From: Bacteroidota bacterium
GTDB lineage: Bacteria > Bacteroidota > Ignavibacteria > SZUA-365
Length of the DNA stretch: 64,000 bases
Assembly (NCBI GenBank): GCA_035362335.1
Contig: DAOSDL010000004.1
Location: forward strand, 114,759-178,758
Direction: 5' to 3'
The position numbers and the translations under genes are program-made. This document shows, one piece after another, positions 1 to 64,000 of this stretch. Numbering within the stretch: position 1 is the stretch's first letter; each line of letters starts with the position of its first letter. The notes beneath the pieces are model-generated. The model made no database searches, had not been told where the DNA came from, and saw only the letters and a program-made list of their open reading frames with translations.

Positions 1-355
1 AATTGGGGCGCGTGCTGTTGACCTTGTCGCGCACGCGCCGCAGGGCTTCGTCCACGTCCACACCGGTTTCAAATTCGATGAAGATGGTGGCGAGGCCTTC
101 CTTGGACGACGAGCTGATCTGCTTGACGTCCTTGAGCGTCTTGAACTCCTTCTCCAGCGGCTGCGTGATCAGGCCTTCCATGTCCGTGGGATTCACGCCG
201 ATGTAGGGCACGGAAACGATCACATACGGGATGGTGATGTCGGGCGCGGCTTCGCGCGGCATGCTCGTGTACGATTGCAGGCCGACCACCGCGATGATCA
301 GAATGAGAATGTACACCGCGACGCGATTGTCGACGGCAAGATTCCAGATTTTCAT
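1..355 (-). CDS. RND (AcrB/HAE1-type) efflux permease, N-terminal fragment that runs past the window start
   Basis: Read by hand on the minus strand. The ATG is at 355-353, about 28 nt after the adaptor stop. Translation MKIWNLAVDNRVAVYILILIIAVVGLQSYTSMPREAAPDITIPYVIVSVPYIGVNPTDMEGLITQPLEKEFK... is a canonical RND TM1 plus the start of the porter domain. It is absent from the ORF track because no stop codon lies in the window. Confidence 0.85.
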   Translation of the reverse strand, partial: MKIWNLAVDNRVAVYILILIIAVVGLQSYTSMPREAAPDITIPYVIVSVPYIGVNPTDMEGLITQPLEKEFKTLKDVKQISSSSKEGLATIFIEFETGVDVDEALRRVRDKVNSTRPN

Positions 356-383
356 AAGCAGAGTCCTTTTCCTCGTGACGGGG

Positions 384-1442
384 TCAGTTTTTGACCTTCA
401 CGGGTTGCCCGTCGGCCACGTTCTGCACGCCGAGGGTGATCAGTTTGTCGCCCGCAGCGAGACCGTTGCGAACCACCACGATGCCTTTGCTCGAACTTCC
501 CAGCTCGAGCACACGCTCGCGGGCCGAGCCATTCTCCATGACGTAGGCGACAAATTGATCGATATCCTTTTTGACAATGTAGTCGTCGGGAATGCTGATC
601 ACGCCGGATTTCGCCGAAAGCGTGATGCTCATGGCGGCGATCATATCGGGCTTGAGCTTGCCGCCGCCACTGACGAGAACTTCGATGGGGATGGTACGAT
701 TGTCTTTCGCAACCGCGGCACCGACAAAGGACACGCTGCCGGAGAATTGCTCGCCGGGGAACGCGTCCACCGTGAAACGCACCTTGTCACCCACCTTGAA
801 GCCACCGGCGTAGCGCTCGGGCACGCCCGCTTCGATTTTCAGACGGCCGTTGTTTACCACGTGCGCGACGGGCGCACCGGGACCGATCATTTCCCCCGCT
901 TCGACATAACGGATGTTGAGCGTTCCGTTGATCGGGCTTTTCACACGCGTGCGTTCGAGGCGTTCGCGGCTCATTTCCATGCCCGCCTTGGCCGCGTCGC
1001 GCTGGTATTCCAGGGTTTTGAGTTGCAACTCGGAAATACCCTGCTGCTCATAGACGCGTTTCTGTTTCTCGAAATTCGTTTGCGCGATGTTGTATTGCGC
1101 GAGCGCCGCATCATACGCTGTGCGGAGCAAGGCGCTGTCGAGCTGCACCAGCACTTGTCCGACGCGGACATTGGCACCGCGGGGCACGAGCCAGCGCAGC
1201 ACGCGACCGCCCTCGTCGGCCGGTACTTTCACATCCTCGAAGCTGGCGATGGTGCCCGTCAATTGAAGGGTTTCCGAGAAATCACCCGGAGTGATGTCCA
1301 TGACCTGAATGGTCACCGCATCGACGGTGCGCTCGTTGGTTTCGGATTTTGCCGATCCGGCGGAATTCTCTCCACAAGCCGCGACCAGTCCCAGCAAGGG
1401 CAGGGCCACGACGAGGAGCAGGGGAAGCATGCGACGATTCAT
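384..1442 (-). CDS. Efflux RND periplasmic adaptor (membrane-fusion protein, HlyD/AcrA family)
   Basis: 352-aa ORF with lipoprotein-type signal MNRRMLPLLLVVALPLLGLVAAC. It has a coiled-coil hairpin segment (AQTNFEKQKRVYEQQGISELQLKTLEYQRDAAKA). It lies between the TolC-like and RND genes. Confidence 0.85.
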   Translation of the reverse strand: MNRRMLPLLLVVALPLLGLVAACGENSAGSAKSETNERTVDAVTIQVMDITPGDFSETLQLTGTIASFEDVKVPADEGGRVLRWLVPRGANVRVGQVLVQLDSALLRTAYDAALAQYNIAQTNFEKQKRVYEQQGISELQLKTLEYQRDAAKAGMEMSRERLERTRVKSPINGTLNIRYVEAGEMIGPGAPVAHVVNNGRLKIEAGVPERYAGGFKVGDKVRFTVDAFPGEQFSGSVSFVGAAVAKDNRTIPIEVLVSGGGKLKPDMIAAMSITLSAKSGVISIPDDYIVKKDIDQFVAYVMENGSARERVLELGSSSKGIVVVRNGLAAGDKLITLGVQNVADGQPVKVKN

Positions 1443-1476
1443 TGATATTCTCTGAGTATGGTGGCTGATTCGTTTG

Positions 1477-2850
1477 CTATTCTTGATGCATGCTCAGGGC
1501 CTGCTCCAGATCCGCCCGAGCGACAAGGTAATCGTACATGGCCTGCGCTTTGTTCACTCGCGCGCGCATCAACGCCACATCGGCGTCGTTGACTTCGAGT
1601 TGCGTACCGGAGCCGTCCTGATAGCGCGTGGTCGCGATGGCGTAGCCTTTCTCGGCCTGCTCCACATTGCTGCCCTGCGCCTCGATGCGCTTGCGCGCCT
1701 CCTCGATGCGGAAACGGATGTTCTGGATATTCGTGACCATCGCATCCTTCGCCGCATTGAACTGCTCCTGCGATTTCATGAAATCGACCTTGGCCTGATC
1801 CACACGCGCGCTGGTCTGCAGTCCATTGAAGAGATTGAGATTGAGCGACAGACCCACCTGCGAGGAGCGAACAAAGTCGTTGGTGGAAATGCGGCCGAGA
1901 TGCTCGTTTTGCGCCTGCCACTGATAATCGCCAAAGGCGGCGAGCGTGGGCAACGATTCGGAGCGGTAAATCGAAACCAGTTGCTCGTTGACGCGCATGG
2001 ACTGTTCCAGCGCGCGCAGTCCCTCGTTGCGCTCGATCACGGTTTGCTCGGCGCCCTGTATGATGCCGGGATCCATCGCGTCGTAGTGAAGGTCGCCGAC
2101 CAATGTGACGTCCTCCGCCGGTGAAATGCCAAGCAGCATTTTCAGTCCGTTCGTGGCCAGACTCACGTTGCGTTCCGCTTCGATCACCGAGGGTCGAACG
2201 TTCTCGGTCTGCACGCGGGCGCGAATGAGATCATACTCGGACACAATCCCCTGATCGAAAAAAAGCCGCACGTTGCGAAGGTTTTTTTCCGCATTGTCCA
2301 GACTCGCCTTCACCATGGCGTGCACATCCTTGGTGAACAGCACTCCGTAAAAAGCGCGCTTGACATCGCTGACCGTCTTGTTGTAGGTGTCGCGATAGAG
2401 ATGACGCGACGCCTGCTGATAGATTTTCGCGGTGCCCACTCCCGTGAACACGGCGGCGTTGAACAGCACCTGCGAGGCGGTGAAGCCGAACTGATAGGAA
2501 TTGTCGGAGCCGATTTCGATCGGCATGATGCGTCCGCTGCCGGGATTCTGGAAGTCCGGAAGAAAGAACACCGGCTTCTTCAAGGCGCGGGTGTAGGTGC
2601 CGGACAGCGTCAGACTCGGCAGCGCGGTTCCAACCGCCTCCCGGACCTGATAATTGGCCTTCTCGGTTTCGAGGCGGGCGATCTCCAACTCGCGGTTCTT
2701 GTCCACCGCGATTCGTATCGCCTCGTCGAGCGTCAGTGTCCTGCTTTGCGCACTGGCGACCGACGATGCGAGGACTGCGAACACGAGCGTCGTGACGACA
2801 CGTCGAAGGTTCATGAGTTGTCCCGTGGAATGATGGATAATGTGTTTCAT
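1477..2850 (-). CDS. TolC-family outer-membrane efflux channel
   Basis: 457-aa ORF with signal peptide ...LVFAVLASSVASAQ and two internally repeated coiled-coil/beta halves typical of TolC/OprM. The ATG at 2850 overlaps the TetR stop (ATGA). An alternative ATG lies at 2814. Confidence 0.85.
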   Translation of the reverse strand: MKHIIHHSTGQLMNLRRVVTTLVFAVLASSVASAQSRTLTLDEAIRIAVDKNRELEIARLETEKANYQVREAVGTALPSLTLSGTYTRALKKPVFFLPDFQNPGSGRIMPIEIGSDNSYQFGFTASQVLFNAAVFTGVGTAKIYQQASRHLYRDTYNKTVSDVKRAFYGVLFTKDVHAMVKASLDNAEKNLRNVRLFFDQGIVSEYDLIRARVQTENVRPSVIEAERNVSLATNGLKMLLGISPAEDVTLVGDLHYDAMDPGIIQGAEQTVIERNEGLRALEQSMRVNEQLVSIYRSESLPTLAAFGDYQWQAQNEHLGRISTNDFVRSSQVGLSLNLNLFNGLQTSARVDQAKVDFMKSQEQFNAAKDAMVTNIQNIRFRIEEARKRIEAQGSNVEQAEKGYAIATTRYQDGSGTQLEVNDADVALMRARVNKAQAMYDYLVARADLEQALSMHQE

Positions 2851-3539
2851 TGCTTTTCGTTCTCGGTGGCGGGGCGATGATTGAGTACCCCGTTGAAAAA
2901 GGCGATATCGATCATACGAATGCAGTGCGCGATGCTCGCCTCGATTTCCTCCTCACCCATCGTCAACTGGGGAACCCCGTTGACGCACACGAATCCTTTC
3001 TGGAGGTGCAGTGAGGAATTGAACAGGGAGAAAATGCTCGTGACGTAGAGAAATCCCATCTGCGTCGTTGGCACCTCGCCGATCTCGCCATTCTTCACCG
3101 CGCGCTGCAGCGGCTCCTCGATCACCATCAGCAGATTCGGGAACAGCATCGCGAGATGCGAGTGGCGATCCATGCGATGCATTTCCCTCATGAGCAGGTT
3201 GTACATGCCCATGTTGTTGAACAAATGATCGAGTAATTGTCGGGCGAAATTGATGTAGCTCTCCTTGAGCGACAGGGCCGGATTCGTGCATGTGGCCACG
3301 GCGATGCCCACGAATTCGTCGAAAATGTCGGCGATGACCGACTCGAACAACTCCTCCTTGTTCTGGAAGTAGTTGTACAACGTGCCCTTCCCGAATTCCG
3401 CGCGCTCCGCGATTTCATCCAGGGTGGCGGCGTCGAAGCCGCACGCGGCAAACACAACGCGCGCCGCGTTCACGATTTCCTGCCGTTTGAAGAGGCGCTC
3501 GCGTTCTTTTCTGCTGAGTTTCTGCGTTTCCTGGTTCAT
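2847..3539 (-). CDS. TetR/AcrR-family transcriptional repressor, first gene of the efflux operon
   Basis: Track ORF 2847..3653 trimmed to the ATG at 3539. MNQETQKLSRKERERLFKRQEIVNAARVVFAACGFDAATLDEIAERAEFGKGTLYNYFQNKEELF is a TetR N-terminal HTH. Confidence 0.85.
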   Translation of the reverse strand: MNQETQKLSRKERERLFKRQEIVNAARVVFAACGFDAATLDEIAERAEFGKGTLYNYFQNKEELFESVIADIFDEFVGIAVATCTNPALSLKESYINFARQLLDHLFNNMGMYNLLMREMHRMDRHSHLAMLFPNLLMVIEEPLQRAVKNGEIGEVPTTQMGFLYVTSIFSLFNSSLHLQKGFVCVNGVPQLTMGEEEIEASIAHCIRMIDIAFFNGVLNHRPATENEKQ

Positions 3540-3619
3540 GGTTTGGTAACATTCCTGTAGAACCATCCGGTTCCCAATATGACCAATGAGTCGGGTCGTT
3601 GACCAACAAGTCAGATTTA

Positions 3620-3634
3620 CGAACAACTTGTTCG
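3620..3634. promoter_or_regulatory. Candidate TetR operator (palindrome CGAACAA-N-TTGTTCG)
   Basis: 7-bp perfect inverted arms around one central base, about 85 nt upstream of the TetR ATG. Additional CAACAA/TTGTTG half-sites flank it. Confidence 0.4.
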
Positions 3635-3773
3635 ATTGTTGCAGAAAAAGCAAGAGCCGAGGGGAGAATTCGTGAAATTTATTCGGGGGTAGCGTAGGAG
3701 GGACGAAACGCCGGAACAGGACTACACGCTAATGGGGAAGCAGCACGGTAAGCCAATGCAAACGAAGAGCCGC

Positions 3774-3837
3774 AGGGTGATTCATGAATCCACCTTCTAT
3801 CCGCAGGGTGATGGAAGGGTGATTCATGAATCCACCT
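3774..3837. repeat. Two identical 22-bp direct repeats (AGGGTGATTCATGAATCCACCT) 42 bp apart
   Basis: Copies at 3774-3795 and 3816-3837. Each contains the perfect 12-bp palindrome GATTCATGAATC. A partial CGCAGGGTGAT leader also recurs at 3771 and 3802. Confidence 0.7.
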
Positions 3838-4078
3838 CCGCCAGGCAATCTGACCGCACCTTGGTTATCTGATCGATGGATCACCGTGTTGCGCTCGCGG
3901 ACGAGCACGATATCTCCCCACGGCCTCCGGTCGGAACTGCGGGAAAACCCGCTCGCTGTATTCTCCCGGCGGAGCAGCCCAAAGGGCATTTCCGCATACC
4001 TGATCACTCACACGGGCGGCACCGGGCCGAATGTGATGTGAAATCCAGGCCGCTATCGATGGAATTTCAGGCGGTAAT

Positions 4079-4837
4079 TCACCAAGTGAAGGTGAAACGC
4101 AGTTCGTCCACCCTTCCCATTCGATGTACCAGGGACGAACGCATCGACGGCAGCAAGGCAGCGCGCTGTTCCAACGTGGCATTGTGGCGACGCACGAACA
4201 CTCCGGCCTGTATCGCACTCCAGATGCGATTCGCCACCATGCCCAACACGAAGAACGACACCGCGTTGGACATCTCATCCGAGAGAATGCGGCGATCCTT
4301 GTAGTACTTCCTGCTGCTTTCGCTGTCCCACTGCCATTGGAACGAAGGTTCGTCAGGGTACAGCTCGTCGAGCCGCCGTTCGATCAAACGCTGATTGTTG
4401 TAGTCGTGCAGATCGCGGTAATTCTCTATGTGTACCCAGAATTCGTCCTCCTTGCCGGCGGGATCCACGCCCGCGTGCTGGCGGGCAAAGGTTCGCGCAT
4501 CGTCGCGCACCCAGCTTCCGTACGTGTTCACCCCGATCAGGCCAAGCCACAACCCGGCCTCGGTGATCAAGGGATACATGCCGCGGTCCATGCGGCCCGC
4601 GTACATCTCGCCCATACCAGGCAAAACCATCGAATACAGCACGCCGAGAAAGCCGGACTTGGCCTCGCTCTCCCCCGCCACTGCGGCACCCATCGCGGCG
4701 GGATGGATCGGCGCGGACTCACCCTGCGCCAATTGCGGCGATCGCGGCGCAATGGCGTCTGTGACGTACTGCGCGGACAGTCCAACGGTGGAGAAAACAA
4801 AAACGGTGAGCGTGGAGAAGACGATTCTATAAATCAC
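4079..4837 (-). CDS. Hypothetical exported/membrane protein
   Basis: 252-aa ORF with signal peptide MIYRIVFSTLTVFVFSTVGLSAQ and a hydrophobic segment VLYSMVLPGMGEMYAG...LWLGLIGV. No family recognised. Confidence 0.5.
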   Translation of the reverse strand: MIYRIVFSTLTVFVFSTVGLSAQYVTDAIAPRSPQLAQGESAPIHPAAMGAAVAGESEAKSGFLGVLYSMVLPGMGEMYAGRMDRGMYPLITEAGLWLGLIGVNTYGSWVRDDARTFARQHAGVDPAGKEDEFWVHIENYRDLHDYNNQRLIERRLDELYPDEPSFQWQWDSESSRKYYKDRRILSDEMSNAVSFFVLGMVANRIWSAIQAGVFVRRHNATLEQRAALLPSMRSSLVHRMGRVDELRFTFTW

Positions 4838-4915
4838 ACGAACCTCGATGTGTCGACAATCCTGAAATGTACACCACGGCAGGTACGATGCGCAATGCCC
4901 GAAATGCTGGGTGCA

Positions 4916-6016
4916 TCACTTCAGTACCCGCTGGTCGAGCGGGATGAAATTGAAGCCTTTTTTTCGCAAGCGTGAAATCTCCGCTTGGAGAAATCCGACC
5001 ACATTCTCCCGCAATTCCACCACACCCACGCTCACACCCTCGCGTGCCGAAAGGGCCGCGAGATCGTTCATGCGCGTACTCATGACGCTCTCGCCCGAGC
5101 CCCGATCAATGTAGGTGATCATCGCGCTCTCCAGTTTTCGCAGTCCCTTCGATGCCAGCTCCTTGTCCACAAGCCGCATGGCCATGCCCGGAGCGCGTTC
5201 GCTCGTCAGATAGTAGGCGCTGCTGCCGGGAAAGTTCCGGGCGATGGATCGCACATGTTTGAGAATGTCCGCCTCAGTCATGCTCTCAGCCAATTCGTAG
5301 CGCGACTCCTCATCGGCCAGGGGTTTGAAATGCAGATGCAGCACCACGGCCTTCCCCGCCGCACGCAACTGCGTATGCAGCGACACATTGTCCTTGTGTG
5401 GTTCGATGATGCAGGCAATCGGTTCCTGCGTCTGTATGAAGGCATCGATGTCCGATTGGGAAGCGTCCGTGAGTCCGTCGACCAGCAGTGCGATACTGCC
5501 ACCCTGCCTGCTGATCTCGGACGTGGGGGTGAACACGAGGGAATAGCGTATGCTGCCGCGAAATTTGATATGCACGGCGATTTGCGCCTCTTTGGCATTC
5601 TCGATGGCGAAGGACCGCCCGCTGTACTCCTCGACCAGCGTTTTAAGGTCAAGATTCAGCGAGGCCATCGGAACGTCTCGCGGTACACTGACAATCCACA
5701 CGTCACGCACATGACCGGCATCGTCGAGATGCACCTCGCGCCGGCGTATCCAATCGGGAAGGATGCCGTAGCTGTCGAGCACGCGCTCCACGTCCTCCTC
5801 CAGCCTGTCGACGGAGGCCAGATCGCGGCGCGCCTGCATGCGATCGAGATTGGGTTGCACCAAGGTCACAAAACGCTCGGCTACAAACAGCAGAACGATC
5901 AATGCCGCAAGCACACCCGCTATCCACAGACGAATGCGTATGCCCCGGTCCGGGCGTTCGGTTTCGACAAACGACGCGTGACGATACTCGTCGCCGTCGC
6001 CATAATCCTCGTACAT
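4916..6016 (-). CDS. Membrane-anchored protein with a divergent polysaccharide-deacetylase-like (YibQ-like) C-terminal domain
   Basis: 366 aa with an N-terminal TM (IRLWIAGVLAALIVLLFVA). The C-terminal ~220 aa are colinear with YibQ-type domains (SIALLVDGL...VVLHLHFKP...YYLTSE...), but the usual metal and catalytic motifs look degenerate. Confidence 0.4.
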   Translation of the reverse strand: MYEDYGDGDEYRHASFVETERPDRGIRIRLWIAGVLAALIVLLFVAERFVTLVQPNLDRMQARRDLASVDRLEEDVERVLDSYGILPDWIRRREVHLDDAGHVRDVWIVSVPRDVPMASLNLDLKTLVEEYSGRSFAIENAKEAQIAVHIKFRGSIRYSLVFTPTSEISRQGGSIALLVDGLTDASQSDIDAFIQTQEPIACIIEPHKDNVSLHTQLRAAGKAVVLHLHFKPLADEESRYELAESMTEADILKHVRSIARNFPGSSAYYLTSERAPGMAMRLVDKELASKGLRKLESAMITYIDRGSGESVMSTRMNDLAALSAREGVSVGVVELRENVVGFLQAEISRLRKKGFNFIPLDQRVLK

Positions 6017-6799
6017 TTATTTTCCTGAAAACGACGGGCGACGTTTTTCGAGAAAAGCGTTGGTGCCTTCGATGAAATCCTCGGTTCCACATGCTATGCC
6101 GAATAGTGCGGCTTCGGCGGAAATGCCCTCACGCAGCCCCATCTGGGGTACGCAGCGCAAGGCGTGCAGCGCAAGACGCACGGCGGGCTGCCCCTTCGAA
6201 CGAATAACGGCCGCCATGGCGAGTGCGCTTGGCAACGCTTCGCCCGCGTCCACCAGTTTGTTGGCAAGACCGATGCGCCACGCCTCCTCCGCATCGATCA
6301 GTTCACCAGTGAGTATCAGTTCCGTTGCACGACCGATGCCCACGATACGCGGCAGGCGCTGCGTCCCGCCGTACCCCGGAATAACGCCGAGATTGACCTC
6401 GGGCTGTCCGAAACGCGCATTGCGCGACGCGATGCGAATATGGCATACCAGGCACAATTCGCATCCCCCGCCCAGCGCGAAGCCGTTCACAGCGGCGATC
6501 ACCGGCTTTGTACAGGACTCGATGCGCTGAAACACTTCCTGTCCGTAGAGCGCGAATTCCTGCCCCGACACCGCGCGCTGCGCCGAGAGTTCCTTGATAT
6601 CCGCCCCGGCCACGAAGGCCTTCTCCCCTGCGCCGGTCAACACGAGTACATCCACGTTCACGTCACTTTCCGCGGCGAGCACTGCTTCGCGCAACTCGCG
6701 CAAGGTGTCGTGGTTGAGCGCGTTGAGTTTGTCCGGTCGATTGACGGTGATGACAGCAACACCGTCGCGAACTTCGTAGAGCAGATTGGTGAATGTCAT
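6017..6799 (-). CDS. Enoyl-CoA hydratase/isomerase (crotonase family)
   Basis: Track ORF trimmed to the ATG at 6799. MTFTNLLYEVRDGVAVITVNRPDKLNALN...VLTGAGEKAFVAGADIKE...AAVNGFALGGGCEL is a classical crotonase fold signature. Confidence 0.85.
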   Translation of the reverse strand: MTFTNLLYEVRDGVAVITVNRPDKLNALNHDTLRELREAVLAAESDVNVDVLVLTGAGEKAFVAGADIKELSAQRAVSGQEFALYGQEVFQRIESCTKPVIAAVNGFALGGGCELCLVCHIRIASRNARFGQPEVNLGVIPGYGGTQRLPRIVGIGRATELILTGELIDAEEAWRIGLANKLVDAGEALPSALAMAAVIRSKGQPAVRLALHALRCVPQMGLREGISAEAALFGIACGTEDFIEGTNAFLEKRRPSFSGK

Positions 6800-6857
6800 G
6801 GCGTTCCTCTGTGGTGAATGCATATCCTGGCGCGGCGCGTCTGGAAAAATACGCGCT

Positions 6858-7655
6858 TCATGGATGAAACCCAATGCCGAAGGTATGTGTCGCTCCGAGA
6901 TCCGGATGCCACTGACAGGCGTACTCCACAATGAAGCGTTGCCAGCGTATGGCGAATCCCCCACTGGCGGTCCACGGGGCGAGCGTACTGCCCGCACGAA
7001 ACAGCAGCGCTTCCCCAACCTGAACTTCGCCGCCCACGCGCACCAGCACGGGCCAACGCGGATCCTTTTCCACGTCGACGAGCAACAGCACAGTGGAATC
7101 CGCTCTCCACGCCGCTCCCAGATGCATCAATGACGGTAGACGGTCGCGTACCACACCGCCCAGAGACGACAGCGTGACATTGCTTGCACGTATACCGAAG
7201 GTCAACGACGGTAGCGCGTCCGCCGTCGCTCCCACATCCACCATGGGCACGGTGGTGGCGCCGTAACGCTCGATGGCGACATTCAACATGCGGGCACTCA
7301 TGCCGATGGCAAGACCAGCTCCGAACGCTGTTCCGGCACTGACCGCGGCTTCCGTTTCGCGGTACAGCGGCGATCCCGACCGCGTGAGTGTGAGCGCGGC
7401 ACCGCAGAAAGCGAAAGTATGCGTCCACGCGGCGGCGGAGCTGGAAAGTTCGGTAAAGCCGTAGCGCCACGGTGTACTGCTCACGGCTGCCATTGCCGTA
7501 CTGCCCGCGAGCAACGCCGGATTGCGCAGTGCCAGCCAGGCGTCGCCACCCACTGCCACACCGCCTCCGCCCATCGCCGCTGAGCGCGCGCCGCGCTCCG
7601 GCAGATCGCCTGCGGCGAACGCCATACCGGCCGTGGCAAGCAGCAGAAGGAGCAC
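6858..7655 (-). CDS. Outer-membrane beta-barrel protein with a PorV/PorQ/FadL-like N-terminal motif
   Basis: This is the C-terminal 266 codons of track ORF 6858..8636. LLLLLATAGMAFAAGDLPERGARSAAMGGGGVAVGGDAWLALRNPALLA is followed by alternating beta-strand pattern. The only plausible start is GTG at 7655, as there is no in-frame ATG before the signal peptide. The upstream part of the track ORF is antisense to the PorD-like gene. Confidence 0.45.
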   Translation of the reverse strand: MLLLLLATAGMAFAAGDLPERGARSAAMGGGGVAVGGDAWLALRNPALLAGSTAMAAVSSTPWRYGFTELSSSAAAWTHTFAFCGAALTLTRSGSPLYRETEAAVSAGTAFGAGLAIGMSARMLNVAIERYGATTVPMVDVGATADALPSLTFGIRASNVTLSSLGGVVRDRLPSLMHLGAAWRADSTVLLLVDVEKDPRWPVLVRVGGEVQVGEALLFRAGSTLAPWTASGGFAIRWQRFIVEYACQWHPDLGATHTFGIGFHP

Positions 7656-7703
7656 CGATACTGCCTTGCCCCAGCATGCCCTTTTCTCTATCTTGATGGC
7701 TTG

Positions 7704-8633
7704 ATGTCCACCACCGTACGGAACTCTGCCATGACCGTTCGCTCTCTCATCGTCGCCGTGTTGTTGCTCTCCGCCGTGCGCTCCACCGCGCAGGAAATCG
7801 ACTTCACCGCCGAGGTGACGATGGATGCCCTGTCTCCCTCGCAAAAGGATTATCTGTCGGAATTCCGACAGCGCTTGATGGACTATGTCAACGACCATCG
7901 TTGGACGGATGTCGAGTTCTACGGCGACCGCATCCCCGTGCGCATGAGCATCAATTTCATTTCCGGCACCGATGGCGGGGAGTTCTCCGCACAGGTGGTG
8001 GTGGATGCGCAACGCCGCACGTGGAAAGACGGCCGGCCCACGCAGGCCACCTCGCTGATTCTGCGCATCATGGATCCGAAGTGGTCGTTCAATTACATCA
8101 AAGGCACGCCGTTCGTGCACGATGAATACCAGTACAACGAGATCGTCAGCTTTATCGACTTCTACATCTACCTCATTCTCGGCATTGATTTCGACAGCTA
8201 CGAGCCCCTGCAAGGATCCCCGTACTACCAGAAGGCGCTCAACGTCGCGCAGCGCAGCCAAACCGGACGGCAGGCGCAGGAGTGGCGTGGGCAGAGCAAT
8301 CAGTACAGTCGGCTGAATTTCATCGCGGAGTTGCTCAATGCGCAGTACGAGAATTTCCGTTCCTCGCTGTACTGGTACTACTACGAGGGTCTGGATTTCA
8401 TCGAGACGGACAAGGACCTCGCGCAAAAAGCCATCTCCCGGGCGCTTGAAGACCTCGTGGAAATCCTCAACCGCACATCCGCGCGATCGCTGCTTCTGAC
8501 GATGTGGTTGGAAGCGAAGAGCAGCGAATTCTGCAAACTCCTCGACGGCTACAGCAATCGTGGCAAGGTGATGAGCGCCCTCGTGACGGCCGACCCTGCC
8601 CGTTCCGAGGTATACCGGCAATGCATGTTCTGA
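7704..8633 (+). CDS. DUF4835 / T9SS PorD-like protein
   Basis: About 309 aa with signal peptide ...LIVAVLLLSAVRSTAQ. Family-typical segments are YLSEFRQRLMDYVNDHRW, FIDFYIYLILGIDFDSYE and YSRLNFIAELLN. An alternative start ATG lies at 7731. Confidence 0.7.
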   Translation: MSTTVRNSAMTVRSLIVAVLLLSAVRSTAQEIDFTAEVTMDALSPSQKDYLSEFRQRLMDYVNDHRWTDVEFYGDRIPVRMSINFISGTDGGEFSAQVVVDAQRRTWKDGRPTQATSLILRIMDPKWSFNYIKGTPFVHDEYQYNEIVSFIDFYIYLILGIDFDSYEPLQGSPYYQKALNVAQRSQTGRQAQEWRGQSNQYSRLNFIAELLNAQYENFRSSLYWYYYEGLDFIETDKDLAQKAISRALEDLVEILNRTSARSLLLTMWLEAKSSEFCKLLDGYSNRGKVMSALVTADPARSEVYRQCMF

Positions 8634-8920
8634 CATGACGTCTCCCCGACGTTGGTGAACAGTGGTGTGCGACGTGCGACCGCCACGCCTCCGTGAAACT
8701 CTCGTGGCAACTCCCTGTTTTTTCTCTCACACATGCATTGCTGGACGCAGTTGTGTGTGAAGTCGTCGCGCGAGGTGTGTAGCGATCTTCCTTTGTTGAA
8801 TTCCGTGCGTTCCGACTCCCGCGAAACGTACGTTGCCGCATAGAGTACTTCCTTATCCCGTTCCGTACAAGGCAGAAAAGCGCCCCGTCACGCTGAATTC
8901 CCCATCGCTGCCACGGCTAT

Positions 8921-9895
8921 TCAGGACGCGAACAGATGCTCCAATTCGGCGCGGTCGCGCGTGAGTCCCATGGCCAGCATCAGTTTAATGCGGGCCTTCT
9001 GTCCGTTGAGGTAGCGCGCGAACAGCACGCCCGCCTCGTGCAGGTTGCGACCGGCACCATAGTAGCCGTATACATCGTCGGTGCTGCCGCGTGGACAGCG
9101 GGAAACGAGCACAACGGGAATACCGGCGGCAAGTACCTCGAGTATGCCATCGTACGCCCGCGGCGGTACATTGCCCGTGCCCATGGCTTCCACGACGAGT
9201 CCTTGCACGTGATGCTGCACACAGGTGAGAAAGGGTGTGATATCCATGCCAGCGTAGCATTTGAGAATGTGTACGGGTTCGACCGGCGTGACCCAGCCGA
9301 TGCGTTCATGGATGAACGGCTTGCGGAGAAACACCGGTCGGCCTTCGAACATGCGGCCCAAAGGTCCGAAATCAAAACTCATGAAGGTGTCGCGCTGCAA
9401 CGTGTGCGTTTTCGTGACCTCGCTGGCGGCGTTGATTTCCCCGCTGAGGCAGGTCAGCACCCCGAGACCTTTGAACTGACCCGAGAGAATGGTATTCACC
9501 GCATCGCGGATATTGGCGGGACCATCCCAGTCCGGGTCCTCACTGTGATTCATGGACCCGACCAGCACCACCGGTTTTTCCGTATCGAGCAGCAGGTCGA
9601 GGAAATAGGCGGTTTCCTCGAGCGTGTCCGTTCCGTGGGTGATGATCACGCCGAGCACTTCATCGCGCGCGGCCTCGCGCTGCGCGAGTTGAGCGATCTC
9701 CAGCATCATGGCGGGGGTGACATGCGGCCCGGGGAATTTGCCATACTCGATGCAATCCATGCGGGCAAGCGAATGCACATCGTGCATGCGACCAAGGATC
9801 TGATCTCCTGTCAGCGACGGCACCGCACCGCCGGTGGCAGGATCGATGGTCATGGAAATGGTGCCGCCGGTGAAAATGATGGAAATGGTATTCAT
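8921..9895 (-). CDS. ansA: L-asparaginase, type I (cytoplasmic)
   Basis: MNTISIIFTGGTISM...VIITHGTDTLEETAYFLDL, i.e. the TGGTI and HGTDT asparaginase signatures. 324 aa. Confidence 0.85.
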   Translation of the reverse strand: MNTISIIFTGGTISMTIDPATGGAVPSLTGDQILGRMHDVHSLARMDCIEYGKFPGPHVTPAMMLEIAQLAQREAARDEVLGVIITHGTDTLEETAYFLDLLLDTEKPVVLVGSMNHSEDPDWDGPANIRDAVNTILSGQFKGLGVLTCLSGEINAASEVTKTHTLQRDTFMSFDFGPLGRMFEGRPVFLRKPFIHERIGWVTPVEPVHILKCYAGMDITPFLTCVQHHVQGLVVEAMGTGNVPPRAYDGILEVLAAGIPVVLVSRCPRGSTDDVYGYYGAGRNLHEAGVLFARYLNGQKARIKLMLAMGLTRDRAELEHLFAS

Positions 9896-10347
9896 GATGT
9901 GCGTGGCGTCCTTGTTGCGATGGCGAGCATCGCGAGTGATGGTTCAATGGAAAGGGAAACGAATAGTGGGAATGGCCAGTCGCGGGCGAACACGCGCAAT
10001 TCCACCACACCCGGATCGCCCCGGGAGACGATCGTCACCGCGCTGCTATCGGCTGCGTAGCGCAGTTCGACCAGTGCCGCGCCCTGCAGCAGTTCGCAAC
10101 GAATGGCGCGCGTGGACCATGGGACGCGCGCTCCCGCACGCCCGACGCCATAGGCATGGATAGTGGCTTCCGCCTCGGCTTCCGCCGCGAGCACAGGCGG
10201 AAGCACCTCCACTTCCACGCGATACACCACGAGGTACTGCGTGTAACCGTACAGGCCCGCCGCGAGCAAGGCCAGCACGAGGACGAGCGTGAAAACGGAT
10301 CGGGGACGTTGTGCTTCGGAAGGATTCCGAGGGGTGGATGCTGTCAC
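9892..10347 (-). CDS. Hypothetical membrane-anchored protein (tentative)
   Basis: Its stop overlaps the asparaginase ATG by 4 nt. A GTG at 10347 gives a ~151-aa protein with one TM (SVFTLVLVLALLAAGLYGY). The rest of track ORF 9892..10974 is antisense to the Spy-like gene. Confidence 0.3.
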   Translation of the reverse strand: MTASTPRNPSEAQRPRSVFTLVLVLALLAAGLYGYTQYLVVYRVEVEVLPPVLAAEAEAEATIHAYGVGRAGARVPWSTRAIRCELLQGAALVELRYAADSSAVTIVSRGDPGVVELRVFARDWPFPLFVSLSIEPSLAMLAIATRTPRTS

Positions 10348-10470
10348 AAATGCGATTGCTGCAAGATGGAGAAGTCCCGGTATCACGCCCGTGGTTAAAC
10401 CGCCCGCGCGCGCACCGTGTCCTACCCGCAAAACTATCACATCCCCACTCGACAGACAAGGAACGACATC

Positions 10471-10905
10471 ATGAACAGAATACTTCTCACCCTTCTCGCC
10501 GCGCTGTTGCTCTCGGGTACGGCGCTGGCACAGCCGGAAGGACGCGGAGACCGCGGCGGGATGCCGGGCATCGAAAAATTGAACCTGAGCGCTGAACAGA
10601 AGTCCGCATTGAAAAGCGCGGTCAAACCCTATCGCACACAACTCATCGATCTGAAGGCGGACATGCAGAAAAAGCGCCTCGAACTGCGCGACATCATGGA
10701 TACCGACAATCCCGACCGCGCCGCGTACGAAAAAGCGGGCAAGGACATGGCCGACATCGAACAGCGCATGCGTCTGACCTTGTTCGACATGCGCGCCGAA
10801 GCGATGAAGATTCTCACCCCCGAGCAACGCGCGAAATGGAACGAGCAACGCGGCGAGCGCATGCGCGAATTCGGCAAGCGTCTGCGCGAGCGGCGTGAAC
10901 GTTGA
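10471..10905 (+). CDS. Periplasmic Spy/CpxP-family (LTXXQ motif) protein
   Basis: Trimmed to the ATG at 10471. Signal peptide MNRILLTLLAALLLSGTALAQ, LTXXQ-type motifs (LSAEQ, LTPEQ) and helical, charged content. Confidence 0.65.
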   Translation: MNRILLTLLAALLLSGTALAQPEGRGDRGGMPGIEKLNLSAEQKSALKSAVKPYRTQLIDLKADMQKKRLELRDIMDTDNPDRAAYEKAGKDMADIEQRMRLTLFDMRAEAMKILTPEQRAKWNEQRGERMREFGKRLRERRER

Positions 10906-10934
10906 CGCGACATTCGGCGGTGGACATCCGCGGC

Positions 10935-10970
10935 GAGGACACTGTGCGAGCGGTGTCCTCGTTGCGTTTT
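10935..10970 (+). terminator. Rho-independent terminator after the Spy-like gene
   Basis: GAGGACAC-10 nt-GTGTCCTC followed by GTTGCGTTTT. Confidence 0.55.
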
Positions 10971-11470
10971 CCACGTTGCGAAACGCGAGAAAATGAGCGG
11001 GGCTGACCCGGGCAGGCAGGAGGGAGTGGATATCCTTGCCAATGGCAAGAATTTTTCTCGGCGAGGGCGTGGAAAACGTGGCATTTTGGGCGAATTTCTG
11101 TCTTGTGTTGAATAATGAAACGGCGGCGTTTTTTTCTCATCGGGAAATCCCGTACTTTCGGTACTGGACTGTGCTATCCGTATATCCGCAGAACACCAAG
11201 CACCTTCGCGCGATGGAAGCAGACAAGCCGCGGTTTCGCCACACGGACAGTCCACGCGGCACGCGGGGTTGCATCCCTGCCAGGGATGAAGCCCTACCGC
11301 CCGCCATCGCGGGCCAAGCGTTCGCCCGACGAACAGAAAGGATGAGCAGCATTCGCATCCCGACCTTTCCCCTCCGACGCCAACAACCGTGCGTTTCTCA
11401 CTGCCTGCCGGCAAAAACGCCCTGCATTTCGACATGGATGTCACACTGACCTGATACACTGAGGTACCGT

Positions 11471-14400
11471 ATGAGCAATCGGAACAAAGTGATGATCGAC
11501 GGCAACGAAGCCGCCGCTTTCGTCGCTCACAAAACGAATGAAGTATGCGCCATTTACCCGATCACCCCGAGCTCGAACATGGGCGAATGGGCCGACGCCT
11601 GGTCGGCCGTGGGGCAACGCAACATCTGGGGCACCGTGCCCGTGGTTGCGGAGCTGCAGAGTGAGGGAGGCGCGTCGGGTGCCGTGCATGGCGCCCTGCA
11701 GACCGGATCCCTGACCACGACGTTCACCGCGTCGCAGGGTCTGCTGCTGATGATTCCCAACATGTACAAAATCGCCGGCGAACTCACGTCCACCGTGTTC
11801 CACGTGTCGGCACGTACGGTGGCCGCGCACGCGCTGTCCATTTTCGGCGACCACAGCGACATCATGGCCGTGCGGCAGACGGGCTTCGCCCTTCTGGCGT
11901 CCAACTCCGTGCAGGAGGTGATGGATACCGCTCTGATCGCACAGTCCGCCACCTTGCACGCCCGCGTGCCTTTCGTGCATTTCTTCGATGGTTTCCGCAT
12001 TTCGCATGAAGTGATGAAAATCGAAGAATTGACCGACGAGGACATGCATGCGATGCTTCCCGACGAGTTGATCGCCGAACACCGTCGTCGCGCTCTCAGT
12101 CCGGAGAAGCCTGTGCTCCGTGGCACGGCGCAAAATCCCGACGTGTTTTTCCAGGCGCGCGAGACGGTGAATCCGTTCTACGCCGCCTGTCCGGATCACG
12201 TGCAGGATGCGATGGACCGCTTCGCGAAAATCGTGGGCCGTCAGTACAATCTCTTCGACTATGTCGGCGCGGCCGATGCCGAGCGCGTGATTGTGATGAT
12301 GGGATCCGGTTGCGGCGCCGCCGAGGAAACCGTGGAGAAGTTGCTCGAGCAGGGCGAGAAGATAGGTTTGCTCAAGGTTCGTCTGTTCCGCCCCTTCTCG
12401 GTCAAGCATTTCATCAACGCCCTGCCCGCGAGCACCAAATCCATCGCCGTGCTGGATCGCACCAAGGAGCCGGGTGCGGCCGGCGAACCGCTGTATCAGG
12501 ACGTGATCACCGCGCTCGCGGAAGCGATGAGCGAAGGCACCTTGCCCATGGGCAGCTTCCCGAAAGTGGTGGGCGGCCGCTATGGACTTTCGTCGAAGGA
12601 ATTCACCCCGACCATGGTCAAGTCCGTGTTCGACAACCTGTCCGCGCCCACGCCGAAGAACCACTTCACCGTGGGTATCAAGGACGACGTGACCAACAGC
12701 AGTCTGGACTACGATCCGAACTGGCGCGTGGAACCGGACGATGTGTTCCGTGGCATGTTCTACGGCCTGGGTGCCGACGGCACGGTGGGTGCGAACAAGA
12801 ACTCCATCAAGATCATTGGTGAAGAAACCGACTTCAGCGCACAGGGATATTTCGTGTACGATTCGAAGAAATCGGGCTCGATCACCACGTCCCACCTGCG
12901 CTTCGGTCCGCGTCCCATTCGATCGACCTATCTAATCGAGACGGCGAATTTCGTGGCTTGCCATCAGTTCACCTTCCTTGAGAAATACGACATGCTCTCG
13001 CGCATCGTCGAGGGCGGCGTGTTCCTGCTCAACAGTCCCTACGGTATGGACGAGGTGTGGGACAAGATGCCCCGCGCCGTGCAGCAGGTGATCATCGACA
13101 AAAAGCTGAAGTTCTACATCATCGACGGCTATTCCGTGGCCGAGGCCACTGGCATGGGCGCCCGCGTGAACACCATCATGCAGACCTGCTTCTTCGCCAT
13201 CTCCGGCATTCTGCCCAAGGACGATGCGATCGCGAAGATCAAGACGTCGATCAAGAAGACCTACGGCGGCAAGGGCGACAAGATCGTGCAGATGAACTAC
13301 AACGCTGTGGATCAAACTCTTGCCAATCTCCACGAAGTCCCCGTGCCCGCGGTGGCCAGCAGCAAGATCGAGCTGCCCCCGACCGTGTCCGAGAAGGCGC
13401 CGGATTTCGTGCGCGACGTCACCGCGAAAATCATCGCCGGACATGGCGACGATTTGCCCGTGAGCGCGTTCCCGGTGGATGGTACCTTCCCCACTGGTAC
13501 GACCATGTGGGAGAAACGCAACATCGCTCTGGAAATCCCCGCCTGGGATGAAGTGACCTGCATCCAATGCGGCAAATGCGCCATGGTGTGTCCGCATGCC
13601 ACCATCCGCATCAAAGTCTACGACGAGAAGGAATTGGCCGCTGCGCCGTCCACCTTCAAGTCCTGCGATGCGCGTGGTAAGGAGTACGAGGGCCTGAAGT
13701 ACACGATTCAGGTCGCGCCCGAGGATTGCACCGGTTGCGCGCTGTGCGTCGAGGTGTGTCCGGCCAAGAACAAGTCGGAAGTGCGTCTGAAGGCCATCAA
13801 CATGGTGCCGCAGATTCCGATTCGCGAACAGGAACGCGAGAACTGGGACTTCTTCCTGAATCTGCCCGAGTACGACCGCACCAAGGTGAAGCTCAACACC
13901 ATCCAGGGCTCGCAGTTGCTGCAGCCGCTGTTTGAATTCTCCGGCGCCTGCTCGGGTTGCGGCGAAACGCCGTATGTGAAGTTGGCCAGCCAGCTCTTTG
14001 GCGACCGCATGATCGTGGCCAATGCCACGGGCTGCTCTTCGATCTACGGCGGCAACCTTCCGACGACGCCGTGGACGGTGAACAAGGACGGACGCGGTCC
14101 GGCCTGGTCCAACTCGCTGTTCGAGGACAATGCGGAATTCGGTTTCGGCTTCCGTCTCACTCTCGACAAGCAGGAGCAATTCGCCAAGGAAATGATCATG
14201 CATCTCGCCGGCGAAATCGGTGAGGATCTGGTGCGTGGAATCCTGGAAGCGGACCAGACGAGCGAACTCGGCATCAGCCAGCAGCGCGAGCGCGTGCAGG
14301 CGTTGAAGGAGAAGCTCCGTTCGATGACCGCTCCCGAAGCCACCCGCCTCATGTCCGTGGCCGATTACCTGATCCGCCGCAGCGTGTGGATCATGGGCGG

Positions 14401-15067
14401 TGACGGATGGGCCTACGACATCGGCTTCGGAGGACTGGACCACGTGCTGGCCTCGGGCAAGAACGTGAACGTGCTGGTGATGGACACCGAGGTGTACTCC
14501 AACACTGGCGGACAGATGTCCAAGGCCACGCCTCTCGGCGCGGTGGCGAAGTTCGCCGCGGGTGGCAAGCCCATCGGCAAGAAGGATTTGGGCCTGATCG
14601 CCATGAGCTACGGCAATGTGTATGTCGCCTCCGTGGCCATGGGCTCGAACGACACGCAGACCTTGCGCGCCTTCCTCGAGGCCGAGGCGTACGACGGACC
14701 GTCCCTTATCATCGCTTACAGCCACTGCATCGCGCACGGTATCGACATGTCCAAGGGCATGGAGCATCAGAAAGCGCTGGTGGATTCGGGCATGTGGCCG
14801 CTGTACCGCTTCAATCCCGTGCTCGCGCGTGAAGGAAAGAATCCCTTCAAACTGGATTCGAAGGCACCGAAGATTCCGGTCAAGGAGTTCATCTCCACCG
14901 AGACGCGTTTCAGCATGCTCTTCAAGAGCAAGCCCGACGAAGCGAACCGCCTCGCCGCCATCGCGCAGGAAGAGGTGACCAAGCGCTACCAGTACTTCTC
15001 GCATCTCGAGAAACTCTACGATACCATCAACGCCCCCGCAACGGCGGAAGCGACGGAACAGGCATAG
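11471..15067 (+). CDS. nifJ: Pyruvate:ferredoxin (flavodoxin) oxidoreductase, single-chain
   Basis: 1198 aa. It has two 4Fe-4S ferredoxin motifs (CIQCGKCAMVCP, CTGCALCVEVCP), a TPP domain (GGDGWAYDIG) and family-typical length. Confidence 0.95.
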   Translation: MSNRNKVMIDGNEAAAFVAHKTNEVCAIYPITPSSNMGEWADAWSAVGQRNIWGTVPVVAELQSEGGASGAVHGALQTGSLTTTFTASQGLLLMIPNMYKIAGELTSTVFHVSARTVAAHALSIFGDHSDIMAVRQTGFALLASNSVQEVMDTALIAQSATLHARVPFVHFFDGFRISHEVMKIEELTDEDMHAMLPDELIAEHRRRALSPEKPVLRGTAQNPDVFFQARETVNPFYAACPDHVQDAMDRFAKIVGRQYNLFDYVGAADAERVIVMMGSGCGAAEETVEKLLEQGEKIGLLKVRLFRPFSVKHFINALPASTKSIAVLDRTKEPGAAGEPLYQDVITALAEAMSEGTLPMGSFPKVVGGRYGLSSKEFTPTMVKSVFDNLSAPTPKNHFTVGIKDDVTNSSLDYDPNWRVEPDDVFRGMFYGLGADGTVGANKNSIKIIGEETDFSAQGYFVYDSKKSGSITTSHLRFGPRPIRSTYLIETANFVACHQFTFLEKYDMLSRIVEGGVFLLNSPYGMDEVWDKMPRAVQQVIIDKKLKFYIIDGYSVAEATGMGARVNTIMQTCFFAISGILPKDDAIAKIKTSIKKTYGGKGDKIVQMNYNAVDQTLANLHEVPVPAVASSKIELPPTVSEKAPDFVRDVTAKIIAGHGDDLPVSAFPVDGTFPTGTTMWEKRNIALEIPAWDEVTCIQCGKCAMVCPHATIRIKVYDEKELAAAPSTFKSCDARGKEYEGLKYTIQVAPEDCTGCALCVEVCPAKNKSEVRLKAINMVPQIPIREQERENWDFFLNLPEYDRTKVKLNTIQGSQLLQPLFEFSGACSGCGETPYVKLASQLFGDRMIVANATGCSSIYGGNLPTTPWTVNKDGRGPAWSNSLFEDNAEFGFGFRLTLDKQEQFAKEMIMHLAGEIGEDLVRGILEADQTSELGISQQRERVQALKEKLRSMTAPEATRLMSVADYLIRRSVWIMGGDGWAYDIGFGGLDHVLASGKNVNVLVMDTEVYSNTGGQMSKATPLGAVAKFAAGGKPIGKKDLGLIAMSYGNVYVASVAMGSNDTQTLRAFLEAEAYDGPSLIIAYSHCIAHGIDMSKGMEHQKALVDSGMWPLYRFNPVLAREGKNPFKLDSKAPKIPVKEFISTETRFSMLFKSKPDEANRLAAIAQEEVTKRYQYFSHLEKLYDTINAPATAEATEQA

Positions 15068-15157
15068 TGTCGACGGCACGGGGGGAACCCAGCGTTCCCC
15101 CCTCCCGCCACGCACACAAGCCATTACGACAGCAACAGAACACACGAGGATAGACGC

Positions 15158-16156
15158 ATGGATCTCACAACCACGTACATGGGTCTTCAACTGAAGAACC
15201 CGATCGTTCCGTCGGCAAGTCCGATGTCCAAAGATCTCGGCACAATCAAGCGCATGGAAGATGCCGGTGCCTCCGCCATCGTGATGTATTCGCTCTTCGA
15301 AGAGCAGATCACCCACGAGCAGCGCGAACTCGACCATTTTCTCATGCAGGGCGCCGAGAGCTATCAGGAAGCCATGAGCTACTTCCCCGCCACCGAGGAC
15401 TTCAACCTCGGCCCGGACGAGTATCTCGAGCACATCCGTCAAGCCAAAGAGCAAACCGCCATTCCCATCATCGGCAGTCTCAACGGCGTTTCCGCCGGCG
15501 GCTGGCTGGAGTACGCCAAGAAGATCGAGCAGGCAGGCGCCGATGGTCTCGAACTCAACGTGTACTACATCCCCACCAACAAGAACTACACCGCGCAGGA
15601 AATCGAGCGCATTTACATCGACGACCTCACCCGCGTCAAGCAGGCGGTGTCCATTCCCGTTGCGATGAAGCTGAGTCCGTATTTCAGCGCCATGGCCAAC
15701 ATGGCCGCCCGTCTCGACGAGGCCGGTGCGGATGCGTTGGTGCTCTTCAACCGATTCTATCAGCCCGACTTCGATCTCGAGGCCCTGGAAGTGTTGCCGA
15801 CGGTGAACCTCAGCCATTCCGGCGAGGGTCGCCTGCCGCTGCGCTGGATCGCCATTCTCCATGGCAATGTGAAGGCTTCGCTGGCCGCGACCACAGGCAT
15901 TCACAGCGCGCAAGACGTGCTGAAGATGATGATGGCCGGCGCGGATGTGGCCATGATGTGCAGCGCCCTGCTGCAGCACGGTCCGCAGCACATCGCGGCG
16001 GTGTTGGCCGATCTCCAGCGCTGGATGGAGGAAAAGGACTACGTCTCCATCGCGCAGATGAAGGGCAGCATGAGCCAGCGCTCCGTTGCCGAACCCGCCG
16101 CCTTCGAGCGTGCCAACTACATGAAGGCCCTCAACAGCTGGCGCAGCATCATTTGA
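15158..16156 (+). CDS. Dihydroorotate-dehydrogenase-like FMN TIM-barrel protein (non-canonical)
   Basis: 332 aa, 90 nt downstream of nifJ. It has PyrD-like architecture ([14 protein letters not shown]...[13 protein letters not shown]...). The position of the catalytic Cys/Ser loop (..N-L-S-C-P-N..) reads NVYYIPTN. Confidence 0.8.
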
Positions 16157-16179
16157 CGGACATCAACATCCGGATAAAA

Positions 16180-16202
16180 AACGGCGTCCCCTGGACGCCG
16201 TT
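16180..16202. terminator. Bidirectional hairpin terminator between convergent genes
   Basis: AACGGCGTCC-CCT-GGACGCCGTT, flanked by AAAAA upstream and TGTTTAT downstream. Confidence 0.6.
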
Positions 16203-16231
16203 GTTTATACATGGAAACATGCTCCCCCGCC

Positions 16232-17437
16232 TTACGCGGAGCCCGCACCGCGGCGATAAATCGTGGCCAATCCGCCTGTGGAGGTTTCGCGATACATGGA
16301 AGGCAACGCGCGTCCGGTTTCCACCATCACCGACACCACATCATCGAAGCTGATCCAGTGCAGCCCATCGGTGAGCAGGGAAAAGCATGCACAGCTCAGG
16401 GCGCGCGAGGCCGCGTGTCCGTTGCGTTCGATGCAGGGAATTTGCACCAACCCTCCCACTGGATCGCAAGTCAGTCCGAGGTGATGCTCGAGGCCCATTT
16501 CGGCGGCGCATTCGATTTGTTGCAACGTGCCACCGTGCAATTGCGTGGCCGCGGCGGCGGCCATGGCGCAGGCCGTGCCGATTTCGCCCTGGCACCCCAC
16601 AGCGGCGCCACTGATCGAGCCGTTATGTTTCACCACATTGCCGAACAGCCCCGCGGTGGCGAGCGCACGCACGATATCGTCGCGATTGCAGTCGAGTTGT
16701 TTGTCCAGATAATACAGAATCGACGGAAGCACGCCGCTCGAGCCGCAGGTGGGCGCGGTGACCACGAGCGATCCGGCGGCGTTTTCCTCCGCCGCCGCGT
16801 AGGCGTAGGCGGCGAGCAAGGCGTCGGAGCGAAAATACATGTCCGCCATGAGCAGGGCTTTGCGATAGAAGGCGCGCGCCCTCCGCTGCAAGCCCAGCGG
16901 ACCGGGCAACAGGCCCTCGGCATCCATACCGCGCTCGACGGCGGCGCGCATGGTTTCCCACACACGTTCGAGAAAGGGCCAAATCTCCGGGCCTTCGTGG
17001 CGACCGACGAATTCCCAAAACGACTCGCCGGTGTCCCGGCAATGTTGGAGAATTTCGGCCATGGAGGTTGCGGTGTACACATGTTCGGGCGTTGTGTCGC
17101 TGAGCAGTGTGCCACCGCCGGTGCTGTACTCGATGTGATGGCCCGTTTCCAGGCCCTCGCCGGTAATGGCGCGAAACTCCATGCCGTTGGGGTGCAGCGG
17201 AAGGCTTTCATCCGGCTTCCACACGATATCCACCGGCTTCGGGGCGAAAGCCGCGCGCAGTCCAACATCCGTCATGTGCCCTCGTCCCGTTGCGGCAAGG
17301 CTGCCGTAGAGCACCACGCGGAAAGAGGCCGCTTCGGGATGCCGTTCGCGGAAGGCGGTTGCAGCCCGCTGTGGACCGATGGTGTGGCTGCTGGAAGGAC
17401 CATTGCCGAAGCGGAACAGCGAGCGAAGAGAATGCAT
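16232..17437 (-). CDS. sdaA: L-serine ammonia-lyase (Fe-S dependent L-serine dehydratase)
   Basis: Trimmed to the ATG at 17437. MHSLRSLFRFGNGPSSSHTIGP...VTAPTCGSSGVLP...GCQGEIGTACAMAA are characteristic motifs. Confidence 0.85.
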   Translation of the reverse strand: MHSLRSLFRFGNGPSSSHTIGPQRAATAFRERHPEAASFRVVLYGSLAATGRGHMTDVGLRAAFAPKPVDIVWKPDESLPLHPNGMEFRAITGEGLETGHHIEYSTGGGTLLSDTTPEHVYTATSMAEILQHCRDTGESFWEFVGRHEGPEIWPFLERVWETMRAAVERGMDAEGLLPGPLGLQRRARAFYRKALLMADMYFRSDALLAAYAYAAAEENAAGSLVVTAPTCGSSGVLPSILYYLDKQLDCNRDDIVRALATAGLFGNVVKHNGSISGAAVGCQGEIGTACAMAAAAATQLHGGTLQQIECAAEMGLEHHLGLTCDPVGGLVQIPCIERNGHAASRALSCACFSLLTDGLHWISFDDVVSVMVETGRALPSMYRETSTGGLATIYRRGAGSA

Positions 17438-17568
17438 GGAGCACCTGTGGCGAGTGAGATCCGCGCTCGGGCGAACGCGGTACTGGCAATATAGGACGCG
17501 CCAGCGACACCGCCGCGCGCTCATGTTTTTCTCATACCAAAGCGATTCCATTTCAGCCATAATCTGCG

Positions 17569-17576
17569 TAGTTTTG
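17569..17576 (+). promoter_or_regulatory. Candidate Bacteroidota-type -7 promoter element TAGTTTTG (TAnnTTTG)
   Basis: Exact match to the TAnnTTTG pattern in an AT-rich patch, about 55 nt upstream of the 17632 ATG. Confidence 0.3.
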
Positions 17577-17631
17577 TAGTTATTACGATGTGTGACAACA
17601 AACATTCACTTAGAGAAACGAGGGATTTTCC

Positions 17632-20600
17632 ATGAGACAGCGATCGACATGGGTAATACTGACGCTTGCGGTCATTGGACTGGCCGCAACGTCCTCGGCG
17701 CAGGTATCGCTCAACGCGCTGAACGTCGCGCAGACACAGGATTTCAATACACTCGTCACCAGTGGTTCGGCCACCTGGGCCGACAACAGCACGATCAGCG
17801 GCTGGTACCACGCACGCACCGGCACGGGCACGACGATTGTGGCGAATGACGGTGCGAGCAATGCGGGAAATCTCTACAGTTACGGCACCAGCACCAATAC
17901 GGAACGTGCTCTGGGAACCGTCGGTTCGAGCAATGCCGCCGTGGGGAATCTGTACTACGGTGTGCGCCTCGTCAACAACACCGGCGCCACCATCACTTCG
18001 CTCAACATTTCCTACATCGGCGAGCAGTGGCGCTACAGTGGTACGGCCGCGGCGCAGACAGTGACCTTCGCCTATCAGGTGGGGACGGGCTTGAGCAGTT
18101 TGACAACGGGCACGTGGACCAGCGTTGCCGCGTTGGATTTCACCAGTCCCATCATCAGCGGCACAACAGGCGCACTGGATGGGAATGCTGCCGCCAATCG
18201 CGTCAACATCACGAGCACGCTTGCCATTGTGCTCACACCCGGGCAGGAGATCATGCTGCGCTGGTACGATCCGGATCACTCGGGAAGCGATCACGGTCTG
18301 GCGATCGACGACTTCTCCGTTACCCCGCAGGGTTCGGCGGGACCGACCACGGTGGCCTTTGCCACATCCAGTTCCTCCGTCGGTGAGAATGCTGGCTTGG
18401 TGAGCATCCCTCTGACCATCACCAATCCCGACGCCGCGAACGCCACGCAGGTGACCATTGCCCTCAGCGGTGGCACGGCGACGAATGGCAGCGACATCGT
18501 TCCGGCCTACAGCACGCAGGTCGTGACCTTCCCCGCCGGGAGTGGAGCGAATCAATCCATTTCCTTCACCATTAACGACGACGCGCTGTTCGAAGGAAAT
18601 GAGAGCGCGGTATTCTCGATCACGAATGTCACCGGCGGGAATTCCGCATCGGCGGGAGCGCTGAACACGCACACGGTGACCATACTCGAGAACGACGCCC
18701 CTCCCACGCCCACGGTGATTTTGAACGAGTATTTCAACGCCTACGGCCATATCGGCACGGACGAGGCGGTGGAATTGTACGTGGTGCAGGACGGCCTCGA
18801 CATGCGCGGGTATTCGCTTGCCGACGCCACGTCCGGCGGCACCTATCCATTTGGCGTGCTGACCTTCTCGAATGACGCGCTGTGGAGCAATCTCCCCGCC
18901 GGTACCATCATCGTTATCGGCGGCATGTTCGCCGTCCCCATTCCGGATACGGATGTCTCGGATGGCCTTCTGCTCCTGCAAGCGCCCGCCAATGGTGCGA
19001 GCAATCAGTACTTCACGCACAGCAGCAATACGCTGTCCATCGCCGGTTCGTCAGACGCCATCGCCGTCCGCGATGCCGGAGCCAATTTCATCCACGGTCT
19101 CGCGCACGGCAGCAGCAATCAATTCACGCTGCCCGCCGGGCGTCATGGTTGGAAAAGCGGAACATCCAACAGCGTCGAGAGCGTCGCCTTTACGCGCAGT
19201 GGCGCGCCGATGAGCTATCTCGATTTCCTCGCTAACACCTATGTTGCCGCCTTGCCACCCAGCATCGGCAATCCCAACGACAGCGACGGCAACCGCGCGT
19301 ATCTCCGCAGTATCCGCAACCGCATCGTCACGGCCAATCGCAGCATCAGCGGCCTGTTCTACTGGGACATCACCGTGGACAACAACGCAACGCTGACGCT
19401 CGCGGGGCCGCTCAACGTGTGCAATACCCTGCGCGTCGAGGACGGCCGCCTGGTGGAGAATGCGCAGGGACTGTCGCTCAACGGCAATGGCAACGCACAG
19501 AACGGTGCGGGCGTTGGAGACCTCATCGTCGGTGACAATGCCGCGCCGGCGGGCATTCTGGAGTTGATCGGAAATCCCACCCCGATCACCGGAGGTTTCC
19601 TCGCATCGGCAACCGATGCGGAGGTGCGCTATGTCTCATCGCAGACGCAAACCATTCTGCCCGCCACGTATTTCAACCTCACACTCGCCAATGCCATCAG
19701 TAATCCGAAGCTGATCACCGGACCGGTGACCGTCCTCGGCACGCTCTCCATTCCGACCTCGAATCGCCTCGAGATACAGGATCCTCTCATCGTCGAACTC
19801 GGTCCGACCGGCATTCTTGCCAACGCGGGATTCCTCCGTGGAAAAATTCGCACAACCCGCTTCTATGCTGGCGGCGTGCAGAACTTCGGCGGCCTCGGGA
19901 TCACCTTGGATGCCCCTCCGATTGTGGCCGCCACATCCATCGATCCCGTGATCAACGCCGCACCCGGCACGGTCACCGTAACTTTGCACTCCGGTATCTA
20001 TCGCTGGGTGAACAACAGACCTTCGATACTCCGCAATTACCTCATACAGGACAGCAACCCGTCGGCGATGACTGTCACGATGAAGGTGGACTACCTGGAT
20101 TCGGATCTGAACGGGCAAACGGAGTCGGGCCTGCAATTATTCAAATCAAGCGATGCGGGGGTGAACTGGAGCAATCGACCTGCGACCTTGAACACCTCCA
20201 CGAACAGCTTCACCCTGTCGTTGTCGGATATTGATGGTTTGTGGACGATGCACGCCAATCCCCCGCAGGGCATGCTCACCGCAAATCCTGCGGCTCTGAA
20301 TTTCGCGGCGGAAGAGCTTGGTCCCCTACCCGCGACACAGTTGCTCGCTATCGCGAATGCCTATGGAAATGGCTCGATCGTTGAATGGGTCGCCACATCT
20401 GGAACGCCGGAAGCTCCGACCTGGCTGAGCCTTTCTCCTGTCCCTGCCTCTGGCGTGAACAGCGGGAATGTCACTGTGCAGATCACACGCAGCAATCTTG
20501 CACCGGGCACGTACAGCGGAACGATCACCATCACCGATCCGCATGCGACGAACTCGCCCTTGCTCGTTCCTGTCACCTACCGCGTGTACGCACAGCGGCG

Positions 20601-21936
20601 CATCAGCATCGGCGTTGACACATTGCGCATCAAGCTGACCTACAAGAAACCGAAGGTCACTACCAGCATCCCCGTGATCAACGGCGGCGAATCCTTCGGC
20701 CCCGGCATGATTGTGTGGAATGCCGCAACCGCCACACCCTGGTTGCGCATCACGAATGGAGCCGGCATGGAGGGCGACTTCCTGGGACTCGAGATCGATG
20801 CGCATCTGTTCGCCTCGGGCACATACACCGGCGCGCTGACCATCAGCGGGACGAACTCCGTCACGGGCACACCCATCGTGAATTCGCCGCTGAACGTCGT
20901 GGTGTTGCTGGAAGTGGAACCCTGGGACAGCGTGTTGCGCAGCGCCAGCGCCCTGCCCGCGGGGAGTATCACCACGTTTTACAACGACAAGGGCCATCGC
21001 ATGGCACGCATCCAGGTAGTGTCGGGAACGATACAGACCTTGAGCATCCGCCTCAATCCCTTCTCGCTTCCTCGCAATATCCAGCGTCTCAAATACGTGT
21101 ACCGCCATTACGTGGTGGAAGCCACTGGATCGTACATCGCCAACATGACGCTCTGGTATTCGCTCAACGAACTCGTGCAAACGGGCATCACCGAGCCATG
21201 GAATCTGGGCATGTGGCGACAAAGCCCGCAGCTCTTCTCCTGGTCGCCGATTCCGAGCTACGCCAACCATGTCGAACAGGCGGTGACCGGTCTCAACCTC
21301 GGCAACCTGAACGGAATCTGGGCCATGGCCGAGCCGTACTTCCCGCTGATTGTGAACGTGAAGAACTTCGATGCGCAGTGGCAGAGCGGCAGCTCGTCCG
21401 TCTTGCGCTGGACGGATGAACGCGACGTCAGCGAGTTGGGCTATGTCATCGAACGCAGTGCGCGCAACAGCGACGAATGGCGCTCGCTGGGCATCGTTGC
21501 CCGCGGCGAAGGTCGCGAGTACAGCTTTGTGGACGCCGAGGCGGGTTCCACCGACGGCTGGCGCTACCGCCTGCTGAGTTTCGACCGCGAGGGCAACGCC
21601 CTGCAAACCGAGCCGGTCGAGTTGCTACCGCTGGGAATTCTCTCTTCGGAAGCATTGAAAAATCTGGGCTACGCTTTGGAGCAAAACGTCCCGAATCCCG
21701 TGCACGTGGCGGGTGGAAGCACGTCGATACGATTCACATTGCCCACAGCGTCGGTGATCTCGCTGCGCCTCGTGGACATGCTCGGTCGCGAAGTGGCCGT
21801 GCTTGCCGCGGGTGCGCACAACGCGGGTTCCCATGAACTCCGTCTGCCTGTGGGAACGCTCGAGGCGGGTTCCTACCTGTACCAACTCGTGACGCCGCAA
21901 GGCAGCATCACAAGGCGCCTGTTGATCGTACGCTGA
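17632..21936 (+). CDS. Large secreted multidomain protein, T9SS cargo (Calx-beta-like, lamin-tail-like, Ig/BACON-like repeats, T9SS C-terminal domain)
   Basis: 1434 aa with signal peptide MRQRSTWVILTLAVIGLAATSSAQ. The Calx-beta-like block is VAFATSSSSVGENAGLVSIPLTITNP...INDDALFEGNESAVFSITNV. The LTD-like block is VILNEYFNAYGHIGTDEAVELYVVQDG. The C-terminus ...STSIRFTLP...LRLVDMLGREVAVL...GSYLYQLVTPQGSITRRLLIVR fits the Por secretion tail pattern. Confidence 0.8.
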   Translation: MRQRSTWVILTLAVIGLAATSSAQVSLNALNVAQTQDFNTLVTSGSATWADNSTISGWYHARTGTGTTIVANDGASNAGNLYSYGTSTNTERALGTVGSSNAAVGNLYYGVRLVNNTGATITSLNISYIGEQWRYSGTAAAQTVTFAYQVGTGLSSLTTGTWTSVAALDFTSPIISGTTGALDGNAAANRVNITSTLAIVLTPGQEIMLRWYDPDHSGSDHGLAIDDFSVTPQGSAGPTTVAFATSSSSVGENAGLVSIPLTITNPDAANATQVTIALSGGTATNGSDIVPAYSTQVVTFPAGSGANQSISFTINDDALFEGNESAVFSITNVTGGNSASAGALNTHTVTILENDAPPTPTVILNEYFNAYGHIGTDEAVELYVVQDGLDMRGYSLADATSGGTYPFGVLTFSNDALWSNLPAGTIIVIGGMFAVPIPDTDVSDGLLLLQAPANGASNQYFTHSSNTLSIAGSSDAIAVRDAGANFIHGLAHGSSNQFTLPAGRHGWKSGTSNSVESVAFTRSGAPMSYLDFLANTYVAALPPSIGNPNDSDGNRAYLRSIRNRIVTANRSISGLFYWDITVDNNATLTLAGPLNVCNTLRVEDGRLVENAQGLSLNGNGNAQNGAGVGDLIVGDNAAPAGILELIGNPTPITGGFLASATDAEVRYVSSQTQTILPATYFNLTLANAISNPKLITGPVTVLGTLSIPTSNRLEIQDPLIVELGPTGILANAGFLRGKIRTTRFYAGGVQNFGGLGITLDAPPIVAATSIDPVINAAPGTVTVTLHSGIYRWVNNRPSILRNYLIQDSNPSAMTVTMKVDYLDSDLNGQTESGLQLFKSSDAGVNWSNRPATLNTSTNSFTLSLSDIDGLWTMHANPPQGMLTANPAALNFAAEELGPLPATQLLAIANAYGNGSIVEWVATSGTPEAPTWLSLSPVPASGVNSGNVTVQITRSNLAPGTYSGTITITDPHATNSPLLVPVTYRVYAQRRISIGVDTLRIKLTYKKPKVTTSIPVINGGESFGPGMIVWNAATATPWLRITNGAGMEGDFLGLEIDAHLFASGTYTGALTISGTNSVTGTPIVNSPLNVVVLLEVEPWDSVLRSASALPAGSITTFYNDKGHRMARIQVVSGTIQTLSIRLNPFSLPRNIQRLKYVYRHYVVEATGSYIANMTLWYSLNELVQTGITEPWNLGMWRQSPQLFSWSPIPSYANHVEQAVTGLNLGNLNGIWAMAEPYFPLIVNVKNFDAQWQSGSSSVLRWTDERDVSELGYVIERSARNSDEWRSLGIVARGEGREYSFVDAEAGSTDGWRYRLLSFDREGNALQTEPVELLPLGILSSEALKNLGYALEQNVPNPVHVAGGSTSIRFTLPTASVISLRLVDMLGREVAVLAAGAHNAGSHELRLPVGTLEAGSYLYQLVTPQGSITRRLLIVR

Positions 21937-21962
21937 TCGGCAGTCGATCACTCCCGATGCGC

Positions 21963-21996
21963 GAGGCCGTTCCAAAAGGAGCGGCCTCTCCTTTTT
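21963..21996 (+). terminator. Rho-independent terminator
   Basis: GAGGCCGTTCC-AAAA-GGAGCGGCCTC followed by TCCTTTTT. Confidence 0.65.
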
Positions 21997-22118
21997 CCGC
22001 TCACAGGCGCAATGCCTGTGGGAAATGATGGATGAATTTGTCAGATTACGTGCACAGGATTCCGCGGCGGAATCCCTCGCATGACACGCCCCTATACCCG
22101 CAGCGCACCGAAGCTCGC

Positions 22119-22676
22119 ATGGATATCCTCACCCTGCTGTTTATCGCCTTCGCCCTTGCCATGGACGCCTTCGCCGTATCGGTATCGGCGGGCGCATGGT
22201 TGAAGAAGGCGAATCCGCGCCAGACCTTTCGCTTGGCCTTCCATTTCGGCTTGTTCCAGTTTCTCATGCCCGTCATCGGCTGGTTCGCCGGTACGGGATT
22301 CTCCTCACTGATAGGCAGCGTGGATCACTGGATCGCGTTCGTCTTGCTCGCCATCATCGGCGGCCGCATGATCGTCTCCTCGTTGCGCAAGGAAGCCGAG
22401 GAGATCCGCAAGGATGTGACGAAGGGATGGTCACTGGTGAGTCTGTCGGTGGCAACCAGTATCGACGCGTTGGCGGTGGGACTGAGTCTGTCGATGCTGC
22501 GGGTTCACATCGTGCTGCCCGCCATTGTCATTGGCGTTGTGGCGGCGGGTATGTCGTTTCTGGGGGTACGATTGGGAGAGCGGGCGTCGCATTCGCTGGG
22601 TCCGCATGTGGAATTCGCCGGTGGGGTGATACTGGTGCTCATCGGCGTGCGCATTGTGGTGGAACATCTGGCCTGA
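22119..22676 (+). CDS. mntP: Manganese efflux pump MntP
   Basis: Trimmed to the ATG at 22119. MDILTLLFIAFALAMDAFAVSVSAG... and the second half ...SLSVATSIDALAVGLSL form the duplicated DUF204 motif. 185 aa. Confidence 0.85.
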   Translation: MDILTLLFIAFALAMDAFAVSVSAGAWLKKANPRQTFRLAFHFGLFQFLMPVIGWFAGTGFSSLIGSVDHWIAFVLLAIIGGRMIVSSLRKEAEEIRKDVTKGWSLVSLSVATSIDALAVGLSLSMLRVHIVLPAIVIGVVAAGMSFLGVRLGERASHSLGPHVEFAGGVILVLIGVRIVVEHLA

Positions 22677-22682
22677 GCGCCA

Positions 22683-23372
22683 TCACTCCTTCGGGATGGT
22701 CGCGCCCATGCGTCCCATGACCCACTGAATGCGTCGTTGGATGTAGCGTGTGGGCTCGGCGGGCGACCAGCGGCGGGGATTGGGGAGCACGGCTGCGATG
22801 GCCGCAGCTTCGCGGCGGGTGAGATCGGCCGAGGATTTGCCGAAATACCGCCTCGCGGCGGCTTCCACACCGTAAATACCGTCACCCGTTTCAATCACAT
22901 TGGCATACACTTCAAGGATGCGCTTCTTGCCCCACAGTGCTTCGATCATGTAGGTGAACCAGGCCTCCAGCCCTTTGCGCACGTAGGTTCGCCCATGCCA
23001 GAGAAAGGTGTTCTTGGCTGTCTGCATGGTGATGGTACTCGCTCCACGCACTTTCCTGCCCTTGTGCAGACGGTTGTAGCGCATGGCATCTTCCATCGCG
23101 CGCCAGTCGATGCCGTTGTGCCGCATGAAGCGACCATCCTCGGCGGCGATCACCGCGCGGAACACATTCGGTGACATCTGTTCGTAGGGAATCCACACCC
23201 GATGCGCACCGACAGGTTTTCCCTCAAGCAAGCCCTCGTACACGCGGAGATACATCAGCGGTGTTGCGGGTGGCGGGTAGACGCGAAACAGAGCCACCAT
23301 CATAACAGCGAGGAAGCACGCAACCCCCGCGCCGCGAAACAACCAACGAATTCCTCGAAAAGCTTTGCGCAT
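22683..23372 (-). CDS. mtgA: Monofunctional biosynthetic peptidoglycan transglycosylase
   Basis: Trimmed to the ATG at 23372. GT51 motifs are AVIAAEDGRFMRHNGIDW, STITMQTAKN and RKGLEAWFTYMIEALWGKKRILEVYANV. Confidence 0.85.
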   Translation of the reverse strand: MRKAFRGIRWLFRGAGVACFLAVMMVALFRVYPPPATPLMYLRVYEGLLEGKPVGAHRVWIPYEQMSPNVFRAVIAAEDGRFMRHNGIDWRAMEDAMRYNRLHKGRKVRGASTITMQTAKNTFLWHGRTYVRKGLEAWFTYMIEALWGKKRILEVYANVIETGDGIYGVEAAARRYFGKSSADLTRREAAAIAAVLPNPRRWSPAEPTRYIQRRIQWVMGRMGATIPKE

Positions 23373-23539
23373 GCCCTTATCCGTAAAAAGTAACCCGATA
23401 AATATACCGAGAAAATTTCTTACCTTTGCCCTGTATCCGATGTAACCTTTCCCCATTGATGCTGGTCATACTCCAGTCCTTTCGAATCGGACGCCCTTAC
23501 TCTCGACATTCCATCACTCATTCACTCTACAGGTGCCCC

Positions 23540-24640
23540 ATGAAACATGCCCTGTCCCTCTCCCTGCTCGCCCTCGTGCTGTTGGCGACCGCGTGCAGTG
23601 ACGATCCGCAGTCGAACAGCATGCTCACCGCCCCCGCCTCCAACGGCGCAAGCGTGAACATGAACCTCGATCTTGGACAGATCGCGCTCATTGACGAAAT
23701 GAGCTTCCTCGAAGAAGACATGTCCGTGCTACTCAATTCCTCTCAGCTCTCCACCTATGAGAACCTGATCACAGCCATGGACGGCGATCGCCGCGGTCCG
23801 CGCATGGGTATCGACATGGCCGCCATCGCCTGGTTGAACCTCATCATCCGCGCGAATCCGGATCTCACCGGAGAGCAAATCAGCGCACTCCGCGATCTGA
23901 TCCGCCAGTACGCCGAACTGCGCCTTGCAGAAATGAACAGCGGCAAGTCCCGCGAGGAAATCGCCGAGGCGCTCAAGCAATTGCATGAGCAACTCATCGC
24001 CGCCATCAATGCCGCCGTGGGCGACACCGCCGTGCAGAACGCCGAGAAGCTGAAAGCCGAACTCGAGCAGAAGCGTCGCGAATTGCAGGAGAAACTCGAG
24101 CAACTCCGCATCGACCGCGAAGTCGCCCGCATGAAGGCAGCCCTGGGTCTGACGGACGATCAGGCCGCCGATGTCGCCGCGATCCTGAAGTGGCAGCACG
24201 AGCAGATGCGCCTGCTGCGCGAGCAGTACAAGGGCGATCCCGAGGGCTACAAGGCCGCGCTGGCAGAACTGCTGGCCACCATCGACACCAAGATGACCGA
24301 AGCCATCGGTGATCTGTGGACGAAGTGGAAGGAAATCCGCAGCGGCAAGATCCCCATCGATCCCGCGCAGCGCATCGAACTGCAGATTGCGGAACTCACC
24401 AAGCTGCTCGGTCTCACTCCCGATCAGGCCGCCGCGATCAAACAGCTTCTCATCGAGCAGCAAGCCCAAATCGATGAACTGATGAAAGACACCTCGCTCG
24501 ATCGTCGCGAATTGGCGCAGCGAATGAACGAGATCAACAAGACCACGCACGAGAAGATTATGTCCCTCCTCACGCCCGAGCAGCAGAAGCTGTTCCAGCG
24601 CTGGAGAATGGGCGGCATCCGTCCGGGTGGCCGCGGATAA
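23540..24640 (+). CDS. Helical lipoprotein with repeated LTXXQ motifs (Spy/CpxP-like repeats)
   Basis: Trimmed to the ATG at 23540. Lipobox LLALVLLATAC. The motifs LTGEQISAL, LTDDQAADV, LTPDQAAAI and LTPEQQKLF sit in a coiled-coil-rich sequence. Confidence 0.55.
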   Translation: MKHALSLSLLALVLLATACSDDPQSNSMLTAPASNGASVNMNLDLGQIALIDEMSFLEEDMSVLLNSSQLSTYENLITAMDGDRRGPRMGIDMAAIAWLNLIIRANPDLTGEQISALRDLIRQYAELRLAEMNSGKSREEIAEALKQLHEQLIAAINAAVGDTAVQNAEKLKAELEQKRRELQEKLEQLRIDREVARMKAALGLTDDQAADVAAILKWQHEQMRLLREQYKGDPEGYKAALAELLATIDTKMTEAIGDLWTKWKEIRSGKIPIDPAQRIELQIAELTKLLGLTPDQAAAIKQLLIEQQAQIDELMKDTSLDRRELAQRMNEINKTTHEKIMSLLTPEQQKLFQRWRMGGIRPGGRG

Positions 24641-24675
24641 TCGGAGCATACTCCTCCTGACCGTCACCACGTGAC

Positions 24676-24718
24676 GCAGACAACCCCGACAGCAATGCCG
24701 GGGTTGTCTGCGTTTATC
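24676..24718 (+). terminator. Rho-independent terminator
   Basis: GCAGACAACCCCG-10 nt-CGGGGTTGTCTGC followed by GTTTAT. Confidence 0.65.
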
Positions 24719-24957
24719 GGGTTCATCGAGACCACGCGAACACAGTGATCGGCGAGATTACGACATGCGCGCAGGAATTACGGAGAAAGCAGCCCTGCGG
24801 ATTGCGACGGTCCATCGCATGCTACCAGCTTTGCCAACCACCACCCTCCAGCACATACGCCTTGCCCCATACGTTCAGCCCTGCGCGTCGAGCGCTTCAA
24901 ACGCCGCCGACTAGAATTCGATCCTTGTTGGCCGCGTCATCCATCCATCCTCCGTGC

Positions 24958-25013
24958 CCTTTGCGACCTTTGCGACCTTTGCGACCACTGCGACCTCTGC
25001 GCTTTGCGCTTTG
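24958..25013. repeat. Degenerating 9-bp tandem repeat (CCTTTGCGA x3, then CCACTGCGA, CCTCTGCG, CTTTGCG, CTTTG)
   Basis: Read directly from the sequence. It lies about 115-170 bp upstream of the icd ATG and is intergenic. Confidence 0.8.
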
Positions 25014-25127
25014 TCCACTTTTTTTTCTACTTTATCAGTATTGTCCGAATCCATACCGGCAATCGCTGCATCCAGCGTTCATGGCCCCTGCGGGACCCCA
25101 CAACACTGTACCTACTCTGGAGACATC

Positions 25128-26375
<1,248 letters not shown>

Positions 26376-26390
26376 CAGGAGCACTGTATC

Positions 26391-26753
26391 ATGACACGCT
26401 TCACCCTCGTGCTTGCCGTGCTGCTGCTCGCGAGCACCACCTCCATCGCCTCGAGCGATCTGATGAAGGAAAAGACCGAGCATGCCGAACGCATGTTCCG
26501 CAACCTGGCTATCGGCGACCTCGCCACCGTGAAGGAGGAGGCCGACAAGCTGGAGAAGCTCACCATCAAGGCGGATTTCGCAGCGATGGGCAAAGAGTAC
26601 GAGGAGTACGCCACCGAATTTCTGAAAATCGTACGCGCACTCAAGCAGGAAGCCGGACGCAACAATCTCGCCGGTTCCTATTACCAATTCACCCGCATGA
26701 CCGGCGTCTGCTTCGCTTGCCACGACCAGTTGCGCGACAAGCGGAAGCAATAA
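26391..26753 (+). CDS. Class II c-type cytochrome (cytochrome c-prime / c556-like four-helix bundle)
   Basis: 120 aa with a signal peptide and helical content. A single CXXCH motif (CFACH) lies close to the C-terminus, which is the class II arrangement. Confidence 0.6.
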   Translation: MTRFTLVLAVLLLASTTSIASSDLMKEKTEHAERMFRNLAIGDLATVKEEADKLEKLTIKADFAAMGKEYEEYATEFLKIVRALKQEAGRNNLAGSYYQFTRMTGVCFACHDQLRDKRKQ

Positions 26754-26835
26754 GCACGCTGCCACGCGATGTGGCGGCACGACAGTCGACGAACAAGGCA
26801 TTCACACTTCCCCCACGAGAACGAGAAAGGCAGCT

Positions 26836-27957
26836 ATGTATCTCTACCATCAGGGCAAACATACCCGGCAGGCCCACGTGAACCTGCCCGAGGGCACGTT
26901 CGAGGAGGAGCACGGACGGCAGGGATTTTTCGGACCCGTTTCGCATCTGTATCGACTGCATCCCCCCACGGACTGGACCGACTACCAGGGTCCGCTCCGT
27001 CCACAGGCCTTCGACTTCAATCAGGTCGTGCCGTCGGACATGGACGACGCCTCGGGCGGACGCCTCAAGCTGTTTTACAATGCCGATGTCGCCGTGTCCG
27101 TATCGCGCCGCAGCTCCGCCATGCCCTATTATTTCCGCAACGGCGATGGCGACGAATTGCTTTTCGTGCATGAGGGCAGCGGAACCATCGAAACCGATTA
27201 TGGCACGCTGCATTACGAAAAGGGCGACTACATTCACATTCCGCGTGTGACCACCTATCGCATCCACCCCGACGCGGGCGATTCCTTCTTCCTCATCATC
27301 GAGGCCTATCCCCAACTCACCGTGCCGTCCAAGGAACAGAAGGGCCTGATCGGCATGCACGCGCTGTTCGATCTCTCGGCCATCACGCTGCCTGTGCTGC
27401 CCGAGACCTATGAGGAGCGCGCGGGGATTCCGCATGAAATCCGCGTGCAGCGCGAAGGTGTGCTGTCCAGTGTGGTGTATCCTTTCAATCCGCTCGACGC
27501 CGTGGGTTGGAAAGGCGATCTTTACGCGTGGAAAATCAACGTGCGCGACATCCGCCCCGTGATGAGCCACCGCGTGCATCTGCCTCCGCCAGCCCACACC
27601 ACTTTTCTCATGAACAACGCCGTGGTATGCACCTTCCTTCCGCGACCGTTGGAGGAGGATGCCGACGCTCTGCGCATCCCCTTCTACCACCGCAACTCGG
27701 ATTACGATGAAGTGCTCTTTTATCACGCAGGCGATTTCTTCAGCCGCGACAATATCAAGCCCGGCATGGTGACGCTGCACCCCACGGGCGTGCATCACGG
27801 ACCGCATCCCAAGGCGCTCGCCAACATGCACAACCTCAAGCGCACGGACGAAATCGCCGTGATGCTCGATACCTTCAACACACTGCACGTCACCGAGGCC
27901 GCGCGCGCTGTGGAATGGTTGGATTACTGGAAAAGCTGGATGCGGAAAGATCCGTGA
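26836..27957 (+). CDS. hmgA: Homogentisate 1,2-dioxygenase
   Basis: 373 aa cupin-type protein. MYLYHQGKHTRQAHVNLPEGTFEEEHGRQGFFGPVSHLY...FYHRNSDYDEVLFYHAG...LHPTGVHHGPHP is the short HGD form seen in the FCB group. Confidence 0.75.
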   Translation: MYLYHQGKHTRQAHVNLPEGTFEEEHGRQGFFGPVSHLYRLHPPTDWTDYQGPLRPQAFDFNQVVPSDMDDASGGRLKLFYNADVAVSVSRRSSAMPYYFRNGDGDELLFVHEGSGTIETDYGTLHYEKGDYIHIPRVTTYRIHPDAGDSFFLIIEAYPQLTVPSKEQKGLIGMHALFDLSAITLPVLPETYEERAGIPHEIRVQREGVLSSVVYPFNPLDAVGWKGDLYAWKINVRDIRPVMSHRVHLPPPAHTTFLMNNAVVCTFLPRPLEEDADALRIPFYHRNSDYDEVLFYHAGDFFSRDNIKPGMVTLHPTGVHHGPHPKALANMHNLKRTDEIAVMLDTFNTLHVTEAARAVEWLDYWKSWMRKDP

Positions 27958-28002
27958 TTCCGGCTTCGGACCGAGGCAGCGGCTGTTGCTTTTCTTTCAA
28001 AA

Positions 28003-28038
28003 ACACAACGTCGTCCCTTCGCTAGGACGACGTTGTGT
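28003..28038. terminator. Bidirectional hairpin terminator between convergent genes
   Basis: ACACAACGTCGTCC-8 nt-GGACGACGTTGTGT with A-run and T-run flanks. Confidence 0.65.
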
Positions 28039-28071
28039 TTTTTCCAACTGTCGACAAGCACGCAGGTACCG

Positions 28072-29094
28072 TCACGAAGCCCCGCCCATGAGCGCATGCA
28101 CTTCGTCGAGCGTGAGTCGGTCCCAGGAATTATCCTTGTGGTAATGCACGTAAATGGCATCCTGGAAAATGTCGATCTTTTCGATTTTACCTTCGCCCTT
28201 GCGAGTGACGATGCGGTAATCGAGCGGCGGGAAGCGACGGAGCAATTCCTCGTAGAGCTGTGCTTCGTAGCCGAGGCAGCATTTGAGGCGGCCGCATTGG
28301 CCCGCGAGCTTGAAGGGATTCAGCGTCAGATTCTGCAAGCGCGCCATGTCGGTGGAAATGGGTTCGAAATTACCGAGCCACGAACTGCAGCATAATTCCC
28401 GACCACACACACCGAATCCACCCATGCGCTTCGCTTCGTCGCGCGGGCCGATTTGCCGCAATTCGATGCGCGTGCGGTATTCGGCCGCCAGTTCGCGCAC
28501 GAGTTGACGGAAATCCACGCGTCCATCGGCGGTGAAGTAGAAGGTAATGCGGTTGCGATCGAATTGGTACTCGACATCCACGAGTTTCATCGGGAGATCG
28601 AGTTCCTGGATTTTCTGCAGACAGATATCGAACGCGGTGCGCTCCTGTTGCCGATGGAAACCGAGTACTCCCACATCCGCATCGCTGGCGCGGCGCAGCA
28701 CATTGCGCGGTGCCTCCTTGCAGGGACGCATGCGCAGACGGCTTTTCATGTAGGCCATCGATCCGATGGCGCCCACCAAACCGAGGTCCACGCCTTTTTC
28801 CGCTTCCACGATGACGAACTCGCCCGCCGCGAGATTTTCCACCGCGCTATTGGTGTAGTAGCCGCGACGCTCACCTTTGAACACCACCTCGACGAAGGGC
28901 GTATGGTCGACGTTCTCGCCATTCTTGTCGTCACAGCAACCGGATTTCTCCACGGGAGCGCCAGCGGGGATGTCGCCCTCCACCGGACCTTCCTCGCTGG
29001 TGAACACCAGAACGGCGTCGTCCAACTTGTGCAATTCCGCAGGCACGACGGGGCGCTGTTCGTCCGTCTCCTGCACTTCTCTATCTGTGGACAT
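28072..29094 (-). CDS. PSP1 domain protein (RicT/YaaT-like)
   Basis: 340 aa. ...VDVEYQFDRNRITFYFTADGRVDFRQLVRELAAEYRTRIELRQIGPRDEAKRMGGFGVCGRELCCSSWL... is the PSP1 C-terminal domain. It is directly downstream of holB, as in many bacteria. Confidence 0.8.
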   Translation of the reverse strand: MSTDREVQETDEQRPVVPAELHKLDDAVLVFTSEEGPVEGDIPAGAPVEKSGCCDDKNGENVDHTPFVEVVFKGERRGYYTNSAVENLAAGEFVIVEAEKGVDLGLVGAIGSMAYMKSRLRMRPCKEAPRNVLRRASDADVGVLGFHRQQERTAFDICLQKIQELDLPMKLVDVEYQFDRNRITFYFTADGRVDFRQLVRELAAEYRTRIELRQIGPRDEAKRMGGFGVCGRELCCSSWLGNFEPISTDMARLQNLTLNPFKLAGQCGRLKCCLGYEAQLYEELLRRFPPLDYRIVTRKGEGKIEKIDIFQDAIYVHYHKDNSWDRLTLDEVHALMGGAS

Positions 29095-29113
29095 GGAAAT
29101 TCCTTTCGGGGCG

Positions 29114-30229
29114 CTACTGATGGGTGACGATGCACCGTCGCAAGCGCTGCGACAGGACGATCATCAGGTTGACAAGATGCAGATTTTTCTGAATCATTTC
29201 AATTGCATTGTCAATCTCTTCCAACGCTTCGCCGCAATGCACATGGGGATAATGCTCGGCAAAGCGGGTCAGGGCGTCCCGCAAGTCCTCGTTCATCAGG
29301 CCCTCCGACGCACCCTCGTGCAGCAACAGCACGTCGCGGAACCAACTCCCCACGGCCACAAGAAAGCGAATCGCGGCCTGGCGATCGTCCTTCCCTATGG
29401 CCTGCTGAATGATGCCATGCAGTTGCATGGGATTGTTGCGTACCACCGCGCGGATGTACTCGAGCACCTCCTCGCGTGTGACCACCTGCCCTGCCAGCGC
29501 CATGTCGAGCGCATCGCCGAAGCTGCCCGACGCCATGCGCGCGGCGGCCTCGGCTATGCCTTCCTCGATCCCGTGGCGGCGCATGAGCGCGACGCGAATG
29601 TCCTCGGGACGCAGGGGATCAAAGCGGATGAGCTGGCAGCGGGAGCGGATGGTGGGCAACAAGGCATCGCGTTGACTGGTGGTGAGCACCAGCAGCATGT
29701 CGCCACCGGGTTCCTCCAGTGTTTTCAGCAATGCGTTAGCCGCGTTCGGATTCATGCGCTCGGCCTCGGAAATGATCACCACGAGGCGACCCTTGCCCTG
29801 CGCGCGGAAGGATGCGTCGCGACGGATTTCGCGGATACTGCTGACCTTGATTCCCGATGCCTTGGGGATGAGGATGCGGTGATAGGGATTGGCGGCCTTC
29901 TCATCGATCTGCGCGTTCACCTCCTCCATTTCCTCGGGAGTGAACTTGTCCAGTGGCGAACTCTCGTCGTCGCGCGCGGGCAGGGGAAACACCAGACGCA
30001 GATTCGGGTGCCGCAGCGAGTCCATCATCTCGCAGCTCGGACATTCGCCGCAGGCCGCATCCCCGCCGCGTTCACAGTTGAGCACGCGGGCGAGTTCGAT
30101 GGCCATGGCGTCCTTGCCCGATCCGGCGGGGCCGTGGAACAGCAGTGCATGCGGCAGACGCCCGCTTTCGATCATGCGCCGCAGCATGCCTTTCACCCGC
30201 TGCTGACCGACGATGCTATCCCAGGACAT
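29114..30229 (-). CDS. holB: DNA polymerase III subunit delta-prime
   Basis: MSWDSIVGQQRVKGMLRRMIESGRLPHALLFHGPAGSGKDAMAIELARVLNCE...CGECPSC is an AAA+ clamp-loader signature with a zinc module. Confidence 0.85.
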   Translation of the reverse strand: MSWDSIVGQQRVKGMLRRMIESGRLPHALLFHGPAGSGKDAMAIELARVLNCERGGDAACGECPSCEMMDSLRHPNLRLVFPLPARDDESSPLDKFTPEEMEEVNAQIDEKAANPYHRILIPKASGIKVSSIREIRRDASFRAQGKGRLVVIISEAERMNPNAANALLKTLEEPGGDMLLVLTTSQRDALLPTIRSRCQLIRFDPLRPEDIRVALMRRHGIEEGIAEAAARMASGSFGDALDMALAGQVVTREEVLEYIRAVVRNNPMQLHGIIQQAIGKDDRQAAIRFLVAVGSWFRDVLLLHEGASEGLMNEDLRDALTRFAEHYPHVHCGEALEEIDNAIEMIQKNLHLVNLMIVLSQRLRRCIVTHQ

Positions 30230-30259
30230 GACACTCCGATTTTAAAATGAACACCGCAC

Positions 30260-32365
30260 TCAGAACGCGTGGCCGATGCCGAACTGGAACACGCCTTTGC
30301 GCACCACTTCACTCCAGAGCTGGCGCTGGTAAAACCAGGCGTTTTCCCTCGACGACGGATTGAACGCCTTCATACCGAAGTCCGCGCGGATCGGCCCGAA
30401 AGGAAGATTATAGCGCAGTCCGACACCGAAAGCAAGCGCCATCTCGCTCAGGTTGAGTCTCGAAAACTCCGGCCAGAGATTTCCCGCATCGGCGAACACC
30501 ACCAGCCACAGTCCGTTGAGAATGTTTTTCGCCCGGGGAAAAAGATCCCAGCGTATTTCCGCGGACAGCTCCACCAGACCATTGCCGCCGTAGGACGAGC
30601 CGAGCGTATCCACGGCCAACTCGCGCGCCGTCCAGCCGCGGACGCTGGATGCGCCACCCGCGTAGTAGCGACGGTTCACCGGCACGGGCAAATTCTGCTC
30701 CTTGCTGTCGCCGTGGCGATGGATCATGCCCACGCGAAGACGCGCACCGAAAATCGTGGTGCCAATGGCTGACAGGTCGGTAAAATAGCGCAGAATGGTT
30801 TCGGCCTTCGTGTATTGGGTGGAGCGAATCCCCTTCGCGGCATTGGCCTGGGGCAAAGGACTGATACCCGCGCTCTCGAGCAATCCGGCTTCCTCGAAAA
30901 TGCCCTTGATCGACCAGCCCTGCGACGGATTGAAAAAATCGTTGGTCATGTCCCGTTCGAGACTGACGCTGCGTATGGCGTTGCGAAAATTGATGGTCTC
31001 GGTGGTATCGATGGAAATCAAGCCGCTGCCCAGCAACACGCGCGGATCGCCGTTGAACTCGGAAATCTCATAGGTCACGCTGGCCTCGCCCACCACACGT
31101 GGCGAGAAAAAGCGCTGCCCGCCGAGCACGAGCTGGAGAATGGTGCCCTCGGCCAGATCCGCCTCCGCCACCAGACTGTAGGCGCCGGACAGATAGCCGG
31201 AATTCCTCACCGAAAACAGATAGGGCTGTACGAAGCGCAACTGCGATGTGGCCTGATAGGTGCGCGTGAAATACGGCAGACGCCCGAGCACATTGACGCG
31301 CGACGTCAGTGCCTGCGCGCCGCCGAACACATTGCGCATGGAGAAGCTCACTTCGGCGCCGGTGCTGAGACCGCGCAGTTGATTGTTCAGCACGAGAGCC
31401 GGCGCAAGCTCGAAACGCTGCCGCGGCACAAGTTCGAGTGTGATGGGAACCAGCGAATCCGCTTCGTCCGTGATCGGCGGAAACTTCGGCGTGATTTGCA
31501 CCGAACTGAACACATCGAGTCGGATGAGATTGGTCTCGCCCTCCGCTTGCCGCGTCCGCGAGTAGATCTCCCCTTTTTCGAAGTCCAATCGATCGTAAAT
31601 GATCTGCCGCGAAAGATTCAGCTCGTCGACACCGCGGATTTCCTCGCTGATCTCGCCGAAATACAGGCGTCGGCCATAGGCGAAACCAAGCTTGATGACC
31701 ACGTTGTTGTTCGACAGCTTGCGTTCAACCACCACGCTGTCGGACGTGCCGCGCGGGAAACCATTGTCGGCCATGATGGCGAGCACGCGCTGGCGCTCGG
31801 CCTGCACGTCGTCGGCACGGTAGGGCTGCCCCGGACGCAGCAGGGAGGATGCGGAGATTTTCGCCTGTACATCGGGTGGCAGGCGCTCGAGGCGCCTGTA
31901 CGCCACCGAATCGATGCGGGAGCGAGGTCCCTCAACGATGGTGATGCTGGCGTGCGCGCCATCCTCGCGAAGGTCGAAGCTGCCATCCACTGTGGCGTGG
32001 AAAAAGCCGTTGTTCTTGTAAAACTGCCGCGCTATGCCGACGTCGTCCTGAAACAGTTGCGCATCGAAATACCGCGGCTCGGCCGACAGCGGGAAACGCG
32101 CGCCGAAGGTGTGATACAGCCACGTCGGGAAAGCGCCCGGCGTGGGACGAGTGCGGAAGCGCGAAAGGAACTCGTCTTCCGAAAACGACGCGTTGCCCGT
32201 GATGCTCACCGAGCGCGTGAGTACGGAGTCGAATTCCGTTGGTCCCAGACGCTGCGCATGCAACGGCATTTCCGGCTGGAGGACCAGCCAGAGCGCAATA
32301 AAAAGAAGCCCGGCACAGCCGCGCCGGGCAAGTTGGTGATAGCTATGGATAAGAGCCTCGATCAC
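30260..32365 (-). CDS. BamA/TamA (Omp85) family outer-membrane protein
   Basis: 701 aa with a signal/anchor, a POTRA-like N-terminal region and a C-terminal surface-antigen barrel that ends in ...FQFGIGHAF (terminal aromatic residue). Confidence 0.75.
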   Translation of the reverse strand: MIEALIHSYHQLARRGCAGLLFIALWLVLQPEMPLHAQRLGPTEFDSVLTRSVSITGNASFSEDEFLSRFRTRPTPGAFPTWLYHTFGARFPLSAEPRYFDAQLFQDDVGIARQFYKNNGFFHATVDGSFDLREDGAHASITIVEGPRSRIDSVAYRRLERLPPDVQAKISASSLLRPGQPYRADDVQAERQRVLAIMADNGFPRGTSDSVVVERKLSNNNVVIKLGFAYGRRLYFGEISEEIRGVDELNLSRQIIYDRLDFEKGEIYSRTRQAEGETNLIRLDVFSSVQITPKFPPITDEADSLVPITLELVPRQRFELAPALVLNNQLRGLSTGAEVSFSMRNVFGGAQALTSRVNVLGRLPYFTRTYQATSQLRFVQPYLFSVRNSGYLSGAYSLVAEADLAEGTILQLVLGGQRFFSPRVVGEASVTYEISEFNGDPRVLLGSGLISIDTTETINFRNAIRSVSLERDMTNDFFNPSQGWSIKGIFEEAGLLESAGISPLPQANAAKGIRSTQYTKAETILRYFTDLSAIGTTIFGARLRVGMIHRHGDSKEQNLPVPVNRRYYAGGASSVRGWTARELAVDTLGSSYGGNGLVELSAEIRWDLFPRAKNILNGLWLVVFADAGNLWPEFSRLNLSEMALAFGVGLRYNLPFGPIRADFGMKAFNPSSRENAWFYQRQLWSEVVRKGVFQFGIGHAF

Positions 32366-32386
32366 ACGAGCGCGCCCGGGGCGGGA

Positions 32387-32617
32387 TCAATAATCCTCGT
32401 TTTCTTCGTCCCCGTAGTAGAAATCCTCGTCCACAGGGAAATCCGTCCAGATGTCCTCGATTGATTCGTAGGTTTCATCGGGATCTTCAAGTTCCTGAAG
32501 ATTCTCGATGACCTGGAGAGGCGCACCGATTCGCGAGGCGTAATCGATGAGTTCGTCACGAGTGGCCGGGAATGGTGCATCATCGAGCCAGGAAGCGAGT
32601 TCCATGGTCCAAATCAT
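32387..32617 (-). CDS. DUF2795-family small protein
   Basis: 76 aa. ...FPATRDELIDYASRIGAPLQVIENLQEL...ETYESIEDI matches the DUF2795 pattern and is followed by an acidic tail. Confidence 0.65.
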   Translation of the reverse strand: MIWTMELASWLDDAPFPATRDELIDYASRIGAPLQVIENLQELEDPDETYESIEDIWTDFPVDEDFYYGDEENEDY

Positions 32618-32763
32618 GTGATGTTCTCCGCGATTGTCTATAGGTTGATGGTGAATTGCGTTCTACCAGAGCAAAAATCAACGCGCAAAGTATAGTGAAT
32701 GGGGCGCCCTTTGTCAAGGGATTCCGACACTCCCCCGACGATTTTCCTTCCGGGAGCGTCGAA

Positions 32764-32976
32764 TCAGGCCGTGTTCCCCGAATTCTCCCCTTCTGAGCTG
32801 CCGCGCAACAGGCAGCGCGCATGCTTCGCATTGTAGCGTTGCAGCGAGATGCACCACACGGCGATATCGCGCCGGCAGGCTCCGGCAACGTTTGGATTGC
32901 CGAATTCGGCTTTGGGACAGGTGAAATCGCAGTATTCCGGCGGCGAGAAATCCTTCCCGCTCTGTCGCTTGCTCAT
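32764..32976 (-). CDS. Cys-rich 70-aa protein of unknown function (tentative)
   Basis: The ATG at 32976 overlaps the TGA of the O-antigen-ligase gene (CAATGAGC). MSKRQSGKDFSPPEYCDFTCPKAEFGNPNVAGACRRDIAVWCISLQRYNAKHARC... contains 5 Cys. In the track it is hidden inside the long spurious ORF 32764..34086. Confidence 0.45.
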   Translation of the reverse strand: MSKRQSGKDFSPPEYCDFTCPKAEFGNPNVAGACRRDIAVWCISLQRYNAKHARCLLRGSSEGENSGNTA

Positions 32977-34217
32977 TGCTTTCCCCCTTCCGGCTGTATG
33001 CGCAGCGCCGCCACGGCTATTCCCGCGGTGGTCCACAGCATCAGCATGATTTCGTGATCGCCGAGATTGTATTCGGCGATACCATTGACCAACACGCCCA
33101 GCAGCGTTGCAAACGCGCCAAGCGCCACCAGAGCACCGATGCCCGTGCCACGTCGGAATCCCCGCCACAGCAGCAGTGCGTACGCGCCCAGCAGGGCCAT
33201 CATCGCGGCAAAGCCCACGATGCCATGTGTCGCGAGCAGATGCACGTAGCTGTTGTGCAAATGGCCGCCCTCGTCCTTGGTGGCATCGGGCACGTATTCG
33301 CGGTACATGCGATGCATTTCGCCATCGCCCAGACCGAACAGCGGATGATCGAGAAACATGCGCCAGCCGGTTTCCACCATGCGCAAGCGGCTGCGGTTGC
33401 TGTTGGCCAACACCTCGGCGCGCTGCACGTCCTCCGCGCTGACGGGCGAAGCCGCGCGCAAGGTGTCCGCTGGTGCGGGCGCGCCGAACTGGAACATATG
33501 CGTCACGCGATCGGTGAAGCGCGCGGGGGCCAGCAGCATGAACAGCACTCCCAGGGCCAGCAATGCTCCAAGCAGGAGGCGATACCGCAGCACACCAAGC
33601 AGCACCGCGCCCGCGGCGAATCCCAGCCAACTGCTGCGCGTCTGTGTGAGCATGAGCGCGACCAGTGTCAGCAGCACCGTGGCGGCGTACACGTAGCGCT
33701 CGCCGCGCGGCGTGGCGCGGTCCAGCAGCAGCGGAAGGAAGAGCAGCACGAGCATCATGCGTAATCCGCCAGCGGTCATGTAATGCTGGAAAAAGCCCAG
33801 GCGATCGAGCTTCGCAATGAAAAATGCCGCTATGCCCAGCAGCGAGTACGCGCCCGCGACGATGGCGAGATACATCAGGAAACGGCGCAGCTTCTGCTCG
33901 TCGCCAAGCGCGGCCGCCACGATGTACACCATGGCGATCAGCAGCACGCGCTTCGCGCTGCCGAGGGCGGACTCCGGATAGCGTGCGAACAGCACCATGA
34001 GCAGCACGGCGGCGATCCACGCAAGGAAGTACCATTCCAGTCCCGTGCGCCGCAGCACCGCGTGCCGGTCGCTCACGGCGAGCCACACAAACAGCAGCAC
34101 AGCCGCGACGAAGGCCAGCGACGACAGCGCCATGGAGAACAGTATTCCGCCCGCGCAGAGCAGCGCGGCCAGAAACAGCCCGACGCGCAGGCGATCGCTA
34201 TGCGTGACGGCGCTCAC
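32973..34217 (-). CDS. O-antigen ligase / O-antigen polymerase family (Wzy_C) membrane protein
   Basis: 414 aa with about 10-12 TM segments and a large loop that has the Wzy_C-type pattern (...TQTRSSWLGFAAGAV...). Confidence 0.7.
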   Translation of the reverse strand: MSAVTHSDRLRVGLFLAALLCAGGILFSMALSSLAFVAAVLLFVWLAVSDRHAVLRRTGLEWYFLAWIAAVLLMVLFARYPESALGSAKRVLLIAMVYIVAAALGDEQKLRRFLMYLAIVAGAYSLLGIAAFFIAKLDRLGFFQHYMTAGGLRMMLVLLFLPLLLDRATPRGERYVYAATVLLTLVALMLTQTRSSWLGFAAGAVLLGVLRYRLLLGALLALGVLFMLLAPARFTDRVTHMFQFGAPAPADTLRAASPVSAEDVQRAEVLANSNRSRLRMVETGWRMFLDHPLFGLGDGEMHRMYREYVPDATKDEGGHLHNSYVHLLATHGIVGFAAMMALLGAYALLLWRGFRRGTGIGALVALGAFATLLGVLVNGIAEYNLGDHEIMLMLWTTAGIAVAALRIQPEGGKQ

Positions 34218-36034
34218 AGGTGAAACTGCATCTGATACAGGCGATGGTACAAGCCGCCAAGGGCCAGCAGCGTTTCATGCGTGCCGGTTTCCACTACGCG
34301 GCCCGCCTCCAGCACGTATATGCGATTGGCTTTCTGAATGGTGGAAAGGCGATGCGCGATCACGATCGAGGTTCTTCCCGCCATGAGATTCTCGATGGCG
34401 TTTTGCACCAGCACTTCAGACTCGGTGTCAAGCGAGGACGTGGCTTCGTCGAGAATGAGAATGGGCGGATTCTTGTAAATGGCGCGGGCGATGGACAGGC
34501 GCTGCCGCTGTCCGCCGGACAATTTCACGCCGCGATCACCGATCACGGTGTCATAGCCCTCGGGGGTTTCCATGATGAAATCATGCGCGTTTGCGGCCCG
34601 CGCCGCTTCGATAATGCGCTCCATCGAGGCCTGCGTGTCGCCGTAAGCGATGTTCTCGCGAATGCTGGCATTGAAGAGAAATGTCTCCTGTGTGACAATT
34701 CCCATCAGTCCGCGCAGCGATGCCACGGTGAGGTCGCGTACATCGTGGCCATCGATCACCACCCGGCCTTCCGTCGCATCGTAGAAACGCGGCACGAGAT
34801 CCACCATGGTGCTCTTGCCCGCGCCGCTCGGACCCACGAGCGCGATCACCTCGCCAGCGCGGATTTCGGCATCGATGCCGTCGAGCACGGTATCGCCGGT
34901 GTCGTAGCGGAAACGCACCTTCTCGAACACGATGCGGTCGCGGAACGCGTCGATCTCCGTGGCGCCGGGCCGATCCACGATGCGCGGCACCATGTCGAGC
35001 AAACCGAACACACGCTCGGCACCCGCAACGCCCTGTGCGGTCTGATTGATCGTTTGCCCGAAATACTTCAGCGGCTGCATCATCTGCAGCATGGAAAATA
35101 TGTAGGCCACGAACACCCCGCTGCTCATGCCGCTGCGGCCCGTGAGAATCGAATCGCCCATGAACCAGAGAATCACCACCACCACCAGTACGCTGAGTGT
35201 TTCGGTGATGGGTGTGGACAATTCTCGCCGACGCTTGATGCGCACGAAGGTGCGATAATAGCGGTTGTTCTCGTCGAGGAACTTCCGCGTCTCGAATTCC
35301 TCCGTGCGAAACGCCTTGATAATGCGCATGCTCGACAATCCTTCGTCCAACACCGTGGTGATGCGGGCGATGGACTCCTGCAGCCGCTCGCTCTCGTGTT
35401 TGACCCAGTTACCGATGCGCGCCAGCACAAAACCGGTCATGGGAAGCAGGACGAGCACGAGCAAGGTCAATTGCCAGTCGATGAGAAAGAGCAGCGTGGT
35501 GTACACGAGTATCTGCGGCGGATCGCGGAACAGACTGTTCACCACGCCGATGGCCGAGTCGTTGATCAGCTGCACATCGCTGATTATGCGCGACATGAGC
35601 ATGCCCTTTTTCTCTTCGGTGAAATAACTCAGCGAGAGCCGGTTCATATGCTCGTACAGCGACTGCCGTAAATCCCGGATAATGCCCTGCTCCGCCGGAG
35701 CGATCACCCACAGCTGGGCGTAGTGGAACAGGTTTTTGAACAAAAATGAAGCGATGATGAGCAAACACAGCATGCGCAGCGCCGACACCGGATCGGTGGA
35801 GGCCAACAGGTTGTTCATCTGCCCGAACGCCCAGGGCTTGATGTTTTCCAACGAAAGCGGCGGCAGCGCGTGATACACCGGCGGCGTTTTATCGAACAGC
35901 ACGTTGATGAACGGGATGATGAGCACCACCGTGATCATGTTGAAAATCACGGAGAACAGCATCGCGACGGACGACAGGGCGAGGTTCCGCTTGTACGGCA
36001 GAACGTAGCGAAGAATGCGGGCGATGGTTTTCAT
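34214..36034 (-). CDS. ABC transporter, fused permease/ATPase (MsbA-like lipid exporter)
   Basis: 606 aa with a 6-TM exporter domain. Walker A is GPSGAGKST, the signature is LSGGQRQRLSIARA and Walker B is ILILDEATS. Confidence 0.85.
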   Translation of the reverse strand: MKTIARILRYVLPYKRNLALSSVAMLFSVIFNMITVVLIIPFINVLFDKTPPVYHALPPLSLENIKPWAFGQMNNLLASTDPVSALRMLCLLIIASFLFKNLFHYAQLWVIAPAEQGIIRDLRQSLYEHMNRLSLSYFTEEKKGMLMSRIISDVQLINDSAIGVVNSLFRDPPQILVYTTLLFLIDWQLTLLVLVLLPMTGFVLARIGNWVKHESERLQESIARITTVLDEGLSSMRIIKAFRTEEFETRKFLDENNRYYRTFVRIKRRRELSTPITETLSVLVVVVILWFMGDSILTGRSGMSSGVFVAYIFSMLQMMQPLKYFGQTINQTAQGVAGAERVFGLLDMVPRIVDRPGATEIDAFRDRIVFEKVRFRYDTGDTVLDGIDAEIRAGEVIALVGPSGAGKSTMVDLVPRFYDATEGRVVIDGHDVRDLTVASLRGLMGIVTQETFLFNASIRENIAYGDTQASMERIIEAARAANAHDFIMETPEGYDTVIGDRGVKLSGGQRQRLSIARAIYKNPPILILDEATSSLDTESEVLVQNAIENLMAGRTSIVIAHRLSTIQKANRIYVLEAGRVVETGTHETLLALGGLYHRLYQMQFHL

Positions 36035-36870
36035 GCTGCTCCTCCCCCATCCGTTTCGTGGACTATGCCCAGGCGGCAGCGCATGCGGCCCTCGGCCACG
36101 CGATGCTCGTACAAATCCTTGCTGCGCTGGGGAATGCTGGTGCGGGGATGGTGCATGTGGTATTGAATTGCGAGATGCCGGATGGATTTGGCCCGCAGAC
36201 CGAGGAGTTCCAGGCGAAATTGCACATCGCTGTCCTCGCCCAGACCGGGACCGTCGTAGGCTTCGTCGAAGCCGTTGATCGCGAGAAGATGCTCCCGGGC
36301 CACGGAAAAATTGCTCCCGAGCATGCCCCTCGGCGAAGCATGTAATATGCGCCGGATGAGGGGACTTTCAAAGCGCAGAGCATCCTCGACACGCACCGCG
36401 GCTCCGCGCACACCCTCCCACCACTCGCGCGGACCGATGCGCTCGAAGCGCCCGCTACGTATGCCATCCACACCCAGCGCCGCCGTCCAGCGCGCGCTCA
36501 TCTCGGCACGACGCCCGCAGAGAAACACTCCCTCCTCGCGATTGGCGGCATGATCCTCGAGAAAGCGCCGATGCGGTATGCAGTCGCCGTCGATGAACAC
36601 CATCCACGCGCCATGCGCCTCGCGGATGGCGCTGTTGAGCATGACGTTTTTCCGCCATCCCTTGTCCTCGTGCCAGAGGTGGCGCACGGGAAAGGGCAAG
36701 TGCGCGCGCAGTTCGCGCACAAGCTCCGCAATATCCTCGGCCGAGCCATCATCGGCCACGAGCAACTCGGCGTCGGTCCAGCTTTGCCGCTTCAGCGCCT
36801 CGAGCACTAGGCGCAGGCGCTCGGGCTGCCGATACACCGCGATGACCAGACTCAGTGCGGGAGCGCTCAT
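36031..36870 (-). CDS. Glycosyltransferase family 2
   Basis: Trimmed to the ATG at 36870, which overlaps the GT9 stop by 4 nt. LSLVIAVYRQPERLRLVLEALKRQSW...LLVADDGS...FIDGDCIP is the GT-A fold with a DXD motif. Confidence 0.8.
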   Translation of the reverse strand: MSAPALSLVIAVYRQPERLRLVLEALKRQSWTDAELLVADDGSAEDIAELVRELRAHLPFPVRHLWHEDKGWRKNVMLNSAIREAHGAWMVFIDGDCIPHRRFLEDHAANREEGVFLCGRRAEMSARWTAALGVDGIRSGRFERIGPREWWEGVRGAAVRVEDALRFESPLIRRILHASPRGMLGSNFSVAREHLLAINGFDEAYDGPGLGEDSDVQFRLELLGLRAKSIRHLAIQYHMHHPRTSIPQRSKDLYEHRVAEGRMRCRLGIVHETDGGGAA

Positions 36871-37886
36871 GTCGCACGCTCTCCGAGCGCGCGCAGCAGC
36901 GCGTCGGCCACTCGCTGCGGCGCTATGCCTTTCATACACACGGGATCGGGACAGTCGGTGCGGCGACAGCAGATCGTGTCGATATCGTCGGCTTGCAGCA
37001 CCGTGGCACGCTCGCCCCAGGGGCCCTGGCTTTTCGGATTCGATGGTCCGTACAGCGCAACCACGGCGGGACGCAGCGCGGTGGCGATGTGCAGCGGTCC
37101 GCTGTCGTTGCCCACAATGGCGGCGCATCGGTCGATGAGCGCGGCCGTGTCGCGCAAGGAAAGCCGCGGCGCGGCATGGACGCGTCCGGGAGCGTGCGCG
37201 GCAAGTGCCTCTGCGTCGGCGCGCTCGACATCGTTGCCCCAGAACACCACGAAACGCTGCTCGCGGAACTCCGGCATCGTCACCAGTTCCATCCAATACG
37301 GCAGCGGCCATTTCTTGGAAGCATACCCGCCCGTGGGGATGATGCCTATCACGGCATCGTTATCGCTACACCCCATCGCTCGCCATTGTCCATCGGCACG
37401 CTCCCGCTCGTCGTCGGCGATGCGCCACACCAGAGAGCGCGTGCGCAGCGGAATGCCCATGTACTGCAACACGAACAGATTGAACTCGGCCTCATGTCCA
37501 TGATTGGCCGCATGCGCGGAGAGCCGGTGATTGTACAGCCATTTGCGTCCGCGAAAATCGAAACCGATGCGTGTGTGCGCGCCCGACACCACGGATTGAA
37601 TCGCCGTGGCGGGCGAGCAGATGAGGTCGATGCTCAGATCGAAACGCTGCCGCCGCAAACGACGCAGGAAGCCCAACTGCCAGCGGATGCTCTCATCCTC
37701 GAACAGCAGCACTTCGTCCACATCCGGGTTGTTGTGCAACACCAAAGCGCTGGCGGTGCGCACCACATAGGCGATATGCGCCGTCGGATAGGCCAGGCGC
37801 AGGTTGGCCAGCAACGGCGTGGTCCACAGCACATCGCCGATACCGCTCATGCGGATGACGAGAATGGATTCGGCGGGAAATTTCAT
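36867..37886 (-). CDS. Glycosyltransferase family 9 (LPS heptosyltransferase-like)
   Basis: 339 aa. ILVIRMSGIGDVLWTTPLLANLRLAYPTAHIAYVV...IVGNDSGPLHIA are GT9 hallmarks. Confidence 0.85.
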   Translation of the reverse strand: MKFPAESILVIRMSGIGDVLWTTPLLANLRLAYPTAHIAYVVRTASALVLHNNPDVDEVLLFEDESIRWQLGFLRRLRRQRFDLSIDLICSPATAIQSVVSGAHTRIGFDFRGRKWLYNHRLSAHAANHGHEAEFNLFVLQYMGIPLRTRSLVWRIADDERERADGQWRAMGCSDNDAVIGIIPTGGYASKKWPLPYWMELVTMPEFREQRFVVFWGNDVERADAEALAAHAPGRVHAAPRLSLRDTAALIDRCAAIVGNDSGPLHIATALRPAVVALYGPSNPKSQGPWGERATVLQADDIDTICCRRTDCPDPVCMKGIAPQRVADALLRALGERAT

Positions 37887-37922
37887 CGTGTGTGACGCGT
37901 CCGGAATCGCTTGCCCGTGATC

Positions 37923-38405
37923 CTAAAACTTGTAGCCGATGGTCCGCAAAAACGCCTTGCGCGCGGCGATGTCCTCTTCGTTCTCTATACCCTGCGAAGG
38001 CATGCCATCGATCACCCCGAGAATGCCGCGCCCTTGTTCGGTCTCGGCGATGATGACTTCCGTGGGATTGGCGGTTGCGCAGTGAATGCGCGCCACCTCG
38101 GGCACCATTTTCACTGTGTTGAGAATGTTGATGGGGAAACCCTCCTCCATCATGATGATAAAGGTGTGGCCGGCGGACAGCGCGTAGGCATTGCGCCGGG
38201 CGAGGTCGATCAATTCCTCGCTGTTGCCCGACCAGCGCACCAGCGCCTTGCCGGAGGCCTCGCAAAAAGCGATGCCGAATTTCATCCGCGGCGCGGTCTG
38301 GACAATGGCTTCGTGAATGTCCTCGACCGTCTTGATGAAATGCGCGTGACCGAGGATGAAGTTCATGTCCTCGGGTTTTTCGATGCGCAACACGTGCAAT
38401 TGCAT
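37923..38405 (-). CDS. Adenosine-specific kinase family protein (PF04008-like)
   Basis: Trimmed to the ATG at 38405. MQLHVLRIEKPEDMNFILGHAHFIKTVEDIHEAIV...FGIAFCEASG...CATANPTEVIIAETEQGRGILGVIDG...AFLRTIGYKF closely follows the family consensus as I remember it. Confidence 0.75.
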   Translation of the reverse strand: MQLHVLRIEKPEDMNFILGHAHFIKTVEDIHEAIVQTAPRMKFGIAFCEASGKALVRWSGNSEELIDLARRNAYALSAGHTFIIMMEEGFPINILNTVKMVPEVARIHCATANPTEVIIAETEQGRGILGVIDGMPSQGIENEEDIAARKAFLRTIGYKF

Positions 38406-38422
38406 GTCCAAGCTCCTTCTCG

Positions 38423-40276
38423 TCAACGGATGTGAAGTAATGTGGTGGCTGCCTCGTCCCGGGCAATGAGACGGAGGAGGTACATTCCCGCAGGCAACGT
38501 ATGGGCGGGCAGAAGCAACGTTCCACTGCCTGAGGGCACGGCGCGACTGTACACACGGCGCCCGAGCGCATCATACACATCCAGCGTGCCGTCGCGCGGC
38601 GCTTCGTAGTCCACGGCAACGGAGGCGTGCACGCTGGCGGGTTGCGGATACAACGCCGCGATGCGTGGCGATGCCGCGACTGCGGGGAGCTCGACAGACG
38701 TTGCACGCGTGAGCTGCACAGCCCAGGGCAGCACGATGGTATCCTCGGAACTGATGCGCATGTGCACGCGGAGAATGTGCGCACCGGGCAGCAGCGGCGA
38801 GGTGTCCCACACGCACAGCGTGTCGCGATAGCGCTGGCGAATGGAGGGTTGGGAAACGCGTAGAGGTGCATCGGGTTCGTCGACGCGCAGCACATCGAGC
38901 CAATACGAGGTGAAATACACCGGCACATCCGCACCGGGCAGGAAGCGCACGGTGCCGTAGACGGGCACCAGAGCATTCACCGGCGCCTGCGACGGCTCGT
39001 CGATGCCGATCACCGCCGCCACAGCTCCCGGTCCCACCTCGGGTAGTGCGGGAAAGGTGCAATGAAACAGCGCCAGCACGCCGTTGTCGGCAGCCCGTGG
39101 AGTGAAATTCTGTATGCCGCTTTGAATGCCCACCCACTGCGAAACGCCGCGCGCCAGCACCGGAGCGCGAATGGACGATTGGATGAATTGCATGCGGGAC
39201 GAATCCTGACTGCCCACGTAGCCGCCGGAGCCATCGCAAATGCTGGACGTAACGGTCACGTTGCCGCGTCCCATGGACAGGATTTCGCCGAACACGGAAT
39301 TGTTCACGGCCAATTCAGCGGTGCCCAGAGCATAGAGATTCCATGCGCCCACGCGGCTGCGCTGAAATCGGATGTTTCGATCGCTTACAGGCAATGCGTA
39401 GTCGTTGAGTGCGCTGTTGTTCACCAGGCCGCTGACGGTGGCGGGACCGGGGCCGTAAAACATCAGCCCCACGGCAAGCAGATCGGCGTCGGTCACAAGC
39501 GCTTCACTCGCTGCCTCTATCATCAGCGCCCAGCGCAGATTCACGCATTCCTCGAACACCCACTGCGTGGCAATATCTGCGTGCGATGCGATGGAATCCG
39601 GGAACACCCATCGCCCGAGCACGTCCGCGCCGGGGAGGCGCATCGTCGCATTCGCGCCAGCTGGCAAATGCAACCAACTGAGCAAGGCCGAGCAGCGCAG
39701 ATAACTGGCGCGGGCTTGGTCGAACAACAATACTTCGCCCAGACCGTCGCAATCGGTGGCCTCCATGCGCGCGCGCTGCGTCACACTCGTGGTCATCACC
39801 GCGTTGGTTACTGACGAGGCATCGAGGCGCAGGACGGCGCTGTCCATCACCGCGCAGCCCACGTTGTAGCCGCCGCAATCCAGCGTGCCGCCCGCCAGCC
39901 ACAGCGAGGCGGTGTTCCGCAACAGTATCGATCGCTGGTAGAGATACTCCTGCACGAAGCGCAATTCGCTCCCCGCCAGCTCCACGCCACCGTTGTTGAG
40001 GATGTAGACATTGCCCCGCACACGCAGTTCGGTGGACTGCACGCGCAGCCGTCCGTTGTTGAGAACGATCACATCCCCGTTCACTTCCAGGGGTGTGTCG
40101 AGCACGCGCACTTCGTTGGGATTGGGAAAGCCCACGACAAGATCCTCGGGACCCGGCAGCACAGCCTGCGTGGACGCGTGCAGCGGCGCCCGCGGCATGG
40201 CTGCACGGTGCGACTGCGCCACCGCGGTGCCCGCGGCGAGCAGACAGAGCAGAGTCACGAGAATGGAGTTTTTCAC
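38423..40276 (-). CDS. Secreted protein with T9SS C-terminal sorting domain (function unknown)
   Basis: 617 aa with signal peptide MKNSILVTLLCLLAAGTAVAQS. The C-terminus ...AALYPQPASVHASVAVDYEAPRDGTLDVYDALGRRVYS...LPAGMYLLRLIARDEAATTLLHIR fits the Por tail pattern. Confidence 0.65.
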   Translation of the reverse strand: MKNSILVTLLCLLAAGTAVAQSHRAAMPRAPLHASTQAVLPGPEDLVVGFPNPNEVRVLDTPLEVNGDVIVLNNGRLRVQSTELRVRGNVYILNNGGVELAGSELRFVQEYLYQRSILLRNTASLWLAGGTLDCGGYNVGCAVMDSAVLRLDASSVTNAVMTTSVTQRARMEATDCDGLGEVLLFDQARASYLRCSALLSWLHLPAGANATMRLPGADVLGRWVFPDSIASHADIATQWVFEECVNLRWALMIEAASEALVTDADLLAVGLMFYGPGPATVSGLVNNSALNDYALPVSDRNIRFQRSRVGAWNLYALGTAELAVNNSVFGEILSMGRGNVTVTSSICDGSGGYVGSQDSSRMQFIQSSIRAPVLARGVSQWVGIQSGIQNFTPRAADNGVLALFHCTFPALPEVGPGAVAAVIGIDEPSQAPVNALVPVYGTVRFLPGADVPVYFTSYWLDVLRVDEPDAPLRVSQPSIRQRYRDTLCVWDTSPLLPGAHILRVHMRISSEDTIVLPWAVQLTRATSVELPAVAASPRIAALYPQPASVHASVAVDYEAPRDGTLDVYDALGRRVYSRAVPSGSGTLLLPAHTLPAGMYLLRLIARDEAATTLLHIR

Positions 40277-40434
40277 AACGCTTTCCGTATATTACGGTTT
40301 GTCCACATCGATAAAGTACGGGATTCCTCCCCTCGGTTCAAGAAGTGAGGGAACCCGCCGCGCGGATGACGCGTTGAACTTTGATGTTGAGTTTTTCCGA
40401 TTTTTTCCGTCTCACAATATCAGAAGAGGAAACC

Positions 40435-41352
40435 ATGAAGTATCTGGCAACCCTGAAAGCACTCGCGCTGGCCGTGGCCGTGAGTCTCACACTCGTCGCC
40501 TGCGACGAGGAGGACAGCAATCCCATCGACGCCGATCCCGATGTCAGCGCCCCCTCGAGTCTGAAGGCCGCCTCCGCTGATGGCGCCATTCTCCTGAGCT
40601 GGACGGCCTCGGTGAGCGAATCCGCCAGCAACTTCGGCAGCTACGAAATCGCCGTGCTCAACAAGACCACCGGCACCACGCTCGCCCCGCGCACCGCGGC
40701 CAAGGGCATCACCAGCCTGCGCATCGACGGTTTGAAGAATGGCGACCGCTATGAATTCACCGTGCGTTCCCTCACCACCGCCGGCAAGAAGAGCACCGGC
40801 TTCGCGCAGCTCGAATGGTCGCCCGCCTATCGTCAGACGGTGGATGCCATGGGCAATGTGATCAAGGTGTACGCCACGACTTCCACCAATTTCAACAGCG
40901 GCATCGATCTGTTCAATGCCGACAAAAAGGCCGAAGTGATTCCGCAGTCGGGACAGATTTTCCGTGATCGCGGCGATCTGTACGTGTTCGCCGAGAACAA
41001 CACTTCCGCGCTGTCCATCATCAGCCCGGATCAGGCCAGCAACAAGGGTCTCGAAACGCAGTTCTCCAGCGTTGCTCCGGCTGATGCCGACGATCTCAAC
41101 GCCCATCTGCTCGGTACGGCTCCCGCCACGAACAGCTACACGCTCAAGCAGTTCACCATCTCCGATGTCGCTGTAACCACGGGCAAGGTGTACTTCGGTC
41201 GTCTGGTGCGCGGCACGGACAATTACTACTTCCGCATGCTCATCAAGCGCGGTTCGAATGGCAAGCTCATCCAGGGCAGCGGTGCCGACCGTTACGTCGA
41301 ACTCGTGGTCAGCTTCCAGGATGCGGCGAACGTGCCCTTCGCGAAGAAATAA
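40435..41352 (+). CDS. Lipoprotein with an FN3-like domain, paralogue 1
   Basis: Trimmed to the ATG at 40435. Lipobox SLTLVAC. The FN3-like block is PSSLKAASADGAILLSWTAS...YEIAVLNKTTG...GDRYEFTVRSLT. The conserved C-terminal domain is shared with 41652..42557. Confidence 0.6.
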   Translation: MKYLATLKALALAVAVSLTLVACDEEDSNPIDADPDVSAPSSLKAASADGAILLSWTASVSESASNFGSYEIAVLNKTTGTTLAPRTAAKGITSLRIDGLKNGDRYEFTVRSLTTAGKKSTGFAQLEWSPAYRQTVDAMGNVIKVYATTSTNFNSGIDLFNADKKAEVIPQSGQIFRDRGDLYVFAENNTSALSIISPDQASNKGLETQFSSVAPADADDLNAHLLGTAPATNSYTLKQFTISDVAVTTGKVYFGRLVRGTDNYYFRMLIKRGSNGKLIQGSGADRYVELVVSFQDAANVPFAKK

Positions 41353-41372
41353 GCTTCGCCTCGTTTTTCCCG

Positions 41373-41406
41373 GAGAAGGCCGTGTTTCGCGGCCTTCTCT
41401 TTTTTT
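41373..41406 (+). terminator. Rho-independent terminator
   Basis: GAGAAGGCCG-TGTTTCG-CGGCCTTCTC followed by TTTTTTT. Confidence 0.7.
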
Positions 41407-41506
41407 GGGGGTGAGAGTAGTGAGAACAGTATGGGTAAGGAGGAATTCGTATTCACGTTTGCGGATTCCTGAATCCTCCTTACCCTCCTCACCTTACTAC
41501 TCTCCC
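41407..41506. repeat. Long imperfect inverted repeat (about 100 bp)
   Basis: GGGTAAGGAGGAATTC (41433-41448) pairs with GAATCCTCCTTACCC (41471-41485). The outer arms GGGTGAGAGTAGTGAG and CTCACCTTACTACTCTCCC are partly complementary. An inner palindrome GGATTCCTGAATCC is also present. Confidence 0.5.
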
Positions 41507-41651
41507 TCTTCATGAATTTTGAAACAGCGAACCTCTGAAATCCCAAAAGAGCCATGATCGAAGCGGCACGACATTTCTCCACGCATTTCACTATTTTCCA
41601 GCGAACGAGAGACGCCACGCAATCTCCATTATTCATAAGCGCGAGGAAGCA

Positions 41652-42557
41652 ATGAAGCATTTGCTCTACTCCCTGTTCGCACTGTTCCTGCTCGTGGGCT
41701 TCAGCGCCTGCGACGACGACTCCCCCACCGATCCCGTGGACGCCGACGTGTCGCCGCCTTCCACCATCCGCGCGTCGTCGGCGGATCAGGCCATCATTCT
41801 CAATTGGTCTCCGTCCAGCAGCGAATCGCAGGAAAATTTCGATGGGTATCAGGTCCACGTGCTCAATAAAAGCACGAATGTATTTTTCATCGAAAAAGCT
41901 CCGAAGGGAAGCGGCTACACCGTGCGCAACCTCGACAATGGCACACGCTACACCATCACGGTGCGCGCGGTGACCAAGCTCGGCAAGGAGAGCGCAACCT
42001 TTGTGCAAATCGAATGGGCGCCCGCCATACGGCGCTCCGTGGATGCGCAGAATCAGGTGATTCGCGTGTACGCCACCACATCCACCACGTTCAACAGTGG
42101 TATCGACCTGTTCAACTCGGAGGGCAAGGCCGAGGTGATTCCACAATCCGGTCAGGCCTTCAAGGATCGCGGCGATCTCTTCGTGTACGCGCCCGACAAC
42201 AATTCGCAATTCCTTTCCATTCGCAGTCCGCACACCGCGGCCAATCAGGGCCTCGAGACGCAGTTCAGCACCGTGACCTACGACGCCAACAGCCTCGACG
42301 AGAGCTTTGCCACCACCTCGCCGCAGATTGCCAGCTACACGAAAACCGACGTCTCGGTGACCGGCGCCACCGTACCCATGGGTCTGGTGCTGTACGGCCG
42401 GCTGAAGCGCGGAACCGACCACCAGTATTTCCGCCTCTGTGTGAAGCGCGATCCCGCAACGGGCAAACTCGTCCGCGGCGTGGGAGCCGATCGCTACATT
42501 GAAATGGAAGTGTCCTTCCAGCTCGAGAAGAACGTCCCGTTCTCGAAAAAACACTGA
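41652..42557 (+). CDS. Lipoprotein with an FN3-like domain, paralogue 2
   Basis: 301 aa with lipobox LLVGFSAC. It is colinear with paralogue 1 (e.g. VYATTSTxFNSGIDLFNxxxKAEVIPQSGQxFxDRGDL, GLETQFSxV, GADRYxExxVSFQ). Confidence 0.6.
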   Translation: MKHLLYSLFALFLLVGFSACDDDSPTDPVDADVSPPSTIRASSADQAIILNWSPSSSESQENFDGYQVHVLNKSTNVFFIEKAPKGSGYTVRNLDNGTRYTITVRAVTKLGKESATFVQIEWAPAIRRSVDAQNQVIRVYATTSTTFNSGIDLFNSEGKAEVIPQSGQAFKDRGDLFVYAPDNNSQFLSIRSPHTAANQGLETQFSTVTYDANSLDESFATTSPQIASYTKTDVSVTGATVPMGLVLYGRLKRGTDHQYFRLCVKRDPATGKLVRGVGADRYIEMEVSFQLEKNVPFSKKH

Positions 42558-42574
42558 CGCATCTCTTTGCGAGG

Positions 42575-42609
42575 AAGCGCGCGCAGCGGAAGCAGGCGCG
42601 CGCTTTTTT
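42575..42609 (+). terminator. Rho-independent terminator
   Basis: AAGCGCGCGC-11 nt-GCGCGCGCTT followed by TTTT. Confidence 0.65.
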
Positions 42610-42641
42610 CCCATCCACCGTATCACCAAATCGGAGCCGCG

Positions 42642-43424
42642 ATGAAACCCGCCTTCCACACCGATGAAGGCACGGGAACGCCCCTGCTTCTCGTCCACGC
42701 CTTTCCCCTCACCTCGGCGATGTGGGAAGCCCAGCGCTTGCGCTTGCGCGGTCATTGCCGCGTGCTCACCTTCGACCTGCCGGGATTCGGACGTGGAGGA
42801 CCGGTGTTCCCAGATCAGAGCATCGACCACTGCGCCGACATGGCCGTGGCGCTGCTGGATGAACTCGGCATCGAACGCGCGGTGCTGTGCGGCTGCTCCA
42901 TGGGTGGCTACATCGCGCTGGGCGTGCTGCGCCGCCATCCCGCACGTCTCGCGGGGTTGATTCTGGCCAATACGCGCGTGGGCGCCGACAGCGAGGAGGG
43001 CGCCGCCGGGCGCATGGCGCAGATCGAACGTATTCGCGCAGGTGAATTCGCCGCGGTGTTGGACGGCATGCGTCCGCGCCTGCTGGGCGCCACCACGCAC
43101 GAAACCGCGCCGGAGGTGCCGCGACTGGTGGAGGACATCACTGCCATGGCCACACCCGAGGGTGCCATCGCCATGCTGCGCGCCATGGCGCAGCGACCCG
43201 ATTCCAGCGAGGCGCTGCGGCATTGCCCCGTGCCCGTACTCTCCATCGGCGGCGCGGAGGATGTGCTCATCCCGCCATCGGAAGCCGAGCATATCGCCGC
43301 ACTCGCGCCCGATGCCACGTTGCGCATCATTCAACTCGCCGGACATCTGAGCAATCTCGAACGTCCCGCCAAGTTCACCGACGCGGTCAAGGAGTTCCTC
43401 CTCCGCTGTGAAAGTCCCGGCTGA
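42642..43424 (+). CDS. Alpha/beta-fold hydrolase
   Basis: Trimmed to the ATG at 42642. ...PLLLVHAFPLTSAMWEAQ...VLCGCSMGGYIALG (nucleophile elbow) ...LAGHLSNLERP. Confidence 0.75.
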   Translation: MKPAFHTDEGTGTPLLLVHAFPLTSAMWEAQRLRLRGHCRVLTFDLPGFGRGGPVFPDQSIDHCADMAVALLDELGIERAVLCGCSMGGYIALGVLRRHPARLAGLILANTRVGADSEEGAAGRMAQIERIRAGEFAAVLDGMRPRLLGATTHETAPEVPRLVEDITAMATPEGAIAMLRAMAQRPDSSEALRHCPVPVLSIGGAEDVLIPPSEAEHIAALAPDATLRIIQLAGHLSNLERPAKFTDAVKEFLLRCESPG

Positions 43425-43464
43425 ACCATGCGTCGCATGTTCACACACGCCCCCGGTGACCGTC

Positions 43465-44970
43465 ATGAGTGAGCAAGGCGCGATGCAAACGCCGCCGCGC
43501 TTGCGCACACTGGGCTTTGTGCTCGGCGTGTTCGCCTTTGTCGCAATCCTTCTGTTGCCCGCGCCCGAGGGACTGGGCGCGCAGGGCATGGCGGTGCTGG
43601 CTTGCGCCGCGCTGCTGGCGCTGTGGTGGATGACCGAGGCCCTGCCCATACCCGTGACCTCGCTGCTGCCCATCGTACTTTTTCCGCTGCTCGGCGTGAT
43701 GAGCATACAGGACGCCTCGGCACCCTATGCGGATTCGCTGGTCTTCCTCTTCCTGGGCGGCTTCATCCTGGCACTGGGCATCGAGCGCAGCCGCGCGCAC
43801 AAGCGCATCGCCCTGCTGGTATTGCGCATCATGGGCGAAAAACCCTCGCGCATCGTACTCGGTTTCATGCTGGCCACAGCCGGTCTTTCGCTGTGGATTT
43901 CCAACACCGCTACCGTCATGCTGATGCTGCCCATCGCGCTGGCTGTGCTCGAGCGGACGGAGGGCGGCACTGCCAGGGGCACGCAGGGCAACTTCGCCAT
44001 GGCGCTGCTGCTGGGCATCGCCTATGCGGCCAGTATCGGTGGCGTGGGCACATTGATCGGCACGCCGCCCAATATCGTGCTCGCCGGTGTGATGGGCAAA
44101 CTGCATCCCGAGCTGCCGCCCATTGGTTTTGTGCAATGGATGCTCTTCGGCATTCCCCTGGTGGTCCTGTTCCTGCCTCTTTGCTGGCTGCTGTTGGTGC
44201 GTGTGCTACCGTTCACGCGTCTGCATGGTGTGTCGGCCATTGGCGCCGTCTCCTCGCTCGACGAGGAGTTGCGCGCGCTGGGTCCCGTGAGTCGCGTGGA
44301 GCGACGCGTGCTGCTGCTGTTTCTCGCCACCGCCCTGGGGTGGATATTCCGCGTACCGATAGAAATCGGGACGCTGCGCATTCCGGGCCTCATCGATGTG
44401 TTGCCGCAGCTCACCGACGCGGGCATTGCCATGAGTGCCGCCGTGGCGCTGTTCCTGCTCCCCACCGGAAGCGGAACGCCCTTGCTGCAATGGCAGGACG
44501 TGCAGAAGGGCGTGCCCTGGGGCATACTGCTGCTCTTCGGTGGCGGCTTCGCTCTTGCCGAAGCCATGCGGCGCAGCGGCGTCACCTTGTATCTGGGCGG
44601 ATGGATCCATTCCATGGACGGCGTGCCCGTGTTGCTCGTTATCGCCAGCGTGTGCCTGCTGCTCACCTTTCTCACCGAACTCACCTCCAACACCGCCACG
44701 GCGAGCATACTCGTGCCCGTCACCGCCGGCGCCGCGGTGGCATTGGGACAGCATCCACTCCTGCTGGCTCTTCCCGCCGCGCTAAGCGCCTCCTTCGCCT
44801 TCATGCTGCCCGTGGCCACACCGCCCAATGCCATCGTTTTCTCCACCGGCCAGGTCGGCATCCGGCACATGGCCATCACGGGATTTGCTCTGAATCTGAT
44901 CGGCGTCGTCCTCGTCACCGCGCTGATGTACGCGCTCGGACAATACGTTTTCGCTTTCGTGATCCGATAA
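43465..44970 (+). CDS. DASS/SLC13-family sodium-coupled anion (di/tricarboxylate or sulfate) symporter
   Basis: Trimmed to the ATG at 43465. It is a multi-TM protein with the duplicated SNTAT hairpin motifs (ISNTATVMLMLPIA and TSNTATASILVPV). Confidence 0.8.
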   Translation: MSEQGAMQTPPRLRTLGFVLGVFAFVAILLLPAPEGLGAQGMAVLACAALLALWWMTEALPIPVTSLLPIVLFPLLGVMSIQDASAPYADSLVFLFLGGFILALGIERSRAHKRIALLVLRIMGEKPSRIVLGFMLATAGLSLWISNTATVMLMLPIALAVLERTEGGTARGTQGNFAMALLLGIAYAASIGGVGTLIGTPPNIVLAGVMGKLHPELPPIGFVQWMLFGIPLVVLFLPLCWLLLVRVLPFTRLHGVSAIGAVSSLDEELRALGPVSRVERRVLLLFLATALGWIFRVPIEIGTLRIPGLIDVLPQLTDAGIAMSAAVALFLLPTGSGTPLLQWQDVQKGVPWGILLLFGGGFALAEAMRRSGVTLYLGGWIHSMDGVPVLLVIASVCLLLTFLTELTSNTATASILVPVTAGAAVALGQHPLLLALPAALSASFAFMLPVATPPNAIVFSTGQVGIRHMAITGFALNLIGVVLVTALMYALGQYVFAFVIR

Positions 44971-45100
44971 GCACTCCGGCATTCGTTGCAGGCGTGAACC
45001 GACTGTCGGACGCAAGACCTTGGGAACAACTTCGTCCTTCCGCCATAGCGACAAATTCGGCGTGCACGGTGCATAACCGCGAGCATAATGTGCGAGTTAT

Positions 45101-45122
45101 CCCCTCCCTCCCTCCCCTCCCT
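45101..45122 (-). repeat. G-quadruplex-type motif on the minus strand (C-run tract CCCCTCCCTCCCTCCCCTCCCT on plus)
   Basis: Five or more runs of 3-4 C separated by single T, about 170 bp upstream of the 45295 ATG. Confidence 0.5.
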
Positions 45123-45221
45123 GCACGGCGGCGGTCGCATTGGTGCAGTCGCGTGGGTGATGGTCAGAATCGATGGAGGGCGGTCGGGATGCGGGCGGCG
45201 GGTGATCGGCACTTCGGGAAA

Positions 45222-45247
45222 CAATTGTCAATTGTGGAGAAATTGAC
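45222..45247. promoter_or_regulatory. Candidate operator: tandem CAATTGT CAATTGT plus inverted repeat GTCAATT-N7-AATTGAC
   Basis: Read directly from the sequence. It lies in an AT-rich patch 48-73 nt upstream of the SDR gene ATG. Confidence 0.35.
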
Positions 45248-45294
45248 TACTTTTTTTACTTTGGATTTTCAACAATAGTGACACTCGAGAATTC

Positions 45295-46179
45295 ATGACA
45301 CGGAAACAGATAAACCAATGGGCGGTGATCCTCGGCGCCTCCTCGGGCTTCGGCGCGGCCACCGCGCGTGAACTCGCGCGACACGGCTACCACATCCTCG
45401 GTGTGCACCTGGACCGCCAGGCAACCATGCCCGCGGTGAACCGCCTGCTCGCCGATATTCGCCATCAGGGAGTGCAGGCGGAATTCTACAATGTGAACGC
45501 GGCCGACGAACTCAAGCGCCACGAGGTGCTGGACGATTTCCTCGACAAGCACCACCGCAGCGAAAAGGTCTCGGTCAAGGTGTTGATGCACTCGCTCGCC
45601 TTCGGTACCCTGCGTCCACTGGTGGGACGCGACGACAGCGAGATGATCAAGAAAGCTCAGCTCGAAATGACGCTCGACGTGATGGCGAATTCCCTCATCT
45701 ACTGGACGCAGGATCTCGTGCGCCGCAAGCTGCTCGGCCGCGGCTCGCGCATCTTCGCCATGACCAGCGACGGCGCGAATCTCAACCTGCCGTACTACGG
45801 AGCCGTGTCCGCCGCCAAAGCCGCACTCGAATCCTATATCCGGCAGCTCGCATTGGAGTTGGGTCCGCTGGGCGTGACCTGCAACGCCCTGCTGGCCGGC
45901 GTGACCGACACGCCCGCGCTGGCGAAAATACCGGGCAACAAGAACATGCTCATCGCCGCCATCGGCAAGAATCCCTTCGGCCGCGCAACGCTGCCCGAGG
46001 ACGTGGCCAAGGCCATCGTGGCCTTGCTGCAGCCGGGCACGCGCTTCATCAACGGCAACACGCTCGGCGTGGACGGCGGCGAAAGCAAGATCAGTTACAT
46101 CGGCCAGATCAATCCGTACGAATACGCCGATCTGAGCACCCTCGACCGCAGCACCTCGGATCCGGAGTCCGCGTCCTGA
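45295..46179 (+). CDS. SDR-family oxidoreductase
   Basis: 294 aa. Rossmann motif AVILGASSGFGAATA, catalytic region PYYGAVSAAKAAL (YxxxK). Confidence 0.75.
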   Translation: MTRKQINQWAVILGASSGFGAATARELARHGYHILGVHLDRQATMPAVNRLLADIRHQGVQAEFYNVNAADELKRHEVLDDFLDKHHRSEKVSVKVLMHSLAFGTLRPLVGRDDSEMIKKAQLEMTLDVMANSLIYWTQDLVRRKLLGRGSRIFAMTSDGANLNLPYYGAVSAAKAALESYIRQLALELGPLGVTCNALLAGVTDTPALAKIPGNKNMLIAAIGKNPFGRATLPEDVAKAIVALLQPGTRFINGNTLGVDGGESKISYIGQINPYEYADLSTLDRSTSDPESAS

Positions 46180-46309
46180 GCACGCGGATTCAGCCGTCAA
46201 GATCCCTCATCACGCCGGAACACCCGTACGACACCGCGTGTCGTGCGCGTGCGCGCGCATGGAGTATCCTCGCAACCGCATCAGTACCACATACAAGCAA
46301 CGGACACAC

Positions 46310-47458
46310 ATGAACCTGTTTCAATTTACCGAAGAACAGAACATGCTTCGCGAGATGGTTCGCGAGTTTGTCAACGCGGAAGTCAAACCGATTGCCGGAA
46401 TGATCGATGAGAAAGAGGAAATCCCGCGCGACCTGATCAACAAGATCGGCGAGCTGGGTCTGCTCGGCACGGTGTTTCCCGAGGAATACGGCGGCAGTGG
46501 TTTCGGAGAGGTGGGCTACTGCATCGCGCAGGAGGAAATGGGCCGCGGCTGTCTCTCCACCGCGACCATGATCGGCGCGCACATGTCCATCGGCACCAAC
46601 GCCATCTTTATCGGCGGCACCGACGATATCAAGCAGAAGTACCTGCCGAAGCTCTGCTCGGGCGAGTGGATAGCGGCCTTTGGCCTCACCGAGGCCATGG
46701 CGGGCTCGGACAGCTTCAACGTGCGCACACGCGCGGTGGATATGGGCGACCACTACCTCCTCAACGGCGAAAAGCTGTGGATCACCAACGGCGGCATCGC
46801 CGATGTGATTTCCGTGTTCGCACGCACCGAGCGCGGCGTGACCGCCCTGGCAGTCGAGACTTCCTGGGAAGGCTTCAGCGCGGGTCCCAAGGAAAAGAAA
46901 ATGGGCATTCGCGGCAGCATGACCAATCCCATCAGCTTCAAGGATGTGCGTGTCCCGAAAGAGAATCTCATCGGGCAGGATGGCCGCGGCTTCCTCATCG
47001 CCATGAAAACGCTGGATGCCGGACGCCTCGGTCTCGGCGCCTGCTGCGTTGGCGCGGCGAAGGAAATGCTGGAACTCTCCGCGAAATACGCCAAGGAGCG
47101 CAAGCAATTCGACACGCCCATCGCGAATTTCGAAGGCGTGCAGTTCATGCTCGCCGAAATGATGACCATCATTTACGCGATGGAAAGCGTCGTGTACCGC
47201 ACCGCCGCCGATTACGATGCCGGCAAGAAAATCTCCACGCAATCGGCAGCGGTCAAGTTGTTCTGCAGCGAAGGTCTGGACAAGGTGGTGGACTTTGCCG
47301 TGCAGATTCACGGCGGCATGGGCTACTCGCGCGAGCTTCCGGTGGAGCGTTTCTATCGCGACAGCCGCATCAACCGCATTTTCGAAGGCACGAGTGAAAT
47401 CCAGAAACTCGTCATCTCCCACGACGTGCTCAAGCGCAACGGCGCCTGGGTCATCTGA
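46310..47458 (+). CDS. Acyl-CoA dehydrogenase
   Basis: Trimmed to the ATG at 46310. MNLFQFTEEQNMLREMVREFVNAEVKP...AAFGLTEAMAGSD...QIHGGMGYSRELPVERFYRDSRINRIFEGTSEIQ. Confidence 0.9.
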   Translation: MNLFQFTEEQNMLREMVREFVNAEVKPIAGMIDEKEEIPRDLINKIGELGLLGTVFPEEYGGSGFGEVGYCIAQEEMGRGCLSTATMIGAHMSIGTNAIFIGGTDDIKQKYLPKLCSGEWIAAFGLTEAMAGSDSFNVRTRAVDMGDHYLLNGEKLWITNGGIADVISVFARTERGVTALAVETSWEGFSAGPKEKKMGIRGSMTNPISFKDVRVPKENLIGQDGRGFLIAMKTLDAGRLGLGACCVGAAKEMLELSAKYAKERKQFDTPIANFEGVQFMLAEMMTIIYAMESVVYRTAADYDAGKKISTQSAAVKLFCSEGLDKVVDFAVQIHGGMGYSRELPVERFYRDSRINRIFEGTSEIQKLVISHDVLKRNGAWVI

Positions 47459-47468
47459 TTTCCGATGC

Positions 47469-48329
47469 ATGTTTCCTTTCGCCCGCCCCGGTTCCGCTCC
47501 GGAGGCGGGGCGTGGCAAAGGAAGCGCCAGCCGGAGGGGTTTTCCCGTGATTCCACACGACACCATAATCGCCCGGAACGACAGCTACATCACCGCGCAT
47601 CCACGCAACGGTTGCTGCGCGACGGCGCGATTCTACCTGCGGCTGCTCGGCATCGTTTTTTCATCGAGCAGCAGGGCCAAGCACGGTCGATATCACGACC
47701 GTGAGTGGGTGAATTCCAGCATCGATGTGCTCAACGCTCTCGAGGCCGCAGGCTGCCGTTTCGAGATACGCGGCATGGATGTACTGCGCGCCATCGACGG
47801 CCCGGCGGTGTTCGTGGCCAATCACATGAGCACGCTTGAGACCTTCATCCTGCCCTCGCTCATCAATCCGGTGCGCAAGGTGACCTTCGTGATCAAGCCC
47901 AGTTTGATGGAGTATCCCGTGTTCCGCCACGTGATGCGCTCACGCAATCCCATCGTGGTGTCCCGCGACAATCCCCGCCAGGACCTCGTCACCGTGATGG
48001 AGGAAGGAGCGCGGCGCATCGCCGAAGGCACCTCCATTATCCTCTTTCCTCAAACCACACGCACAGCGCGCTTCGATCCCGCCGCGTTCAATTCGCTCGG
48101 TGTGAAGCTCGCCCGCGCCAGTGGTGCCGTGGTGGTACCCATCGCGCTTAAAACCGACGCCTGGGACAACGGCCGCATGTTCAAGGATTTCGGTCCCATT
48201 CATCCGGAACGCACGGTACACATTCAATTCGGACATCCCCTCCCGGTAACCGGCAACGGCCGCGAGCAACACGACGAAACGGTGCGCTTCATCAGCGAGC
48301 ACCTCGCAGCCTGGTCGTCACCGGCCTGA
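47469..48329 (+). CDS. Lysophospholipid (1-acyl-sn-glycerol-3-phosphate) acyltransferase family protein
   Basis: The motifs are VANHMSTLE (an HX4D-like block ending in E), ILFPQTTRT and VVPIALK. The start is uncertain: ATG at 47469, or an internal GTG around 47547. Confidence 0.7.
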   Translation: MFPFARPGSAPEAGRGKGSASRRGFPVIPHDTIIARNDSYITAHPRNGCCATARFYLRLLGIVFSSSSRAKHGRYHDREWVNSSIDVLNALEAAGCRFEIRGMDVLRAIDGPAVFVANHMSTLETFILPSLINPVRKVTFVIKPSLMEYPVFRHVMRSRNPIVVSRDNPRQDLVTVMEEGARRIAEGTSIILFPQTTRTARFDPAAFNSLGVKLARASGAVVVPIALKTDAWDNGRMFKDFGPIHPERTVHIQFGHPLPVTGNGREQHDETVRFISEHLAAWSSPA

Positions 48330-48419
48330 AGTTCCGCGCACAGGACGGACTGTCGCACAGGACGGACCCCGGCGTGCATTGCATCTCGTGCGGGGGCCGT
48401 CTATCTTGACAATTTCCCA

Positions 48420-51400
48420 GTGAAATCGCGTAATCCCGTGCGTGTCCGTCCCCTTCTCACCGTAGTTCTGCTGCTCCTTCTCCTCGCGTCCGCTTCGCGC
48501 GCGCAGGAGCCGACGCGGCTGTGGCAGGAGCGGACGGAGACCTTCATCAGCTTCCCCCGCGACACCGTGGCGCTCGCGCGGCAGTTTCTCGTGGACGACA
48601 GCGTGGACATCGTGATCACGCCCGAGTTGCGGCGTGGGGAGCGCGACCTGGTCGTGCTGCGCCGCGAGGGAGCGCTGTTGCTCACGCCCGCGTTTCGCGA
48701 ACGCCTGGATTCGGCCCGCGCCACCATGCGAGTGCGCTACCGCGCCCTGCCCTTTCGCTTCGCACCCGAATACAGCAAGCGCACGCTGGTGCAACGCTCG
48801 GACAGTGTGGCCGGAGGCGCGCTGCTCGTGGCCAGCACCTCGCAGCCACTGAGCATTGAAAGTATTTTCGGCAGCGAATTGAACAAGAGCGGGTACATTG
48901 GCCGGGGATTCACGCTCGGCAGCAATCGCGACCTGAACATCAATTCCGGCTTCCGCCTGCAGCTCTCCGGACAATTGTCCGAGGACATCGCCATCACCGG
49001 CGCGCTCACCGACGAGAACACGCCCATACAGCCCGAGGGCAATACGCGCAGCATTCAGGAATTGGACAAGGTGTTCATCAAGCTCAGCAGCCGTTCGCTG
49101 TCCGCCACGCTGGGCGACTTTTCCCTGATACACAACGACAGTGAATTCGGACGCTACAATCGGAAACTCTCGGGCGTGCTGGGCGAGGGCGCGATACGCG
49201 AGGGTTCGGCGTCGCTGTCCTACGCTTCGCTCAAAGGCACCTGGCACAGCATGCAATTCAACGGACTCGATGGCGTGCAGGGCCCGTACCGCCTCACGGG
49301 CCGCAACGGTGAATTACCCGTGCTGGTACTGGCGGGCACCGAGCGTGTTTATGTGGACGGTGTGGCCATGGTGCGCGGCGAAAACAACGACTATGTGATC
49401 GAGTATGCGAGTGGAGAAGTGTTTTTCACGCCGCGCCGGCTCATCACCTCCTACTCCCGCATCACTGTCGACTACGAGTATGCCGAGCGGCAGTACACGC
49501 GCTCGATGGTCACCGCTTCGACCAAGGCCACACTGTTCGGCGATGCCCTCTCGGCGGGAGCGCGTTTCATCCGCGAGAGCGACGATGCGGACAATCCCAT
49601 CGACCAGAGTTTCGACGACACCGATCGCGCGTTGCTGGCGGATGCCGGGGACGATGCCACGCTGGCCTCACGCCCCGGCGCGGTGTATGTGGGACTCGAC
49701 ACCGCGCGCGGCACAGGAGCGGGACTGTATGCGCGCATCGACACGTTGATCGGCGGCACGGATCGCGTCGTGTTTCGCTATCAGCCCGGCAGCGACAGCG
49801 CCACCTGGGCCGTGTCCTTCTCCTTCGTGGGCGCGGGGCGGGGAGATTATCGCAGGAAAAGCGTGGGCGTGTTCGAATTCGCCGGCGTGAACTCCGGAGA
49901 TTACGCGCCGTTGCGTTTGCTGCCGCTGCCGCGCGCGCAGCAGTTGTTCAACGTGACCATGGCGCTGCGTCCACTGCGCGACCTCAGCATCGGCGGCGAA
50001 ATCGCCGCGAGCAATCTCGACAGGAATCGCCTTTCGATGAAAGACGACGCCGACGACGCGGGACTGGCCGGCAATCTCACCGCGTCGTGGAGCAATGCTG
50101 CCACGCCGCTGGGAACCTTGGATGTGCGTGCACGCTATCGTGGCATGGCCGAACATTTCACCGCCATCGACCGCATCAATGACATCGAATTCGCGCGGCG
50201 CTGGGACGCCGGTCAGAGTGCGAACAATGCCGAGCGTCTGGGAGAAGCGGAGGCGGTTCTGAGAAGCAGCGAGGCGCTGAGCTTCCGCCTGGGAAGTGGC
50301 AGCATCGCACGCGAAGGTTTTTCTTCGCAGCGCTTCGACGGCGGCATCGCGCTGGTCGATGCCGCGCGCGACAGTTCACTACCGAATGCGACATGGAATG
50401 TGGAGTACATCGACAGCGACAGACGCGACAGTGGAGTACGCGGACGCTGGCTGCGTCAGCTCGCAAACGCAGATTTCGCGATGGACTTCGGCACGCCGCG
50501 TTTGCGCGTGGAGCAGGAGCATAGGCGCAGCACCGTGGGCGACTCGCTACTGGCGGAGAGTCAGGCCTTTGTGGACATTCGACCGGGCGTACTGCTGCCG
50601 GACATCGCGGGTATGCAGTTCTCCGCGGACTTCGGCATGCGTATGGAAGATGCGGTGCTGAATGGCGCGCTGCGACGGCGCTCGGTGGACATACTGCAGC
50701 AGTACGGCTGGACCTTGCGAAGCTGGAGCGATCTCTCCGCATCGGCGACCATGACCGTACGCGACAGGCGCTTCGAAAAGGACTTCGCCGCACGCGGTGA
50801 ACAGGACGTGCAAACCATTCTCACGCGAGTGCAATCGCGCTATGCGCCCTTCAAGGGCGCGGTGAATGCCGACGCGCTGTACGAAGTGTCCACCGAGCGC
50901 ACCTCGCGCCTGGAACGCGTCTTCCTCAAGGTGCCCTATGGCCAGGGTGGGTATGTGTACGCCGGCGACCTCAACAACAACGGCGTGCAGGATGAGAACG
51001 AGTTCGAGCCCACACGCTACGAAGGCGAGTACGTGCAGGTGACCGTGCCCACGGCGGAGCTGTTCCCTGTCATCGATTTGAAAAGCAGCCTGCGGCTCCG
51101 CCTGCAGCCGGACCGCTATTTCGAGCGCGCGGGAGACGATGTGCTGGTAAACGTTCTGCGCGCACTCTCTTCAGAGAGCTTCCTCCGCATCGACGAGAAA
51201 AGCAGTCTCGAAAGCACATCGGATATTTATCTCCTGCATCTCTCCCGTTTCCTCAACGACAGCACCACCATCCGCGGTTTTCAGAATCTGCGTCAGGATT
51301 TCTTCCTCTTCGAGCGGGCGAGTGATTTTTCCCTGCGTCTGCGCTTCGACGAACGCCTCGGAGCGAGCCAATTCGCCCTGCTCTCCGAGCGCAGTTATCG

Positions 51401-51920
51401 GCGCGAGCGCTCGCTGCGCGTCAAGACACAGCTCGTACGCGAGATCGGTCTGCAGACGGATTTCGTCGCGCTGGACGATGCCGTGCGATCAACGGACGGT
51501 GGCACGCGCGCGCGCGACATTTCCTCCACCGAATGGATCGCGGATCTGAGTTACCGGCCCTGGCAGGAACTGGAAATCGGCTTCGTGCTCACCTCGCGTA
51601 CGGCAACGGACCGCAATCCCGCCGTCGCGGTGGAAGCGAACATTTCCTCGCTGGCGTTGCGCAGTGTGGCGAGTTTCGACGGACCCGGTCGCTTGCGCGT
51701 GGAGTTGGAGCGCAGTGATGTGGGTTTTTCCACGGAGGTCGAACGTTACGCGTACGAACTGACGGACGGACGCGCGGAGGGGCAGAGTTGGATTTGGCGG
51801 GTGAATCTGGATTACCGTCTGACCAGCTTTATGCAGGCGACGATATCGTATCTCGGGCGGAGCGAGGCCGAGCGCGACGTGGTGCACAACGCGCGTGCCG
51901 AGGTGAAGGCGTTTTTCTGA
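48420..51920 (+). CDS. Large (1166-aa) predicted outer-membrane beta-barrel protein, function unknown
   Basis: Signal peptide ...LLTVVLLLLLLASASRAQ, long runs of alternating beta-strand pattern, and C-terminus ...NARAEVKAFF with terminal Phe, as in OMP sorting signals. No family confidently recognised. Confidence 0.55.
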   Translation: MKSRNPVRVRPLLTVVLLLLLLASASRAQEPTRLWQERTETFISFPRDTVALARQFLVDDSVDIVITPELRRGERDLVVLRREGALLLTPAFRERLDSARATMRVRYRALPFRFAPEYSKRTLVQRSDSVAGGALLVASTSQPLSIESIFGSELNKSGYIGRGFTLGSNRDLNINSGFRLQLSGQLSEDIAITGALTDENTPIQPEGNTRSIQELDKVFIKLSSRSLSATLGDFSLIHNDSEFGRYNRKLSGVLGEGAIREGSASLSYASLKGTWHSMQFNGLDGVQGPYRLTGRNGELPVLVLAGTERVYVDGVAMVRGENNDYVIEYASGEVFFTPRRLITSYSRITVDYEYAERQYTRSMVTASTKATLFGDALSAGARFIRESDDADNPIDQSFDDTDRALLADAGDDATLASRPGAVYVGLDTARGTGAGLYARIDTLIGGTDRVVFRYQPGSDSATWAVSFSFVGAGRGDYRRKSVGVFEFAGVNSGDYAPLRLLPLPRAQQLFNVTMALRPLRDLSIGGEIAASNLDRNRLSMKDDADDAGLAGNLTASWSNAATPLGTLDVRARYRGMAEHFTAIDRINDIEFARRWDAGQSANNAERLGEAEAVLRSSEALSFRLGSGSIAREGFSSQRFDGGIALVDAARDSSLPNATWNVEYIDSDRRDSGVRGRWLRQLANADFAMDFGTPRLRVEQEHRRSTVGDSLLAESQAFVDIRPGVLLPDIAGMQFSADFGMRMEDAVLNGALRRRSVDILQQYGWTLRSWSDLSASATMTVRDRRFEKDFAARGEQDVQTILTRVQSRYAPFKGAVNADALYEVSTERTSRLERVFLKVPYGQGGYVYAGDLNNNGVQDENEFEPTRYEGEYVQVTVPTAELFPVIDLKSSLRLRLQPDRYFERAGDDVLVNVLRALSSESFLRIDEKSSLESTSDIYLLHLSRFLNDSTTIRGFQNLRQDFFLFERASDFSLRLRFDERLGASQFALLSERSYRRERSLRVKTQLVREIGLQTDFVALDDAVRSTDGGTRARDISSTEWIADLSYRPWQELEIGFVLTSRTATDRNPAVAVEANISSLALRSVASFDGPGRLRVELERSDVGFSTEVERYAYELTDGRAEGQSWIWRVNLDYRLTSFMQATISYLGRSEAERDVVHNARAEVKAFF

Positions 51921-51971
51921 GAGCGTCTTGTCGCCCCCGCGTCGCCTTCACCCCGGCACGTTGCGGTGATG

Positions 51972-53147
51972 TTACACCACCCAGAGTCCGTCGCGCATGA
52001 TCGTTTCCTCGCGGCCGTCGGCGTAGGTCAGCGTGGCTTCATGCACGACCACATCGGGTTGCAGCGAGGGTACGTACACGCGATCGATGTGGATGACGTT
52101 TTTCGGATCGTTGAAGGACGCGGGTGAGACAATGCCGCCGAAATGCTCGCTGCGGCCGAAGGCCACGTGCATGCCGAGCTTTTCATCCATGAGCAAACTC
52201 CCCACAGCGGTGCAGCCGAATTCACCGAGCACGCCATGGCCGAGTTCGGCGATGTTGCCGTAGGCGGGTTCGGCAGTGAGCTTCGCGCGTTCGCCTGTGC
52301 TGGCTTCACCGTCGGTGAGCACCTCGATCGCACGATTGCCTTCCACGCGGTACACGACAATTTCCTCGCCGAATTGCACCGGAAGTTCCCCGCGCGTGCG
52401 GCTGGGATCGCCTTCGATCTCGCCTTCGTAGGGCACGATGTAGGTTTCGCCCGACGGAAGATTTCCGACAATCATATCCTCATGAAACATGCCGCTGCTC
52501 GGTGTGGCCGTGCGATGGCGCAGGTCGCAGTCCAGCACATACACTGCGCCGCGTGCGTGAAACACCAGACGTTCGGCAACGGCCTCGTCGAGCCGCACTT
52601 TCAGGTTCATGATGCGCTCGTGCACCTTGCCATAGTCCAGGCTGAGCGAGGGCAGCATGTCGAGTTGAAAACCCGGCATGGTGGTGCCGCGGAAATTGTA
52701 CTGCTTCGCGAGCATTTTGCAGGGCGCCGTGGCCGAGAATTCCGTGGGTGCGATGATCAGGTCGGTGTCGGTCAACACCTCCGCCAGCGGCACCGGCAGT
52801 CCCTCGGCGAGGAGGATGTCGCGCGTGAGCCCGGCCGGATTGCCTCCCCAGTGGTACAGCGTGTCGGGAAGGTTGTTGTTGTTGCTGCCCACATTCGGGT
52901 AGTAGTAAATTTCCAGACGATCGAGTCCGAGATCATGTTTGAAGGCGATGGAACGCATCCACCAGTTGTAAGCCATCACGCGGCGGTCGCGCCAGTGCTG
53001 ATCGTCGGACACGTGCTCGTCGGGCACATCCACGATGATGGTGAGCACATGGTCCGTGGGACGCGGTTTGAAAACGGTGAGGAAAAGCTGTTTCAGTTCT
53101 TCGGTGCCGAGTTCGGTCATAGCGAATCCGTGATCGAAATGGGACAT
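51972..53147 (-). CDS. Hypothetical protein, weak resemblance to M29 (aminopeptidase T/AmpS-like) peptidases
   Basis: 391 aa with no signal peptide. The C-terminal part ...NIAELGHGVLGEFGCTAVGSLLMDEKLGMHVAFGRSEHFGG...NVIHIDRVY resembles the M29 metal-site region. The call is tentative. Confidence 0.35.
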   Translation of the reverse strand: MSHFDHGFAMTELGTEELKQLFLTVFKPRPTDHVLTIIVDVPDEHVSDDQHWRDRRVMAYNWWMRSIAFKHDLGLDRLEIYYYPNVGSNNNNLPDTLYHWGGNPAGLTRDILLAEGLPVPLAEVLTDTDLIIAPTEFSATAPCKMLAKQYNFRGTTMPGFQLDMLPSLSLDYGKVHERIMNLKVRLDEAVAERLVFHARGAVYVLDCDLRHRTATPSSGMFHEDMIVGNLPSGETYIVPYEGEIEGDPSRTRGELPVQFGEEIVVYRVEGNRAIEVLTDGEASTGERAKLTAEPAYGNIAELGHGVLGEFGCTAVGSLLMDEKLGMHVAFGRSEHFGGIVSPASFNDPKNVIHIDRVYVPSLQPDVVVHEATLTYADGREETIMRDGLWVV

Positions 53148-53307
53148 TCCATAGAATACGAGATGCGCGGCTCAGAGAAAAGGAAAATCGTTCTATTCGT
53201 CACCTCGCTGGTCCGATCCTGGCGCGATGGCGATTCTCAAGATGTATCAGTGTTGGAGCGCAGGAAACGACATTCGCATCGCATGCGGCTTCACTGCGAA
53301 CCTGGTC

Positions 53308-53688
53308 TCAGCGACTCATGCCCATCCACATCCCTCCCAGATACGGGATGAGCCAGAACAGCCAGACCAGAACGCTGTAGCGGTGGAAACTGCCGCGCAG
53401 CGGACTGTCGCCGGCGCGCACCACGCGCGTGGCCCAAAGCGCATGCGCGAGCATCAGCCAGAGCGCAAGTTGCCCGGTAAAGGTGTGCGGCGCGGTGATG
53501 TCGAAGGGACCCTCGGCGATGCGATGCATGGCCAGCGTGCCGAGCACGTCGCAGGCAAAACCCAGCCAGAACATGCGCACATGCCAGGTCTTCAAATAAC
53601 GCGCGATACGCTCGGCCCAGACGCCGATAGAATAGAACAGCAAGGCCAACGTGATCAAAGTTGCGGAAAGCGCCACGGTGATGTGCAT
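53308..53688 (-). CDS. HsmA-family (TIGR03987-like) small 4-TM membrane protein
   Basis: 126 aa. ...LALLFYSIGVWAERIARYLKTWHVRMFWLGFACDVLGT...LWLMLAHALWATRVV...FHRYSVLVWLFWLIPYLGGM follows the family pattern as I remember it. Confidence 0.55.
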   Translation of the reverse strand: MHITVALSATLITLALLFYSIGVWAERIARYLKTWHVRMFWLGFACDVLGTLAMHRIAEGPFDITAPHTFTGQLALWLMLAHALWATRVVRAGDSPLRGSFHRYSVLVWLFWLIPYLGGMWMGMSR

Positions 53689-53700
53689 GGGTGCAAGCTC

Positions 53701-54096
53701 CTAGCGCAACTCGCGCCAATATCCCTGAGGGCCAACGAGCAACAGCGAAGGCGACGACAGGAGGCTGTCCGCGAGAGCAAAGGAGTGCGGCCCGTAAAAA
53801 AACATCTCACAATCCTGATCCGGTGTATGCTTGTACAACCATATCCTCATGCGGCCAGCAGCCTCGCGCCGCGCCTCGAGGGAGAATTCGTGGCGAGCGG
53901 TACAACCGCTGTAGGCCACCGTCACCTGAAGCGTATCGCCCACGATGCGCGCAATCTCGTCCCTCTCGTCGACGATGTAGCTGTACCCGAATTCATCTTT
54001 CGACGGCACGGGATCGTCCTCGCAGGAGGCGAGCGGCAGAACGCAGCACGCGATCAGCAACAGGGCGACGAGGCGCGAGACCTCCGTCCCTCGCAT
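53701..54096 (-). CDS. Hypothetical lipoprotein
   Basis: Trimmed to the ATG at 54096. MRGTEVSRLVALLLIACCVLPLASC lipobox. It lies 12 nt upstream of the HsmA-like gene. Confidence 0.45.
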   Translation of the reverse strand: MRGTEVSRLVALLLIACCVLPLASCEDDPVPSKDEFGYSYIVDERDEIARIVGDTLQVTVAYSGCTARHEFSLEARREAAGRMRIWLYKHTPDQDCEMFFYGPHSFALADSLLSSPSLLLVGPQGYWRELR

Positions 54097-54551
54097 GATC
54101 GCGCGGGCCACGTGTCGACCAAGCCGTGCATGCGGACAATCACGGAGAAGCAGCCGCTGAACAATGTGGGATTCCATGCGTGTAGTCCTTCTTCGCTCGG
54201 TGAAAACGCCATGAGTTGGGAATGGAATATACGTACTAGCGGAACATCGTCAAGCCGGCGCTCCGCAGTGCCCGGTTTTCGTGAGCTCGCTGCGGCGAGG
54301 TGACGAAGCGAAGAATTAGGCCATCTTGTCTGAAAATAGTCTCGCCGCCTGCATCATGCTTTTCTGCGCGGTGATGAGTTGAGTAAAGAGTGAAGGGTAA
54401 AGCGTAAAGTTTGACGGTAGCCGCAGGAGCCAATCCGCACCCCTGCCGTCCCCGCAGGCGATGTACACCGATTCGCATCGCCGCTGTCAGCGGGCGCTGG
54501 ATGGCTTCATCTGCGACGATTCGCTCGGCACCTCGCCGATTTCCACGATCC

Positions 54552-54612
54552 ATCTGTGCTAATCTGTGTATAATCTGTGAAATCCGTGGTTTTAAAACCG
54601 TGTCGAATCTGA
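54552..54612. promoter_or_regulatory. Array of six phased AATCYGTG-like direct repeats (spacing 9-14 bp) with an embedded 12-bp palindrome GGTTTTAAAACC
   Basis: Copies start at about 54552, 54561, 54572, 54581, 54595 and 54606. The palindrome is at 54588-54599. The array lies in a 666-bp gene-free interval. Confidence 0.35.
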
Positions 54613-54690
54613 ATAATCCAATCACCGCACCATTTTCATCCTCCCGGGAGCCACGAAGAAACTTGTAAGACTGTGGCGCATCATGTTCAC

Positions 54691-54720
54691 AAAAAAAATT
54701 GCACGGCCGGGGCCGTGCAA
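54691..54720 (-). terminator. Rho-independent terminator of the ferritin gene
   Basis: On the minus strand: TTGCACGGCC-CC-GGCCGTGCAA followed by TTTTTTTT. Confidence 0.7.
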
Positions 54721-54762
54721 TGTCATGAAGATCAAGCGTTGGAGCGACGAGGCGCTGTGCGA

Positions 54763-55269
54763 TCAGGCCTGAGCCGGAGCCACTGCCATTTTGCCGAGTT
54801 CGCGATCGATCAGATACAGACCGCGACCGTCGTAGGCCACGAGTTTGATCTTGTCGAGCACAGACGAGAACAGGCTCTCTTCTTCATGCTGCTCGCCCAC
54901 GTACCATTGGAGGAAGTGCAACGTGGAATAGTCCTTCTCCTCGTAGGCGAGCGCAACGAGTTCGTTGATCTTGCTGGTGACGAAGCGCTCGTGCTCGAGA
55001 ATTTGCGTGAACATGGCCTCGAGAGACTCGTAGTCTGCCTTGGGCTTTTCCATGGCGCTGAGCAATGCGAGTGCGCCGGTTTCCTCGAGATAGGTGAACA
55101 GCTTCATCATGTGCATGCGCTCTTCTTCGGCGTGGGCTTTGAGAAACGCGCTCGATCCCTCGAATCCCTTGAACGCGCACCAGGCGGACATCTGCAGATA
55201 GAGATTGGACGATTCGAATTCAATGGTGACCTGCTCATTGAGCTTGTTGATCATGTTCGTACTCAGCAT
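54763..55269 (-). CDS. ftnA: Non-haem ferritin
   Basis: Trimmed to the ATG at 55269. MLSTNMINKLNEQVTIEFESSNLYLQMSAWC...HAEEERMHMMKLFTYL...EHERFVT...LQWYVGEQHEEE contains the ferroxidase-centre residues. Confidence 0.9.
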   Translation of the reverse strand: MLSTNMINKLNEQVTIEFESSNLYLQMSAWCAFKGFEGSSAFLKAHAEEERMHMMKLFTYLEETGALALLSAMEKPKADYESLEAMFTQILEHERFVTSKINELVALAYEEKDYSTLHFLQWYVGEQHEEESLFSSVLDKIKLVAYDGRGLYLIDRELGKMAVAPAQA

Positions 55270-55352
55270 CGAAGGCTCCTGTATCAAATGTGTGAAATGA
55301 TGAAATTCAGCCGTTGGGATAACACCTTCACCCGTCGATTGGTTCAGGACTG

Positions 55353-57065
55353 TCAGGATTGCGCGAGTTGTTCGAGCAATTCCTTGCACGCCGCGAGAGC
55401 TTCGCCCACGGGCAGCACGCGACGTTCGCCCGTCTGCCGCACCTTGATCTCGACGTTTCCGTCGGCCAGATGCTTTTCGCCCACGATCACATTGATGGGC
55501 ATGCCGAGCAGATCGGCGTCTTTGAACTTGAAGCCTGGACTCACGCCCGCGCGATCGTCGAACAGCACGTCGTAGCCCGCCGCCTGCAACGCGTCGTACA
55601 GCGCGGTGGCCTGTTCGCGCACGATGTCGCTTTCCATCTTCACGCCGGTGATGTGGATGTGGAAAGGCGCGATGCTGGGATGCCAGCAGATGCCGTCCTT
55701 GTCGTGGCGCTGCTCGATGTGGCAGGCCACGATGCGCTCGACACCGATGCCGTAGCTGCCCATGATAATCGGATGCTCCTGTCCCTGATCATCGAGGAAG
55801 GTGGCGTGTAGGGCTTCGCTGTACTTGGTGCCGAGTTTGAAAATGTGCCCCACTTCGATGGCCTTTTTCACGCTCAGGGGCAAGCCCTTCACGGGATCGG
55901 GCTCGCCTTCCACCACCGTGCGAAGATCGTAATACGCGGAGATGTTGGCGTCTCGATCCAGATCGATGTTGCGATAGTGGAAACCGTTCTCATTGGCGCC
56001 GCTCACCATGCCGTTCGCATGGGCGATGCGCAAATCGGCGATTTGCGGCAGCGCGCTTTTCAGATTGATGGGTCCGATGGAACCGCTGTCCGCGCCGGTC
56101 AGCGCCGCGAGTTCCACATCGTGCGCGGGACGAATGGTGTTGGCCTTGAGCGCGGTCTGCAGCTTCGCTTCGTTGAGCTGATCGTTGCCGCACATGAAAA
56201 TCAGCCAGGGTTGCTCGTCGGCGAAATACACCAGGGATTTGGCGCAGCGCTGCTCGGGAATACCGAATTGCTCGACGAGATCGTCGATGGACTTGGCGTT
56301 GGGCGTGGCGAATTTCTCGGCGGCAGGATTTTCGGCAAGGCGGTCGACGGCGGGTATGCCGGACGACGCCACCTCGATGTTCGCCGCGTAGCCGCTTTCG
56401 AGATTGAAGGCGCAGAGATCCTCGCCCGCGTCGGATTCCACCATGAACTCCTGCGAACCACTGCCGCCCATGGCGCCGCTGGATGCACCGACGACGAAGA
56501 ATTTCAACCCGCAGCGCGAGTAGATGCGGCAGTAGGCCTCGTAATGCTTGCGGTAACTTTCGTCGAGACCTTCCCAGGAATTGTCGAGCGAGTACGCATC
56601 CTTCATCAGGAACTGGCGGCTGCGGATCACGCCCGATTTGGGACGCGGTTCGTTGCGGAATTTTGTCTGAATCTGATACCAGATCTGCGGCATGTCTCGA
56701 TACGAATGCACGAAGGCCTGCGCGATGCTGGTGATGATTTCCTCATGCGTGGGCGCAAGCACGAGGTCGCGGTTCTTGATGTGAAACATCGTATCGCCGA
56801 AGGCCTCGACGCGGTTGGTCTGCTCCCAGATTTCCTTGGGATTCAGCGCCGGCAAATGCATCTCCATGCCGCCAATGGCATCCATCTCCTCGCGGATGAT
56901 GGTCATCACCTTTTTCCACACGCGGTAGCCGAGCGGCAGCAGCGAGTAAATGCCGGCGGAAAGGCCGCGGATCATACCCGCGCGCAGCATGAGTTGATGA
57001 CTGGGAATAACCGCCTCGGAGGGCACTTCCTTGAGTGTGGGAATGAAGTAGTTGGTCAGACGCAT
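55353..57065 (-). CDS. proS: Proline--tRNA ligase (bacterial type with editing insertion)
   Basis: Trimmed to the ATG at 57065. MRLTNYFIPTLKEVPSEAVIPSHQLMLRAGMIRGLSAGIYSLLPLG...FRNEPRPKSGVIRSRQFLMKDAYS... 570 aa. Confidence 0.95.
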   Translation of the reverse strand: MRLTNYFIPTLKEVPSEAVIPSHQLMLRAGMIRGLSAGIYSLLPLGYRVWKKVMTIIREEMDAIGGMEMHLPALNPKEIWEQTNRVEAFGDTMFHIKNRDLVLAPTHEEIITSIAQAFVHSYRDMPQIWYQIQTKFRNEPRPKSGVIRSRQFLMKDAYSLDNSWEGLDESYRKHYEAYCRIYSRCGLKFFVVGASSGAMGGSGSQEFMVESDAGEDLCAFNLESGYAANIEVASSGIPAVDRLAENPAAEKFATPNAKSIDDLVEQFGIPEQRCAKSLVYFADEQPWLIFMCGNDQLNEAKLQTALKANTIRPAHDVELAALTGADSGSIGPINLKSALPQIADLRIAHANGMVSGANENGFHYRNIDLDRDANISAYYDLRTVVEGEPDPVKGLPLSVKKAIEVGHIFKLGTKYSEALHATFLDDQGQEHPIIMGSYGIGVERIVACHIEQRHDKDGICWHPSIAPFHIHITGVKMESDIVREQATALYDALQAAGYDVLFDDRAGVSPGFKFKDADLLGMPINVIVGEKHLADGNVEIKVRQTGERRVLPVGEALAACKELLEQLAQS

Positions 57066-57436
57066 GGAAACAATCCGTTGATGGACAAGCCGTGAAACAT
57101 GAATCGATACAAGTGTATCCATGTAATATACGGGGAATCCGTACCGTGAACAATCGCAGGGAACGCCACAGGTTGCGGATCACGACGGGATACAGGACAA
57201 CATGGTATGGATACAACCGCGATGCGGCGGCAGTTGCGGGGGTTGCGTCTCCCGCCCGACCCTTTCCATACCGGTGATGGTGCATGCTCGCCACCGGGAG
57301 CACTGGCATCCATTTTTCCACCATCGCGCTGCAACTTCCATCGGATGCCGCCGTACACCGCACCTTTCGCAGATAGTTGTGTGTGCTCGCCGGTTTTAAC
57401 AGTTCCACGAATCGCTGTCACCATCGAGGTACTGCC

Positions 57437-59386
57437 ATGAACCACGTTCGCGTCCGCTTCGCCGTGTTTGCCATTTTCGTGATAACCCTCGTCCTTCCCG
57501 TCATCGGCCACGGCCAGGCCGGGCCTTCTTCCACCTACGAGCGCGGACTGTTCCATCTCTGTCGCGTGTGGGGATTGGCCAAATACTACCATCCCACCGT
57601 GGCGGCCGGGCATGCCAATTGGGACCTCACACTCCTCAACACCGTACCGAAGCTGCAACAGGCAGCCAACGACGACGAGATACGCGCCGTATTGTTGGAA
57701 ATGCTGAATGTGCTGGGCGATGCGCCCGATCCGGGCGGTGCCCCGGAGCAGTTCACCGCCGAGGAGCGGCAGCTGTACGATGTATCCTGGATCGATGACC
57801 CGTGGTACAGCGGGACGCTGGGCGAGTATCTGCGACATCTCCGCGACCGAGCCCGCATTCGCGACCATGTGCAGGTGTTCGCTGAACCGGGAACCGGCAA
57901 GCCAGTGTTCGACGCGGACACACGTTTCAACGATGAAGCCGAGTTCTATCCTCCCGAGGATGCGCGCGTCCTCGCCTTCTGCCGTTTCTGGAATGCGATC
58001 GAGTATTTCTATCCCTATCGCGACATTCTCGATAAAGACTGGCACGACGTACTCGCCGAGCGTATCGGCGAATGGGCGGCCGCTCCCGACACGCTCGCCT
58101 ATCACTGCGCCGCATTGCGCACCGCGGTGGAGTTGTGCGACGCGCATGTGTCCGTGAACACCAGCATCATCGCCGGCTTCCTCGGAGCAGGCTACGCTCC
58201 GTTCACCGCCATGACCATCGATGGCAGAACAGTCATCAACCGCAGCATGCACCCCGAAATTCAACCGGGCGAATTCCTCGTCTCACTCGACGATGTGCCA
58301 TTCGAACAGCGGATGGAGTACATTCGTCCCTACTGCAACAAACCGAATCCCAACTCCCTGGATCTGAGCATCATGACGCGTGCTCTGCGCGGCCCGCTCG
58401 GTTACGCCACGGCGAACATCGAGGATGCCCAGGGCAATGTGCGTACGGTAACCTTCGAGCGTACAGCGGAGAATGCCGTCGTTTGGAATATTCCCCGGCG
58501 TTCAGCCGTCATCGACACGGTGCTCATGAGTGGAGCGCGCTACGGCTATGTGGATATGGCCCGTCTCGAACGATCCCAGACCTACGATGTCATGGAGGCG
58601 CTCAGGGAAACGGATGCCATCATCTTCGATCTTCGTGGTTACCCCAAGGGTACGATCGTGGATCTGGTGAAACTCCTCATGCCCGCGCCACAGCCCATCG
58701 CGCGTTTCAGCTCGGCCAATCCGTATTTCGCCGGCATGCTGAACTGGATGACCACCGTTTTCGGTGGTGGTGGACCGTGGACGTACGAAGGTAAAATCAT
58801 TGTGCTCATCGACGAGGTGGCAATCAGCCACGCCGAATACACGGCCATGTTTTTCAAGGCCATTCCCCGCGCCGTGTTCATTGGCTCGCAGACACGCGGT
58901 TCCGACGGCAATGTGACGCGCATCTATCTACCCGGCGGATTGGATATTCTCTTCACCGGACTCGGGGTGTTCTATCCCGATGGCAGTCCCACGCAGCGCG
59001 TGGGCATACAGCCCGACATCCCTGTGCGTCCCAGCATCGCGGGGCTGCGTGCCGGGCGCGACGAAGTGTTCGACGCGGCCTTCGATCCCCTGCTACTCGC
59101 CGACGACGCCGTGGCCGTACCCGGAGTCACGGGCATGGCGCTGTATCCGAGCCACGGTCGCGGCGATGTGCAATGCGCGCTACACGGGCTCGCGCGAGGC
59201 GACTACCGTCTCGACGTGTACGATGCGTTGGGCCGCCTGCTGCATAGCGACCGGTTGAGCTTGGCCGGCGACGCGCAGCTGCGCATTCCCGCCACAGCCT
59301 TTGGCAAAGGAATGTTCTTCGTCCGTCTGCATTCCATGGACGCGCCGAGCACACCCGCGCTGCACGGCCGTTTCCTGCGCTGGTAA
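57437..59386 (+). CDS. S41-family serine peptidase with T9SS C-terminal sorting domain
   Basis: Trimmed to the ATG at 57437. Signal peptide MNHVRVRFAVFAIFVITLVLPVIGHGQA. The S41 core DLRGYPKGT...IVLIDEVAISHAEYTAMFFKAIPRAVFIGSQTRGSDGNV...VGIQPDIPV is colinear with CtpA/Tsp ...GSASASE...GxxTFGKG...GIxPDI. The C-terminus ...MALYPSHGRGDVQCALHGLARGDYRLDVYDALGRLLHS...GMFFVRLHS fits the Por tail. Confidence 0.8.
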   Translation: MNHVRVRFAVFAIFVITLVLPVIGHGQAGPSSTYERGLFHLCRVWGLAKYYHPTVAAGHANWDLTLLNTVPKLQQAANDDEIRAVLLEMLNVLGDAPDPGGAPEQFTAEERQLYDVSWIDDPWYSGTLGEYLRHLRDRARIRDHVQVFAEPGTGKPVFDADTRFNDEAEFYPPEDARVLAFCRFWNAIEYFYPYRDILDKDWHDVLAERIGEWAAAPDTLAYHCAALRTAVELCDAHVSVNTSIIAGFLGAGYAPFTAMTIDGRTVINRSMHPEIQPGEFLVSLDDVPFEQRMEYIRPYCNKPNPNSLDLSIMTRALRGPLGYATANIEDAQGNVRTVTFERTAENAVVWNIPRRSAVIDTVLMSGARYGYVDMARLERSQTYDVMEALRETDAIIFDLRGYPKGTIVDLVKLLMPAPQPIARFSSANPYFAGMLNWMTTVFGGGGPWTYEGKIIVLIDEVAISHAEYTAMFFKAIPRAVFIGSQTRGSDGNVTRIYLPGGLDILFTGLGVFYPDGSPTQRVGIQPDIPVRPSIAGLRAGRDEVFDAAFDPLLLADDAVAVPGVTGMALYPSHGRGDVQCALHGLARGDYRLDVYDALGRLLHSDRLSLAGDAQLRIPATAFGKGMFFVRLHSMDAPSTPALHGRFLRW

Positions 59387-59397
59387 ATCCACGGTAT

Positions 59398-59426
59398 CCG
59401 GGGAACGCGCGGTCTGCGTTCCCCGG
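59398..59426 (+). terminator. Strong hairpin after the S41 gene (terminator-like, weak T-tract)
   Basis: CCGGGGAACGC-GCGGTCT-GCGTTCCCCGG, an 11-bp perfect stem, followed by ATATCATTT. Confidence 0.55.
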
Positions 59427-59446
59427 ATATCATTTGCTCCGAGGTT

Positions 59447-59523
59447 CTCCTCCCCTTTCCGCCCTCCCCTCCCTTTCCGCCCTCCCCTCCCTTTCCGCCC
59501 TCCCCTCCCTTTCCGACCCTCCG
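59447..59523. repeat. 18-bp tandem repeat CCCTCCCCTCCCTTTCCG, three perfect copies plus degenerate flanks; G-quadruplex-prone on the minus strand
   Basis: Perfect copies at 59462-59479, 59480-59497 and 59498-59515. Partial copies at 59447-59461 and 59516-59523. Confidence 0.85.
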
Positions 59524-59555
59524 CGACTGTAGTCAACGCAACCGCTACGCCGCTC

Positions 59556-59584
59556 TTGACAATCTCGCGCAATCCGGATACATT
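59556..59584 (+). promoter_or_regulatory. Sigma70-type promoter candidate (TTGACA-17 nt-TACATT)
   Basis: Consensus -35 at 59556-59561, an exact 17-nt spacer and the -10-like TACATT at 59579-59584. This is about 135 nt upstream of the 59720 ATG. Confidence 0.4.
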
Positions 59585-59719
59585 GCATCCGTTATTTCCT
59601 TCATACACTTGCTTCCCTGCACGCGGTTTGTGCGCCATGTCCCGCATGGGCACGGGGGATTACTGTGGAACAATCATTCCGCGTTCTCGCGGAACATTCA
59701 CCACCTACAGGAGAGACAG

Positions 59720-60457
59720 ATGAAACGCATGCACATACACGTAATGTTGTTCCTTGCCATGGTTCTGGCGGGCACCGGCGCGTTGTTCGCGCAGGGTGCG
59801 GTGATCAAGGACAATCACATGAAGTACAACGGAAAGACATACTTCCGTGCTGGTTCGGAGGACGTTCAGATCGGATCCTACGGCGAGAAGAAAACCCCGC
59901 TCACGAAGTCGAACTATCTCGAGGTACAGGATCGCATTCCGACGCCGAAGCTCAAGATCCGTGAGGCGTTGATCGTCGACATCGATTTTAAGCAGAGCAC
60001 GAAAACCGACATCGAGGCGAACATCAACAAGAGCGTCGTGTTCAAGGGCTCGGTGAGCACGGCCTACGAGGATCTGCGGAACGACAAGCTGAAGCTCGTG
60101 AAACTCGTCATCGAGAACGAGGACATCAAGGACGCCATCAATTCCTCCCCAAAGGTGATCGAGGACCTGAAAGTGTACGGCAATGACTCGCGTGTGTGCC
60201 ACCAGGTGTTCATCGTGCTTGAGGCCTCGCTGGCGAGGACAGTAACGACTTCGACGAAATTCGACGTAAGCGGCACGGATGGCAGCCTCAAGATTTCCGT
60301 GTCCGGTGGCACGAGCAAGAGCACAACGGCCGAGATCACACTCAGTGCAGGCTCCACCTTCGCTTATGGCATCGTGAAGCTCGACTGGGATGCCAACCAG
60401 AAGAAGAACTGGAAGAAGGTCGTCAAGGCCACCGACGACCAGTGGTCGCTGAACTGA
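59720..60457 (+). CDS. Secreted 246-aa beta-rich protein; candidate gasdermin-like / beta-pore-forming domain (hypothesis)
   Basis: Trimmed to the ATG at 59720, preceded by AGGAGAG. Signal peptide MKRMHIHVMLFLAMVLAGTGALFA/QG. The Ser/Thr/Gly-rich amphipathic hairpin region is TVTTSTKFDVSGTDGSLKISVSGGTSKSTTAEITLSAGSTFAYGIVKLDWD. By-eye colinearity with the gasdermin N-domain is described in the findings. Confidence 0.45.
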   Translation: MKRMHIHVMLFLAMVLAGTGALFAQGAVIKDNHMKYNGKTYFRAGSEDVQIGSYGEKKTPLTKSNYLEVQDRIPTPKLKIREALIVDIDFKQSTKTDIEANINKSVVFKGSVSTAYEDLRNDKLKLVKLVIENEDIKDAINSSPKVIEDLKVYGNDSRVCHQVFIVLEASLARTVTTSTKFDVSGTDGSLKISVSGGTSKSTTAEITLSAGSTFAYGIVKLDWDANQKKNWKKVVKATDDQWSLN

Positions 60458-60532
60458 GGCGGCAGAGCCAGCCGATACTTTTCAACCAATGGATCCTGAT
60501 CGGCCGACAGGCAGCGCAAACCGAGACCTTCC

Positions 60533-60572
60533 GGGGCGCGGGCGCATCACAGCGCCGCGCCCCGCGCGTTTT
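60533..60572 (+). terminator. Rho-independent terminator
   Basis: GGGGCGCGGGCGC-6 nt-GCGCCGCGCCCC followed by GCGCGTTTT. Confidence 0.65.
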
Positions 60573-60774
60573 CCGACCCGGGGACACATGCGCACACAGC
60601 GCGGCATTGAAGCCGTCATCGCGGACAACCCCGCAGGCAAACGCCGCGCGAACAACGCTCAGGGGCCGGCCCGTGTCTGCGATACCAAAGCGCCACGACG
60701 CTACTGTGCCGCTCGAAAACTGCGGCACGCGTTTTAACGCATGGAAGTTCGCGTTGATTTTCTTGCAGGAGAAG

Positions 60775-60848
60775 CGCCCCCGGGGTGACTCGAACACCCG
60801 ACCTGCGGTTTAGGAAACCGTCGCTCTATCCTACTGAGCTACGGGGGC
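60775..60848 (-). tRNA. tRNA-Arg (anticodon CCU)
   Basis: Folded by hand. Acceptor stem GCCCCCG/CGGGGGC, D arm GCTC-AGTAGGATA-GAGC, anticodon arm ACGGT-TTCCTAA-ACCGC, T arm GGGTG-TTCGAGT-CACCC, discriminator G. No encoded CCA. Confidence 0.9.
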
Positions 60849-61223
60849 GAAGCATGGTAAAATACGAGAAGCGCGAGTGAGGAGCAATCCGGAACGGATG
60901 CCCCGAAGCGCTGACATGCCACGAAACAAACGCGTAATCCTGAGCCGCTGAACGATCAGTCAAGAAATCACGCAGCGGGTGAAACGGATTGCCTCCGTCA
61001 AGCATGAAGCGCGTACCATACCGCAAGCGGAGGAGGAAGGTGTTGGTATCGTTCGGTTATCGATGCGGACTTCTTGTTGCGGACTCGGAAGAATCGGGCA
61101 GAGGTCCATGGGGTGTCGTCATGTCGGGTAGTGGTAATGCCGCGAATGATTCACAGGCTGCTGACGAAATCAAGTCAGAGACCCGTCGGCGCTGCGGACT
61201 ACTGCGAATGGGTATGTGGCGAT

Positions 61224-61682
61224 TCACCCGGTATGCACTTCGATATCGAAGTGCATGACATCTTCACGCGTACCCAGCTTGGTATACAACGCGATCGCCG
61301 GCTCATCGCCGTAGTCCGCCTGCACAAAGATCACTGAAGCGGATCGCCGCCGAGCTTCACATCTCAACGTATTGATCATGGCCGTGGAAATACCCTGACG
61401 GCGATGTGATGCTTCCACAGCGAGATCGTAGATGTAAATCTCGCTCACCGCTTGTTCAAACTTGCGCAGCTCATATGCGGCGAGGGCTCCGACAACGCTG
61501 CTGCCAGACACTGCCGCGACAGCAATGAACGTGTCACTGGCAAGTAGTCTTTCATGGTATTCACGATCCGGCTGCTTTCCGCAGTATCGATCACTGTCTT
61601 CGAAAGCTCGCCCGAACACCGCAAGCATCGCACGAAGAGTGTCGACGTCGTCTCCACACAGGATTTTACAGGATACTTCCAA
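61224..61682 (-). CDS. GNAT acetyltransferase of the AAC(3)-I (aminoglycoside 3-N-acetyltransferase) family
   Basis: 152 aa. ...[38 protein letters not shown]...[48 protein letters not shown]...[31 protein letters not shown] is colinear with AAC(3)-Ia as I remember it (...[31 protein letters not shown]...[31 protein letters not shown]...). Confidence 0.8.
   Translation of the reverse strand: [152 protein letters not shown]
61233..61256. repeat. Perfect 24-bp palindrome ATGCACTTCGAT|ATCGAAGTGCAT inside the last codons of the AAC(3)-like gene
   Basis: Read directly from the sequence. It encodes ...MHFDIEVH, followed by TG-stop. Confidence 0.9.
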
Positions 61683-61859
61683 GTTGCCTCCGGAGCCGCT
61701 CGACGGTCGGATGCAGCAGCTCGCCGAAGTGAATCGGAGGCGAAGCGGCTACGGGCGCTGTAGGGCGGCGAATGAACGGTGATGAATGTGGGAAATCGTT
61801 ATTCTCAATATTCTGGCTGCGTTGCGTAATTATGTCAGGTTGGGTACACCTTCCTGGCT

Positions 61860-62360
61860 TCAGGTATGCGCGCCATTCTGTTTTCCAGGCAGCAATCGGC
61901 TTGCGATAAAGGAGGCCATGCCAAGCAATAACAGTGCGAGTGGTGAATATACCAAGGAAACGAGCACAACTTGAACAATGCATTGCGCTACATCATTATT
62001 GCCATCTCCATTATCTTGACCGACACATAACGGAGTCAGGCTGAGTATTGCCAAGGTCAATAGCGAGATAAGCCAGGATAATCCCAATCCAAGAAATAGG
62101 TAAAAAACGATCCGTCCGCGTGACACGTCGCTCGCAAACCGGTACGAGATATATGTCCCTGAAATGAAACTCGATGCAAGAAAGACAAGCCCCATCATAC
62201 AGTACATCGGGAAATAGTATTCACGTCTCGCGGCGAGTACGAAAAAGGATAAAAACAACAGCGCGGGTAACGTGACAATGCAGCCTGTCACCATGGCCGC
62301 TGGCAGAGACTGCGCAGTTCCATGTCGCGAGCCATTGTCGATTCCGTTTGAAAAGGTCAT
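61860..62360 (-). CDS. Hypothetical polytopic membrane protein (orphan, low G+C)
   Basis: 166 aa with 4-5 hydrophobic segments. Its G+C is visibly the lowest in the window. Confidence 0.5.
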   Translation of the reverse strand: MTFSNGIDNGSRHGTAQSLPAAMVTGCIVTLPALLFLSFFVLAARREYYFPMYCMMGLVFLASSFISGTYISYRFASDVSRGRIVFYLFLGLGLSWLISLLTLAILSLTPLCVGQDNGDGNNDVAQCIVQVVLVSLVYSPLALLLLGMASFIASRLLPGKQNGAHT

Positions 62361-62529
62361 GCGTTACCTCCAGTTTTCACTACCTCCGGTTTCCACACCA
62401 CAGCAGCTCTTAATCGCAGAAAGATTAGAATGCGAGCCGTGATCCGTCAATGCCACCGCGACTGTGTCGAATCGCTGAGTGGGGTAACACAGCGCTGTAC
62501 GCTACAACCGGTTCCTTTTTGGCGAACCG

Positions 62530-62829
62530 TCACTGGTTCAGAAGCACCGCGCATACATACAGCCCGACTCCGAAAACGACATGAGTCGCGAGGCTCTTGA
62601 GCCTGGCCTGCGCGGGCTTGGACGTCTTTGAAGAAGCGATGCCCAGACCTAAAGCGGGTTGCAGGACGAAGAGCGGGAATACCACTGTGGCGACGCCAAA
62701 GTTGTGAAGAAAACTCGCCCGGATGCACGTAAGGCCGGCGCCATGCGTACTGGATGCAAGAACGCGCAGGCAGCGGGGAAAAGGAAAAGTGATGGACGCA
62801 ATCACGGGATCACGTCCATCAGCAATCAA
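62530..62829 (-). CDS. Hypothetical small membrane protein (possibly truncated)
   Basis: 99 aa with two C-terminal TM segments (FGVATVVFPLFVLQPALGLGI, THVVFGVGLYVCAVLL). It starts 17 nt after the NmrA-like stop. The N-terminal third looks non-protein-like. Confidence 0.3.
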   Translation of the reverse strand: MIADGRDPVIASITFPFPRCLRVLASSTHGAGLTCIRASFLHNFGVATVVFPLFVLQPALGLGIASSKTSKPAQARLKSLATHVVFGVGLYVCAVLLNQ

Positions 62830-62845
62830 TGCACAGGTTACCTCC

Positions 62846-63796
62846 TCAGCCGAGAGGAATGCGATCCCTGTTCAACATCACCCATTCCTCGAAGGACTGC
62901 AGCGCGGGATTGAGTTTCCGAGCCTCCTGGATATTGCGTACTTCGCAAAAATAATCGTTGAAATCCCGCTTGAACTGGAACATGTTTCCGAGATCATCGG
63001 CACCGGGAAAACCGAAGCCGCGGAACACTGCGGGTTCGACCGCATTATAGCGTATCTCCTGACCGATCGCCATGCTGAGTCTACTGGCCATTTCCTCACC
63101 GGTGGGATGGTCGCCAGCGATCCCGACAGCTTTCCCGATCAGATCATTGCCGCGCTTGAAAACGCCATAAGCGCATCTACCGATGTCTTCGGCGGCGATA
63201 CCCGGTAGTTTGGCGTCACCCATGGGCATGGTAATACCCAGCACGCCATCCGGACCTTTCGTCGGATTCATGCCGAAATAGATAAGGTTTTCCCAGTAAA
63301 ACGATGTGAGCAGGAGGGTCGTCGGTACACCGCGGTCCAGGAACGCGGCATTCGCCTCGCCCTTGGCGTCGAAATGCGGCACCTTGTATTTCTCCATCAG
63401 CGTCGGCATGCTGTCGTCGCTCAACGGAAGCCACTTCCTCGTATCCTCGAGCGTGGACCAGATCACGTGCGACACCCCGGCTGCCTTCGCCGCTTCGGCC
63501 ATGTTCTGCGCCTGCGTGAGCTCTTTTTCCGGCGAGAAATGCTCCCAGAAATTTGTGACACAGTAAGCGCCGTACGCACCGTCGAAAGCCCGCTTCAGAC
63601 TGTCGACGTCATCGAGATCCGCTTCCACAACTTCCGCGCCCAGGGCTTTCAATGCCTGCGCTTTTTCCGAGGCGGCATTGCGCGTTATGGCCCGGGCGGT
63701 AAATGAGTTGTCTGTGTCGTTGAGAATGGCGCGGACCAGTCCCCCGCCCTGCGCACCGGTTGCGCCGGTGACGGCGATAATGTTTTGTATGGACAT
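62846..63796 (-). CDS. NmrA-family NAD(P)-binding protein
   Basis: Trimmed to the ATG at 63796. MSIQNIIAVTGATGAQGGGLVRAIL...AYCVTNFWEHF...HVIWSTLED...VPHFDAKGE is the NmrA/HSCARG-like pattern. Confidence 0.8.
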   Translation of the reverse strand: MSIQNIIAVTGATGAQGGGLVRAILNDTDNSFTARAITRNAASEKAQALKALGAEVVEADLDDVDSLKRAFDGAYGAYCVTNFWEHFSPEKELTQAQNMAEAAKAAGVSHVIWSTLEDTRKWLPLSDDSMPTLMEKYKVPHFDAKGEANAAFLDRGVPTTLLLTSFYWENLIYFGMNPTKGPDGVLGITMPMGDAKLPGIAAEDIGRCAYGVFKRGNDLIGKAVGIAGDHPTGEEMASRLSMAIGQEIRYNAVEPAVFRGFGFPGADDLGNMFQFKRDFNDYFCEVRNIQEARKLNPALQSFEEWVMLNRDRIPLG

Positions 63797-64000
63797 GATC
63801 ATTCCTTTCAGTTGAAGATGGAGTGTGGAATCGTATGGGATTGCGGCAGAACGTGTTGGACGCGACATGGTTCGCTGGCTCGGCTGCTCTGCGTGTCGGC
63901 AAGTCTCCCCCCATTCGGGGAATACAGTCGTCGCGTAACAATGGCGTAATAAGGAAATGCAACGAATTAACAACAGCGGCGTACAGCGCCGTGGTTCCCC

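Follow-up and report, generated by a model that had tools for sequence, protein, structure and literature searches.

How does a gasdermin-like protein with a secretion signal compare with the gasdermins already described? To our knowledge, all characterised gasdermins, whether from animals, fungi or bacteria, are cytosolic and attack their own cell's membrane from the inside after a dedicated trigger. The bacterial gasdermins (bGSDMs) are compact proteins that consist of the pore-forming domain only; where eukaryotic gasdermins have a large repressor domain, they have a short C-terminal peptide. They are cytoplasmic, have no signal peptide and are patchily distributed across phyla, and several of them, not all, carry an N-terminal cysteine for palmitoylation. 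TrichoGSDM from Trichoplax (PDB 8JYV and 8JYW) and RCD-1 from Neurospora (8JYZ) are eukaryotic gasdermins that are also limited to the pore-forming domain and are activated without cleavage; TrichoGSDM is kept inactive by disulfide-linked dimerisation. A protease is encoded near 43 of 50 bGSDMs, and TPR-CHAT and subtilase are among the protease types reported (Johnson et al. 2022, bioRxiv 10.1101/2021.06.07.447441).

The locus described here lies within a stretch of 64,000 nucleotides of a Bacteroidota contig (the window), and it encodes a protein of 245 residues that, by its secretion signal, is unlike any described gasdermin; the combination of gasdermin homology with Sec export was not found in the literature searched. 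The window protein resembles the bGSDMs in its compact build and short C-terminal peptide, in patchy distribution across phyla and in the TPR-CHAT or subtilase genes that lie near some of its relatives. It differs from them in its Sec signal peptide, in having no cysteine near the N-terminus for palmitoylation and in going unrecognised by the PADLOC bGSDM model, which gave 0 matches for the window protein and matched 1 of 33 relatives (E = 0.028). In addition, no evident defence island surrounds the gene and no adjacent protease is conserved, any peptidase being nearby in only about one third of the roughly 15 independent genomic contexts compared. With TrichoGSDM and RCD-1 the window protein shares its size (about 220-250 residues), its single domain and the lack of a dedicated protease, whereas those proteins are cytosolic and eukaryotic. 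Unlike TrichoGSDM, the family of the window protein has no conserved cysteine pattern; a search for a conserved cysteine column in the family found none, and C160 is the only cysteine of the window protein. Finally, mammalian GSDMD, through its N-domain, is the only PDB family that the sequence profile of the family finds, but the window protein is predicted to be exported and has neither a C-terminal repressor domain nor a caspase site.

Gasdermin homology and fold

The coding region comprises the following features.

59720 to 60457, forward strand: gasdermin-like open reading frame, 245 residues plus stop, assigned with Pfam PF04598 and AlphaFold/Foldseek
59720 to 59797, forward strand: predicted Sec signal peptide, residues 1-26, cleavage predicted between A-Q-G and A, from sequence features and family comparison
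59798 to 60391, forward strand: mature gasdermin-like core, residues 27-224, from the Pfam match (88-226) and modelled secondary structure
60392 to 60454, forward strand: tail at the C-terminus (residues 225-245), made up of a variable basic linker (225-233) and then the conserved terminal strand V-x-K-x-T-D-D-Q-W-S-x-N

The window protein matches the Pfam family Gasdermin (PF04598) over residues 88-226 with E = 2.2e-5 and 24.5 bits, 0.5 bit below the curated gathering score of 25. The same family is matched by 22 of the 33 relatives, with E down to 4.5e-8, and it is the only one to recur in the Pfam matches of these 33. When a profile of the whole family is run against the PDB with HMMER, gasdermin-D is the sole family found, and hhalign aligns the family with human GSDMD at E = 2.5e-4. 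The alignment is colinear over GSDMD 100-225 and includes the KVLQQLRSRGD and TVTIPSGS(I/T)LAF segments, while the N-terminal third of the protein is left unaligned to GSDMD by sequence methods. A sequence-only reading of this DNA had aligned two segments with GSDMD by eye; HMMER with the family profile and hhalign both return the same register, and the similarity exceeds chance.

The fold of a gasdermin N-domain is a twisted central antiparallel sheet that bears two extension regions. Two confident AlphaFold models (pLDDT 89.3 and 93.8) were compared with the PDB using Foldseek. The top four matches of the first and the top six of the second are all gasdermins, followed by pneumolysin as a weak match, and TrichoGSDM is the best match of both. 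The gasdermin matches are themselves weak (probability at most 0.89, E about 3e-3 to 1e-2, TM about 0.3, rmsd above 10 Å, and 8-10% identity with TrichoGSDM and RCD-1), and the solved bacterial gasdermins are absent from the PDB matches of both models. Because TM is about 0.3, E about 3e-3 and no solved bGSDM is matched, the fold assignment rests mainly on the sequence profiles; judged by these, and with the fold search as backing, the window protein is a true gasdermin homologue.

Inside the mature core, at about residues 165-213, lies the Ser/Thr/Gly-rich amphipathic hairpin region that the sequence-only reading had picked out. Residues 174-213 are 60% Ser, Thr or Gly, and hydrophobic and polar positions alternate across the whole family in two stretches, 181-194 and 206-208, with a Gly/Ser-rich turn (196-203) between them. 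By this pattern, parts of the protein appear capable of refolding into amphipathic beta-hairpins in a membrane.

The C-terminal strand and a proposed mode of action

The sequence-only reading had drawn attention to a basic tail of about 21 residues at the position of the inhibitory peptide of bGSDMs. The tail is present (residues 225-245), and family comparison divides it in two. D240 is 99% conserved, and I234, L237, D239, Q241 and W242 are conserved too, whereas nowhere in the family alignment is conservation lower than in the linker 225-233; a variable basic linker followed by a conserved C-terminal strand (TDDQW) is common to all family members. In the AlphaFold models residues 234-240 form a confident beta-strand, and tail and linker together are modelled as ordered (pLDDT 89-98) and not as an exposed loop. 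The tail is identical in type between exported and cytoplasmic members, and a role in intramolecular docking is therefore favoured. The strong conservation of the tail could also be structural, without regulatory meaning.

We propose, with a probability of about one half, that the window protein is a standalone, Sec-exported, single-domain pore-former of the gasdermin fold that is controlled transcriptionally and activated by loss of its C-terminal strand, and that the neighbouring S41 peptidase is not dedicated to it. After export, the protein would fold in the periplasm, or be released further, in an inactive form whose central sheet is completed by the C-terminal strand. Once this strand is lost, most plausibly because a non-dedicated protease cuts the basic linker (225-233), the two extension regions would be free to refold as beta-hairpins, assemble into oligomers and perforate a membrane, and control of expression would be mainly transcriptional. 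If the target is an inner or outer membrane of the producer itself, the protein could act as an envelope-triggered suicide device; if it is the membrane of another cell, as a secreted protoxin. Toxins of the aerolysin family and the secreted MACPF toxins of Bacteroidales (BSAPs) offer a functional analogy only. These toxins are Sec-exported and have a Ser/Thr-rich amphipathic pre-stem hairpin, and the aerolysin family becomes active once proteases that are not dedicated to it have clipped off a C-terminal peptide; the window protein matches neither aerolysin nor MACPF in sequence or fold and is not a member of either group.

Could the gasdermin fold instead have been co-opted for an envelope role that involves no pore, such as lipid binding, membrane remodelling or repair, or a structural part in a stress response under ECF sigma control? 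We consider this unlikely, although several observations are in keeping with it. Many relatives adjoin ECF sigma/anti-sigma pairs or other regulators, in contexts rich in exported proteins and lipoproteins; no homologues were found in phage, plasmid or viral-contig collections; the window gene has a housekeeping neighbourhood (ProRS, ferritin, tRNA, GNAT); and superposition on pore-forming gasdermins is poor, at the TM of about 0.3 given above. The similarity to GSDMD, however, is best conserved in the segments of the second membrane hairpin and the strand that follows, and the family-wide alternation of hydrophobicity, together with its Gly/Ser-rich turn, is what membrane-inserting beta-hairpins typically show. 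Moreover, we know of no characterised member of the gasdermin superfamily that does not form pores.

The gene's own promoter and the neighbouring S41 peptidase

The surroundings of the gene contain the following features.

57437 to 59386, forward strand: exported S41-family peptidase, 649 residues, with signal peptide, S41 domain (residues 369-530) and T9SS-type C-terminal domain
59393 to 59431, forward strand: strong hairpin with a 17-bp stem, following the stop codon of the S41 gene, -32 kcal/mol, z -5.0
59453 to 59522, no strand assigned: intergenic tandem repeat of 18 bp in 3.8 copies (CCCTTTCCGCCCTCCCCT)
59552 to 59596, forward strand: promoter element with -35 TTGACA (59556), -10-like TACATT (to 59584) and the overlapping palindrome CGGATA-N5-ATCCG (59575-59591)
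59709 to 59715, forward strand: Shine-Dalgarno sequence AGGAGAG, kept in four lineages
60532 to 60574, forward strand: candidate terminator, a GC-rich hairpin then UUUU, -33 kcal/mol, z -1.9, unflagged by the consensus scan
60774 to 60848, reverse strand: tRNA-Arg(CCT), convergent with the gasdermin gene

The hairpin, the tandem repeat and the tRNA gene that the sequence-only reading had noted are all confirmed, and its view of the S41 and gasdermin genes as separate transcription units is sustained. A promoter scan recovers the sigma70-like promoter as well, with 17 nucleotides between TTGACA and TACATT. Promoter and palindrome are kept in the window and in lineages L008/L018, L016 and L029 though flanks and upstream genes differ, and the promoter is also conserved in lineages that lack the S41 gene. 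Since its RNA fold is weak, the palindrome is likelier to be a DNA operator than an RNA hairpin. The gasdermin gene is monocistronic and has its own conserved, palindrome-bearing promoter. The ECF sigma/anti-sigma pairs and other regulators found next to relatives likewise speak for transcriptional control. The tRNA-Arg gene is the only neighbour kept in all four close lineages, and AbiEi and AbiEii are encoded as a pair about 5 kb downstream.

The upstream gene, which is the sole peptidase gene near the gasdermin gene in the window, encodes a protein that matches Peptidase_S41 (PF03572, E = 6.8e-14); the Ser of its AISHAE motif, conserved within the subfamily, lines up with the nucleophile of Ctp. 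The replacement of the canonical Lys by Ser about 25 residues after the nucleophile (TRGSDG), suspected from the single sequence, holds across the whole subfamily, in which G[SA][DN]G replaces GKG. Pfam detected no PDZ domain in the window S41 protein; such a domain, or Tricorn_C1, occurs in more distant relatives, and the enzyme may therefore use a tricorn-type Ser/His mechanism. The claim that the S41 protein is exported with a Por tail is borne out: the N-terminus is signal-peptide-like and, although the protein's own C-terminus gives no match to Pfam Por_Secre_tail, full-length homologues carry PF18962. Because of its T9SS C-terminal domain, the enzyme would be destined for the surface or the medium.

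It had been suggested that the two genes act as a pair, with the exported S41 enzyme trimming the C-terminal tail of the exported gasdermin and so setting off pore formation. S41 enzymes of the Ctp/Prc and tricorn families do act at protein C-termini, the gasdermin bears a C-terminal tail, both proteins carry export signals, and proteases of the classical bGSDM types (TPR-CHAT and S8) lie near some cytoplasmic relatives. Yet the genes adjoin each other, on the same strand, only in the window lineage and in one close lineage (L008/L018, S41 85-91% and gasdermin 77% identical). The closest non-identical homologue (P0002, 82%) has DsrE upstream and no S41 gene adjacent; the 77% homologue P0003 occupies the same ProRS/tRNA-Arg locus but adjoins ProRS directly, without S41; other signal-peptide-bearing clades also lack the adjacency; and downstream of the 53% S41 orthologue P0211 lies the gene of a Por-tail protein and no gasdermin gene. 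Between the two genes of the window lie a strong hairpin and a separate promoter that is conserved, the T9SS domain would send the peptidase to the surface or medium, and its subfamily lacks the canonical catalytic Lys, with no PDZ domain detected. The polar, acidic tail motif is, moreover, identical in cytoplasmic relatives, which are unable to meet this S41 enzyme. A two-gene module is thus improbable, and the best-supported reading of the adjacency is the one that the sequence-only reading itself had allowed, namely coincidence. The S41 peptidase is probably not the dedicated partner of the gasdermin; it would be a separately transcribed, T9SS-secreted enzyme, brought next to it by local genome history.

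An unannotated family with exported and cytoplasmic members

The window protein belongs to a previously unannotated family of single-domain proteins of about 220 residues that comprises 466 clusters at 50% identity. Its N-terminus, MKRMHIHVMLFLAMVLAGTGALFAQG followed after the predicted cleavage site by AVIKD, has on inspection a basic n-region, a hydrophobic h-region and an A-x-G site, and 37 of 178 family representatives, about one fifth, have an equivalent signal peptide that runs straight into the conserved N-terminus. The classical Sec signal peptide that had been read from the single sequence is thereby confirmed in its features and in the family, and the protein is predicted to be exported through Sec, a signal that could be compatible either with periplasmic retention or with release from the cell. 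ATG 59720 and its AGGAGAG are both conserved across four lineages, and the signal-peptide region is still hydrophobic in the 77-82% relatives of the window protein. It is most improbable that the annotated start is an artefact and that translation begins downstream, for example at the GTG codon present at residue 28 (Val28), to give a cytoplasmic protein and no exported gasdermin: about 80% of the family does begin, without signal peptide, at the equivalent of residue 24-27, but nothing comparable to the strong AGGAGAG before the ATG precedes the GTG, the 26-residue extension has stayed open and signal-peptide-like despite diverging sequence, and 37 independent representatives at 13 or more separate tree positions share the same n-h-c organisation with A-x-A-type site ends. 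Genes without a signal peptide have in-frame stops and AAGGAG just upstream, and the two forms therefore truly differ. Signal peptides have been gained or lost at least 13 times in the family tree.

The association with caspase-like and subtilase proteases that the sequence-only reading ascribed to bacterial gasdermins recurs in this family for some signal-peptide-less relatives, which neighbour TPR-CHAT or S8 genes; the N-termini of these proteases resemble signal peptides or lipoboxes. The genes next to other members with a signal peptide are unrelated ones.

What would such proteins mean for the gasdermins as a whole? We suggest, tentatively, that exported gasdermins are an undescribed class that has switched repeatedly between cytoplasm and extracytoplasm, that perforates membranes from the outside, as periplasmic self-destruct devices or secreted protoxins, and that is controlled by transcription and non-dedicated proteolysis without a partner protease. 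If so, a self-destruct device would be tripped by envelope damage, and a protoxin would be aimed at competitors or predators. The Sec-exported fifth of the family would extend the gasdermin superfamily to extracytoplasmic action, and the boundary between cell-suicide effectors and secreted beta-pore-forming toxins would blur. The family is a widespread bacterial branch that is invisible to current defence-system profiles, and its natural pairs of cytoplasmic and exported forms of one domain would allow tests of topology, lipid leaflet and autoinhibition by the C-terminal strand. Likewise, gasdermin-type effectors may hide among the "hypothetical" proteins encoded beside ECF sigma, anti-sigma and CHAT modules of Acidobacteriota-like genomes.

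Gasdermin homology and the C-terminal tail

Is the 245-residue protein encoded at 59720-60457 a gasdermin? The likeness to the gasdermin pore domain that the sequence-only reading had drawn by eye is borne out by the Pfam Gasdermin profile (PF04598), which matches residues 88-226 at profile positions 77-222 of 240 (E 2.2e-5; 24.5 bits, where the gathering score is 25) and also matches 22 of 33 relatives scanned singly (best E 4.5e-8); no other family recurs among the 33. When a profile of these relatives was searched against all PDB sequences, gasdermin-D alone was retrieved (E 0.028), in the same register to GSDMD as the by-eye alignment. Hhalign comparison of the family with human GSDMD-N gave E 2.5e-4 and a probability of 43%; of the GSDMD-N sequence used, the 100-225 stretch was confirmed by the PDB profile search. 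Searched singly against the PDB, the protein found a chance-level SIMPL match alone (E 0.13), and PADLOC and NCBIfam scans of this protein and of the product of the neighboring S41 peptidase gene returned no gasdermin or defence match.

Confident AlphaFold models were obtained for the full-length protein (pLDDT 89.3) and the mature protein (pLDDT 93.8, pTM 0.91). In Foldseek searches of the PDB with the two models, the top four and top six matches were exclusively gasdermins, among them the TrichoGSDM pore and crystal structures, GSDMB, the GSDMA3 pore and mouse GSDMD, with pneumolysin next; solved bacterial gasdermins were absent from the matches of both. The structural comparison agrees with the gasdermin proposal in the identity of its best matches, but these score weakly (E 3e-3 to 1e-2, probability no higher than 0.89, TM ~0.3). 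Given the sequence-profile evidence and these weaker structure scores, homology to gasdermin is well supported, and the modeled fold appears gasdermin-like but divergent, with less support from structure than from sequence.

An initial homologue search returned 55 clusters, every one an unnamed metagenomic protein; the 33 relatives scanned singly were drawn from these. An exhaustive profile search extended the family to 466 representatives at 50% identity with E ≤1e-3, 175 of them with E ≤1e-30; among 150 listed representatives nearly all are 210-267 aa long, the few shorter ones matching the profile only in part. Genome matches fall in MAGs of Bacteroidota, Blastocatellia (Acidobacteriota) and Planctomycetota. 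One member, P0031 (L026 5937-6603), seems to carry a frameshift close to its 5' end, with residues 27-53 matching in another frame, which may reflect a pseudogene or a misassembly. Because viral contigs, phage genomes and plasmids contained no homologues and a BFVD search found no viral structural relative, a phage- or plasmid-borne origin is not supported. No source consulted has a name for these proteins, and the PADLOC model for bacterial gasdermins (bGSDMs) fails to detect them. Full-text literature searches on signal peptides, export or periplasmic location in bacterial gasdermins returned nothing relevant; a structure-clustering study has mentioned, in a general way, gasdermin-like clusters that lack annotation.

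The basic tail singled out by the sequence-only reading proves to have two parts. Across 178 sequences, conservation is lowest in the Lys-rich linker at residues 225-233, which is followed by a conserved terminal strand (I234, L237, D239, D240 (99%), Q241 and W242) that AlphaFold models as a beta-strand with high confidence. The same tail occurs in exported and cytoplasmic members, which argues for a role in intramolecular docking rather than in recognition by a compartment-specific protease. Disulfide-based control of the TrichoGSDM type was rejected, as no Cys column is conserved or linked to signal-peptide status. Around a Gly/Ser turn, residues 181-208 alternate in hydrophobicity throughout the family, a pattern as would be expected of a membrane hairpin. 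That the protein instead serves a non-lytic role in the envelope we consider unlikely.

The locus and its S41 neighbor

The gene lies in the following arrangement, in which all of the sequence features of the earlier description are present.

Features of the gasdermin-like locus in the window
57437-59386, + strand: S41 peptidase gene, upstream
59393-59431: hairpin after the S41 gene, 17-bp stem (-32 kcal/mol, z -5.0)
59453-59522: 18-bp tandem repeat (3.8 copies), downstream of the S41 hairpin and ahead of the gasdermin promoter
59552-59596: promoter-palindrome element
59556-59584: promoter TTGACA-17-TACATT
59709-59715: Shine-Dalgarno sequence AGGAGAG
59720-60457, + strand: gasdermin-like ORF, 245 aa
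60532-60574: downstream GC-rich hairpin with UUUU (z -1.9)
60774-60848: tRNA-Arg(CCT), convergent with the gasdermin-like gene

The gasdermin-like gene is transcribed independently of the S41 gene. The repeat has the C-rich unit CCCTTTCCGCCCTCCCCT with 98% matches; the L008 spacer is alignable only from 59500 on and retains a C-rich tract there. The GC content of the gene (~54-56%) is near that of its surroundings, no integrase was found near the tRNA-gasdermin locus, and a search for a second copy of the tRNA 3' end resembling an att site, the mark of an integrated island, found none. Scanned against Rfam, the 5' leader and flanks gave nothing beyond the tRNA. The sole defence-type genes nearby are an AbiEi/AbiEii toxin-antitoxin-like pair (weak Pfam matches; L001 15672-17635), ~5 kb downstream and past the 3' end of the window.

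In all four close lineages (the window, L008, L016 and L029) the convergent tRNA is common while the upstream neighbor varies (S41, ProRS or DsrE). Likewise, the palindrome CGGATA-N5-(T)ATCCG, which overlaps the promoter, and the -35 TTGAC are conserved in all four, although flanking sequence and upstream genes differ. The palindrome is a candidate operator for a regulator.

Shared elements in the other close lineages
L008 4304-4378; L016 1566-1640; L029 1908-1982: convergent tRNA-Arg(CCT)
L008 ~3113-3157, and equivalents in L016 and L029: promoter-palindrome element

Could the S41 enzyme activate the gasdermin-like protein, as the pairing of two exported products had suggested? The enzyme begins with a signal peptide, has an S41 domain (E 6.8e-14) and can be aligned with T9SS C-terminal domains at its C-terminus; Pfam gave no match on that C-terminus itself, and full-length homologues carry PF18962. 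Throughout the subfamily (the window protein and P0211-P0237) the nucleophile Ser is kept and the canonical catalytic Lys is replaced, G[SA][DN]G standing where Ctp has GKG. More distant relatives carry Tricorn_C1 or PDZ domains, the best PDB sequence match is a non-catalytic IRBP module, and a tricorn-type mechanism is possible. The adjacency itself is confined to the window species and the close lineage L008/L018 (S41 85-91% identical, gasdermin 77%). In the 82% identical homologue P0002 the upstream gene is DsrE, with no S41; in P0003 (77%) the gene directly adjoins ProRS, giving the window's locus without S41; and the 53% S41 orthologue has a Por-tail protein downstream. Other signal-peptide-bearing clades have Peptidase_Mx and ATP-grasp, a multihaem/TPR protein, or ABC ATPases as neighbors; the Peptidase_Mx and ATP-grasp proteins (upstream of P0019/P0028) were rejected as alternative exported partners, both being without signal peptides. 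The adjacency to S41 is best explained by lineage-specific synteny, and the proposed partnership is not supported by this survey, to which genome and metagenome scans contributed few loci. S41-dependent activation is improbable.

Export, relatives and proposed mode of action

An N-terminal extension of 18-45 residues, in which a basic n-region leads into a hydrophobic core and the last residues are of the A-x-A type, is present in 37 of 178 full-length representatives and ends exactly where signal-peptide-less members start (MAxAVVKDNHL...). The genes of the latter have in-frame stops and a strong Shine-Dalgarno sequence (AAGGAG) immediately upstream; their lack of a signal is thus real, and mis-called starts among them are rejected. 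Within the window clade, signal peptides have diverged in sequence with their properties kept, and the ATG and Shine-Dalgarno sequence are conserved, so that a mis-called start there is very improbable. On a neighbor-joining tree, itself rough, at least 13 switches between presence and absence of a signal peptide are counted. With neither a lipobox nor a T9SS C-terminal domain in the gasdermin-like protein, the minimum inference from its sequence is Sec export to the periplasm.

The surroundings of signal-peptide-less relatives were surveyed in a small sample (~15 independent contexts, few loci from genome and metagenome scans).

Gene clusters beside signal-peptide-less relatives
L019 6050-13555; L021 1438-9095; L027 613-7194: ECF-type sigma factor, zf-HC2 anti-sigma paralogues and TPR-CHAT, on Acidobacteriota-like contigs
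L014 5779-8669; L020 1-3005: Sigma70_ECF factor and Ser/Thr kinase

TPR-CHAT proteins, an ECF sigma factor and zf-HC2 anti-sigma factors adjoin the gene in two independent lineages (L019/L021; L027 with L009), and an S8 lipoprotein and a TPR protein do so in L028. Sigma70_ECF (PF07638) and a Ser/Thr kinase, divergent from the gene, adjoin it in the distant lineages L014 and L020, and winged-helix or LuxR-type regulators in L007 and L011. In L014 the gene is the last in an operon of four small ORFs, three of the four with signal-peptide-like N-termini; the small ORFs have no Pfam match. Directly downstream of the L028 member lies an RTX lipoprotein with eight calcium-binding repeats (HemolysinCabind, E 2e-56; L028 6794-7564).

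bGSDM genes have a protease neighbor in 43 of 50 cases, CHAT being commonest (bioRxiv 10.1101/2021.06.07.447441), and the TPR-CHAT or S8 protein beside some of these relatives resembles that pairing. However, regulators are the commoner neighbors in the ~15 contexts, and, although the gasdermins concerned are cytoplasmic, the N-termini of the adjacent CHAT and S8 proteins resemble signal peptides or lipoboxes. Since the CHAT N-termini are signal-peptide-like, the target of the CHAT proteins may be the anti-sigma factor rather than the gasdermin.

What, then, does the exported protein do? The best-supported reading is a Sec-exported protein of gasdermin fold that stands alone and is controlled through transcription. 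Of this, the analysis shows the homology to gasdermin, the export signal, the make-up of the tail and transcription independent of the S41 gene. We infer the steps of its action, from autoinhibition through cleavage to pore formation: the C-terminal strand would keep the exported protein inactive, and loss of the tail would allow it to form beta-hairpin pores.
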